Virus record (IMG/VR): IMGVR_UViG_2531839193_000010
Reading direction: 5' to 3' (one strand)
Origin: a virus
Taxonomy: Duplodnaviria; Heunggongvirae; Uroviricota; Caudoviricetes
DNA: 46,809 nt
Part shown: piece by piece, positions 1 through 46,809 of the stretch
How the letters are laid out: each line of letters starts with the position of its first letter
How positions within the stretch are numbered: the first letter of the stretch is position 1
Made by a program: the position numbers and the translations under genes
Notes under the pieces: model-generated
The model's database searches: none
The model's input: the letters and a program-made list of their open reading frames with translations, nothing else
Told to the model about the DNA's origin: nothing

Positions 1-89
1 TTGCCTCCCCCCGTTGATGGGTAAAATAGCCGCAATTTTTCGTTTTCAACAAGCGCGGCGCGATGCCGCTTACTCAAGAAGAAAGAATT

Positions 90-164
90 ATGACGTTGTC
101 TCCTTATTTGCAAGAGGTGGCGAAGCGCCGCACTTTTGCCATTATTTCTCACCCCAATAATTAA
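90..164 (+). pseudogene. prfC: 5' remnant of prfC (peptide chain release factor 3): 22 native codons, then divergence and stop at the prophage junction (attL about 150-165)
   Basis: ATG at 90 translates [22 protein letters not shown], which I recognise as the PrfC N-terminus; the expected GTPase P-loop (DAGKTT) is replaced by NN-stop, followed by AT-rich DNA and an integrase gene. Confidence 0.6.
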
Positions 165-318
165 GCCCAAATAAAAGCTCTTTTACTCTTTCAAAATCCT
201 TTCAATTAATTGAGTGATAATTATATAACTCATTTAATAACATGATGTTATGTGATTTCTTTGATTGAAAATTCTTTCATGTAACTTTAAATTGATCAGG
301 TTACTTTCATCAAAAATC

Positions 319-375
319 TGTACATGTGCTTGTACATAATGTACAAAACAGCAGAGGTTTTTTGTTATTTGTACA
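319..375. promoter_or_regulatory. Cluster of four palindromic TGTACA hexamers just upstream of int (candidate operator or arm-type site)
   Basis: TGTACA at 319-324, 331-336, 340-345 and 370-375; the middle pair forms TTGTACA-N3-TGTACAA (330-346). Ends 10 nt before the int ATG. Confidence 0.35.
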
Positions 376-384
376 AGGTGAGTA

Positions 385-1608
385 ATGGCGCTGTCTGATG
401 CGTGGTTGCGTTCAGTTGTTGGAAAGGAACGTGATAAGGTTTTGGTTAAATCCGCTCGTGATGGTCTGTCTGTTAGAGTATCACCGAAAGGTCGCGTAGT
501 GTTCCAATATCGTTATCAGTGGGCGGGGAAAGGTGAGCGTCTTGATATCGGAACTTACCCGGCAACTGGACTAAAAGAGGCCAGAGAAGAAGTTATCCGT
601 CTTCGTGGTGAACTCGAGTCAAACCGCAATCCACGATTGGTCAAGCTGGCAGAAAAACGTAAAGCTACTGAAGCCATGACGGTAGAATCTGTGATCCGTG
701 CTTGGTATGAAGCATATTGTGTAAAAAATAAAAAAGGTTCTGAACAGATACTCCGCTCGTTTGAGCTGCACCTGTTCTCTAAAATCGGGAATATCCCTCA
801 CGATGCAGCTACATTGCATGATTGGTTAGAAGTCCTGGAGCCTCTTAGCACTAAGACTCCAGCAATAGCAGACCGATTGCTAATTAACGCAAAGCAGGCC
901 CATGTCTGGGCGTATAAGAGAAAGCTCATTGAAACTCGCCCGCTGTCGGATATCACGGGTAAAGATATGGATATCCGTAAAGGTCAGAAGAAACGGTTTC
1001 TGACACATGATGAAATTAAAATCCTTTATGCTGCGATCGATGGTTCTCGAATGGTTCCTAAATACCGGGCCTTCATTAAACTATTGCTGCATTTTGGTTG
1101 CCGTAGTTCAGAGCTAATTACTGCCAAGGTGGACGATTTTGATTTCATTAATAAAATATGGACTGTACCACCAGAACGACATAAGACAGGGGATATAACA
1201 GGCGAACCGCTAAAGCGGCCCATTATTGAACCGGTTGAAGAGCTTATAAAATACGTTATCTCTATGAACAACGGTTCCGATATGCTTTTTACTAAGGAAG
1301 GAAGCAGGGAACCAGTTGGTCGGACATCATTGCAGTCGCTGCCTTACAATTTAATGCAGTACGCATGGCGGCGTTTGGGGTATCAATTTCCTCATTGGTC
1401 TCTTCATGATTTGAGACGAACAGCACGAACAAACTTTTCTGATCTTACTGCGCCTCATATTGCTGAAATAATGCTCGGTCATAAACTGCCAGGTGTATGG
1501 CAAGTTTATGACAAGAGTGATTATCTAGAAGAACAGCGTAAAGCCTACCAGGCATGGTGGGAGAGAGTTGAATCGATTGTTACTTGTACTCGTTCAGGCT
1601 CGAAATGA
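385..1608 (+). CDS. int: Phage tyrosine integrase (site-specific recombinase)
   Basis: 407-aa ORF with SD-like AAGGTGAG upstream; C-terminal catalytic region has HDLRRT, LGH and a Tyr near the C-terminus, typical of tyrosine recombinases; adjacent to the prfC junction. Confidence 0.9.
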   Translation: MALSDAWLRSVVGKERDKVLVKSARDGLSVRVSPKGRVVFQYRYQWAGKGERLDIGTYPATGLKEAREEVIRLRGELESNRNPRLVKLAEKRKATEAMTVESVIRAWYEAYCVKNKKGSEQILRSFELHLFSKIGNIPHDAATLHDWLEVLEPLSTKTPAIADRLLINAKQAHVWAYKRKLIETRPLSDITGKDMDIRKGQKKRFLTHDEIKILYAAIDGSRMVPKYRAFIKLLLHFGCRSSELITAKVDDFDFINKIWTVPPERHKTGDITGEPLKRPIIEPVEELIKYVISMNNGSDMLFTKEGSREPVGRTSLQSLPYNLMQYAWRRLGYQFPHWSLHDLRRTARTNFSDLTAPHIAEIMLGHKLPGVWQVYDKSDYLEEQRKAYQAWWERVESIVTCTRSGSK

Positions 1609-1722
1609 TATTTTGCGTAGCTAGAACGCAATCAAATCTAGCAGTCCGCTTTGTTCGGAGTTCGGACATTATGAGTTGGCAAGTAAAGTAGCTTGCTAGG
1701 AAGCCGGATTTGCACGGTCGGT

Positions 1723-1790
1723 ATAATAAGATGTAACCCCTTGCCTTCATTTACTCGAATGAACGTGCACATTGGATAGGAGGAAAAGGA
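1723..1790 (+). promoter_or_regulatory. Candidate own promoter and RBS for the SIR2-domain gene
   Basis: Perfect TATAAT at 1723-1728 (no clean -35 at 17 bp spacing) and AGGAGG at 1778-1783, 7 nt before the ATG at 1791. Confidence 0.3.
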
Positions 1791-4700
1791 ATGCAATTCA
1801 TTACCAACGGCCCTGATATTCCTGATGAGCTTTTGCAGGCGCACGAGGAAGGGCGCGTTGTGTTCTTCTGTGGAGCAGGCATTTCCTACCCTGCTGGTTT
1901 ACCTGGTTTCAAAGGGTTGGTAGAACTAATTTACCAGAGGAACGGAACAACACTTTCAGAAATTGAGCGTGAGGTTTTCGAGCGTGGGCAATTTGACGGC
2001 ACATTAGATTTGCTGGAACGGCGCTTACCAGGGCAGCGTATAGCCGTCCGACGCGCGTTGGAAAAAGCCCTTAAGCCAAAGCTCCGTCGTAGGGGCGCTA
2101 TTGATACTCAGGCGGCGCTGTTACGTTTAGCCCGTAGCCGCGAGGGTGCCCTTCGATTGGTCACTACCAACTTTGACCGTCTCTTTCATGTGGCAGCTAA
2201 ACGTACAGGCCAGGCTTTTCAGGCCTATGTAGCGCCGATGCTGCCAATTCCAAAAAACAGCCGCTGGGATGGACTTGTATACCTGCATGGGCTGTTACCG
2301 GAAAAGGCGGATGATACTGCCCTGAATCGTCTGGTTGTTACCAGCGGTGACTTTGGCTTGGCTTATCTCACTGAGCGTTGGGCAGCTCGCTTTGTGAGTG
2401 AGTTATTTCGTAACTATGTGGTCTGCTTCGTTGGCTACAGCATCAACGACCCGGTACTGCGCTACATGATGGATGCGCTTGCAGCAGATCGGAGGCTCGG
2501 TGAAGTCACACCACAAGTATGGGCACTGGGGGAGTGTGAGCCGGGGCAGGAGCACCGGAAAGCCATCGAGTGGGAGGCCAAAGGGGTCACTCCTATCCTT
2601 TACACCGTACCGGCGGGCTCCACTGATCATTCAGTGCTGCATCAAACGTTGCACGCTTGGGCAGATACTTATCGAGATGGTATACAGGGCAAAGAGGCTA
2701 TAGTCGTCAAACATGCTCTGGCCCGCCCGCAGGACAGCACTCGTCAGGACGATTTCGTTGGTCGGATGTTGTGGGCCTTGTCAGATAAATCAGGTTTACC
2801 AGCAAAACGCTTTGCGGAACTCAATCCTGCACCGCCGCTGGATTGGTTATTGAAAGCTTTCTCGGACGAACGATTTAAATACAGCGATCTGCCACGCTTT
2901 TGTGTATCTCCGCATGTCGAAATTGACCCGAAACTCCGATTCAGTCTGGTTCAGCGTCCTGCGCCCTATGAGCTGGCCCCGCAGATGTCGCTGGTTTCTG
3001 GATGTGTCAGTGCTAGCAAATGGGATGACGTAATGTCCCATATAGCCCGTTGGCTAGTTCGTTATCTGGGCGACCCTAGGTTGATCATATGGATTGCTGA
3101 ACGCGGCGGACAAATACACGACCGTTGGATGTTTCTGATTGAGAGCGAACTAGATCGCTTAGCAGCACTGATGCGGGAGCGTAAGACTTCTGAGTTAGAT
3201 GAAATTCTCTTGCATTCCCCCCTGGCTATTCCTGGTCCACCTATGTCTACTTTATGGCGGCTTCTGCTTAGTGGTCGTGTGAAATCGCCATTGCAGAACC
3301 TGGATTTGTATCGTTGGCAAAACCGCTTAAAGAATGAAGGCTTGACGACTACATTGCGCTTGGAGTTACGCGAGTTGCTTTCTCCCAAGGTTATGTTGAG
3401 GCGGCCGTTTCGCTATAGTGAAGACGATTCGAGCAGCACTGATGAACCCTTGCGAATCAAGCAATTGGTGGATTGGGAGCTGGTGCTGACTGCTGATTAC
3501 GTACGTTCAACCCTGTTCGACCTTGCTGACGAGTCATGGAAATCGTCCTTGCCATACCTGTTGGAAGATTTTCAGCAGTTGTTGCGTGATGCACTGGACT
3601 TGTTGCGGGAGTTGGGAGAGTCCGACGATCGTCACGACCGCTCGCATTGGGATTTGCCGTCCATCACTCCGCACTGGCAGAACCGGGGGTTCCGCGATTG
3701 GGTGAGCCTGATTGAATTACTTCGGGATTCATGGTTAGCCGTTCGATCCAAAGACAGCGATCAGGCCACGCGCATTGCTCAGAATTGGTTTGAGTTGCCA
3801 TATCCCACCTTCAAACGTCTGGCACTGTTTGCCGCAAGCCAAGACAACTGCATACCACCTGAGCGGTGGGTTAATTGGTTGTTAGAGGACGGTTCATGGT
3901 GGTTGTGGGCCACGGATACTAGGCGAGAGGTATTCAGACTGTTTGTTTTGCAGGGACGACATCTGACAGGAATTGCACAAGAGCGTCTGGAAACTGCTAT
4001 CTTGGCAGGGCCTCCGCGCGAGATGTACGAGGATAATTTGGAAGCAGACAGGTGGCATTATTTGGTGGCTCATTCCGTCTGGTTGTGTCTAGCGAAGCTC
4101 AGGGGAGCGGGCCTTGTTTTGGGAGAGTCTGCGGCTACACGTTTGACGGAAATATCCACAGCATACCCAAAATGGCAACTGGCAACCAACGAGCGTGATG
4201 AATTCTCTCACTGGATGAGCGGAACCGGTGATCCAGGCTTCGAGGAGAGTATAGATGTCGACATTGCGCCCCGTAAGTGGCAGGAATTAGTGCAATGGCT
4301 CGCAAAGCCTATGCCAGAAAGACTGCCTTTCTATGAGGACACTTGGAGTGATGTTTGCCGTACGCGCTTTTTTCACAGTCTGTATGCGTTAAGTAAACTA
4401 TCACAAGATGATGTGTGGCCTGTTGGTCGGTGGCGTGAAGCTCTGCAGACTTGGGCTGAACCAGGGATGATTTTGCGTTCGTGGCGGTACGCCGCACCGT
4501 TGGTGCTTGACATGCCTGACGCAGTACTTCAGGAGATTTCCCACGCTGTCACTTGGTGGATGGAGGAGGCTTCGAAGACCATCCTCTGCCACGAGGAGAT
4601 TCTACTGGCCCTTTGTCGTCGGGTTCTGATGATAGAAACAAGCCCAGAGTCTAGCACCATTCGAAACGGAATTGAGACCTATGATCCTGTTTCTACGGCG

Positions 4701-5618
4701 ATCAATCATCCCATTGGGCATGTCACGCAATCACTGATCACCCTATGGTTCAAACAGAACCCGAATGACAATGATTTGCTTCCTGTTGAATTGAAAACAC
4801 TTTTCACCAAATTGTGTAATGTACAGATAGAGCTATTCCGCCATGGTCGGGTGTTGCTGGGGTCGCGGCTGATCGCATTTTTTCGCGTAGATCGACCTTG
4901 GACCGAACAGTATCTATTGCCCTTGTTTGCTTGGAGTAATCCCGTCGAAGCAAAAGCTGTGTGGGAAGGCTTCCTCTGGTCGCCACGCCTGTATGAACCG
5001 TTGCTGATAGCTTTCAAGTCAGATTTTTTGGAGAGCGCCAATCACTATTCTGATCTTGGCGAGCACCGGCAGCAATTCGCTACTTTCCTGACTTATGCAG
5101 CTCTGGGCCCTACCGAGGGATATACCGTGGAGGAGTTCCGAACGGCAATTAGTGCTCTTCCACAAGAAGGTCTGGAGGTAGCCGCGCAGGCGTTATACCA
5201 GGCACTTGAAGGTGCGGGCGATCAGCGCGAGGAGTATTGGAAAAATCGTGTCCAGCCATTTTGGCAACAGGTTTGGCCAAAGTCCCGCAACTTGGCCACC
5301 CCACGCATATCCGAATCGTTGACTCGTATGGTGATTGCTGCCCGAGGTGAATTTCCGGCGGCTTTGGCAGTGGTGCAGGACTGGCTGCAACCGCTCGAAC
5401 ACCTTAGCTACGACGTTCGCCTTTTGCTAGAATCAGATATTTGCAGCCGATATCCTGCGGACGCTCTATCCCTGCTGAATGCCGTGATTGCCGAACAACA
5501 CTGGGGGCCTCGAGAGTTGGGGCAATGCTTGCTTCAAATTGTTCAAGCTGCTCCACAACTGGAGCAAGATGTTCGTTATCAGCGATTAAATGAATATTCT
5601 CGAAGGCGCAGCGTGTGA
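1791..5618 (+). CDS. Large SIR2-like (sirtuin/NADase) domain protein with ~950-aa alpha-helical Trp/Leu-rich C-terminal region; candidate single-gene anti-phage defence protein (DSR-like architecture)
   Basis: 1275-aa intact ORF with strong RBS. N-terminus carries sirtuin-type motifs: CGAGISYPAGLPGFKG (Gly-rich NAD loop, residues 27-42), TTNFD (Asn127) and YLHG (His166). Sits between int and xis, a typical prophage cargo position. Confidence 0.8.
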   Translation: MQFITNGPDIPDELLQAHEEGRVVFFCGAGISYPAGLPGFKGLVELIYQRNGTTLSEIEREVFERGQFDGTLDLLERRLPGQRIAVRRALEKALKPKLRRRGAIDTQAALLRLARSREGALRLVTTNFDRLFHVAAKRTGQAFQAYVAPMLPIPKNSRWDGLVYLHGLLPEKADDTALNRLVVTSGDFGLAYLTERWAARFVSELFRNYVVCFVGYSINDPVLRYMMDALAADRRLGEVTPQVWALGECEPGQEHRKAIEWEAKGVTPILYTVPAGSTDHSVLHQTLHAWADTYRDGIQGKEAIVVKHALARPQDSTRQDDFVGRMLWALSDKSGLPAKRFAELNPAPPLDWLLKAFSDERFKYSDLPRFCVSPHVEIDPKLRFSLVQRPAPYELAPQMSLVSGCVSASKWDDVMSHIARWLVRYLGDPRLIIWIAERGGQIHDRWMFLIESELDRLAALMRERKTSELDEILLHSPLAIPGPPMSTLWRLLLSGRVKSPLQNLDLYRWQNRLKNEGLTTTLRLELRELLSPKVMLRRPFRYSEDDSSSTDEPLRIKQLVDWELVLTADYVRSTLFDLADESWKSSLPYLLEDFQQLLRDALDLLRELGESDDRHDRSHWDLPSITPHWQNRGFRDWVSLIELLRDSWLAVRSKDSDQATRIAQNWFELPYPTFKRLALFAASQDNCIPPERWVNWLLEDGSWWLWATDTRREVFRLFVLQGRHLTGIAQERLETAILAGPPREMYEDNLEADRWHYLVAHSVWLCLAKLRGAGLVLGESAATRLTEISTAYPKWQLATNERDEFSHWMSGTGDPGFEESIDVDIAPRKWQELVQWLAKPMPERLPFYEDTWSDVCRTRFFHSLYALSKLSQDDVWPVGRWREALQTWAEPGMILRSWRYAAPLVLDMPDAVLQEISHAVTWWMEEASKTILCHEEILLALCRRVLMIETSPESSTIRNGIETYDPVSTAINHPIGHVTQSLITLWFKQNPNDNDLLPVELKTLFTKLCNVQIELFRHGRVLLGSRLIAFFRVDRPWTEQYLLPLFAWSNPVEAKAVWEGFLWSPRLYEPLLIAFKSDFLESANHYSDLGEHRQQFATFLTYAALGPTEGYTVEEFRTAISALPQEGLEVAAQALYQALEGAGDQREEYWKNRVQPFWQQVWPKSRNLATPRISESLTRMVIAARGEFPAALAVVQDWLQPLEHLSYDVRLLLESDICSRYPADALSLLNAVIAEQHWGPRELGQCLLQIVQAAPQLEQDVRYQRLNEYSRRRSV

Positions 5619-5785
5619 AAGTGACAGGCGTTGGACAGTGCGAACTGTGGAGCCTAACAAGGTAAAGACACTCTAACTGATAATGCTGCGCCGCTCGTGC
5701 AATGCAATACAGTTTTTATCTAGCGGTGAATTATGGTGTTAAAAGTTAGCCCCTGACACAGGGTGGGTAGTTGGCTCTGTGTCAT

Positions 5786-5823
5786 TGATGGGTATTAGTT
5801 CTGATATGAGCTAATACCCATCA
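5786..5823. repeat. Perfect 13-bp inverted repeat with 12-nt spacer at the 3' end of the early-left operon
   Basis: TGATGGGTATTAG (5786-5798) and CTAATACCCATCA (5811-5823); right arm overlaps the stop codon of the AlpA-like gene; no U-run on either strand, so not a classic intrinsic terminator. Confidence 0.5.
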
Positions 5824-6015
5824 CTCAATAACTCCAGCAAACCTGTATATCTTGCGTGATGCCCATTTATTTGGGCAGGATTTAATATCAGGATCTGGAA
5901 AGTCAGGCCTGTATTTCTGGCCAGTTCTCCTGTTTACGCTGTTCCAGCGAAGAACGGTCGATACTGAAACGCCACAGAAGTCGGCGACTTGTTTAGTTGT
6001 CATTAAGTTGTTCAT
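5821..6015 (-). CDS. AlpA-family HTH protein, probable excisionase/regulator
   Basis: 64-aa ORF with strong SD (AGGAGG) 7 nt upstream; HTH segment TTKQVADFCGVSVSTVLRWNS followed by a FPDP...K.W motif typical of AlpA/Xis-like proteins; last gene of the early-left operon. Confidence 0.55.
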   Translation of the reverse strand: MNNLMTTKQVADFCGVSVSTVLRWNSVNRRTGQKYRPDFPDPDIKSCPNKWASRKIYRFAGVIE

Positions 6016-6635
6016 TACTTCACCTCCTGCGGTGGCTCCGGTAGCGGCATCCAGTGGGTTACTTTCGATGCCGGTTCTTCCCCATCGTCAGTAACTGCCC
6101 ACCATTTGTTTCTCGACCAATCGTAATACCCTTCGAAGGTATCGCACTCAGTCCAGCCGTAAGACTTACCCCAACACCAAACATACTGTTTATCGTTCGG
6201 CATTCGCTCACTACAGCTTATCCAACCATCCTGAGTTACCGGAGAGTTGCCCGACAGCTTGTTCAACTTGTAAGTCTGACTTACAGGTTTGGCACCATGA
6301 AGCATGGTGGCGCGGCAGGCGTTCCAGCCTTCATCAAAACCGACTATGCCATTATTTAAAGACGGACGAGCATCTGGCACCACCAGTACTGGCTTGGCTA
6401 TATATAGCGGCTGAACATACCAGCCCATTGATAACCAACTGTCAGCAATGTTTTTGCTCCTGGTTATTGCCGGAATACCTAAGCCATTGTCTGAATGCAG
6501 CCATGCCACCGGCTCCTCTTCCAGCGATGCCAGAGCAATTTCATAAGCACGGCGCTCAATATCGTCTCGAACCTCTAGGCTGCTGATTCGTTCTTTGATT
6601 TCTTTAATCAGTTCTTTATTGGTAAATGTGGTCAT
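6015..6635 (-). CDS. Phage protein with C-terminal DUF551-like region
   Basis: 206-aa ORF start-stop coupled to the downstream gene; W/C-rich C-terminal segment (WISCSERMP...WMPLPEPP) recalled as DUF551-like. Confidence 0.65.
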   Translation of the reverse strand: MTTFTNKELIKEIKERISSLEVRDDIERRAYEIALASLEEEPVAWLHSDNGLGIPAITRSKNIADSWLSMGWYVQPLYIAKPVLVVPDARPSLNNGIVGFDEGWNACRATMLHGAKPVSQTYKLNKLSGNSPVTQDGWISCSERMPNDKQYVWCWGKSYGWTECDTFEGYYDWSRNKWWAVTDDGEEPASKVTHWMPLPEPPQEVK

Positions 6636-6997
6636 TATGCTCCAGCCTCCGGCGCTTTGGGCATTACTGCCCAGTGAGTGATATTGAAGTTTTCAAGGTC
6701 CCCGACCTGAAATGTCCACTGCCATTCTCCGGTTTCTTTTTGTCCCCAGGTGTACCAGAGAGAACGCCAGCCAATCAGCCAGCCTTCTCCGTTAGCATCA
6801 AATAACAGAACACTTTCATTTGCTGGTGGCAGTTCAGCTGACACTGGTATTATTTTGTTTTCCAGTGCCGCACATTTAGCTTCAAGCGCGTCGAATTTAC
6901 GTACCAGGTACTCAGCATTTGTTTCGTTCACTTTCAGATCTCGCGGTACACATTTCCCGCGAAGAAACCCTTCCATTTCGAAAACATTCATGCGCAT
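6635..6997 (-). CDS. Hypothetical phage early protein
   Basis: 120-aa ORF in operon context, overlapping neighbours by a few nt; no recognisable motif. Confidence 0.55.
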   Translation of the reverse strand: MRMNVFEMEGFLRGKCVPRDLKVNETNAEYLVRKFDALEAKCAALENKIIPVSAELPPANESVLLFDANGEGWLIGWRSLWYTWGQKETGEWQWTFQVGDLENFNITHWAVMPKAPEAGA

Positions 6998-7524
6998 TTG
7001 CGTAACTCCGATAACTCGTTAAAACGTTCCATAAACATCCCGTAGGCATGGCCAGGTGCCAGTGGAATCACGTTGAACATCTCTGTTGCCGGGATGCCTT
7101 CCAGTACAGGCCAGAAAGAGCCATCATCAAGCCCGAGATCGCGGCGTTCGGTTGCCAGCATGATAAGATCGGCATATTTCACGGGCGTACTCATAACTGG
7201 GGGTAACCCGTATTTCTCACGGATTACGGCATCTATTTTTTCTTCCATCCGTTTATAGTCAGGAAGAAGGCGTTTCAGTGGTGCGGGGATGTCCTGGCAA
7301 TACGCTTCTGTTGCATCATGCATTAACGCTTCAAAAGCAAACTCCTCCGGTACCAGCTGGCTGCAAAGCACCGCATGTTGGGCAACGCTGTAGAAGTGTG
7401 AAAGATGACCAGCAAAGCGACAGATATTTGAAAGGGAAACCGCGATATCGTTAATATCGATGTTGTCTTTATTTATCCTGTCATAATAAAAATGCTTCCC
7501 GGAAAAAGTTTTAATAAATGACAT
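6988..7524 (-). CDS. HD-domain phosphohydrolase (5'-deoxynucleotidase-like, YfdR-like)
   Basis: Start reassigned to the internal ATG at 7524 (MSFIKTF...) preceded by GGAG; contains H...HD metal-binding motifs (HLSHFYSVAQH, LMHDATE). Confidence 0.7.
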   Translation of the reverse strand: MSFIKTFSGKHFYYDRINKDNIDINDIAVSLSNICRFAGHLSHFYSVAQHAVLCSQLVPEEFAFEALMHDATEAYCQDIPAPLKRLLPDYKRMEEKIDAVIREKYGLPPVMSTPVKYADLIMLATERRDLGLDDGSFWPVLEGIPATEMFNVIPLAPGHAYGMFMERFNELSELRKCA

Positions 7525-7652
7525 TTTGTTCTCCACGTTATATGCGCTGCACCGCGCTGAATTCGGGTAAAAGGAAACCCTCACCATCCGGCGATTATTG
7601 AGTTAATTACGTTTCCATAAATGCCCCCGCAGGGGCATTTGCAGTAATGAAA

Positions 7653-8477
7653 TCAGGCGGTGAAAGTACCAATAAAGGTTTCTACTTTGCTGTCTTTGAA
7701 TTTCTCAACAAGCAGATCACGAAATTCGTTAGCCATTTCTTCCTGCACTGCTTCCAGCTGAATAATGCGCAGAACCAGTACAGGACGATCGCCAGTGATA
7801 ATGCTGAGGCGTAATTTAAATGGACGTTCTTTCAGACCTTCAAACGGAACGCATTTAAATTCAAATGCCACTGGCATAATATCTTTGGTCTTCGCTTCGA
7901 CAGACTCCATCAGGGAGCGTTTGCCGCTGAAGTCATTATCTTCAAAATCAGCGGTCTGGTTTGCTTCAATCGTGATTTTACGGACCGCCGCAGCCGCTTT
8001 TGTTGCCTGAATAGCGTCACCATTAGCATCAAAGCCCACAAGGTAGTCGGCCCAGTCTTCAATCCATTCTGCCAGTGACTTCTGGGAGTTACGCTCGCCA
8101 TTAACAGACAACAGAGCAGAGAACGGTGCTGTCTTTTTCAGTTTGAGTGTGGCGGTGTTATCTGCGTGACCTGGTTCACCAATAGTACCCAGGTTAAGCA
8201 CACTGACGGCTCGCATATTATCGGCATCGATAAAGCAGCGGGTGCCTTCATCTGCAAGATCTTTAGAATAACGGGTAAAGTCATCGATGCTGGCAGTGGA
8301 AAGCGCACCACGGAAACGGAAGCGATTTAAATTAAATTTTTCCAGATCATGAATGCGGAAATTCTCAGGCAATGCCACAGCATCGGCACCAATCTTACTG
8401 ATAATTTCATTAACACCCTGAGCAGAAATAAGGGCATGGATTTGATTAATTGCGGTTGCGTCTAAGTTCTGAGACAT
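7653..8477 (-). CDS. DUF2303 (YfdQ-like) phage protein
   Basis: 274-aa ORF; resembles E. coli CPS-53 prophage YfdQ from memory (not verified). Confidence 0.7.
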
Positions 8478-8543
8478 AATAAGTCCTCACTATATTAAAG
8501 ATATTCAGTGATAAGATGAATAATTAGTTTATTAAAAACGATA

Positions 8544-8906
8544 TTAACGACCTGCTGCGCGGAGTTTTCCGTCAGGTTCACCGGCAAGAGTCAGTAATTG
8601 TCCCTGGTCTTCCTGCAGAATAGTCAGGCGACCACCGCGATTGACATACATCGGCGTTTCGGTGGTGTCTTCTTCGGAAATTTTCCCGCGGTTAGTCGGG
8701 CGAACATATGAGAGTTTGTGTTTGATTTTCACACGGTTCTCATCAAACGGTTCGATTTCCAGGTTGAGCGAGACCTTACCTTTGGTTTTCGTGTTCATCA
8801 CACCGGAAGCGACTTCACTGAGAACAGCGCCGATTTTGGTTTCAAATACGCCGCCGTCCAGCTCCCCGATAAATGCCTGCACATCAGTACTGCGTTCGCT
8901 AGCCAT
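8544..8906 (-). CDS. Small phage early protein (YfdP-like)
   Basis: Start placed at the ATG at 8904-8906 (MASERST...) with AGGAG 7 nt upstream; the longer six-frame ORF to 9224 runs into a structured non-coding region. Confidence 0.6.
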   Translation of the reverse strand: MASERSTDVQAFIGELDGGVFETKIGAVLSEVASGVMNTKTKGKVSLNLEIEPFDENRVKIKHKLSYVRPTNRGKISEEDTTETPMYVNRGGRLTILQEDQGQLLTLAGEPDGKLRAAGR

Positions 8907-8954
8907 TTTGCTGCTCCTCATCATATCGACCCTGCAAGGTCGGTTGGTTTCTCC

Positions 8955-9087
8955 ACAAAACAGAGAAGAACACCTGCGGTGGCAGCCGCCCGGATGGATT
9001 GGGTTATGAGCCCGTCGTCCGATGATGCTCTTCTCTGTTTTGTAAAAAGTACGGTACCAGCCGGAAGCAAGGGTACAAGCTGGTACC
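8955..9087. other. Highly structured non-coding segment (candidate cis-regulatory RNA or sRNA) in the leader of the early-left operon
   Basis: 15-bp perfect long-range inverted repeat ACAAAACAGAGAAGA (8955-8969) / TCTTCTCTGTTTTGT (9029-9043), followed by a 9-bp stem GGTACCAGC (9053-9061) / GCTGGTACC (9079-9087); no convincing ORF on either strand. Confidence 0.35.
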
Positions 9088-17506: not shown

Positions 17507-17797
17507 TGCTTTAAATAGGGTAATAGAGATGCTGAATCTCATTACGGGATTCATGTTAGTTTACTTATTATTTATCGGGTGACTTTGTTTTTTGCCTGAT
17601 GTTTAAAATGTTTTCTTCCAGTACAATGTCCATAGATACAATGAGTCTGCTTATTACATTATTAGCAGAGCTATTAAGGTCAAAGTACAGCATAAGCTTT
17701 TAAAGCCAATCAACCAGTCATCAAGACAGACGGGTTTATTCATGAAAACTCTCCATGTTTGATTCGATGGGGCTTGAAGTTAAAGCTTTAATATAGC

Positions 17798-18010
17798 TCA
17801 TGAAAGGTAAACATTGGCAGCTGATGGTCCACGCAGACCATTTATCCGGCAAAATTCCACGCGTAATCCGGTGGTAATTTCTTCTGCATCACGGAGATTG
17901 AGCGCTGAAACATGAAGCTGGACATCGATACGACCATCGGATGGGGTTATAAGACCTTTGCCGCTTTTGCCGTCAAAGGTTTTGAGAATTCCTGTCATTT
18001 TACGGGACAA
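17798..18010 (-). CDS. Cold-shock-domain protein (CspF/CspH-like)
   Basis: 70-aa ORF with CSD fold signature ([17 protein letters not shown]...) but divergent RNA-binding motifs, as in the CspF/H subfamily. Confidence 0.8.
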
Positions 18011-18310
18011 AAAAATTCCTTAATACTGATAACTTGGCGCACTATACACACGTTCCTGAAGAAAGCTATAGTTTTTTGATGGGGTTGAAGATGGCTGGAT
18101 GTCTAAAATAAACATTGCTTCATATGTTCAACTATGCGTTAATGATTGCGTCGGTTTGAAGAACAGACGATATACGAAGTAGTTTACTAAAGCAGTTCTC
18201 ATTTCAGGTGTTATTCACTTATTCCTTCTTTGAGTCTCTCCAATTAAGTACGAAGTCGTTTCTGTTATACAAGCCATTTATGCCGAAAGGCTCAAGTTAA
18301 GGAATGTAGA

Positions 18311-18526
18311 ATGTCAAATAAAATGACTGGTTTAGTAAAATGGTTTAACGCTGATAAAGGTTTTGGCTTTATTTCTCCTGTTGATGGTAGTAAAGATGTG
18401 TTTGTGCATTTTTCTGCGATTCAGAATGATAATTATCGAACCTTATTTGAAGGACAAAAGGTTACCTTCTCTGTAGAGAGTGGTGCTAAAGGTCCAGCAG
18501 CAGCAAATGTCATCATTACTGATTAA
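18311..18526 (+). CDS. Cold shock protein (CspB-like)
   Basis: 71-aa [41 protein letters not shown]... with canonical RNP1/RNP2 motifs; long AT-rich 5' leader. Confidence 0.85.
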
Positions 18527-18808
18527 AATTCATAGTTTGTCTGTATACGATAACGAAGAAGGCTGATGCCTGAGTGGAGATACAGACAGAGTGGTGAATA
18601 TTGGATCTCTTTAATAAATAGTAAGGAGGTCCAATACATGAAACAATGGCCAGCATATTTGGCAATAACTTAATCAGGAAAAGTATGCTAACCATTGTGG
18701 TGAAGTGCAGGTTTGCTGCATGAATAGTTTTACAGCAGAAGCTAACTGCTGGCATAGCAAAACAAAGTGCGTAAGTGGATGACTCCCACAAAAAGCACCA
18801 CAATATTA

Positions 18809-18831
18809 AACCCGCTCAGGCGGGTTTTTTA
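18809..18831 (+). terminator. Rho-independent terminator (A-run upstream, T-run downstream; possibly bidirectional)
   Basis: ACCCGC/GCGGGU stem with UCAG loop followed by T6. Confidence 0.55.
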
Positions 18832-18889
18832 TTATCTGCTTTAAATATGTTATTAAAATATAAAAAATACTTGTTACGAATAAAATCAA

Positions 18890-19060
18890 TCAAGCTACAG
18901 CTTTAAGATTTGTCTGGAATACTTTGTTGCAATGAGGGCAGATCAAAAGGGCACCTTTTTGTACTCTTGAAAAACTGTGTTCTGACTCTTGGGTGCAGTT
19001 TGGGCAGGAACATTTAACGAGATAATTACGGCGTGACTTTGAGTCTTTACGTTCTGACAT
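18890..19060 (-). CDS. Small C4 zinc-ribbon protein
   Basis: Start at the internal ATG (19058-19060) with AGGA 8 nt upstream; CSCPNC...CPHC motif. Confidence 0.4.
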   Translation of the reverse strand: MSERKDSKSRRNYLVKCSCPNCTQESEHSFSRVQKGALLICPHCNKVFQTNLKAVA

Positions 19061-19278
19061 AGGCTTTTCCTGTATAAATGGCCGTATACAGTACACTAAA
19101 TATGAAAACATATCTCGTATTATTATTTAATACATGATTTTCTTTTAAAATAATTACCCACATTTTTAATGTGTCTGTTTTTTAGCGCCGTTGAGAACAA
19201 CGTTTGCTATAAAAACTACCCCATAGACTCCGATCTTTTCAAACATATTGCACCATCTGTGTACATCGGGGTGAGGAT

Positions 19279-19494
19279 ATGAAATCAATGGATAAGTTAA
19301 CAACAGGTATCGCCTATGGCACATCGGCTGGTAATGCTGGTTTCTGGGCATTGCAGTTACTCGATAAAGTAACTCCGTCACAGTGGGCTGCAATCGGTGT
19401 GCTGGGTAGTCTGGTATTTGGCTTGCTGACGTACCTGACAAACCTTTATTTCAAGATTAAAGAAGACAAGCGTAAGGCTGCGAGAGGTGAATAA
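19279..19494 (+). CDS. Holin (phage-21 S-type, class II pinholin-like)
   Basis: 71-aa ORF closely resembling the phage 21 holin as recalled ([10 protein letters not shown]...[11 protein letters not shown]...[11 protein letters not shown]); overlaps the endolysin start. Confidence 0.8.
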
Positions 19495-19991
19495 TGCCTC
19501 CATCATTACGAAAAGCTGTTGCAGCTGCTATTGGTGGCGGGGCTATTGCTATAGCATCTGTGCTAATCACTGGCCCAAGTGGTAACGATGGTCTGGAGGG
19601 TGTGAGACATAATCCTTACAAAGACATAGTTGGTGTATGGACTGTATGTTACGGGCATACAGGAAAAGACATCATTCCCGGTAAAACGTATACCGAAGCA
19701 GAGTGCAAAGCCCTCCTGAATAAAGACCTTGCCACTGTCGTCAGACAAATTAACCCGTACATCAAAGTCGATATACCGGAAACAACGCGCGGCGCTCTTT
19801 ACTCATTCGTTTACAACGTGGGTGCTGGCAATTTCAGAACATCGACGCTTCTTCGCAAAATAAACCAGAGCGATATCAAAGGCGCATGTGATCAGCTACG
19901 TCGCTGGACATATGCTGGCGGTAAGCAATGGAAAGGTCTCATGACTCGTCGTGAGATTGAGCGTGAAATCTGTTTGTGGGGTCAGCAATGA
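19494..19991 (+). CDS. SAR endolysin (lysozyme, phage-21 R-type)
   Basis: 165-aa ORF with N-terminal signal-anchor-release segment ([18 protein letters not shown]) and lysozyme catalytic region. Confidence 0.85.
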
Positions 19992-20448
19992 ACAGAGTAA
20001 CCGCGATTATCTCCGCTCTGGTTATCTGCATTATCGTCTGCCTGTCATGGGCTGTTAATCATTACCGTGATAACGCCATTACCTACAAAGCCCAGCGCGA
20101 CAAAAATGCCAAAGAACTGAAGCTGGCGAACGCGGCAATTACTGACATGCAGATGCGTCAGCGTGATGTTGCTGCGCTCGATGCAAAATACACGAAGGAG
20201 TTAGCTGATGCGAAAGCTGAAAATGATGCTCTGCGTGATGATGTTGCCGCTGGTCGTCGTCGGTTGCACATCAAAGCAGTCTGTCAGTCAGTGCGTGAAG
20301 CCACCACCGCCTCCGGCGTGGATAATGCAGCCTCCCCCGACTGGCAGACACCGCTGAACGGGATTATTTCACCCTCAGAGAGAGGCTGATCACGATGCAA
20401 AAACAACTGGAAGGAACCCAGAAGTATATTAATGAGCAGTGCAGATAG
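19976..20448 (+). pseudogene. Rz-like i-spanin with -1 nt frameshift; embedded Rz1-like o-spanin (ATG 20208, lipobox VVGC) also affected
   Basis: The ORF reads Rz-like until AASP, then continues in what is normally the Rz1 frame ([17 protein letters not shown]). The Rz1-frame ORF (20208-20357) loses that C-terminus. One added C in the C5 run at 20334-20338 restores both. Confidence 0.55.
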
Positions 20449-20479
20449 AGCTGCCCATATCGATGGGCAACTCATGCAA

Positions 20480-20773
20480 TTATTGTGAGCAATACACACG
20501 CGCTTCCAGCGGAGTATAAATGCCTAAAGTAATAAAACCGAGCAATCCATTTACGAATGTTTGCTGGGTTTCTGTTTTAACAACATTTTCTGCGCCGCCA
20601 CAAATTTTGGCTGCATCAACAGTTTTCTCCTGTCCAATTCCCGAAACGAAGAAGTGATGGGTGATGGTTTCCTTTGGTGTTACTGCTGTCGGTTTGTTTC
20701 CAACAGTAAACGTCTGTTGAGCACATCCTGTAATAAGCATTGCCAGAGCGGCAGAAAACAACATTTTTTTCAT
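20480..20773 (-). CDS. bor: Bor lipoprotein (serum-resistance lipoprotein)
   Basis: Start at the ATG at 20771-20773 (MKKMLFSAALAMLITGC... lipobox); near-identical to lambda Bor as recalled. Confidence 0.8.
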   Translation of the reverse strand: MKKMLFSAALAMLITGCAQQTFTVGNKPTAVTPKETITHHFFVSGIGQEKTVDAAKICGGAENVVKTETQQTFVNGLLGFITLGIYTPLEARVYCSQ

Positions 20774-20910
20774 CTTATTATCCTGCATTGTTAAAAACGG
20801 CAGAATCCTATGTGACAACTAGACTGGCCCCCTGAATCTCCAGACAACCAGTATCACTTAAATAAGTGATAGTCTTAATACTAGTTTTTAGACTAGTCAT
20901 TGGAGTACAG

Positions 20911-21276
20911 ATGATTGATGTCTTAGGGCCGGAGAAACGCAGACGGCGTACCACACAGGAAAAGATCGCAATTGTTCAGCAGAGCTTTGAACCGGGGATG
21001 ACGGTCTCCCTCGTTGCCCGGCAACATGGTGTAGCAGCCAGCCAGTTATTTCTCTGGCGTAAGCAATACCAGGAAGGAAGTCTTACTGCTGTCGCCGCCG
21101 GAGAACAGGTTGTTCCTGCCTCTGAACTTGCTGCCGCCATGAAGCAGATTAAAGAACTCCAGCGCCTGCTCGGCAAGAAAACGATGGAAAATGAACTCCT
21201 CAAAGAAGCCGTTGAATATGGACGGACAAAAAAGTGGATAGCGCACGCGCCCTTATTGCCCGGGGATGGGGAGTAA
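20911..21276 (+). CDS. insC: IS2 OrfA (InsC) transposase HTH subunit
   Basis: 121 aa, [26 protein letters not shown]...; A6G slippery motif at 21228-21234 near the 3' end for OrfAB frameshifting. Confidence 0.85.
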
Positions 21277-22139
21277 GCTTAGTCAGCCGTTGTCTCCGGG
21301 TGTCGCGTGCGCAGTTGCACGTCATTCTCAGACGAACCGATGACTGGATGGATGGCCGCCGCAGTCGTCACACTGATGATACGGATGTGCTTCTCCGTAT
21401 ACACCATGTTATCGGAGAGCTGCCCACGTATGGTTATCGTCGGGTATGGGCGCTGCTTCGCAGACAGGCAGAACTTGATGGTATGCCTGCGATCAATGCC
21501 AAACGTGTTTACCGGATCATGCGCCAGAATGCGCTGTTGCTTGAGCGAAAACCTGCTGTACCGCCATCGAAACGGGCACATACAGGCAGAGTGGCCGTGA
21601 AAGAAAGCAATCAGCGATGGTGCTCTGACGGGTTCGAGTTCTGCTGTGATAACGGAGAGAGACTGCGTGTCACGTTCGCGCTGGACTGCTGTGATCGTGA
21701 GGCACTGCACTGGGCGGTGACTACCGGCGGCTTCAACAGTGAAACAGTACAGGACGTCATGCTGGGAGCGGTGGAACGCCGCTTCGGCAACGATCTTCCG
21801 TCGTCTCCAGTGGAGTGGCTGACGGATAATGGTTCATGCTACCGGGCTAATGAAACACGCCAGTTCGCCCGGATGTTGGGACTTGAACCGAAGAACACGG
21901 CGGTGCGGAGTCCGGAGAGTAACGGAATAGCAGAGAGCTTCGTGAAAACGATAAAGCGTGACTACATCAGTATCATGCCCAAACCAGACGGGTTAACGGC
22001 AGCAAAGAACCTTGCAGAGGCGTTCGAGCATTATAACGAATGGCATCCGCATAGTGCGCTGGGTTATCGCTCGCCACGGGAATATCTGCGGCAGCGGGCT
22101 TGTAATGGGTTAAGTGATAACAGATGTCTGGAAATATAG
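21234..22139 (+). CDS. insD: IS2 OrfB (InsD) transposase catalytic subunit (expressed as OrfAB fusion by -1 frameshift)
   Basis: 301-aa ORF with integrase-core DDE region; matches IS2 InsD as recalled. Confidence 0.85.
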
Positions 22140-22965
22140 GGGCAAATCCAACAACAATTAAACGATAGTTAAATGGATTGATGAAAATTAAAACTATATA
22201 GGTGTACGGTCAGACTATTGGAGGTAGTCTGGATTTGAATGTCAGTGTGTTGTCGGCATTATGGCAATGCAATTTGGATAAAGCGGGGATTAAAAAGATA
22301 GAGGCGAGCCGGTCAGGTAGAAATGAATCAGGCTCAAAGTGAAGCGGAAAAGGTCTGTGGCACAAACTGATGCTGCCATAATTACAGCCTGATGACTTAT
22401 GGAATGAAACATGTTGAACCTCCTTAATTGATGTTATTCGAGTGAGGAAGGCATTCTGTCCTCCTATACTGTCCAGTAAATCAAACAGGAAGCTTGTCTC
22501 ACGTGTGAGACAAGCCTCTCCATTAGCGAGTTGTATTGATCACAACTCTTCAAAGAATTCATTACTGGGTAGATGAAAATAGTTTCACGATGAATGGAGG
22601 AGGCTATGTTGGTGGCTTCTTCATTGGAGTACATATGCCCCCACGAACCCCAAAAACCTGCCGTGTTCGCGGCTACCGCAATACCACCACAGATCCGTCA
22701 GGCTATTGCAAAAGCCACAAAAGCGAAGGCTGGAAGCAATACAAGCCGGGCCAGTCCTGTCATCAGCGCGGTTATGGTTCGCGGGGTTGTCCCTCATGCT
22801 CGCCAGTCCTGTGCGGGGGGGGGAAGAAACAGGACACTCACACAGATTTTTGTGGGTCGATGCTATTCCTTTCTGGATTATCCCGATGCCATTCATGCAA
22901 GGGCTGTATCAGACGTTCGTCATGGCTGTCAGGCTGACGGGTCCTCCCGGTGGGGGGGCCTGCCA

Positions 22966-22985
22966 CGGGGCGGGAGCGTCGCGGA
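22966..22985. other. Candidate cos site (cosN-like), about 170-190 bp upstream of the small terminase gene
   Basis: ACGGGGCGGGAGCGTCGCGG resembles the lambda cohesive-end junction (...TTACG|GGGCGGCGACCTCGCGG) as recalled; upstream GACGGGTCCT also resembles the lambda right end. Confidence 0.4.
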
Positions 22986-23153
22986 AAAAGGCTAGTTTTT
23001 GAAATTTCATTCGTCATCACCACTACTGTAATGGATTGATATTACAGTGGTTTTATTTTTGTAGTGTCGATTTTGATTGTTTTTTGTTCATCACTGACAC
23101 CGTTTGCCTAAAGTTGTTCGCAAGATGCATGTTTAAAACATTCTGGAGCGGGT

Positions 23154-23648
23154 ATGGATCGAGAGTTAAAAAATCTGACGCTTAATATCAGTCAACTGGC
23201 GGCACTGTCAGGTGTACATCGCCAGACTGCTGCGGCAAGGCTGCAAAATCTACCCGTTGCAGGGGGGCATGAAAGCAACCTCAAGCTTTATCGGGTGGTT
23301 GATATTGTGTCGGCATTTCTGGCATTACCACCGCCGGTTGCAGAAGGCGAAATGGACGCGCATGAGCGCAAAGCCTGGTATCAGTCTGAACGTGAGCGTC
23401 TTAAGTTCGAACAGGAAACGGCACAACTCATTCCGGCCAGTGATGTCAGACGGGAGTTTGCCATCTGGGCAAAAGCGGTCGTGCAGGTGCTGGAGACATT
23501 ACCGGATATTCTTGAACGTGACTGCGGTCTGCAGCCTGCCGCTGTGAGCCGTGTTCAGTCCATTATTGATGATCTGCGCGATCAGATAGCCCTGCGGGTG
23601 ACTGAAGCAGGTGCGGATGATGAGGAGGAATTACAGCAGGAGGAGTAA
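23154..23648 (+). CDS. Terminase small subunit (Nu1-like, N-terminal HTH)
   Basis: 164-aa ORF just downstream of the cos-like site; HTH segment LNISQLAALSGVHRQTAAARL; acidic C-terminus; stop/start overlap with the large subunit. Confidence 0.7.
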   Translation: MDRELKNLTLNISQLAALSGVHRQTAAARLQNLPVAGGHESNLKLYRVVDIVSAFLALPPPVAEGEMDAHERKAWYQSERERLKFEQETAQLIPASDVRREFAIWAKAVVQVLETLPDILERDCGLQPAAVSRVQSIIDDLRDQIALRVTEAGADDEEELQQEE

Positions 23649-25750
23649 TGCTGAATCAGGAAACCGCAAAGGCAGCACGAACCGATTCAGGTTATATCCT
23701 TCGCGCACCGAGACGAATGCGGGTTGCTGATGCCGTTGCTCAGTATATGCGGGTGCCCATGGGGGCCGGGAACTCAGTCCCGTGGGATCCGCTGGTGGCA
23801 CCGTATGTTATTGAGCCGATGAACTGCCTGGCCTCGCGTGAATACGACGCAGTGATATTTGTTGGCCCGGCACGAACCGGCAAGACTATCGGCCTGATTG
23901 ACGGCTGGGTGATTTACAACGTGATTTGCGATCCTGCTGATATGCTGATCATTCAGATGACGGAGGAAAAAGCCCGCGAACACTCCAAAAAACGACTCGC
24001 CAGAACGTTTCGCGTCAGCCCGGAAGTGGTCAGTCGCCTGAGTCCGAACAAAAATGACAACAACGTTTATGACAGAACATTCCTTGCTGGCAACTACCTG
24101 AAAATCGGCTGGCCGTCAGTCAATATCATGTCCTCATCAGATTATAAATGCGTCGCGCTGACGGATTATGACCGGTTTCCGGAAGATATTGATGGCGAGG
24201 GGGATGCCTTCTCTCTTGCCTCAAAACGTACCACCACATTTATGTCCAGCGGTATGACGTTGGTGGAGAGTTCCCCCGGCAGGGATGTGAAGGATGTGAA
24301 ATGGCGACGGACTTCACCGCATGAGGCTCCACCAACCACGGGGATCCTGTCGCTCTATAACCGTGGTGATCGCCGTCGCTGGTACTGGCCCTGTCCACAC
24401 TGTGGTGAGTATTTTCAGCCCTGCGGCGATGTGGTTGCTGGTTTCCGTGATATTGCCGATCCCGTGCTGGCAAGTGAGGCGGCTTATATTCAGTGTCCTT
24501 CCTGTTCAGGACGGATTATGCCTGAACAAAAACGTGAGCTGAACGGACGTGGGGTCTGGTTGCGGGATGGTGAATCCATCAATGCGGATGGCAGTCGTTA
24601 TGGTGATCCCCGACGCTCACGTATTGCGTCATTCTGGATGGAGGGTCCGGCAGCTGCTTACCAGACACTCTCGCAACTCGTTTACAAACTGCTTACTGCA
24701 GAACAGGAATACGAGACAACCGGAAGTGAAGAAACACTCAAGACGGTTATCAATACCGACTGGGGATTACCTTATCTTCCCCGCGCCAGCATGGAGCAAC
24801 GAAAAAGTGAACTGCTTGAGCAGCGGGCAGAGCCAGTTCTTTCCCGCAGTGTGCCGGATGGCGTTAATTTCCTTGTGGCGACAGTGGATGTGCAGGCGGG
24901 ACGTCATCGCCGTTTTGTGGTTCAGGTAACGGGCTATGGCAGCCGTGGCGAACGCTGGATTATTGATCGTTACAACATCACGCAGTCATTGCGCGGTGAC
25001 AGCGACGGGGAGAGCCAGCGAATTGATCCGGCCAGCTATCCGGAAGACTGGGATGTCCTGCTGACGGATGTTTTTCATAAAAGCTGGCCGCTGGCCTCCA
25101 ATCCTTCTCAACAAATGCGACTGATGGCAATGGCGGTGGACTCCGGCGGTGAAGACGGGGTCACTGATAATGCCTATAAATTCTGGCGTCGTTGCCGTCG
25201 TGATGGCCTTGGTAAACGTATTTACCTGTTTAAGGGCGACAGCATCCGGCGCGCAAAACTGATCACCCGTACATTCCCTGATAACACCGGACGAACGGGC
25301 CGACGGGCGCAGGCCGCAGGTGATGTGCCGCTCTGGCTTCTTCAGACGGATGCACTGAAAGACCGGGTGAATAACGCGTTATGGCGTGACTCGCCAGGTC
25401 CCGGCTATGTGCATTTCCCTGACTGGCTGGGGAGCTGGTTTTACGACGAACTGACGTATGAAGAGCGGAGCAGTGACGGGAAATGGAGTAAGCCGGGTCG
25501 CGGTGCCAACGAAGCTTTTGACCTGATGGTGTATGCCGAGGCTCTGGTCATTCTGCATGGATACGAAAAGATCCGCTGGCCGGATGCACCGGAGTGGGCG
25601 AGCCGGGAAACCTGGCTGGAGTGTGTCCAGGACAGTACCGAACCGTCATCCTCACCGGAACCGGTATCCACGCCTGTTAAAAAACAAAAACGGAAGAAAA
25701 CAGTAACTGATGATGTTAACCCCTGGCTGACTTCCGGAGGATGGTTATGA
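23648..25750 (+). CDS. Terminase large subunit (GpA family)
   Basis: 700-aa ORF; ATPase region and zinc-finger-like CPHCGEYF...CPSC segment reminiscent of lambda gpA. Confidence 0.9.
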   Translation: MLNQETAKAARTDSGYILRAPRRMRVADAVAQYMRVPMGAGNSVPWDPLVAPYVIEPMNCLASREYDAVIFVGPARTGKTIGLIDGWVIYNVICDPADMLIIQMTEEKAREHSKKRLARTFRVSPEVVSRLSPNKNDNNVYDRTFLAGNYLKIGWPSVNIMSSSDYKCVALTDYDRFPEDIDGEGDAFSLASKRTTTFMSSGMTLVESSPGRDVKDVKWRRTSPHEAPPTTGILSLYNRGDRRRWYWPCPHCGEYFQPCGDVVAGFRDIADPVLASEAAYIQCPSCSGRIMPEQKRELNGRGVWLRDGESINADGSRYGDPRRSRIASFWMEGPAAAYQTLSQLVYKLLTAEQEYETTGSEETLKTVINTDWGLPYLPRASMEQRKSELLEQRAEPVLSRSVPDGVNFLVATVDVQAGRHRRFVVQVTGYGSRGERWIIDRYNITQSLRGDSDGESQRIDPASYPEDWDVLLTDVFHKSWPLASNPSQQMRLMAMAVDSGGEDGVTDNAYKFWRRCRRDGLGKRIYLFKGDSIRRAKLITRTFPDNTGRTGRRAQAAGDVPLWLLQTDALKDRVNNALWRDSPGPGYVHFPDWLGSWFYDELTYEERSSDGKWSKPGRGANEAFDLMVYAEALVILHGYEKIRWPDAPEWASRETWLECVQDSTEPSSSPEPVSTPVKKQKRKKTVTDDVNPWLTSGGWL

Positions 25751-25959
25751 ACCAGAATGATATCGAAGCCATGATTCAGCGTTATATGGAAGCTGAAATG
25801 GCGGTGCTGGACGGAAAATCCGTCACCTTTAATGGTCAGCAGATGACCATGGAAAACTTATCTGAGATCCGGCAGGGACGGCAGGAGTGGGAGCGCCGCC
25901 TTGCGGCTCTGATTACACGACGACGGGGGCATCCCGGGTACCGGCTGGCGAGGTTCTGA
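25741..25959 (+). CDS. Head-tail joining protein (gpW-like)
   Basis: 72-aa ORF between terminase and portal; C-terminal RRRGHPGY resembles the lambda W tail (RRRGPAGF). Confidence 0.6.
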   Translation: MVMNQNDIEAMIQRYMEAEMAVLDGKSVTFNGQQMTMENLSEIRQGRQEWERRLAALITRRRGHPGYRLARF

Positions 25960-27467
25960 TGGCAATTCTTGATGATGTGATTGGCGTTTTTTCACCTGGA
26001 TGGAAAGCGGCAAGGCTGCGTTCCCGTGCGGTGATCCAGGCTTATGAAGCCGTAAAAACGACGCGGACACACAAAGCCCGACGGGAGAACCGAACTGCCG
26101 ACCAGCTAAGCCAGTACGGGGCCGTGTCGTTACGTGAGCAGGCCCGTTACCTTGATAACAACCACGATCTGGTTATTGGTGTATTTGACAAGCTGGAAGA
26201 ACGGGTGGTGGGGAAAAACGGGATTATTGTCGAGCCACATCCGGTATTACGCAATGGGGCCATTGCCCGTGATCTGGCAGCGGAGATTCGCACCCGATGG
26301 AGTGAATGGTCTGTCAGCCCGGAAGTCACCGGGCAGTTTACCCGTCCGATGCTGGAACGTCTGATGCTGCGTACCTGGCTGCGCGATGGTGAGGTGTTTG
26401 CCCAGATGGTTTCCGGGCGCATAAACAGCCTGACGCCTTCTGCCGGTGTTCATTTCTGGCTGGAGGCGCTCGAGCCAGACTTTATTCCCATGACCAGTGA
26501 TGAGAGCAACAGGCTGAATCAGGGCGTGTTTGTTGATGACTGGGGGCGTCCCGAAAAATATCTGGTGTATAAAAGCCGTCCCGTATCCGGACGGCAGATG
26601 GAAACCAAAGAAGTGGATGCAGAGCGAATGCTGCATCTTAAATTTGTTCGCCGTCTGCACCAGATGCGCGGGACGTCTTTGTTGTCCGGTGTGCTGATCC
26701 GCCTCAGTGCCCTGAAAGATTATGAAGATTATGAGCTGACTGCAGCAAGGATCGCCGCTGCTCTGGGGATGTACATCCGCAAAGGCGACGGGCAGAGCTA
26801 TGAACCGGATGGTAATGGCAGCAAGGATAAGGAACGCGAGCTTACCATTCAGCCAGGCATTATTTACGACGATCTGAAACCCGGCGAAGAAATCGGAATG
26901 GTGAAGTCGGATCGCCCCAATCCTAACCTTGAAACTTTTCGTAATGGTCAGTTACGTGCCGTGGCGGCGGGCAGTCGTCTGAGTTTTTCCAGTACAGCGC
27001 GCAACTATAACGGCACTTACAGCGCCCAGCGTCAGGAGCTGGTTGAATCCACTGATGGCTACCTGATCCTGCAGGACTGGTTTATTGGTGCTGTCACCCG
27101 CCCGATGTATCGTGCCTGGCTGAAACAGGCTGTGGCATCCGGTGTTATCAGGCTACCCCGCGATCTTGACCGTTCTTCACTGTATACCGCGGTGTATTCC
27201 GGACCGGTGATGCCGTGGATTGACCCTGTTAAGGAGGCTGAGGCCTGGAAAATCCAGATTCGTGGTGGAGCGGCGACAGAATCAGACTGGGTACGTGCTG
27301 GTGGTCGTAATCCGGATGATGTCAAACGTCGGCGCAAGGCCGAAATTGATGAAAACCGCAAACTGGATCTGGTATTTGATACCGATCCGGCCAGTGATAA
27401 AGGAGGCAGCAGTGCCGCAACGAAACGACAGGAGCCGCAGCACACCGACGACCAGTCCGAAGAATAA
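25959..27467 (+). CDS. Portal protein
   Basis: Start reassigned to the ATG at 25959 (TGATG overlap with the W-like stop); 502 aa; position and size typical of lambda-family portals. Confidence 0.85.
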   Translation: MAILDDVIGVFSPGWKAARLRSRAVIQAYEAVKTTRTHKARRENRTADQLSQYGAVSLREQARYLDNNHDLVIGVFDKLEERVVGKNGIIVEPHPVLRNGAIARDLAAEIRTRWSEWSVSPEVTGQFTRPMLERLMLRTWLRDGEVFAQMVSGRINSLTPSAGVHFWLEALEPDFIPMTSDESNRLNQGVFVDDWGRPEKYLVYKSRPVSGRQMETKEVDAERMLHLKFVRRLHQMRGTSLLSGVLIRLSALKDYEDYELTAARIAAALGMYIRKGDGQSYEPDGNGSKDKERELTIQPGIIYDDLKPGEEIGMVKSDRPNPNLETFRNGQLRAVAAGSRLSFSSTARNYNGTYSAQRQELVESTDGYLILQDWFIGAVTRPMYRAWLKQAVASGVIRLPRDLDRSSLYTAVYSGPVMPWIDPVKEAEAWKIQIRGGAATESDWVRAGGRNPDDVKRRRKAEIDENRKLDLVFDTDPASDKGGSSAATKRQEPQHTDDQSEE

Positions 27468-27480
27468 TTCCTGGTTCAGG

Positions 27481-29439
27481 ATGCAGGCTGGTCACCAGAG
27501 TGACGCGGATATTTATATTTATGACGAGATTGGTTTCTGGGGTGTTACAGCGAAGCAGTTTATCAGTGATCTGAATGCACTGGGCGATATCACCCACATT
27601 AATCTCCATATTAATTCACCGGGTGGCGATGTCTTTGAAGGCATCGCCATTTTTAATGCGCTGAAAACACATGGTGCGTCCATTACCGTTTATGTCGACG
27701 GTGTGGCGGCGTCAATGGCGTCGGTCATTGCGATGGTGGGAAACCCGGTCATTATGCCGGAAAACACCTTCATGATGATTCATAAACCATTTGGCTTTAC
27801 GGGCGGTGATGCGGAGGACATGCGCACCTATGCCGACCTGCTCGATAAAGTTGAGGCGGTTCTGTTACCCGCTTATGCACAGAAAACCGGGAAAACCACC
27901 GATGAAATTGCTGTCATGCTGGCGGATGAGACCTGGATGTCCGGTGCCGAATGTCTGGCACATGGATTTGCTGATCAGGTATCGCCAGCCGTTAAGGCAA
28001 TGGCATGTATTCAGTCAAAACGTACAGAGGAATTTAAAAAGATGCCGGAATCCATTCGAAACATGATTACTCCGCCACGCAACAGTGCTCCACGCGTACA
28101 GGATGATGAACCTGCAGCCTCCCGGACGCCAGTGCAGGCAGCAGCACCCGTGGTGGATGAAAACAGTATCCGTGCGCAGGTACTGGCAGAGCAAAAAGCG
28201 CGTGTAAACGGTATTAATGATCTGTTTGCCATGTTTGGCGGGCGTTATCAGACGCTGCAGGCCCAGTGTCTTGCCGATCCTGAATGTTCGCTGGAGCAGG
28301 CCCGCGAAAAGTTGTTGAACGAGATGGGGCGCGAGTCCACGCCATCCAATAAAAATACCCCGGCTCATATTTATGCCGGTAACGGTAATTTTGTGGGGGA
28401 CGGGATCCGCCAGGCGCTGATGGCGCGTGCCGGATTTGAAAAAACCGAACGTGATAATGTCTACAACGGGATGACCCTGCGTGAATATGCCCGTATGTCA
28501 CTGACTGAACGGGGTATTGGGGTTTCCGGTTATAACCCGATGCAGATGGTCGGTGCGGCGTTCACACACAGTACGTCTGACTTCGGTAATATTCTGCTGG
28601 ATGTTGCGAACAAAGCCATTCTGCAGGGCTGGGAAGATGCCCCTGAAACCTATGAACAGTGGACGCGGAAAGGTCAGTTGTCTGATTTTAAAATTGCCCA
28701 TCGCGTGGGTATGGGGGGCTTCAGTGCTCTGCGTCAGGTGCGTGAAGGGGCGGAATATAAATACGTCACCACCGGAGATAAACAGGCCACTATTGCACTG
28801 GCGACCTATGGCGAGCTGTTCAGTATCACCCGTCAGGCCATTATCAATGATGATCTGAATATGCTGACCGATGTCCCGATGAAGCTGGGCCGTGCGGCGA
28901 AATCCACTATTGCCGATCTGGTTTATGCCATTCTGACGTCTAACCCGAAAATCTCCACAGATAATGTAAGTCTGTTCGATAAAGCGAAACATGCAAACGT
29001 ACTGGAGGGCGCTGCAATGGACGTGGCATCGCTGGATAAAGCCCGCCAGTTGATGCGTGTTCAGAAAGAGGGGGAGCGTCATCTGAATATTCGTCCTGCG
29101 TTCGTACTGGTACCGACGGCGATGGAGTCTGTTGCTAACCAGGTCATTCGCTCCTCAAGTGTCAAGGGGGCTGACATTAACGCCGGTATTATTAACCCGG
29201 TGAAAGATTTTGCGACCGTTATTGCAGAGCCTCGTCTTGATGATAACAGCCAGACCACCTTCTACCTGGCTGCGTCAAAAGGCTCCGATACGATTGAAGT
29301 GGCTTATCTCAACGGTGTGGATACGCCATATATTGATCAGATGGAGGGCTTCAGTGTGGATGGCGTGACAACGAAAGTGCGTATTGACGCCGGTGTCGCG
29401 CCAGTTGATCACCGCGGTCTGGTGAAATGTACGGCGTAA
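27481..29439 (+). CDS. Prohead protease (ClpP/S49-like) - scaffold - major capsid fusion protein
   Basis: Start at the ATG at 27481 after the portal stop; N-terminal ClpP-like segment (HINSPGGDVFEGIAIFNALK...ASMASVIAMVG), Ala/Gln-rich linker, C-terminal ~400 aa with major-capsid character. Confidence 0.8.
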   Translation: MQAGHQSDADIYIYDEIGFWGVTAKQFISDLNALGDITHINLHINSPGGDVFEGIAIFNALKTHGASITVYVDGVAASMASVIAMVGNPVIMPENTFMMIHKPFGFTGGDAEDMRTYADLLDKVEAVLLPAYAQKTGKTTDEIAVMLADETWMSGAECLAHGFADQVSPAVKAMACIQSKRTEEFKKMPESIRNMITPPRNSAPRVQDDEPAASRTPVQAAAPVVDENSIRAQVLAEQKARVNGINDLFAMFGGRYQTLQAQCLADPECSLEQAREKLLNEMGRESTPSNKNTPAHIYAGNGNFVGDGIRQALMARAGFEKTERDNVYNGMTLREYARMSLTERGIGVSGYNPMQMVGAAFTHSTSDFGNILLDVANKAILQGWEDAPETYEQWTRKGQLSDFKIAHRVGMGGFSALRQVREGAEYKYVTTGDKQATIALATYGELFSITRQAIINDDLNMLTDVPMKLGRAAKSTIADLVYAILTSNPKISTDNVSLFDKAKHANVLEGAAMDVASLDKARQLMRVQKEGERHLNIRPAFVLVPTAMESVANQVIRSSSVKGADINAGIINPVKDFATVIAEPRLDDNSQTTFYLAASKGSDTIEVAYLNGVDTPYIDQMEGFSVDGVTTKVRIDAGVAPVDHRGLVKCTA

Positions 29440-29524
29440 ACGTCGCAGACAACAACTCTGATGGCCCGTAAGGGCTTTTTTGTACCTGAAATCAGCCCCT
29501 GAACGGGGCTGTGTGGAGACAGTT

Positions 29525-29848
29525 ATGGCAAAGAATTTTGTAGAAGAAGGAAAAACGGTGGCGATTGTTGCCAGTGCAGCCATCAGCAGCGGAGATCTGG
29601 TGCAGGTGGGTGATGTTTTTGCGGTGGCGCTGACCGATATTCCACAAGGTGAAACAGGCGACGGTATGACCGAAGGTGTGTTTATGCTGCCTAAGCTGAA
29701 AACGGATGACATGAAAACGGGTAAGAAGGTTTATCTGAAGTCCGGAAAAGTTCAGCTGACTAACAGCGGCTCTGATCCGCTGGTCGGGGTTGTCTGGGCA
29801 GATGCCGGAACCAGTGCAGAAGAAGTGCCGGTAAAACTCAATGTCTGA
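29525..29848 (+). CDS. Head protein (DUF2190-like, possible decoration/stabilisation protein)
   Basis: Start at ATG 29525 (MAKNF...) with GGAGA upstream; position directly after the capsid gene. Confidence 0.5.
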   Translation: MAKNFVEEGKTVAIVASAAISSGDLVQVGDVFAVALTDIPQGETGDGMTEGVFMLPKLKTDDMKTGKKVYLKSGKVQLTNSGSDPLVGVVWADAGTSAEEVPVKLNV

Positions 29849-30116
29849 TCCCTTTTCCCGGCTGGCAGCGCGTATGGATGCTATCACGGTCAGAAAGATG
29901 GGAAAGACAGCCTCGATTAATGATGTCGATATGACCGTGATCCCGGGAGAAACACTGGCAGAGCTGAATGCCCTGTCCGGACCTGCGGTCTCTCTGGTGG
30001 TGTTTTCTTCGGGATACCGCCCACGGCGCGGGGATCGCGTTGTTTATGACGGACAACAATGGACGGTCACACGGCATGAACGCTTTAACGGTAAGCCAAT
30101 GATCTTTATTGAGTAA
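29841..30116 (+). CDS. Head-tail joining/adaptor protein
   Basis: 91-aa ORF in head-to-tail connector position; overlaps neighbours. Confidence 0.5.
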   Translation: MSDPFSRLAARMDAITVRKMGKTASINDVDMTVIPGETLAELNALSGPAVSLVVFSSGYRPRRGDRVVYDGQQWTVTRHERFNGKPMIFIE

Positions 30117-30127
30117 AGAGGTGTGGG

Positions 30128-30706
30128 ATGAAGGGGCTTGAGAATGCCATCCGCAATCTGAACAGCCTTGATACCCGTATGGTGCCACAGGCCAGCACAT
30201 GGGCGATAAACCGTGTGGCACAGAAAGCGGTCTCGGTTGCCACCCGGCAGGTTGCCGGGAATACCGTTGCGGGAGATAACCAGGTGAAAGGGATCCCCCT
30301 GAAACTGGTACGTCAGCGTGTCCGGGTGTTTAAAGCCAGTCCGTCAGGAAAAATGACGGCCAGGATCCGCGTTAACCGGGGCAATCTGCCCGCCATTAAG
30401 CTGGGGACAGCCCGGGTCAGACTGGCCCGGCGTGGTGGAAAACTGCAGTACCGTGGCAGTGTGCTGAAGGTGGGTAAATATCTTTTCCGGGATGCGTTTA
30501 TTCAGCAACTGGCGAATGGTCGCTGGCATGTGATGCGGCGTATTGATGGCAAAAATCGTTACCCCATTGATGTGGTGAAAATCCCGCTTTCCGGACCGCT
30601 GACACAGGCATTTGAAGATGCCCGCGACCGCATCATTGCTGCGGAAATGCCGAAACAGCTGGGGTATGCACTGAAACAACAACTGAGGTTATGGCTGACC
30701 CGATGA
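30128..30706 (+). CDS. Minor tail protein (gpZ-like)
   Basis: 192-aa ORF in synteny with lambda Z. Confidence 0.55.
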   Translation: MKGLENAIRNLNSLDTRMVPQASTWAINRVAQKAVSVATRQVAGNTVAGDNQVKGIPLKLVRQRVRVFKASPSGKMTARIRVNRGNLPAIKLGTARVRLARRGGKLQYRGSVLKVGKYLFRDAFIQQLANGRWHVMRRIDGKNRYPIDVVKIPLSGPLTQAFEDARDRIIAAEMPKQLGYALKQQLRLWLTR

Positions 30707-31104
30707 ACCGACATACACAAATCCGCCAGGCCGTACTGGCACGCCTTCGGGAACAGTGTGGAGACAGCGCCACGTTTTTTGACGGGCTTCCGGCATTTAT
30801 TGATGCGCAGGAACTGCCTGCCGTGGCGGTGTGGCTGAGTGATGCTCAGTACACCGGAAAAATGACGGATGAAGATGACTGGCAGGCTGTTCTGCATATT
30901 GCTGTCTTCATCCGGGCACAGGCACCGGATTCAGAGCTGGATATGTGGATGGAGAGCACCATTTTCCCGGCCCTGAATGATATACCGGCACTTTCCGGAC
31001 TCATCGACACCCTGATCCCTCTCGGTTTTAACTATCAACGTGATAATGAGATGGCCACCTGGGCGATGGCGGAAATCACGTACCAGATCACGTACACGAA
31101 TTAA
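30691..31104 (+). CDS. Tail terminator protein (gpU-like)
   Basis: 137-aa ORF in synteny immediately before the major tail gene. Confidence 0.6.
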   Translation: MADPMNRHTQIRQAVLARLREQCGDSATFFDGLPAFIDAQELPAVAVWLSDAQYTGKMTDEDDWQAVLHIAVFIRAQAPDSELDMWMESTIFPALNDIPALSGLIDTLIPLGFNYQRDNEMATWAMAEITYQITYTN

Positions 31105-31109
31105 AGGAG

Positions 31110-31859
31110 GTGGCAATGACCACACCAAATCCACTGGCAAAAACGAAAGGTGCGGGAACGACGTTCTGGATGTACACCGGCAAGGGCGATGCGTTTGCGA
31201 ACCCTTTATCGGACACTGACTGGCTGCGTCTTGCGATGGTGAAGGATCTGCAACCTGGCGAAATGACCGCTGATGCAGAAGATGACTCTTATCTCGATGA
31301 TGAAGATGCAGACTGGAAAACGACAACCCAGGGGCAGAAATCCGTCGGTGATACTTCGGCGACGCTGGCCTGGCGTCCGGGTGACAGCGGGCAGAAAAAA
31401 CTGGTTCAGTTGTTCGACTCCGGTGAAGTCTGCGCGTTTCGTATCAAATATCCCAACGGCACTGTTGATGTTTTCCGTGGCTGGCTGAGCTCACTGGGTA
31501 AAACCATTGCCTCAAAAGACGTGATGACCCGCACAGTGAAAATCAGCGGTGTGGGGCGTCCGTATCTGGCAGAGGAAGGCACTGAAACAGTGAGCGTTAC
31601 CGGGCTGACGGTGGCACCGGCATCTGCCAGTGTAAAAGTGGGAGCAACCACCACGCTGACCTTTACAGTAAAACCTGACGGGGCCAGTGACAAAGCGATC
31701 AGTGTGCATTCGACAGATCCACAGACTGCCACGGTGACCCTGAACGGGCTTGTGGCCACGGTGAAAGGCGTGAAGCAGGGCAGTGTCAGCATTGTGGGCA
31801 TGACTTCTGACGGCGATTTTGTGGCAGTGGCTGCGGTGGCTGTCAGCGCCGCAGGTTAA
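31110..31859 (+). CDS. Major tail tube protein (gpV-like) with C-terminal Ig-like domain
   Basis: 249-aa ORF with strong RBS (AAGGAGG); C-terminal ~90 aa has Big_2/Ig-like character (VTGLTVAPASASVKVGATTTLTFTVKP...). Confidence 0.8.
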   Translation: MAMTTPNPLAKTKGAGTTFWMYTGKGDAFANPLSDTDWLRLAMVKDLQPGEMTADAEDDSYLDDEDADWKTTTQGQKSVGDTSATLAWRPGDSGQKKLVQLFDSGEVCAFRIKYPNGTVDVFRGWLSSLGKTIASKDVMTRTVKISGVGRPYLAEEGTETVSVTGLTVAPASASVKVGATTTLTFTVKPDGASDKAISVHSTDPQTATVTLNGLVATVKGVKQGSVSIVGMTSDGDFVAVAAVAVSAAG

Positions 31860-31879
31860 CAGGACGATACTCATCATTT

Positions 31880-31903
31880 GCCCCGGTTATCCGGGGCTTT
31901 TTT
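31880..31903 (+). terminator. Rho-independent terminator between major tail gene and tail chaperone gene
   Basis: GCCCCGG/CCGGGGC stem with UUAU loop followed by T6. Confidence 0.6.
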
Positions 31904-31916
31904 GCAGGTGGAGAAC

Positions 31917-32306
31917 ATGATGTTTCTGAAACAGGGCACGTTTAATTATGAAAAGCAGTCCGTGGTGCTCAGTGAGCTGTCCGGGCTGCAGAGAATTGAA
32001 TATCTGGCGTTTGTTCAGCAGCGAACGGCAAAGTTTGATGCCGAAGAGGGAGAACTGCCGGAGGCTGAACGACAGATTGCTTTTCTGCGGATGGGGATGG
32101 ATATCAATGCCTGGCTGGTTTCCCGCTCACTGTGGAATGCGGAACAGTCTCAGGATGTTGAGACGCTTTGCGCATCCGTTATTACAACATGGTCGTATGA
32201 TGCCCTGGGAGCGGGGGCGGAGATGGTTCTGTCGCTGAGCGGTATGGGAGCCATTGAGAATGCCGGGGATTTGGAGCATGAGGTGCTGACGCCGGAAAAG
32301 TCCTGA
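31917..32306 (+). CDS. Tail assembly chaperone (gpG-like)
   Basis: Start at ATG 31917/31920 (MMFLKQG...); synteny with lambda G; followed by a -1 frame extension (T). Confidence 0.75.
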   Translation: MMFLKQGTFNYEKQSVVLSELSGLQRIEYLAFVQQRTAKFDAEEGELPEAERQIAFLRMGMDINAWLVSRSLWNAEQSQDVETLCASVITTWSYDALGAGAEMVLSLSGMGAIENAGDLEHEVLTPEKS

Positions 32307-32314
32307 CGCGGGAA

Positions 32315-32644
32315 ATGCAGTTTGTCATGCGGCTTGCCCGGGAGTTCCGGCGGGCAGACTGGCGGCGGATGCTGTCGGAAATGTCGGCCACTGAGCTTGG
32401 TGAGTGGGGCGATTATTTCCGGATGCAGAGCTTCAGTGATGTGTGGATGGATGCGCAGTTTGCCTCGCTGAAGGCATTGATCGTGAGAATGGTGTCCGGT
32501 AGCAGTGATGCTGCGGTGGCTGATTTCAGCCTTTTACCGGAAGAGAACGGGATACCGGAGCGAACGGACGAAGAACTGATGCATCTTGGGGAAGGTATTT
32601 CCGGAGGTGTGCGTTATGGACCAGATAGCCAACCTGGTCATTGA
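32315..32644 (+). CDS. Tail assembly protein gpT-like region, expressed as G-T fusion by programmed -1 frameshift
   Basis: -1 frame relative to G is open from 32282; candidate slippery heptamer GGAAAAG at 32294-32300 just before the G stop (lambda uses GGGAAAG). Confidence 0.6.
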   Translation: MQFVMRLAREFRRADWRRMLSEMSATELGEWGDYFRMQSFSDVWMDAQFASLKALIVRMVSGSSDAAVADFSLLPEENGIPERTDEELMHLGEGISGGVRYGPDSQPGH

Positions 32645-35600
32645 TTTGGGGATTGATGCGGCAGAGTTTAAAAATGAAATTCCCCGTATCAAAAACCTTC
32701 TGAATGGTGCAGCCAGCGATGCAGAACGGTCTTCTGCCCGTATGCAGCGTTTTATGGAGCGTCAGACTCAGGCCGCCCGGCAGACAATGCAGGCGGCTTC
32801 TTCGGCTGCAACAGCCGCATCCGTCCATGCGCAGACGGTGGAGAAGAGCGCACAGGCTCATGAACGCATGGCCCGCGAGGTGGAGCAAACCCGCCAGCGT
32901 ATGGAGGCACTGAGCCAGAAAATGCGCGAGGAACAGGCGCAGGCCATGGCTCTGGCGGAGACTCAGGATAAAGCGGCTGCCGCGTTTTATCGTCAGATTG
33001 ACAGTGTGAAACAGGCCAGTGCGGGGCTGCAGGAATTACAGCGTATTCAGCAGCAGATCCGACAGGCCAGAAACAGTGGCGGGATTGGTCAGCAGGATTA
33101 TCTGGCGCTGATTTCTGAGGTTACGGCGAAAACCGGTGTTCTTACGCAGGCTGAGGCAGAGGCTACCCGACAGAAAGTGGCGTTTATCCGTCAGCTTAAA
33201 GAGCAGGCAACCCGCCAGAATCTTTCTTCTTCTGAGTTGCTTCGTGCTAAGGCTGCCCAGCTGGGGGTAAGCAGTGCTGCAGAAGTGTATATCCGCAAAA
33301 TGGAGCAGGCAGGAAAAGCCACGCATTCGCTGGGTCTGAAAAGTGCAGCGGCCCGCCAGGAGATAGGCGTTCTGATAGGTGAACTGGCTCGCGGCAATTT
33401 AGGTGCGCTGAGGGGATCCGGGATAACGCTGGCTAACCGTGCCGGATGGATAGACACACTGATGTCACCGAAAGGCATGATGCTGGGCGGGGTTATTGGC
33501 GGTATTGCCGCGGCCGTCTATGGTCTGGGTAAAGCCTGGTATGATGGTCAGAAGGAGGGGGAAGAATTTAACCGCCAGTTGTCGCTGACGGGGCATTATG
33601 CCGGAGTCACTGCCGGGCAGCTGTGGACGCTCAGTCGTGCTATTTCCGGGAATGGTATTACGCAACATGCTGCAGCCGGTGCGCTGGCTCAGGTGGTGGG
33701 GAGTGGTGCATTTCGTGGAAACGATATCGGTATGGTGGCGAGAGCTGCCGCACAGATGGAGCGATCGGTTGGCCAGTCGGTCAGCGATACCATAAATCAG
33801 TTTAAGCGGCTGAAGGATGATCCTGTAAATGCCGCGAAGGCTCTGGACAATGAGCTGCATTTTCTTACTGCCACTCAGCTTGAGCAGATACGCGTCCTTG
33901 GGGAACAGGGGCGGTCCAGTGATGCGGCACGGATAGCCATGTCTGCACTGGCAGAGGAAACCGGTCGGCGTACTGCGGATATTGATAATAACCTCAATGC
34001 GCTGGGCAGTACGCTGAAGTATCTGTCTGATTTATGGAGTCGTTTCTGGGATGCGGCCATGAATATTGGTCGTGAAGACTCGCTGGATGAACAGATTTCC
34101 GCTTTACAGGAGAAAGTGTCGCGGGCGAAAAGACTCCCCTGGACGGCATCATCTTCTCAGGTTGAGTACGATCAGCAGCGTCTTAACGAGCTTCAGGAGA
34201 AAAAACGCCAGAAGGATTTGCAGGATGCAAAAGAGCAGGCAGAGCGGAATTATCAGGAGCAACAGAAACGCCGTAATGCTGAAAATGCTGCACTGAACCG
34301 GATGAATGAAACGGAAGCAGCACGACATCAGCGTGAAATTGCGCGTATTAATTCCATGCAGTACGCCGATCAGGCTGTCAGGGATGCGGCGATACAACGT
34401 GAAAATGAACGTTACGAGAAAGCCCTGGCATCCGGTAAGAAAAAACACGCGAACCCCGTAATGATGAGGCCACCCGGTTATTGCTGCAGTACAGTCAGCA
34501 ACAGGCACAGGTGGAAGGACAGATTGCTGCTGCCAGACAGTCAGCAGGCATTGCCACGGAAAGGATGACAGAAGCGCATAAACAGCTTCTGGCTCTGCAG
34601 CAGCGCATCAGCGACCTGGACGGGAAAAAACTGACGGCAGATGAAAAGAGTGTGCTGGCCCGTAAAGATGAACTGATTCAGGCACTGACGCTGCTGGATG
34701 TAAAACAGCAGGAGCTTCAGAAACAGACGGCACTCAACGAGCTGAAGAAAAAAACAATTCAGCTGACCAGTCAACTGGCTGAAGAAGAGCGCGCTCAGCG
34801 TCAGCAACATGACCTGGATATCGCCACGGTGGGTATGGGTGATCAGCAGCGGCAGCGATATCAGGTACAACTGAGTCTTCGCCAGAAATACCAGCAACAG
34901 CTGGAGCAGTTGAGGCGGGATAGTGAGCAGAAAGGAACATATAACACGGATGACTACAGAAAGGCCGAGCAGGCGCTGACGGAGAGCCTGAACCGACAAC
35001 TGAATGAGAATCGCCGTTACTGGCAACAGCTTGAAGTTGTGCAGGGTAACTGGAAAAACGGAGTCCTGCGTGCATTTCAGGATTTTACCGTGGATGCAGA
35101 TAATACGGCAGGAACAGCAGAACAGGTGTTCTCGTCAGCCTTCAGCAACATGGGAAATGGCCTGGCAACTTTTGTCACTACCGGCAAACTCAATTTCAAA
35201 TCCTTCACCTCTTCTGTGCTGTCAGATATGGCGAAAATCCTGGCGCAGGCAACCATGATGAAATCGATAAAAGGGATTGGCAGTGTACTGGGATTTGATC
35301 TCAGCAGCCTTTCCCTGAATGCCAATGGGGGGATTTATCAGTCTGCTGATTTGAGTCGTTACAGTGGCACGGTGGTTAACCGTCCGACGTTTTTTGCTTT
35401 TGCAAAAGGCGCGGGTGTGATGGGGGAAGCGGGACCTGAAGCCATTCTGCCACTGCGTCGTGGTGCTGACGGTAAGCTGGGGGTTGTGGCGGATATTGGT
35501 GGTTCAGGTATGGCGATGTTTGCCCCGCAGTACAACATCGAGATCAATAACGATGGCACGAACGGGCAGATAGGTCCGGCTGCCCTGAAGGTGGTTTATG

Positions 35601-35680
35601 ACCTCGGGAAAAAAGCGGCAGCGGACTTTATGCAACAGCAGGCCCGTGATGGTGGTCGGTTAAGTGGAGCATATCGGTAA
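32616..35680 (+). pseudogene. Tail tape measure protein (gpH-like), interrupted by a 1-nt frameshift in a homopolymer
   Basis: Two consecutive coiled-coil-rich ORFs (32586-34568 and 34481-35680); adding one A to the A6 run at 34440-34445 gives a continuous reading (...ALASGKKKTREPRNDEATRLLLQYSQQQ...). Confidence 0.8.
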
Positions 35681-36009
35681 TGGAGACGTTTCACTGGAAA
35701 GTGCGCCCGGATATGAATGTGGTATCAGAGCCGAAAGTGGTGACAGTGAAGCTGGGCGATGGTTATGAACAGCGTCGTGCGGCGGGACTGAATAACCAGT
35801 TGTCGATTTACAGCGTGACGATACGTGTTCGTAAATGTGAACACCCATCTTTAAAAGCCTTTCTGGAACGGCACGGTGGCGTCCGCGCATTTCAGTGGAC
35901 GCCACCTTATGACTGGAAGCCGATCAGGGTGGTTTGTCGTAAATGGTCGGCAAGCGTGGGGGCGCTGTGGATAACCATAACGGCAGATTTTGAACAGGTC
36001 GTGGCATAG
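35680..36009 (+). CDS. M: Minor tail protein M
   Basis: 109-aa ORF; synteny and strong similarity to lambda gpM as recalled. Confidence 0.85.
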   Translation: METFHWKVRPDMNVVSEPKVVTVKLGDGYEQRRAAGLNNQLSIYSVTIRVRKCEHPSLKAFLERHGGVRAFQWTPPYDWKPIRVVCRKWSASVGALWITITADFEQVVA

Positions 36010-36018
36010 GAGGCTCTG

Positions 36019-36717
36019 ATGCAGGATATTCCACAGGAAACACATCATGAGACGACACGCCTCACTCAGTCAGCCCAGGTGGTGCTCTGGGAAATCGATC
36101 TGACAGAGGTCGGTGGTGAACGTTATTTTTTCTGTAATGAGCAGAACGAAAAAGGTGAGCCGGTTACCTGGCAGGGGCGGCAGTATCAGGCATACCCCAT
36201 TCAGGGGACGGGATTTGAACTGAATGGCAAGGGCAGTGCTGCCCGTCCGACACTGACGGTTTCTAACCTGCACGGCATGGTCACCGGGATGGCGGAAGAC
36301 CTGCAGAGTCTGGTCGGCGGAACGGTGGTCCGGCGTAAGGTTTACGCCCGTTTTCTGGATGCGGTGAACTTCGTCAACGGAAACAGTGACGCCGATCCGG
36401 AGCAGGAGGTGATCAGCCGCTGGCGCATCGAGCAGTGCAGCGAACTGAGCGCGGTGAGTGCCTCTTTTGTACTGTCCACGCCGACGGAAACGGACGGTGC
36501 CGTTTTTCCGGGACGTATCATGCTGGCCAACACCTGCACCTGGACCTATCGCGGTGACGAGTGCGGTTATCACGGTCCGGCGGTCGCGGATGAATATGAT
36601 CAGCCGACGTCCGATATCACGAAGGATAAATGCAGCAAATGCCTGAGCGGCTGTAAGTTTCGCAATAACGTCGGCAACTTTGGCGGCTTCCTTTCCATTA
36701 ACAAACTTTCGCAGTGA
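36019..36717 (+). CDS. L: Minor tail protein L
   Basis: 232-aa ORF; lambda gpL-like including the C-terminal Cys cluster (CSKCLSGC). Confidence 0.9.
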   Translation: MQDIPQETHHETTRLTQSAQVVLWEIDLTEVGGERYFFCNEQNEKGEPVTWQGRQYQAYPIQGTGFELNGKGSAARPTLTVSNLHGMVTGMAEDLQSLVGGTVVRRKVYARFLDAVNFVNGNSDADPEQEVISRWRIEQCSELSAVSASFVLSTPTETDGAVFPGRIMLANTCTWTYRGDECGYHGPAVADEYDQPTSDITKDKCSKCLSGCKFRNNVGNFGGFLSINKLSQ

Positions 36718-37466
36718 ATCCCATGACAGAGACAGAATCAGCGATTCTGGCGCACGCCCGGCGATGTGCGCCAGCGGAGTCGTGCGGCTTCGTGGTGAGA
36801 ACACCGGAGGGGGAAAGATATTTTCCCTGCGTGAATATCTCTGGTGAGCCGGAGGCGTATTTCCGGATGTCGCCGGAGGACTGGCTGAGTGCAGAAATGC
36901 AGGGAGAGATTGTGGCGCTGGTCCACAGCCACCCCGGTGGTCTGCCCTGGCTGAGTGAGGCCGACCGGCGGCTGCAGGTGCAGAGTGATTTGCCGTGGTG
37001 GCTGGTCTGCCGGGGGGCGATTCATAAATTCCGCTGTGTGCCGCATCTCACCGGGCGGCGCTTTGAGCACGGGGTGACGGACTGTTACACGCTGTTCCGG
37101 GACGCTTACCATCTGGCGGGAATTGAGATGCCGGATTTTCATCGCGGGGATGACTGGTGGCGTCACGGCCAGAATCTCTATCTTGACAATATGGAGGCAA
37201 CGGGTTTTTACCGTGTCCCACTGACAGAGGCGCAGCCGGGCGATGTGCTGCTGTGCTGTTTTGGTTCATCGGTGCCGAATCATGCCGCCATTTACTGTGG
37301 TGACGGCGAGCTGCTGCACCATATTCCTGAACAACTGAGCAAACGAGAGAGGTATACCGACAAATGGCAGCGACGCACACACTCCCTCTGGCGTCACCGG
37401 GCATGGCACGCATCTGCCTTTACGGGGATTTACAACGATTTGGCCGCCGCATCGACCTTCGTGTGA
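36714..37466 (+). CDS. K: Tail assembly protein K (MPN/JAB plus NlpC/P60-like)
   Basis: 250-aa ORF; HSHP metal motif of the JAB/MPN fold (VALVHSHPGG) and C-terminal Cys/His peptidase-like region; true start may be the ATG at 36723. Confidence 0.85.
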   Translation: MNPMTETESAILAHARRCAPAESCGFVVRTPEGERYFPCVNISGEPEAYFRMSPEDWLSAEMQGEIVALVHSHPGGLPWLSEADRRLQVQSDLPWWLVCRGAIHKFRCVPHLTGRRFEHGVTDCYTLFRDAYHLAGIEMPDFHRGDDWWRHGQNLYLDNMEATGFYRVPLTEAQPGDVLLCCFGSSVPNHAAIYCGDGELLHHIPEQLSKRERYTDKWQRRTHSLWRHRAWHASAFTGIYNDLAAASTFV

Positions 37467-38011
37467 AAACGGGGGCTGAAGCCATCCGGGCGCTGGCCAC
37501 ACAGCTTCCGTCGTTTCGCCAGAAACTGAATGAGGGCTGGTATCAGGTGCGCATTTCCGGGCGTGATGCAGGCGAAAATGAATTATCTGCCCGTCTTAAT
37601 GAACCGCTGGCAAATGGTGCCGTGATCCACGTCGTTCCGCGTCTGGCGGGTGCCAAAAGTGGCGGTGTGTTTCAGGCGGTGCTGGGTGCGGCGCTGATTG
37701 CGGTGGCATGGTGGAACCCTGTTGGCTGGCTGGGGGCCGCGGCTGTATCGGGTATGTATGCAGCAGGGGCCAGTATGATCCTGGGTGGTGTGGCGCAGAT
37801 GCTGGCACCGAAAGCCAGGACGCCCACGGCAGCCAGTACAGATAACGGCAAACAGAACACCTATTTTTCTTCACTGGATAATATGGTTGCCCAGGGCAAT
37901 GTTCTGCCCGTTCTGTACGGTGAAATGCGCGTGGGATCACGTGTGGTATCTCAGGAGATCAGCACAGCAGATGAAGGTGATGGTGGTCAGGTTGTGGTGA
38001 TTGGTCGCTGA
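37364..38011 (+). CDS. I: Tail assembly protein I
   Basis: 215-aa ORF overlapping the K 3' end as in lambda; Gly/Ala-rich hydrophobic core and C-terminal ...GDGGQVVVIGR. Confidence 0.85.
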   Translation: MAATHTLPLASPGMARICLYGDLQRFGRRIDLRVKTGAEAIRALATQLPSFRQKLNEGWYQVRISGRDAGENELSARLNEPLANGAVIHVVPRLAGAKSGGVFQAVLGAALIAVAWWNPVGWLGAAAVSGMYAAGASMILGGVAQMLAPKARTPTAASTDNGKQNTYFSSLDNMVAQGNVLPVLYGEMRVGSRVVSQEISTADEGDGGQVVVIGR

Positions 38012-38071
38012 TGAAAAACGTTTTATGTGAAACCGCCTGCGGGCGGTTTTGTCATTTATGGAGCGTGAGGA

Positions 38072-41000
38072 ATGGGTAAAGGCAGCAGTAAGGGGCATAC
38101 CCCGCGCGAAGCGAAGGACAACCTGAAGTCCACGCAGTTGCTGAGTGTGATCGATGCCATCAGCGAAGGGCCGGTTGAAGGTCCGGTGGAGGGATTAAAA
38201 AGTGTGCTGCTGAACAGTACGCCGGTGCTGGACACTGAGGGGAATACCAACATCTCCGGCGTCACGGTGGTGTTCCGGGCCGGTGAGCAGGAGCAGACAC
38301 CGCCGGAGGGATTTGAATCCTCCGGTTCCGAGACGGTGCTGGGTACGGAAGTGAAATACGACACGCCGATCACCCGGACCATCACGTCGGCAAACATTGA
38401 CCGACTGCGTTTTACCTTCGGCGTGCAGGCACTGGTGGAAACCACCTCAAAGGGGGATCGGAATCCGTCGGAAGTCCGCCTGCTGGTTCAGATACAACGT
38501 AACGGTGGCTGGGTGACGGAAAAAGACATCACCATTAAGGGCAAAACCACCTCGCAGTATCTGGCCTCGGTGGTGGTGGATAACCTGCCGCCGCGCCCGT
38601 TTAATATCCGGATGCGCAGAATGACGCCGGACAGCACCACAGACCAGCTGCAGAACAAAACGCTCTGGTCGTCATACACCGAAATCATCGATGTGAAACA
38701 GTGCTACCCGAACACGGCACTGGTCGGCGTGCAGGTGGATTCGGAGCAGTTCGGCAGCCAGCAGGTGAGCCGTAATTATCATCTTCGCGGGCGCATTCTG
38801 CAGGTGCCGTCGAATTATAACCCGCAGACGCGGCAATACAGCGGTATCTGGGACGGAACGTTAAAACCGGCATACAGCAACAACATGGCCTGGTGTCTGT
38901 GGGATATGCTGACCCACCCGCGCTACGGCATGGGAAAACGTCTTGGTGCGGCAGATGTGGATAAATGGGCGCTGTATGTCATCGGCCAGTACTGCGACCA
39001 GTCAGTGCCGGACGGCTTTGGTGGCACGGAGCCGCGCATCACCTGTAATGCGTACCTGACCACACAGCGTAAAGCGTGGGATGTGCTCAGTGATTTTTGC
39101 TCGGCGATGCGCTGTATGCCGGTATGGAACGGGCAGACGCTGACGTTCGTGCAGGACAGACCGTCGGATAAGGTGTGGACCTATAACCGCAGTAATGTGG
39201 TGATGCCGGATGATGGTGCGCCATTCCGCTACAGCTTCAGCGCCCTGAAAGACCGCCATAATGCCGTTGAGGTGAACTGGATTGACCCGAACAACGGCTG
39301 GGAGACGGCAACAGAGCTCGTGGAGGACACGCAGGCCATTGCCCGTTACGGTCGTAATGTCACGAAGATGGATGCCTTTGGCTGTACCAGCCGGGGGCAG
39401 GCGCACCGCGCCGGGCTGTGGCTGATTAAAACGGAACTGCTGGAAACGCAGACCGTGGACTTCAGCGTGGGTGCAGAAGGGCTTCGCCATGTACCGGGCG
39501 ATGTCATTGAAATCTGTGATGATGACTATGCCGGTATCAGCACCGGCGGGCGCGTGCTGGCGGTGAACAGCCAGACCCGGACGCTGACGCTCGACCGTGA
39601 AATCACGCTGCCATCTTCCGGCACCACGCTGATAAGCCTGGTTGACGGAAGTGGCAATCCGGTCAGCGTGGAGGTTCAGTCCGTCACTGATGGCGTGAAG
39701 GTAAAAGTGAGCCGTGTTCCTGACGGCGTTGCCGGATACAGTGTATGGGGGCTGAAGCTGCCGATGCTGCGCCAGCGCCTGTTCCGCTGCGTGAGTATCC
39801 GTGAGAACGACGACGGCACGTATGCCATCACCGCCGTGCAGCATGTACCGGAAAAAGAGGCCATCGTGGATAACGGGGCGCACTTTGACGGCGACCAGAG
39901 CGGCACGGTGAATGGTGTCACGCCGCCAGCGGTGCAGCACCTGACCGCAGAAGTCACCGCAGACAGTGGGGAATATCAGGTGCTGGCGCGCTGGGACACG
40001 CCGAAGGTGGTGAAGGGCGTGAGCTTCCTGCTTCGCCTGACCGTGGCAGCGGACGATGGCAGTGAGCGGCTGGTCAGCACGGCCAGGACGACGGAAACCA
40101 CATACCGCTTCACGCAACTGGCGCTGGGAAATTACAGGCTGACAGTCCAGGCGGTAAATGCGTGGGGACAGCAGGGCGATCCGGCATCGGTATCGTTCCG
40201 GATTGCCGCACCGGCAGCACCGTCGCGGATTGAGCTGACGCCGGGCTATTTTCAGATAACCGCCACGCCGCATCTTGCGGTTTATGATCCGACGGTACAG
40301 TTTGAGTTCTGGTTCTCGGAAAAACGGATTGCTGATATCAGGCAGGTTGAAACCAGCGCGCGTTATCTTGGTACGGCGCTGTACTGGATAGCCGCCAGTA
40401 TCAATATCAAACCGGGCCATGATTATTATTTTTACGTTCGCAGTGTGAACACCGTTGGCAAATCGGCATTCGTGGAGGCTGTCGGTCGGGCGAGCGATGA
40501 TGCGGAAGGTTACCTGGATTTTTTCAAAGGAGAAATCGGGAAAACACATCTGGCCCAGGAGCTGTGGACGCAGATTGATAACGGTCAGCTTGCGCCGGAC
40601 CTGGCTGAAATCAGGACGTCCATTACGAATGTCAGCAATGAAATCACGCAGACCGTCAATAAAAAACTGGAAGACCAGAGTGCGGAAATCCAGCAGATAC
40701 AGAAAGTTCAGGTTGATACAAATAATAACCTGAACAGCATGTGGGCCGTGAAACTGCAGCAGATGAAGGACGGACGCCTTTATATTGCGGGTATCGGAGC
40801 CGGTATTGAGAATACTCCAGCAGGTATGCAGAGTCAGGTGCTGCTGGCGGCAGACAGGATTGCGATGATTAATCCTGCGAATGGCAACACAAAGCCGATG
40901 TTTGTTGGTCAGGGCGATCAGATATTCATGAACGACGTGTTCCTGAAACGCCTGACGGCTCCGACCATTACCAGCGGCGGTAATCCTCCGGCATTTTCCC

Positions 41001-41551
41001 TGACACCGGACGGGCGGCTGACGGCGAAAAATGCCGATATCAGCGGTAACGTGAATGCGAACTCCGGGACGCTCAACAACGTCACGATTAACGAGAACTG
41101 TCGGGTTCTGGGAAAATTGTCCGCCAACCAGATTGAAGGCGATCTCGTTAAAACAGTGGGCAAAGCTTTCCCCCGGGACTCCCGTGCACCGGAACGGTGG
41201 CCATCAGGGACCATCACCGTCAGGGTTTATGACGATCAGCCGTTTGACCGGCAGATTGTTATTCCGGCGGTGGCATTCAGCGGCGCTAAACATGAGCGGG
41301 AGAATAACGATATTTATTCGTCATGCCGCCTGATAGTACGGAAAAACGGTGCTGAAATTTATAACCGTACCGCGCTGGATAATACGCTGATTTACAGTGG
41401 TGTTATTGATATGCCAGCTGGTCGCGGCCACATGACGCAGGAGTTTTCGGTGTCATCATGGCTGGTAAATGACTGGTATCCCACAGCAAGTATCAGCGAT
41501 TTGCTGGTTGTGGTGATGAAGAAAGCCACCGCAGGCATCAGTATCAGCTGA
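38072..41551 (+). CDS. J: Host specificity protein J (central tail fibre/tip attachment protein)
   Basis: 1159-aa ORF, highly similar to lambda J over most of its length as recalled; last ~150 aa diverge. Confidence 0.9.
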
Positions 41552-41570
41552 ATTTTATAACCCATATACG

Positions 41571-41594
41571 GGCGCCAGAAATGGCGCCTTTTTT
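41571..41594 (+). terminator. Rho-independent terminator after J
   Basis: GGCGCC/GGCGCC stem with AGAAAU loop followed by T6. Confidence 0.6.
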
Positions 41595-41618
41595 ATTGCA
41601 GAAAAGCGAGAGGTAATT

Positions 41619-42218
41619 ATGCGTAAAGTTTGTGCAGCCATTTTGTCCGCAGCCATCTGTCTGGCCGTATCCGGTGCGCCTGCATGGGCGTCTGAGCAGC
41701 AGGCCACACTGAGCGCAGGGTATCTTCATGCCCGTACGAACGCTCCCGGCAGCGATAATCTGAACGGGATTAACGTGAAATACCGTTATGAGTTTACGGA
41801 CACGCTGGGGCTGATTACGTCATTCAGTTATGCCAACGCTGAAGATGAGCAAAAAACGCATTACAGCGATACCCGCTGGCATGAGGATTCCGTGCGTAAT
41901 CGCTGGTTCAGCGTGATGGCGGGGCCGTCTGTGCGCGTGAATGAATGGTTCAGCGCGTATGCGATGGCGGGTATGGCTTACAGCCGTGTTTCGACTTTCT
42001 CCGGGGATTATCTCCGCGTAACTGACAACAAGGGGAAAACGCACGACGTGCTGACCGGAAGTGATGACGGTCGCCACAGCAACACGTCTCTGGCGTGGGG
42101 AGCTGGCGTGCAGTTTAACCCGACCGAATCCGTGGCCATTGATATTGCTTATGAAGGCTCCGGCAGTGGCGACTGGCGCACTGACGGTTTCATCGTGGGT
42201 GTCGGTTATAAGTTCTGA
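41619..42218 (+). CDS. lom: Lom-like outer membrane protein (Ail/Lom family)
   Basis: 199-aa ORF with signal peptide and beta-barrel OMP character ending in ...GVGYKF; flanked by intrinsic terminators. Confidence 0.85.
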   Translation: MRKVCAAILSAAICLAVSGAPAWASEQQATLSAGYLHARTNAPGSDNLNGINVKYRYEFTDTLGLITSFSYANAEDEQKTHYSDTRWHEDSVRNRWFSVMAGPSVRVNEWFSAYAMAGMAYSRVSTFSGDYLRVTDNKGKTHDVLTGSDDGRHSNTSLAWGAGVQFNPTESVAIDIAYEGSGSGDWRTDGFIVGVGYKF

Positions 42219-42244
42219 TTAGCCAGGTAACACAGTGTTATGAC

Positions 42245-42271
42245 AGCCCGCCGGTTCAGGCGGGCTTTTTT
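42245..42271 (+). terminator. Rho-independent terminator after lom
   Basis: AGCCCGCC/GGCGGGCU stem with GGUUCA loop followed by T6. Confidence 0.6.
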
Positions 42272-42282
42272 GTGGGGTAAAT

Positions 42283-45200
42283 ATGGCAGTAAAGATTTCA
42301 GGTGTACTGAAAGACGGCACAGGAAAACCGGTACAGAACTGCACAATCCAGCTGAAAGCAAAACGTAACAGCACCACGGTGGTGGTGAACACGCTGGCAT
42401 CTGAAAATCCGGATGAAGCCGGGCGTTACAGTATGGACGTTGAGTACGGTCAGTACAGCGTTATTCTGTTGGTGGAGGGATTCCCGCCGTCACATGCCGG
42501 GACCATCACCGTGTATGAAGATTCTCAACCCGGTACGCTGAATGATTTTCTCGGTGCCATGACGGAGGATGATGCCCGTCCGGAGGCACTGCGCCGTTTT
42601 GAGCTGATGGTGGAAGAGGTGGCGCGTAACGCGTCCGCGGTGGCACAGAACACGGCAGCCGCGAAGAAATCAGCCAGCGATGCCAGCACATCAGCCCGTG
42701 AGGCGGCAACCCATGCGACTGATGCTGCAGATTCAGCACGTGCCGCCAGCACGTCAGCCGGACAGGCTGCATCATCTGCTCAGTCAGCATCTTCCAGCGC
42801 AGGAATGGCATCAACAAAGGCCAGTGAAGCATCGAAAAGTGCTGCTGCTACAGAGTCCTCAAAAAGCGCGGCAGCTACCAGTGCCAGTGCCGCGAAAACG
42901 TCAGAAACGAATGCGGCAGCGTCACAAAAATCTGCAGCCATTTCTGCATCCGCCGCGACCACGAAGGCGTCAGAAGCTGCCACCTCAGCCCGGGATGCGG
43001 CGGCCTCAAAAGAGGCAGCGAAATCATCAGAAACGAGCGCAGCCTCGAGCGCCAGTAGTTCCGCTTCCTCGGCAACGGCGGCAGGCAATTCCGCGAAAGC
43101 GGCAAAAACGTCCGAGACGAACGCTAAGTCTTCTGAGACGGCAGCGGAACAGAGTGCCTCAGCTGCGGCAGGCTCAAAAACAGCGGCTGCATCATCTGCC
43201 AGTGCCGCGTCAACAAGTGCCGGGCAGGCCTCAGCCAGTGCCACCGCCGCCGGAAAATCGGCAGAAAGCGCCGCATCATCCGCTTCAACAGCCACAACGA
43301 AGGCTGGCGAAGCCACTGAGCAGGCCACGGCAGCAGCGAGGTCAGCTTCCGCAGCGAAGACATCCGAAACGAACGCGAAAGCGTCGGAAACCCGTGCAGA
43401 ATCCTCAAAAACGGCAGCGGCATCGTCCGCCAGTTCGGCGGCGTCATCGGCATCATCGGCGTCTGCTTCAAAAGATGAGGCGACCAGACAGGCGTCAGCA
43501 GCGAAGAGCAGCGCCACGACGGCATCCACGAAGGCGACAGAGGCTGCTGGCAGTGCGACAGCGGCAGCACAGAGCAAAAGTACGGCAGAATCCGCAGCAA
43601 CGCGCGCTGAGACAGCGGCAAAACGGGCAGAGGATATTGCATCCGCCGTGGCGCTTGAGGATGCGAGCACGACGAAAAAGGGGATAGTACAGCTCAGCAG
43701 TGCGACCAACAGTACGTCTGAAACGCTGGCGGCAACGCCAAAGGCAGTAAAATCAGCCTATGACAATGCAGAGAAACGTCTGCAGAAAGACCAGAACGGC
43801 GCTGATATACCCGATAAGGGACGCTTCCTGAACAACATTAACGCGGTCAGTAAAACAGACTTTGCTGATAAGCGTGGTATGCGTTATGTGCGGGTTAACG
43901 CTCCTGCAGGTGCAACATCTGGAAAATATTACCCTGTTGTTGTTATGCGTTCTGCTGGCTCAGTAAGCGAACTGGCATCAAGGGTCATTATCACCACGGC
44001 AACGCGAAGCGCAGGCGATCCGATGAATAACTGCGAGTTTAACGGATTTGTTATGCCTGCTGGCTGGAGTGACAGGGGGCGTTATGCTTATGGAATGTTC
44101 TGGCAATATCAAAACAATGAACGAGCCATCCACTCAATAATGATGAGTAATAAGGGCGATGATTTGCGCTCTGTGTTCTATGTTGATGGCGCTGCTTTCC
44201 CTGTTTTTGCGTTTATCGAAGATGGCCTGTCAATATCCGCACCTGGTGCTGATCTCGTTGTTAATGATACGACCTATAAGTTTGGTGCAACAAATCCAGC
44301 GACTGAATGTATCGCGGCGGACGTTATCCTTGATTTTAAGAGTGGGCGTGGTTTTTATGAGTCTCATTCGTTAATCGTTAACGATAACTTGTCGTGCAAA
44401 AAACTTTTTGCCACAGACGAAATTGTAGCGCGTGGTGGTAATCAGATTCGAATGATAGGTGGGGAGTATGGTGCATTATGGCGTAATGATGGCGCTAAAA
44501 CTTACCTGCTGCTTACCAATCAAGGTGATGTTTATGGTGGCTGGAATACATTAAGACCGTTTGCTATTGATAACGCAACCGGCGAGCTGGTTATTGGAAC
44601 CAAACTGTCCGCAAGTCTGAACGGTAATGCATTAACAGCAACAAAGCTGCAAACACCAAGACTGGTTTCTGGGGTTGAGTTTGATGGTTCCAGAGATATT
44701 ACTTTAACCGCCGCGCATGTGGCTGCTTTTGCCAGAAGGGCAACGGATACATATGCCGATGCGGATGGTGGCGTTCCCTGGAATGCCGAATCAGGCGCTT
44801 ACAATGTCACCCGCTCTGGCGACAGCTATATTCTGGTTAACTTCTATACCGGAGTCGGAAGTTGCCGGACCTTGCAGATGAAGGCGCATTACAGAAATGG
44901 TGGTCTGTTCTACCGTTCTTCAAGAGACGGTTATGGTTTTGAGGAAGACTGGGCAGAAGTTTATACCTCGAAAAATCTTCCACCAGAAAGCTACCCAGTC
45001 GGCGCACCAATCCCGTGGCCATCAGATACCGTTCCGTCTGGTTATGCCCTGATGCAGGGGCAGACTTTTGACAAATCTGCTTACCCGAAACTTGCAGCCG
45101 CTTATCCGTCAGGCGTGATCCCTGATATGCGTGGCTGGACGATTAAGGGCAAACCTGCCAGTGGTCGGGCCGTATTGTCTCAGGAACAGGACGGCATTAA

Positions 45201-45681
45201 ATCGCACACCCACAGCGCCAGCGCATCCAGTACGGATTTGGGGACGAAAACCACATCATCGTTTGATTACGGCACTAAATCCACGAATAACACTGGTGCG
45301 CATACCCATAGTTTAAGTGGCAGCACGAATGCAGCTGGTAATCACAGCCATAGAGATGGCCGTCGATTTAACCCCAGTGTTTTTAAAGATACTTATCAAT
45401 ATGGTTATACAAGCTCAGGTCAAAATACCTGGGGTGTACAAGGCTCAGTAGGTATGTCTACGGGGGCGTTAGCTAATACCAGTACAGATGGTAATCATAG
45501 CCACTCACTGTCCGGCACAGCAGCATCTGCAGGTGCACACGCGCATACTGTCGGTATTGGTGCTCATACGCACTCTGTTGCGATTGGCTCACATGGACAC
45601 ACCATCACCGTTAACGCTGCTGGTAACGCGGAAAACACCGTCAAAAACATCGCATTTAACTATATTGTGAGGCTTGCATAA
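42283..45681 (+). CDS. stf: Side tail fibre protein (Stf-like) with Ala/Ser/Thr-rich repeat collar and His-rich C-terminal domain
   Basis: 1132-aa ORF; N-terminus like lambdoid Stf ([26 protein letters not shown]...), repeated ...AAKTSETNA... units, C-terminal HxH repeats ([43 protein letters not shown]). Confidence 0.85.
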
Positions 45682-46253
45682 TGGCATTCAGAATGAGTGA
45701 ACAAGCACGGACCATAACAATTTATAATCTGCTGGCCGGAACTAATGAATTTATTGGTGAAGGTGACGCATATATTCCGCCTCATACAGGTCTGCCAGCA
45801 AACAGTACCGATATTGCACCGCCAGATATTCCGGCTGGCTTTGTGGCTGTTTTCAACAGTGATGAGGCATCGTGGCATCTCGTTGAAGACCATCGGGGTA
45901 AAACGGTTTATGACGTAGCGTCAGGGGACGCGTTATTTATTTCTGAACTCGGTCCGTTACCGGAAAATGTTACCTGGTTATCGCCGGAAGGGGAGTTTCA
46001 GAAGTGGAACGGCACAGCCTGGGTGAAGGATACGGAAGCAGAAAAACTCTTCCGGATCCGGGAGGCGGAAGAGAAAAAGACAAGATTAATCCAGGAAGCG
46101 ACTGATAACATAACAATTCTGCAGGATGCTGTTAATTTTGAAATGGCAACTGATGAGGAGGTCTCGATGCTATCTTCCTGGAAAAAATACCGGGTATTAG
46201 TGAGTCGGATTGATATAAATACAGCCCCGGATATCGTATGGCCTGAGCTGTGA
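45681..46253 (+). CDS. tfa: Tail fibre assembly protein (Tfa)
   Basis: 190-aa ORF start-stop coupled to stf; Tfa-like sequence ([17 protein letters not shown]...). Confidence 0.85.
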
Positions 46254-46263
46254 TTAAACGGAA

Positions 46264-46809
46264 TTATGTGTGAGGTGAATTATAAATAATTTCAGAGTGA
46301 AATTTGGTAATGAATGTGGAGTCATCAGGAATGTCATGCAGTACCAATGCATGAGCTCCTATTTTTACATTATTCCCTATATGCACTTTGCCACCAAGGA
46401 TGGTGGCGTTACAGCCAATGGTTACATTATTTCCTATGACAATATCCATATCATTAAATTCACCGCGAAGTCCAATAGTTACCCCAGGCTTAATTGAACA
46501 ATTTTCACCTATTGTAACTTTGTGACCGATAACAACGCCATTGAGATAAGATATGTCGAACCCTTTACCAATATTTACAGTTAAGGGAACGGTTACATTG
46601 TATTTATCAAGAATGAAGCGTTCTATTTTTCCTGCAATCTTTCGCCGGTATCCGCCTTTATCAAAAAGATATTTTGCTACGCGCCACCAAAATAAATAAC
46701 GTGATCTTCTGTGTTTTATTGCGCGAACAATTGCTTTTCGCCAGGAGAAAGGGCGTTTATAACCTATTACTTCATAGTGTATACACTTTTTAAGTTCACT
46801 AATATTCAT
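46264..46809 (-). CDS. Hexapeptide-repeat (left-handed beta-helix) acetyltransferase; AT-rich cargo gene, possibly truncated at the window edge
   Basis: 181-aa ORF with tandem hexapeptide repeats (VTIGENCSIKPGVTIGLRGE..., IVIGNNVTIGCNATILGGKVHIGNNVKIGAHALV); markedly AT-rich relative to the tail module; the ATG coincides with the last bases of the window. Confidence 0.7.
   Translation of the reverse strand: MNISELKKCIHYEVIGYKRPFSWRKAIVRAIKHRRSRYLFWWRVAKYLFDKGGYRRKIAGKIERFILDKYNVTVPLTVNIGKGFDISYLNGVVIGHKVTIGENCSIKPGVTIGLRGEFNDMDIVIGNNVTIGCNATILGGKVHIGNNVKIGAHALVLHDIPDDSTFITKFHSEIIYNSPHT

Follow-up and report, generated by a model that had tools for sequence, protein, structure and literature searches.

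[quoted passage not shown]

The DNA analysed here (46,809 nucleotides, IMG/VR virus record IMGVR_UViG_2531839193_000010; referred to as the window) begins with the upstream region and the first codons of prfC, the gene for RF3, which then break off into other DNA. It was initially annotated as a prophage integrated within the 5' coding region of prfC, which would leave the gene either inactivated or rebuilt at the other prophage end with a phage-supplied promoter and N-terminus. The locus raises the question of what becomes of prfC in such a lysogen. We consider it highly probable that the window starts with an attL site located in prfC codons 18-22 and that a 5' cassette carried by the phage rebuilds prfC at attR.

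Positions 1-154 correspond to the yjjG-prfC intergenic region and the 5' end of prfC from E. coli K-12 strain MG1655, with one C fewer in a poly-C run as the sole difference. The first base of the window is located directly 3' of the yjjG stop codon. The ATG of prfC is found at 90-92, and codons 1-22 (90-155) are identical to those of K-12 up to base 155 (C in the window, G in K-12), which is the first phage-derived base. As it is the third base of Pro22, this change is silent. Codon 22 is followed by the phage-encoded AAT AAT TAA (Asn-Asn-stop), with the stop codon at 162-164. The alignment with K-12 thus bears out that 90-155 represents the first 22 codons of prfC, running into two asparagine codons and a stop. 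The distance to int, initially given as 220 bp, was found to be 221 bp (from the stop codon to the int ATG at 385). LC727881.1 and 23 prophage loci from IMG/VR contain an identical 24-codon ORF. A 24-nt junction probe occurs once within the window, with none expected by chance. A query consisting of attL and int was covered to at least 80% in 699 of 5,426 complete E. coli genomes (ca. 13%). Because junction and int are present in so many genomes, the junction is not an assembly artefact. Features of the window are listed in Table 1.

Table 1. Features of the window that are relevant to the prophage and to its left junction.
Feature	Position	Strand	Remarks
Host yjjG-prfC intergenic region (native prfC upstream region)	1..89	+	Matches MG1655 (locus L003, 1325-1414) except for one C
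Truncated prfC' mini-ORF at attL	90..164	+	22 native RF3 codons plus phage Asn-Asn-stop; from comparison with K-12
att core ATTATTTCTCACCC (14 bp)	141..154		prfC codons Ile18-Pro22; common to attB, attL, attR and attP
Phage P' arm of attL, AT-rich	155..384	+	TGTACA motifs clustered at 319-376, immediately 5' of int
int, tyrosine integrase (407 aa)	385..1608	+	Transcribed away from the junction, into the prophage
Dsr1, anti-phage defence sirtuin (1275 aa)	1791..5618	+	In the cargo slot between int and xis
Probable excisionase (64 aa), helix-turn-helix	5821..6015	-	97% identical to cdtI orf34, which is annotated as excisionase
Cold-shock protein gene	17798-18010	-	Downstream of Q
Cold-shock protein gene	18311-18526	+	Downstream of Q; Rfam cspA thermoregulator leader at 18150-18593 (161 bits)
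IS3-family orfA/orfB-like pair	20866-22139	+	Overlapping ORFs (136 and 301 aa) between the Bor-like and small terminase genes
Hexapeptide-repeat acetyltransferase	46264-46809	-	After the tail fibre assembly gene; annotated as serine acetyltransferase in relatives

Four forms of the attachment site were compared: attB from K-12, attL from the window, attR from strains H10407 and 40EC, and attP from the circular record of phage cdtI. The only stretch that is identical in all four is ATTATTTCTCACCC. On either side, host and phage differ (base 140: host C, phage A; base 155: host G, phage C). The core, which the initial annotation had expected to be definable from an uninterrupted prfC locus, could thus be delimited with attB from K-12. 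The same 14 bp are annotated in LC727881.1 as the duplication caused by the insertion. As judged from these site forms, strand exchange took place within the core. When the window was searched with up to three mismatches, no core copy was found besides that at attL, so that attR lies outside the window.

Over the 46.8 kb of the window, TTGTACA is matched six times, and four of these matches are located in the P' arm, at 330-376. Repeats shared by the two arms of the cdtI attP comprise one of 35 nt with 77% identity and several copies of TGTACA. The TGTACA repeats are probably arm-type integrase binding sites, and the same region is probably also the int promoter region. A consensus scan revealed a promoter-like site at 265-293 in the P' arm. 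By sequence comparison, positions 1-384 are assigned to the attL of a lambdoid prophage that belongs to the group of phage cdtI and the prfC-type Stx phages.

The integrase contains the Pfam domains Phage_integrase (E 3.8e-17), Arm-DNA-bind_3 (1.1e-14) and Phage_int_M. It is 98% identical to the integrase of phage cdtI over 404 aa and 46% identical to the SPN3UB/Gifsy-1-type integrase. Its domains, its close relative and a site in codons 18-23 all fit an assignment to the prfC-targeting tyrosine integrases, which form the cdtI phage/SXT cluster of the IntSXT subgroup. Dsr1 (PADLOC, 2735 bits, full length; NCBIfam equivalog, 2060 bits with a cut-off of 1400; Pfam SIR2_2) is cargo and is not part of the recombination machinery. 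In phage cdtI, the slot between int and xis holds a 710-aa gene of unrelated length, so this looks like a variable cargo position adjoining the integrase. The candidate excisionase has weak matches to HTH_17 and Xis_Gifsy_1, which are below the curated cut-offs.

PHROG matches were obtained for a repressor (phrog_4), CII-like, O-like and Q-like proteins, TerL and J (1617 bits). Further ORFs code for holin, lysozyme, Rz, Nu1, portal, tail proteins, Lom, tail fibre, Tfa and a Bor-like protein. In the window, int is followed by Dsr1, the xis-like gene (minus strand), a cI-like gene, CII-, O- and Q-like genes, the two cold-shock genes, the lysis genes, the Bor-like gene and an IS3-family IS, and then by Nu1, TerL, portal and tail genes, J, Lom, tail fibre, Tfa and, at the window end, the acetyltransferase. 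With its early/regulatory genes, a lysis cassette, a lambda-type terminase and a J-type tail, the element is classified as a long-tailed lambdoid prophage. No tRNA genes were found in the window. The initial assignment as a prophage within the 5' coding region of prfC is thus confirmed by the match to K-12, the junction, the integrase and the lambdoid genes. The IS is located between the Bor-like and the small terminase genes, so that the late region of the prophage is interrupted. We take its ORF pair, recognised by eye, to resemble IS2.

None of the complete E. coli genomes is matched over the entire length of the window. Positions 1-12000 match strain 2021CK-01784 at 99.7%, and the best match to the right 4.8 kb of the window is strain 40EC (97.5%). 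The DNA of the int region is 94.6-99.8% identical to Stx1a and Stx2c phages that were deposited as prfC-integrated. Apart from contigs that are cut at int, an IMG/VR scan with the integrase retrieved nothing but near-identical attL junctions from E. coli; no new attP was among them.

Because attR of this prophage is located beyond the right end of the window, the fate of prfC was addressed via related lysogens, in which attR is found ca. 0.8 kb past the point where the window ends (the acetyltransferase gene). In ETEC H10407 and in 40EC, the acetyltransferase gene at the right end is succeeded by a short HTH pseudogene and by a dinI-like gene in minus orientation, and 220 bp further on there is a full-length prfC. 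Its translation has 528 aa; the first 21 codons are phage DNA, and the sequence then continues with DAGKTT. In strain 2021CK-01784, the tail-fibre end is different, but the dinI-like gene is again present, and the full-length prfC (528 aa) at the far end likewise begins with 21 phage-derived codons. Strain SEC470 matches the H10407 attR query at 100%. An intact 528-aa prfC at attR is thus found in four related lysogens (H10407, 40EC, 2021CK-01784 and SEC470). In the free phage cdtI, attP reads ATG ACA AGC ... GCA, the core, and C AAT AAT TAA, which is a mini-ORF, and int follows ca. 220 bp downstream. A 5' end supplied by the element that restores the prfC frame is thus found in the cdtI attP and at attR of the four lysogens. 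Of the two outcomes considered at the outset, rebuilding is thus indirectly supported, via the relatives, for the reading frame and the N-terminus. At the other prophage end, as present in the relatives, an in-frame start codon is indeed fused to prfC from codon 23 onward.

Among the 5,426 complete E. coli genomes, an attR with phage arm and prfC was counted in 692 and an intact attB in 4,717. The two junctions (699 attL with int, 692 attR with prfC) thus occur almost one to one. In codons 8-16 (EVAKRRTFA), six of nine codons differ between the phage and the host copy, with eight nucleotide changes, all of them synonymous. This fits selection on the encoded protein. At the amino acid level, the phage cassette deviates only in residues 3-7, which are poorly conserved, and it lacks one codon. 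The exact 528-aa hybrid RF3 sequence is recorded on at least 1,000 contigs. Based on these comparisons, it is well supported that the prfC reading frame is rebuilt at attR.

We propose that the integrase recombines the phage attP with a host site in prfC codons 18-22 via the core ATTATTTCTCACCC. To the left of the core, attP would hold a look-alike of the prfC 5' end, consisting of an upstream region, a start codon and 21 codons. Integration strands the native promoter and the first 22 codons at attL as a 24-codon dead-end ORF, as seen in the window. At attR, it would join the phage 5' cassette in frame to the part of prfC that begins with codon 23. The predicted product is a full-length RF3 whose sequence is shorter by one residue and otherwise changed at residues 3-7 only. 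The attR of the window prophage itself is expected to be the same as in its relatives, ca. 0.8 kb past the right end. It would read ATGACAAGCCTTTTGGCCGCAGAGGTAGCGAAAAGAAGAACCTTTGCA-ATTATTTCTCACCC-GGACGCC and would follow the minus-strand dinI-like gene. The cassette presumably carries a working promoter, so that the hybrid RF3 would be made. At attL, the native prfC promoter would now point at int, which is encoded on the same strand. No terminator-like site was found between 164 and 385, and folding the RNA of this stretch, from the stop codon to int, gave only AT-rich hairpins. As the native promoter faces int with no terminator-like site in between, there may be low-level int transcription in the lysogen.

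Integrases related to that of the window were surveyed for their targets. A protein search retrieved 1,104 relatives at E <= 1e-20, many of them ca. 50% identical, from Gamma- and Betaproteobacteria. One genome per species was scanned with an alignment of 24 of these relatives. At 19 of the scanned loci (integrases 45-98% identical), int is preceded at a distance of ca. 200-240 bp by a 5' fragment of prfC in the same orientation. The fragments end 0-8 codons past the conserved stretch in all cases except Methylibium, where the frame runs on. The hosts include E. coli, Pantoea, Serratia, Pseudomonas (three loci), Marinobacterium, Halomonas, Microbulbifer, Kangiella, Rheinheimera, Methylomonas, Methylobacter, Variovorax, Methylibium and a Burkholderiaceae MAG. 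Shewanella P0075 is another prophage at prfC, and the Shewanella prophage integrase is 50% identical, with the same arrangement.

At nine further loci (L115-L117, L119, L120, L123, L125, L127, L138), with integrases that are 40-46% identical, the stump reads MKNIRNFSIIAHID(N-stop), which is the start of lepA as checked against K-12. This clade contains Gifsy-1 (94.9% to the lepA-type integrase from Enterobacter) and phage SPN3UB (99.7%). After Gifsy-like phages, the phage integrases nearest to the lepA type are those of the prfC-type Stx phages (46.9%). The attP of free SPN3UB (L171, 655-702) contains a mimic of the lepA 5' end (MKNIRNFSIIAHIDN-stop) with synonymous differences from the host gene. 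The targeted codons are homologous and precede the P-loop in both genes (prfC: FAIISHP, then DAGKTT; lepA: FSIIAHI, then DHGKST). Also, the element-side sequences that follow the core are similar (CACCCC-AATAATTAA for prfC and CACATC-GATAATTGA for lepA).

In Arsukibacterium indicum (L130, 2262-2324), a stump of 20 codons (MSPALSHLNIAIIAGEDNCV-stop) precedes an integrase with 43% identity, with ATTGCCATTATTGCT as core-like and GATAATTG as element-side sequence. Because the stump is located directly after lpxA, it is most likely the start of lpxB. This locus had also been considered as a third GTPase target (typA or selB), which was ruled out by the upstream gene being lpxA.

Close relatives of the integrase in Xenorhabdus, Photorhabdus and Morganella adjoin unrelated genes (comEC-like, moaC-like and LysR-like ends). 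Together with those from Acinetobacter and others, these relatives make up loci L096, L100-L112, L121, L122, L124, L132 and L133, where the neighbours also comprise alaS-like, plsX-like, ABC-F and icd-like ends and no tRNA is nearby; at L133, the integrase relative follows an icd-like 3' end. ARAGORN, applied to 51 related loci without a prfC or lepA fragment, reported only one atypical tRNA-like gene (L157). In a neighbour-joining tree, the clades for prfC, lepA and other targets are interleaved. It looks as if replacement of a gene's 5' end is a habit of this family and as if the target can shift between look-alike sites. We give an even chance to the further-reaching reading that this int clade specialises in 5'-end replacement and has moved among look-alike sites in genes for essential processes, these being the IISHPD codons of prfC, the IIAHID codons of lepA and, probably, IAIIAGE at the start of lpxB. 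For each target, attP may contain a matching start-of-gene cassette. If this holds, retargeting would need the core to evolve together with a cassette consisting of promoter and N-terminus, and prfC and lepA would lend themselves as a natural pair for studying how tyrosine integrases come to differ in specificity.

Expression of the rebuilt gene is a separate matter. Consensus scans revealed no convincing sigma-70 promoter in the 220-bp interval between the dinI-like gene and prfC. The best match on the plus strand (TCTACA-16-TATTAT; 9 of 12 positions) is located 185 nt upstream of the start codon and overlaps LexA boxes. Other candidates in this interval match at 8 of 12 positions, and the scores are overall not clearly above those of shuffled controls. 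Two LexA-box-like palindromes, ACTGTGTTTGTATACAGT and ACTGTATGAATAAACAGT, are found in the attR arm (L001, 11345-11400) between the dinI-like gene and the rebuilt prfC. They more plausibly serve the divergently oriented dinI-like gene. As they overlap promoter-like sites on both strands, an influence of the SOS response on prfC is a possibility. An element-supplied promoter for the rebuilt prfC has been reported for SXT only (PMC8409611). On balance, the rebuilt gene is probably expressed at a normal level.

Other explanations for the locus have to be considered. The prophage could simply disrupt prfC, as Stx phages do with wrbA and yehV, and the lysogen would then lack RF3. The window taken by itself invites this view, as only the 24-codon stump is visible there. 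However, insertions of the disrupting type leave no intact target ORF, whereas an intact prfC of 528 aa was found at attR in all related lysogens that were inspected. Disruption would also not account for the matching 5' cassette in the free phage, with synonymous-only changes in its conserved codons, nor for the occurrence of the hybrid protein on at least 1,000 contigs. We thus regard disruption as very improbable. An even more marginal candidate is an SXT/R391-type integrative conjugative element or another island instead of a phage. The target site is shared with SXT/R391, the integrase has been reported to fall into the same cluster (PMC8138268), and a defence gene adjoins int. However, the complete lambdoid gene set (cI, CII, O and Q homologues, lysis, Nu1/TerL, portal, J and tail fibre) and the close identity to the integrase of phage cdtI, which is inducible, argue for a phage. 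No conjugation genes were seen in the window and, with respect to the SetCD/SetR backbone of SXT/R391, only lambdoid modules were found. This option has practically no weight.

There is also the possibility that the frame is rebuilt but that prfC depends on a weak or SOS-controlled promoter shared with the dinI-like gene, so that lysogeny alters the level of RF3. The lack of a strong promoter match in the scans and the overlap of the best match with the two LexA-box-like palindromes are in line with this. The same design at lepA in phage SPN3UB, where the 5' end is also replaced, argues against it. As lepA is co-transcribed with the essential lepB, an element of the lepA type would have to supply a working promoter. 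Since lpxB is essential, the same need would apply there if it is confirmed as a target. That the conserved codons have diverged by synonymous changes only is a further argument for a protein that is produced and under selection. In the dusA islands, an element-borne promoter has been demonstrated, with expression below the native level (PMC8409611), and whether the rebuilt prfC is transcribed and translated was left open by Ogura et al. (PMC2323221). The gene is dispensable in E. coli (PMC2323221), so that a silent copy could be tolerated. Altogether, a changed RF3 level is possible but rather unlikely, and we prefer a rebuilt and probably functional prfC.

The replacement of the prfC 5' end is already known for this phage group and for SXT. 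The arrangement has reportedly been described for a phage of the cdtI group (Asakura, 2007), and SXT/R391, whose integration at the prfC 5' end is said to go back to Hochhut and Waldor (1999), has since been the textbook case. Where an Stx1 phage occupies prfC, it was noted that a short N-terminal region of RF3 is changed and that the authentic RBS and promoter are removed (PMC2323221; Ogura 2007). The integrase of the cdt1 phage, which targets prfC as does that of SXT, falls into one cluster with the latter (PMC8138268). In STEC of CC119, Stx1a and Stx2c phages are frequently found at prfC. The initial view of the target as unusual was thus overstated, given that Stx1 phages, cdtI phages and SXT/R391 have all been published as using this site and that prfC is not essential in E. 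coli. Only the comparison with lepA and lpxB may be new. A published link between lepA and prfC via the integrase was not found in the literature searched, although it may be known already.

Phage cdtI (NC_009514.1) shares with the window prophage not only the integrase (98%) and xis (97%) but also the 14-bp core, the P' arm and the right-end dinI-like gene. The Stx1a and Stx2c phages at prfC (from O103 and CC119 STEC; LC7278xx) are grouped with cdtI in sharing the core, the P' arm, xis and the dinI-like gene, next to int-region DNA with the identity given above. All of these are long-tailed lambdoid phages. The window prophage differs in having neither cdt nor stx, in its Dsr1 cargo, in the IS in its late region and in its tail-fibre end. 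SXT/R391, whose 17-bp site encloses the 14-bp core, uses the same prfC codons, with a 17-bp attP consensus ATcATcTCtCACCCtGA (PMC9058013) compared to ATTATTTCTCACCC(cAA) here. It is, however, a conjugative element of ca. 100 kb under control of SetCD/SetR and not a phage, and the element-side sequences differ. The likeness of the window integrase to IntSXT is taken from published clustering (PMC8138268). In our own searches, tblastn against a plasmid collection gave nothing above 28% except misfiled chromosomes, and no SXT-named homologue was among the 120 matches listed.

Gifsy-1 and SPN3UB are similar to the window prophage in their integrase (46%), in the distance of int from the core (ca. 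200 bp) and in the mimic of the target gene's 5' end in attP. Their target, however, is lepA, which codes for a paralogous translational GTPase, at homologous codons (IIAHID versus IISHPD). The dusA islands and prophages (IMEVchUSA3 and relatives) likewise insert at the 5' end of a conserved gene, but the target gene is another one. Phage 21 and e14 integrate inside a conserved coding gene, icd, where an element-borne duplicate of the gene end keeps the length of the ORF. There, it is the 3' end that is replaced, so that neither a promoter nor a start codon is needed from the element.

For genome annotation, it follows that RF3 should not be taken as lost where a short prfC stump borders a prophage. 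One survey classed prfC as "disrupted" by prophages. The sequences compared here contradict this class assignment, and prfC should not be counted among the genes disrupted by prophages. In the ca. 13% of complete E. coli genomes that contain the junction, RF3 would be produced from a gene whose start is supplied by the phage. Toxin-converting phages (cdt, stx1a, stx2c) share this site with the SXT/R391 resistance elements, so that it matters for the acquisition of either kind by a strain whether prfC is already occupied.

Two minor points concern the window itself. It begins exactly after the yjjG stop codon and ends exactly at the start codon of the acetyltransferase gene. That both ends coincide with gene boundaries suggests that the window represents a prophage call made at gene boundaries. 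Several IMG/VR contigs begin at the same first base. In our own scan of the K-12 copy, a promoter-like TTGCCT...TAAAAT site was found that corresponds to window positions 1-27, being a match to the consensus only. The poly-C run (window positions 7-12) is located within the spacer of this site and has six C residues here, compared to seven in MG1655 and LC727881.1.

Follow-up and report, generated by a model that had tools for sequence, protein, structure and literature searches.

Organization of the locus

The window, which is the whole stretch of 46,809 nucleotides analyzed here, carries a prophage in which one long gene, dsr1, occupies the interval between the integrase and excisionase genes. 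We identified the following features at the locus.

142..155, + strand: probable attL core TTATTTCTCACCCC, left end of the prophage, by annotation transfer from Stx2c_JNE082796
385..1608, + strand: tyrosine integrase with a P4-type arm-binding domain (Pfam Phage_integrase, Arm-DNA-bind_3, and Phage_int_M)
about 1651..5770, no strand: cargo module, delimited by blastn against sister phages, with dsr1 as its sole gene
1722..1727, + strand: perfect TATAAT, candidate −10 element for dsr1, read by eye, lacking an acceptable −35 element
1778..1783, + strand: Shine–Dalgarno sequence AGGAGG, read from the sequence
1791..5618, + strand: dsr1 coding sequence, intact, with an ATG start, 1275 aa plus stop
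5751..5763, − strand: GC-rich hairpin with a T-run after it, which may terminate the leftward operon past xis; from a consensus scan
5786..5823, no strand: inverted repeat that overlaps the stop codon of xis, 16 nt and 94% complementary, with a 6-nt loop
5821..6015, − strand: excisionase gene (xis), 64 aa, helix-turn-helix, phrog_1553 "excisionase" (E = 7.7e-36)
27220..29439: HK97-type protease–capsid fusion of the prophage

The left end of the prophage was assigned by comparison with Stx2c_JNE082796, in which positions 258..8856 align with positions 1..8600 of the window (99.5%). The segment annotated there as "duplication due to insertion" (399..412) maps to the probable attL core. As this core is present only once in the window, attR lies outside it. 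Homologues of the integrase carry the same annotation in E. coli genomes and sister phages. The xis product also gave weak HTH_17 and MerR matches, and its homologue in phage 2H10 is annotated as an excisionase. Past xis, we detected the leftward early genes DUF551, YfdR-like, and DUF2303/YfdQ, which places dsr1 convergent with the early-left operon. The Pfam and phrog_1553 assignments thus bear out the position given by the first-pass annotation, namely a slot between integrase and excisionase facing the early-left operon.

The limits of the cargo module were drawn from blastn comparisons of positions 1..8600 with the sister phages 2H10, Ayreon, and PhiR63_1, in which homology stopped at 1590, 1632, and 1650 and restarted at 5782, 5771, and 5776, respectively. 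No other stretch of positions 1..8600 is absent from these phages. The GC content of the module is 0.49–0.55, compared with 0.38–0.46 in the integrase gene and 0.44–0.49 in the early-left genes. The segment consists of dsr1 alone, flanked by the integrase and excisionase genes, showing a single-gene organization.

The same slot holds other cargo in the sister phages: Borvo in Ayreon, a 239-aa phrog_8440 protein in 2H10, and a 377-aa phrog_7779 protein in PhiR63_1. The phrog_8440 and phrog_7779 proteins had no match in Pfam, PADLOC, or NCBIfam. A 121-aa "hypothetical protein" of PhiR63_1 was also considered as cargo. It overlaps, in antisense, sequence that is homologous to xis (window 5776..6033 against PhiR63_1 2925..3182, 88% match), and we left it out because it is probably a mis-call.

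Assignment of the product to Dsr1

The reading frame of dsr1 is intact over its 1275 codons; the closest in-frame stop 5′ of the ATG is at position 1734, and the Shine–Dalgarno sequence ends 7 nt 5′ of the ATG, in agreement with the earlier description of an intact frame with its own strong ribosome-binding site. A 3.8-kb frame combined with a full-length profile match far exceeds anything expected of a chance origin.

The product matched the NCBIfam Dsr1 equivalog NF041818 with 2060.5 bits (protein residues 1–1271; model positions 1–1263 of 1263), surpassing the model cut-off of 1400 bits by 660 bits. The PADLOC Dsr1 model PDLC02183 gave 2735.6 bits and spanned residues 1–1275 of 1275. Furthermore, exactly the same protein sequence is deposited at NCBI as "anti-phage defense-associated sirtuin Dsr1" and belongs to a 90%-identity cluster with 418 members. 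Judged by sequence, the product is Dsr1, which had been named and studied by experiment before, and does not represent a new lineage. Later papers cite Gao et al. 2020 for the first description of the family.

As an alternative, we weighed whether the product could be of the DSR2 type, or form a new DSR lineage, and sense the phage tail tube protein. DSR2 of Bacillus subtilis is likewise encoded by a single gene, and it depletes NAD+; its SIR2 NADase, whose catalytic residues are Asn and His, is N-terminal and joined to a large helical sensor. The window protein shares the general layout of an N-terminal SIR2 domain and a long, predicted helical C-terminus, and the family profile gave weak matches to two solved structures of DSR2, 8k98 and 8wkt (E = 1.2e-3). 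Many structures of DSR2 have been solved, 8k98 among them. However, the similarity is confined to residues 18–148 (E ~ 1e-3), within the SIR2 domain, and the sensors are unrelated by sequence. The reported triggers also differ, being the tail tube protein for DSR2 and the major capsid protein for Dsr1. PADLOC returned no Dsr2 model at E ≤ 1, against 2736 bits end to end for Dsr1, and the Dsr1 equivalog cut-off was exceeded by the margin given above. The alternative is therefore refuted at the sequence level, and we regard it as scarcely tenable.

The first-pass annotation had proposed a single-gene, NAD+-depleting defense sirtuin of the DSR1/DSR2 type and had left undecided whether it belonged to a described DSR family. 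The profile search it suggested supports the proposal, as both SIR2_2 (see below) and the Dsr1 models were matched, the latter end to end; the answer to the question is the described family Dsr1. The novelty that had been implied does not hold, since the identical protein already bears the Dsr1 name at NCBI.

Among 5426 complete E. coli genomes, 76 had a dsr1 match. Nucleotide identity was 99% or higher in 67 of these, and it was at least 94% for every full-length E. coli copy among the matches listed. The intact E. coli copies are annotated dsr1. In all five genomic contexts inspected, dsr1 was located beside the integrase of a prophage adjoining yjjG, with neighbors as in the window. The window allele has S653, T660, S868, and T1098 in the sensor, where the commonest E. 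coli variants have A, S, R, and I; the sensor differences, these four included, amount to a handful, and every one falls at a position that varies within the family. From the narrow diversity of the E. coli alleles, we infer that the window protein is closely identical to the tested EcDsr1 (WP_029488749.1) and ECOR17 Dsr1. In comparison with Dsr1 as described, the window protein has the same length, the same N-terminal SIR2 domain (GAGxS, TTNxD, and the predicted catalytic His), a region of ~950 aa predicted to be a helical sensor, and a single-gene organization, and apart from the sensor residues we found no substantive difference.

The SIR2 domain and the predicted helical region

The coding sequence was divided into two regions, with two predicted catalytic codons in the first.

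1791..2780, + strand: SIR2 region, predicted NADase effector, aa 1–330 (Pfam SIR2_2)
2169..2171, + strand: Asn127 codon AAC, predicted catalytic from invariance and the KomC alignment
2286..2288, + strand: His166 codon CAT, predicted catalytic from invariance, the KomC alignment, and the KomC H146N entry
2781..5615, + strand: C-terminal region, predicted helical-repeat sensor, aa 331–1275, from the end-to-end Dsr1 model coverage

The sole Pfam domain in the 1275 residues was SIR2_2, at aa 123–269 (E = 9e-23). The sirtuin hallmarks noted previously were all found at the positions claimed for them: CGAGIS begins at aa 27, with GAGIS at aa 28–32 (nt 1872–1886), TTNFD occupies aa 125–129 and contains Asn127, and YLHG occupies aa 164–167 and contains His166. 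GAGxS and TTNxD are motifs with which sirtuins contact NAD+ (PMC12931631). Across 46 relatives with 37–56% identity, T125, T126, N127, D129, H166, and G167 were invariant, and G28, G30, and S32 were kept in at least 90% of the sequences.

A profile search of solved structures matched KomC, DSR2, ThsA, and SIRT3, in each case over the N-terminal region only. The solved SIR2 NADase KomC aligned over aa 12–245, placing its N107 and H146 opposite N127 and H166, and a KomC H146N mutant is present among the solved-structure entries. KomC (Kongming) and ThsA (Thoeris) thus share the SIR2_2-type NADase domain with the window protein, the PADLOC match to ThsA being limited to aa 13–230 (E = 3e-5). These two are short, small-molecule-activated effectors of multigene systems, whereas the window protein has its sensor and effector in one chain. 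In Thoeris, ThsA joins SIR2 to a signal-binding SLOG domain and is encoded next to the TIR protein ThsB. At the window locus, we found no SLOG domain by Pfam, no TIR gene in the neighborhood, and no partner gene beside dsr1.

The C-terminal region lacked any Pfam domain in aa 331–1275. Its composition is distinctive, with 4.4% Trp and 14.2% Leu past aa 300 versus 1.7% and 12% before. An AF2 model of aa 300–1275, built with 39 homologues of 74–93% identity, was all helix (mean pLDDT 61.0, pTM 0.38), with pLDDT above 80 solely in the final ~300 residues. Composition and prediction together agree with the earlier description of some 950 α-helical, Trp/Leu-rich residues. The model of aa 1–330 from the same depth of homologues (39 sequences, 74–93% identity) reached pLDDT 44.6 and pTM 0.30. 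The poor quality of both models is attributable to alignments that are too shallow. Of the structure prediction suggested in the first-pass annotation, the predicted all-helical C-terminus stood, and the models lend no support at the level of the fold. A Foldseek search with the poor C-terminal model retrieved karyopherin, HEAT, and ARM solenoids only (TM 0.05–0.25), which we would read as "helical repeat" and nothing further.

The search of solved structures gave no match to the sensor, as it returned SIR2 domains only and no entry for Dsr1 or the Avs7 sensor. Among 50%-identity representatives, the sensor region had 2765 relatives, and all of the best 150 of these showed the Dsr1 layout. A preprint describes the Dsr1 sensor as TPR-like and homologous to the bilobed sensor of Avs7, both proteins being triggered by the phage major capsid protein (10.64898/2026.01.04.697583). 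Avs7 differs in that its effectors vary and it contains a STAND NTPase module, while Pfam detected no NTPase domain in the window protein. The Avs families as a group, including Avs5 and Avs7, did not fit the protein: the STAND NTPase (NOD) was not found, PADLOC gave no Avs model, and the only Pfam domain was SIR2_2.

Proposed function and expression of dsr1

Several Dsr1 homologues have been studied experimentally. A DSR1 depleted NAD+ and protected against phage (Garb et al., 10.1101/2021.12.14.472415); in that B. subtilis experiment NAD+ was lost transiently, with no collapse of the culture. The dsr1 gene of ECOR17, carried on a plasmid together with the native promoter, protected MG1655 against T4 lacking nrdC.5, and nrdC.5 restored infection of cells carrying it (Srikant et al., PMC9391042). 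For E. coli Dsr1, one preprint reports that the major capsid protein of a Drexlerviridae phage acts as the trigger, by way of the TPR-like sensor, and that co-expression led to cell death (10.64898/2026.01.04.697583); the ECOR17 result concerns T4. The reported outcomes conflict, as the transient NAD+ loss without collapse in B. subtilis stands against death on co-expression.

Taken with the features of the locus, these reports make it very probable that dsr1 is the single-gene anti-phage defense cargo of a lambdoid prophage next to yjjG, with a product that would deplete NAD+ on infection as reported for homologues. By analogy with the homologues, the lysogen would produce Dsr1 in an inactive form. 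When another phage infects the cell, the TPR-like sensor at the C-terminus would bind a freshly made structural protein, which for E. coli Dsr1 would be the major capsid protein. Binding would free the N-terminal SIR2 domain to hydrolyze NAD+ through Asn127 and His166, and the loss of NAD+ would halt phage replication. Certain phages counter Dsr1, T4 by means of the gene nrdC.5.

The SIR2 domain might instead modify a macromolecule, by deacylating or ADP-ribosylating a target in the phage or its host, with bulk NAD+ depletion not being the protective step. The transient NAD+ loss and the survival of the B. subtilis culture would suit such an activity, and the N-terminal motifs are common to true deacetylases such as SIRT3. 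Yet the nearest solved relatives by sequence are the NADases KomC, DSR2, and ThsA, NAD+ depletion has been measured for a DSR1 homologue (10.1101/2021.12.14.472415), and Pfam detected neither the zinc-ribbon nor the substrate-binding module of classical sirtuins. We consider a macromolecular target very unlikely and retain NAD+ depletion as the preferred reading.

A capsid-sensing gene in a phage that builds its own HK97-type capsid would need some means of avoiding self-triggering at induction. Part of that protection could come from the early-left operon, whose convergent transcription would run leftward across dsr1.

We also considered whether dsr1 might be silent or decaying cargo in this prophage. 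A consensus sigma-70 promoter scan of positions 1500..6200 found none on the + strand 5′ of dsr1, with counts not above those in shuffled sequences, and the gene is broken in some E. coli strains, by an IS1203 insertion in CUVET18-789 and by truncation in three other genomes. Against this, the window copy is intact with its strong ribosome-binding site, and comparison with the E. coli GF153 allele, to which it is 94% identical, gives a dN/dS of 0.13, indicating a gene in use. In addition, the perfect TATAAT lies 63 nt 5′ of the ATG, and 300 bp 5′ of ECOR17 dsr1 were enough for function from a plasmid (PMC9391042). Silent or decaying cargo therefore appears highly improbable, and we favor a functional defense gene. 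The possible terminator of the leftward operon is a weak assignment, because such sites are no more frequent than shuffle expectation.

The int–xis junction of yjjG-side lambdoid prophages may perhaps be a dedicated, exchangeable immunity slot, its uncharacterized occupants being undescribed anti-phage genes; we hold this generalization to be doubtful.

In terms of annotation, the locus is called as an intact, prophage-borne dsr1. It is one further case of a temperate phage with a defense gene beside its integrase, which is established knowledge, and it is unremarkable among the 76 complete E. coli genomes with dsr1. It offers a natural copy for questions that concern the whole Dsr1 family, namely structure, cell fate, the capsid trigger, and self-activation in the carrier. 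Among ten accessory open reading frames of the window, PADLOC detected just a Dam-type methyltransferase and weak helix-turn-helix matches of the repressor.

Family identity and the SIR2 effector

The first-pass annotation had described a giant, intact SIR2-domain ORF of 1275 aa with a strong ribosome-binding site. This observation was confirmed completely, and the residue and codon coordinates of its SIR2 motifs were exact. The gene (dsr1), its signals and the motifs of its product (Dsr1) are as follows (gene from the ORF call; signals and motifs read from the sequence or translation).

1722-1727, +, perfect TATAAT without a usable -35, 5' of dsr1
1778-1783, +, Shine-Dalgarno AGGAGG, 7 nt 5' of the ATG
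1791..5618, +, dsr1, intact ORF, ATG start, 1275 aa
from aa 27, +, CGAGIS
aa 125-129, +, TTNFD; Asn127 = AAC, 2169-2171
aa 164-167, +, YLHG; His166 = CAT, 2286-2288

The closest in-frame stop 5' of the ATG lies at 1734. The sole Pfam domain in the product was SIR2_2 (aa 123-269; E=8.9e-23; 81 bits, cut-off 24.5); none was found past ~aa 330. The protein matched NCBIfam NF041818, the equivalog 'anti-phage defense-associated sirtuin Dsr1', end to end (2060.5 bits vs a cut-off of 1400), and PADLOC Dsr1 model PDLC02183 over positions 1-1275 of 1275 (2735.6 bits). An exact-sequence look-up returned 'MULTISPECIES: anti-phage defense-associated sirtuin Dsr1 [Enterobacteriaceae]' in NCBI. On these matches the product is Dsr1, a described family. 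The earlier interpretation as a defence sirtuin of the DSR1/DSR2 type was thus supported in its Dsr1 part, while the possibility of a new lineage falls away. Membership of DSR2 is excluded by sequence, being contradicted by PADLOC and by the family profile search against solved structures (KomC 1e-10, DSR2 1.2e-3, ThsA 1.5e-3, SIRT3 5e-3). There is nothing new in dsr1 itself, which already has a name, a model in each of two curated HMM libraries, and characterised homologues in E. coli.

Within the effector (N-terminal SIR2 region, aa 1-330), T125, T126, N127, D129, H166 and G167 were invariant in 46 relatives of 37-56% identity, and G28, G30 and S32 were kept in at least 90% of them. The motifs GAGxS and TTNxD are described as contacting NAD+ and as common to the SIR2 domains of Avs5, DSR1, DSR2, ThsA and short Argonautes (PMC12931631). 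The single Dsr1 sequence found one solved structure, the SIR2 NADase KomC (8zsf), whose N107 and H146 align opposite N127 and H166 of Dsr1; a KomC H146N mutant has its own PDB entry. AlphaFold modelled aa 1-330 poorly (pLDDT 44.6). The SIR2 active site of the window Dsr1 is complete, its frame is intact and it has no partner gene. A macromolecular sirtuin activity in place of NAD+ depletion is disfavoured, since NAD+ loss has been measured for DSR1 and the nearest relatives are NADases.

The cluster at 90% identity that contains the window protein has 418 members. Outside it, none of the 119 closest 90%-identity clusters fell below 78% identity in its local alignment, and nearly all these alignments spanned the full 1275 aa; their sources were Enterobacterales, Vibrio, Marinobacter, Rhodocyclales, Halothiobacillus, Acidithiobacillus and Ferrovum. 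Such conservation is unusual for an immune sensor and implies recent horizontal spread under strong constraint.

The C-terminal sensor and a likely course of action

All solved-structure profile matches were confined to the N-terminal region, and the family profile found no solved structure matching the sensor (C-terminal region, aa 331-1275). Beyond aa 300 the protein contains 4.4% Trp and 14.2% Leu, and the AlphaFold model of aa 300-1275 is helical throughout, albeit poor (pLDDT 61; only the last ~300 residues confident), bearing out the helical, Trp/Leu-rich C-terminus noted at first pass. Foldseek with this model returned only generic HEAT/ARM solenoids (TM<0.25). Because the models are poor and these matches generic, the sensor fold is taken from the literature and not from the present analysis: bilobed TPR repeats homologous to the sensor of the STAND NTPase Avs7 (PMC12803255; 10.64898/2026.01.04.697583). 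Searched alone against representatives of 50%-identity clusters, the sensor had 2765 relatives, 839 of them at E<=1e-30. The best 150 of the 2765 all showed the Dsr1 layout: proteins of ~1250 aa in which the sensor begins near residue 335-345.

In B. subtilis, a cloned DSR1 gave phage protection and reduced NAD+, the loss being transient and without culture collapse (10.1101/2021.12.14.472415). The dsr1 gene of ECOR17, carried together with the native 300 bp upstream of it, shields MG1655 from a T4 clone lacking nrdC.5, and nrdC.5 expression brings back T4 infection (PMC9391042). A 2026 preprint found EcDsr1 (WP_029488749.1) active against a few phages and, in a 73-gene library of phage ZL19, the major capsid protein to be the only one that triggers cell death by EcDsr1 (PMC12803255; 10.64898/2026.01.04.697583). 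The tested E. coli proteins, EcDsr1 and ECOR17 Dsr1, are presumably close in sequence to the window allele, given the narrow diversity of E. coli alleles. By analogy, a likely course of events is that Dsr1 would be made in the lysogen, an incoming phage would produce capsid protein, the sensor would bind it and release the SIR2 domain, NAD+ would be hydrolysed via N127 and H166, and phage replication would then fail, with the cell either dying or recovering.

The prophage has a head gene of its own.

27220-29439, +, ClpP-type protease fused to an HK97-type major capsid protein (Phage_capsid_4)

Given that a phage major capsid protein reportedly triggers E. coli Dsr1, the question arises how the prophage avoids self-triggering dsr1 on induction. 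Tolerance of its own capsid by a prophage carrying a capsid sensor is one of two leads worth keeping.

The cargo slot and dsr1 in E. coli

The slot (the integrase-excisionase junction of this lambdoid prophage) was compared with those of three sister phages.

385..1608, +, tyrosine integrase (Pfam Phage_integrase, Arm-DNA-bind_3, Phage_int_M)
5786-5823, inverted repeat of 16 nt (6-nt loop; 94% complementary), overlapping the excisionase stop codon, at the right cargo-junction edge
5821..6015, -, excisionase, 64-aa HTH protein (phrog_1553 'excisionase', E=7.7e-36; 2H10 homologue annotated excisionase)
2418-4607 of Ayreon (L005), slot occupant, 729-aa BovA (Borvo, CHAT domain; PADLOC E=2e-241)
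2472-3191 of 2H10 (L003), slot occupant, 239-aa protein (phrog_8440, a function-unknown PHROG)
1627-2760 of PhiR63_1 (L004), slot occupant, 377-aa protein (phrog_7779, a function-unknown PHROG)

The placement of dsr1 between int and xis, convergent with the early-left operon, proved correct: the integrase lies 5' on the same strand and the excisionase 3' and convergent, followed by the leftward early genes DUF551, YfdR-like and YfdQ/DUF2303. By blastn, homology to sister phages with the same integrase and early-left genes ends at 1590-1650 and restarts at 5771-5782, which delimits a cargo segment of ~4.1 kb with dsr1 as its sole gene. GC content is 0.49-0.55 in this segment, 0.38-0.46 in the integrase and 0.44-0.49 in the early genes. 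The 2H10 and PhiR63_1 occupants, for which Pfam, PADLOC and NCBIfam gave no match, are candidates for defence genes not yet described, and this variable integrase-side slot is the other lead to keep. In PhiR63_1, a 121-aa + strand 'hypothetical protein' (L004 2851-3216) overlaps sequence of excisionase-gene homology on the opposite strand, which shares 88% identity with window 5776..6033, and is probably an annotation error.

We found dsr1 in 76 of 5426 complete E. coli genomes, always chromosomal, 67 of them with at least 99% nucleotide identity to the window gene; every intact copy is annotated dsr1. The order rsmC-holD-rimI-yjjG, integrase, dsr1, yfd-type early genes was alike in five genomes. 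Among phage collection records, only Stx2c_JNE082796 carries dsr1 (99.9% identity, unannotated there). The window Dsr1 differed from the other compared E. coli copies at 4-7 residues, and substitutions at 653, 660, 868 and 1098, sensor positions variable across the family, recurred in most comparisons. Comparison with the E. coli GF153 allele, which is 94% identical, gave a dN/dS of 0.13; the gene is maintained by purifying selection. This selection, together with the intact frame and strong ribosome-binding site, makes it unlikely that dsr1 is silent or decaying cargo, although the scan found no convincing dsr1 promoter and reading the sequence showed only the lone TATAAT lacking a usable -35.

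Between the window (1791-5618) and GF153 (L009 3501-7331), dS was 0.57 in codons 1-330 (SIR2) and 0.09 in the sensor part. Values so uneven suggest that dsr1 is a recombinant mosaic, with effector and sensor halves of different history. Separately, broken copies occur in E. coli: IS1203 splits that of strain CUVET18-789, and in three other genomes dsr1 is truncated to 14-58% of its length and annotated only 'SIR2 family protein' (inactivated copies in NZ_CP115312.1, NZ_AP042682.1, NZ_JALDNN010000001.1 and NZ_CP135595.1).

Other cargo and candidate cargo of the prophage

The interval from the Q antiterminator gene (16623..17375) to the lysis genes (from 19279) carries two genes for cold-shock proteins of 70 and 71 aa.

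17798-18010, -, cold-shock region feature
18150-18593, +, cold-shock region feature
18311-18526, +, cold-shock region feature

Upstream of the + strand gene, Rfam recognises the cspA thermoregulator 5' UTR over its full length (161 bits; gathering score 78). These genes are cargo at the late-operon moron position. A 173-aa ORF (9376-9897, +; phrog_1244), a 'hypothetical protein' in E. coli genome annotation without a match in Pfam, PADLOC or NCBIfam, is oriented opposite to the early-left operon, immediately to the left of the repressor gene (10244..10753), and may mark another moron position. Directly past the tail-fibre assembly gene, on the opposite strand, a 181-aa hexapeptide-repeat acetyltransferase (46264-46809, -), whose start codon forms the window's last bases, resembles CysE, EpsC and WcaB below all curated cut-offs and may be a surface-polysaccharide-modifying moron.

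Follow-up and report, generated by a model that had tools for sequence, protein, structure and literature searches.

The question raised by this locus is whether a prophage has lost both subunits of its spanin through the deletion of a single base or whether that base is missing only from its assembled sequence. The DNA analyzed here (the window) is the whole of a 46,809-nucleotide stretch, IMG/VR virus record IMGVR_UViG_2531839193_000010, in which a short C run lies in the overlap of the spanin genes Rz and Rz1. From the length of this run among relatives, the origin of the window, and the kinds of difference that set it apart, we consider it most likely that the missing C is a draft assembly error and not a mutation.

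The lysis cassette and its reading frames

The lysis cassette is of the phage 21 type, with the order holin, endolysin, Rz with embedded Rz1, and then a convergent bor gene. Its first gene (19279..19494, plus strand), in the position of S21 in phage 21, encodes a 71-aa class II holin of the phage 21 type (pinholin; Pfam PF04971 Phage_holin_2_1, E = 7.8e-34). The second gene (19494..19991, plus strand) encodes an intact 165-aa endolysin, a lysozyme of the RrrD/R21 type (PF00959, E = 3.1e-47) that is annotated in relatives as rrrD or SAR endolysin. Holin and endolysin lie directly upstream of Rz in one cassette, which is the location expected for a member of the spanin family. On the other side, an intact bor/iss lipoprotein gene is encoded on the minus strand (20480..20776; PF06291, E = 6.6e-31, and annotation in relatives). 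The original prediction had the spanin feature begin at 19976, which is only the upstream GTG of a mechanically called open reading frame (ORF); the remainder of its extent stands, and we place the Rz start at ATG 19988, which overlaps the endolysin stop in the sequence ATGA and corresponds to the phage 21 annotation.

Read directly from the window, the C run at 20334..20338 (plus strand) has five bases (C5), and its relatives have six (C6). Translation of 19988-20448 yields Rz residues 1-117 (...GVDNAASP), at which point the Rz frame slips at the C5 run into the Rz1 frame, continues for the last 16 residues of Rz1, and stops at 20387-20389. The Rz-frame ORF as sequenced (19988..20389, plus strand) therefore encodes 133 aa. 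The predicted switch after VDNAASP into the Rz1 frame and its C terminus was reproduced by the translation and by Pfam, since residues 29-117 of the product match positions 1-90 of 126 of the Phage_lysis profile PF03245 and are followed by positions 24-40 of 41 of the Rz1 profile PF06085; as it stands, the sequence does not encode a full-length i-spanin. The Rz1-frame ORF that begins at ATG 20208 (20208..20357, plus strand; 49 aa) retains the signal sequence and lipobox (LVVVGC, Cys20) and the residues to P44, and then ends in TGRHR*, which agrees with the predicted loss of the Rz1 C terminus. This product matches PF06085 only at positions 1-25 of 41 and is not a full o-spanin.

The frame entered at 20338 encodes the normal Rz C terminus (36 residues, ending at 20448). 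Adding one C to the run restores both genes, as had been proposed: a 153-aa Rz (19988..20448, plus strand) that matches PF03245 at positions 1-126 of 126 (E = 2.6e-54) and a 60-aa Rz1 (20208..20389, plus strand) that matches PF06085 at positions 1-40 of 41 (E = 2.9e-20). Relative to Rz, the Rz1 start at ATG 20208 is in the +1 frame, and the restored Rz1 ends at 20389, inside Rz (end at 20448), so that the o-spanin gene is wholly embedded.

The cassette closely resembles that of phage 21 (OL657228, CPT_21_69 and CPT_21_70), which has the same order of pinholin, SAR-type endolysin, Rz with embedded Rz1, and convergent bor, the same ATGA overlap of endolysin stop and Rz start, and 98.5% DNA identity over 19976-20448. 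Where the window has C5, phage 21 carries a C6 run and encodes complete proteins of 153 and 60 aa. When the window was aligned with phage 21 and Escherichia coli 118UI, the difference fell within the 20334-20338 run (C5 versus C6). Lambda encodes the same kind of embedded two-component spanin (NC_001416, 45966-46427 and 46186-46368), most of which is ∼98.5% identical at the DNA level, with a C run in the overlap as in the window, but its holin and endolysin are of a different type and the reference lambda has C6. The domain map and loss-of-function alleles of lambda Rz/Rz1 are published (PMC5295617): nonsense alleles of Rz are lysis defective as far down as codon 152, and so is Rz1 W46X (Cahill et al., PMC5295617). 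As sequenced in the window, Rz does not extend through C152 and Rz1 does not extend to W46 or beyond; with C6, both do.

Near-identical relatives and run lengths private to the window

Positions 9988-30389 of the window are 100% identical to contig AKNC01000015.1 of the 2012 draft of Shigella sonnei 3226-85, and the fused 133-aa protein is GenBank EIQ49051.1 from this strain, which falls in lineage II (PMC5447701). A search for the exact junction of bor with an IS2 element returned one contig, IMG/VR UViG_2526164617_000021 (the sister contig), which we assign to the same lineage as the window because it has the same junction. The small terminase protein (23154-23648) was too widespread to lead to other S. 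sonnei genomes, with the IS2 context present in 0 of 10 places looked up. The sister contig aligned to the window in three pieces (23,086 bases) with no substitutions and four differences, all of them in homopolymer length. At 10248-10253, 20334-20338 (the Rz run), 22815-22823, and 29476-29481, the window has T6, C5, G9, and T6, and the sister contig has T7, C6, G8, and T7, respectively.

The NCTC genome UGZB01000001.1 also contains this prophage, but its IS2 site is empty. Relative to the window, it has no substitution across the 10,831 bases left of that site and 4 in the 9,634 bases on its right, for an overall difference of 4 substitutions and 4 run lengths in 20,465 bases. It carries T7, C6 (Rz), and T7 where the window has T6, C5, and T6. 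At 22952-22958, the window has G7 and this genome G6.

Three contractions are private to the window assembly (T7 to T6 in a repressor gene, C6 to C5 in Rz, and T7 to T6 in a terminator), and no private substitution was found in >20 kb in the comparison with the sister contig and the NCTC relative. Both the confinement of C5 to the window, with C6 in the sister contig and the NCTC relative, and its occurrence alongside other run-length differences with few or no substitutions are marks of an artifact. Two of the three contractions break conserved genes, namely Rz/Rz1 and a LexA/S24-family phage repressor (10244-10753, minus strand), which is cut to 169 aa by the T6 run at 10248-10253 and has T7 and 208 aa in the sister contig, the NCTC relative, and the relative L009. 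We suggest that the repressor T6 is probably the same kind of artifact as the Rz frameshift, because it too is private to this assembly. The third, T6 at 29476-29481, lies in a noncoding hairpin and T run after the capsid gene. Among seven-base runs, 4 of 10 were one base shorter in the window than in two more distant relatives; among six-base runs, the figure was 1 of 45, and no run of ≥5 bases was longer in the window. At the left end of the window, the run at 7-12 is C6, versus C7 in L009.

Private run contractions without substitutions are the pattern expected from homopolymer under-calling and not from mutation. Together with the C6 runs of the near-identical relatives, this pattern makes an assembly error likely and does not support carrying the one-base loss over from the sequence to the organism. 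A six-base C run would have been called as five, probably because the sequencing chemistry in use in 2012 under-called homopolymers. The organism would then have an intact and ordinary two-component spanin of the phage 21/lambda type. In it, Rz would be an inner-membrane subunit of 153 aa, with a transmembrane helix at the N terminus and coiled coils in the periplasm, and Rz1 would be an outer-membrane lipoprotein of 60 aa, embedded in Rz in the +1 frame.

The five-base run in public records

C6 is the run length of phage 21, of the reference lambda, and of most prophage copies. Among 5,426 complete E. coli genomes, exact C5 was present in 39 records versus 3460 with C6 (counted as the exact 65-mer or 66-mer centered on the run, a count that does not cover C7). 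These genomes hold ∼9,800 copies of rzpD/rzoD, most of them C6. IMG/VR viral contigs gave 5 with C5, >110 with C6, and 1 with C7. At the protein level, the restored 153-aa Rz occurs exactly on 190 contigs under the name RzpD, S. sonnei included, and the restored Rz1 exactly matches RzoD proteins on at least 1,000 contigs; the fused 133-aa protein was found on 5. By these sequence counts, C5 as the native form is excluded, and the original prediction is not overturned by a C5 arrangement conserved in related phages.

The C5 records group by sequencing project and not by lineage, and 17 of the 39 E. coli records fall in seven single-project groups of two to five strains. The E. coli rzpD/rzoD genes (DLP12 type) are of the same gene family as the window's Rz/Rz1, and their C5 allele, present for example in E. 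coli B1.H1.18 and UID2309220041, occurs on several prophage backgrounds other than that of the window. B1.H1.18 carries a second contraction (C7 to C6) 1.3 kb upstream of its C5 run, and PGAP labels C5-type rzpD copies “frameshifted.” For the C5-bearing phages PhiR30_1 and PhiR63_2, we found no paper on the PhiR series that describes their sequencing. Two short Logan contigs from the neighboring runs SRR12299065 and SRR12298972 encode a 133-aa fused protein identical to that of the window on a DNA background that is 95 to 98% identical to it. These contigs possibly derive from accurate short reads, in which case they may represent real C5 alleles in another strain.

Several C5 records are of a different nature. 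Contigs of the nanopore DNA control strand (DCS) consist of lambda 45042-48488 with the Sam7 change at 45352, and all have C5. When GTDB representative genomes were scanned for the C5 39-mer, the only hits were two contigs of ∼3.5 kb, both of them this control strand. Three of the five IMG/VR C5 contigs (L113, L131, and L132) are chimeras in which lambda 45042-48488 is joined to other DNA, and all three come from one metagenome (IMG 3300049043). The control strand has been deposited as a 3.5-kb “plasmid” of Arcanobacterium hippocoleae (CP136411.1) and as a Flavobacterium contig (NZ_JBPPZT010000002.1), and it forms the sole divergent part of OR974322.1, “Lambda isolate from chicken cloacal swabs”; all three have C5. 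The published DCS length is 3560 nt, including 65 and 48 artificial nt (bioRxiv 10.1101/2023.08.05.552089). Subtracting these leaves 3447 nt, which equals lambda 45042-48488 with C6 and suggests that the true control strand is C6.

The DCS contigs resemble the window in the C5 call at the Rz run and in having the same kind of 133-aa fusion. Unlike the window, they are lambda DNA with Sam7 and were produced by a technology later than the 2012 draft. They show that this run can be miscalled, and not how it was miscalled in the window. A good part of the public C5 calls is technical, given the control-strand records, the single-project groups, and the second contraction in B1.H1.18. We count this recurrence as precedent for an artifact.

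Weighing a real deletion, and what it would mean

Evidence against an artifact comes from prophage damage that looks real and from C5 on other backgrounds, including the two Logan contigs. An IS2 element of 1331 bp (20820..22150, plus strand) with insC and insD ORFs is inserted between bor and the terminase genes, that is, between the lysis cassette and terminase, ∼45 bp upstream of the bor start. Its junctions were read directly, and it is flanked by a 5-bp target duplication (ACAAC, 20815-20819 and 22151-22155). The site is empty in the NCTC relative and filled in the sister contig. IS2 may exert a polar effect on late transcription of the head and tail genes. Further, the tail tape-measure gene is split at an A6 run (34440-34445) into ORFs 32586-34568 and 34481-35680; in thirty IMG/VR relatives and in L010, the run is A7 and the protein 1021 aa long, and A6 recurs in the sister contig, which shares the IS2 junction. 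Being common to the sister contig, the tape-measure frameshift is, as judged from these sequences, probably real and inherited in the lineage. Since the IS2 insertion and this frameshift are both shared, the prophage is probably defective in this lineage.

This background lends some substance to a real deletion, in which strain 3226-85 would have lost one C of the C6 run in the Rz/Rz1 overlap by replication slippage, as a further decay step of an already defective prophage. C6 to C5 is a plausible spontaneous slippage event, and a single slip would inactivate both subunits because the frame of Rz1 is +1 relative to that of Rz, leaving Rz without residues 118-153 (the second coiled coil and C-terminal domain) and Rz1 without residues 45-60. 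The shared IS2 insertion and tape-measure frameshift are likely real, purifying selection on the lysis genes may be gone, and a spanin mutation would be tolerated because the prophage is probably already defective. The C5 alleles on several other backgrounds and the rzpD copies called frameshifted by PGAP point the same way. We nevertheless regard a real deletion as unlikely. C5 is private to this assembly among near-identical relatives, and it is accompanied by two further private run contractions and by no private substitution in >20 kb; three slips within one 47-kb prophage without substitutions would need an indel-only mutator. In mismatch-repair mutators, transitions rise along with indels. 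A mutator of this kind is therefore an unlikely source of private indels that come without private substitutions.

It is less probable still, and in our view quite improbable, that the C6 run in the Rz/Rz1 overlap is a true slippage hotspot that has produced repeated, independent double spanin knockouts in natural prophages. Were it so, slippage there would repeatedly turn prophages into lysis-defective, domesticated ones, and the S. sonnei 3226-85 copy would be one real instance. We see almost no chance that C5 is functional, whether it is taken as native and conserved, as a site of programmed frameshifting, or as a phase-variable on/off switch for the spanin. Only the recurrence of the allele in unrelated records favors such a role. 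Against it stand the 39-to-3460 ratio of the E. coli records, the dominance of C6 in IMG/VR even before the three control-strand chimeras are set aside from the 5 C5 contigs, and the grouping of C5 records by project and not lineage. Moreover, the fused product lacks residues required in lambda genetics (PMC5295617), and the intact C6 form needs no recoding. We rejected programmed frameshifting and phase variation on frequency, C5 being rare relative to C6.

Should the base truly be missing, the predicted defect in the outer-membrane step of lysis would follow, as the losses would begin at residue 118 in Rz and at residue 45 in Rz1. By analogy with lambda, both subunits would be inactive, because the lost residues lie within those required there, and lysis would halt at the outer membrane (PMC5295617). 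The lysis-defective lambda alleles thus supply a functional prediction: upon induction, holin and endolysin would be active, the outer membrane would not be disrupted, and cells would become spherical. This would be an ordinary loss of function in an already disabled prophage, with a textbook phenotype. There is nothing new in the locus either way, whether its embedded Rz/Rz1 spanin is a standard one or has become an ordinary pseudogene.

The chief value of assembly error as the preferred reading is as a caution. One miscalled base in two overlapping genes gives rise to two apparent pseudogenes and to a chimeric “Rz-Rz1 fusion” protein that is already in the protein databases (EIQ49051.1). Because public records repeat the C5 call, in several cases through control-strand contamination, assembly-based counts of “spanin-defective” prophages will be inflated. 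Elsewhere in the prophage, the left end encodes a tyrosine integrase (385-1608), followed by a gene for a 1275-aa protein (1791-5618) that is annotated in relatives as the anti-phage defense sirtuin Dsr1.
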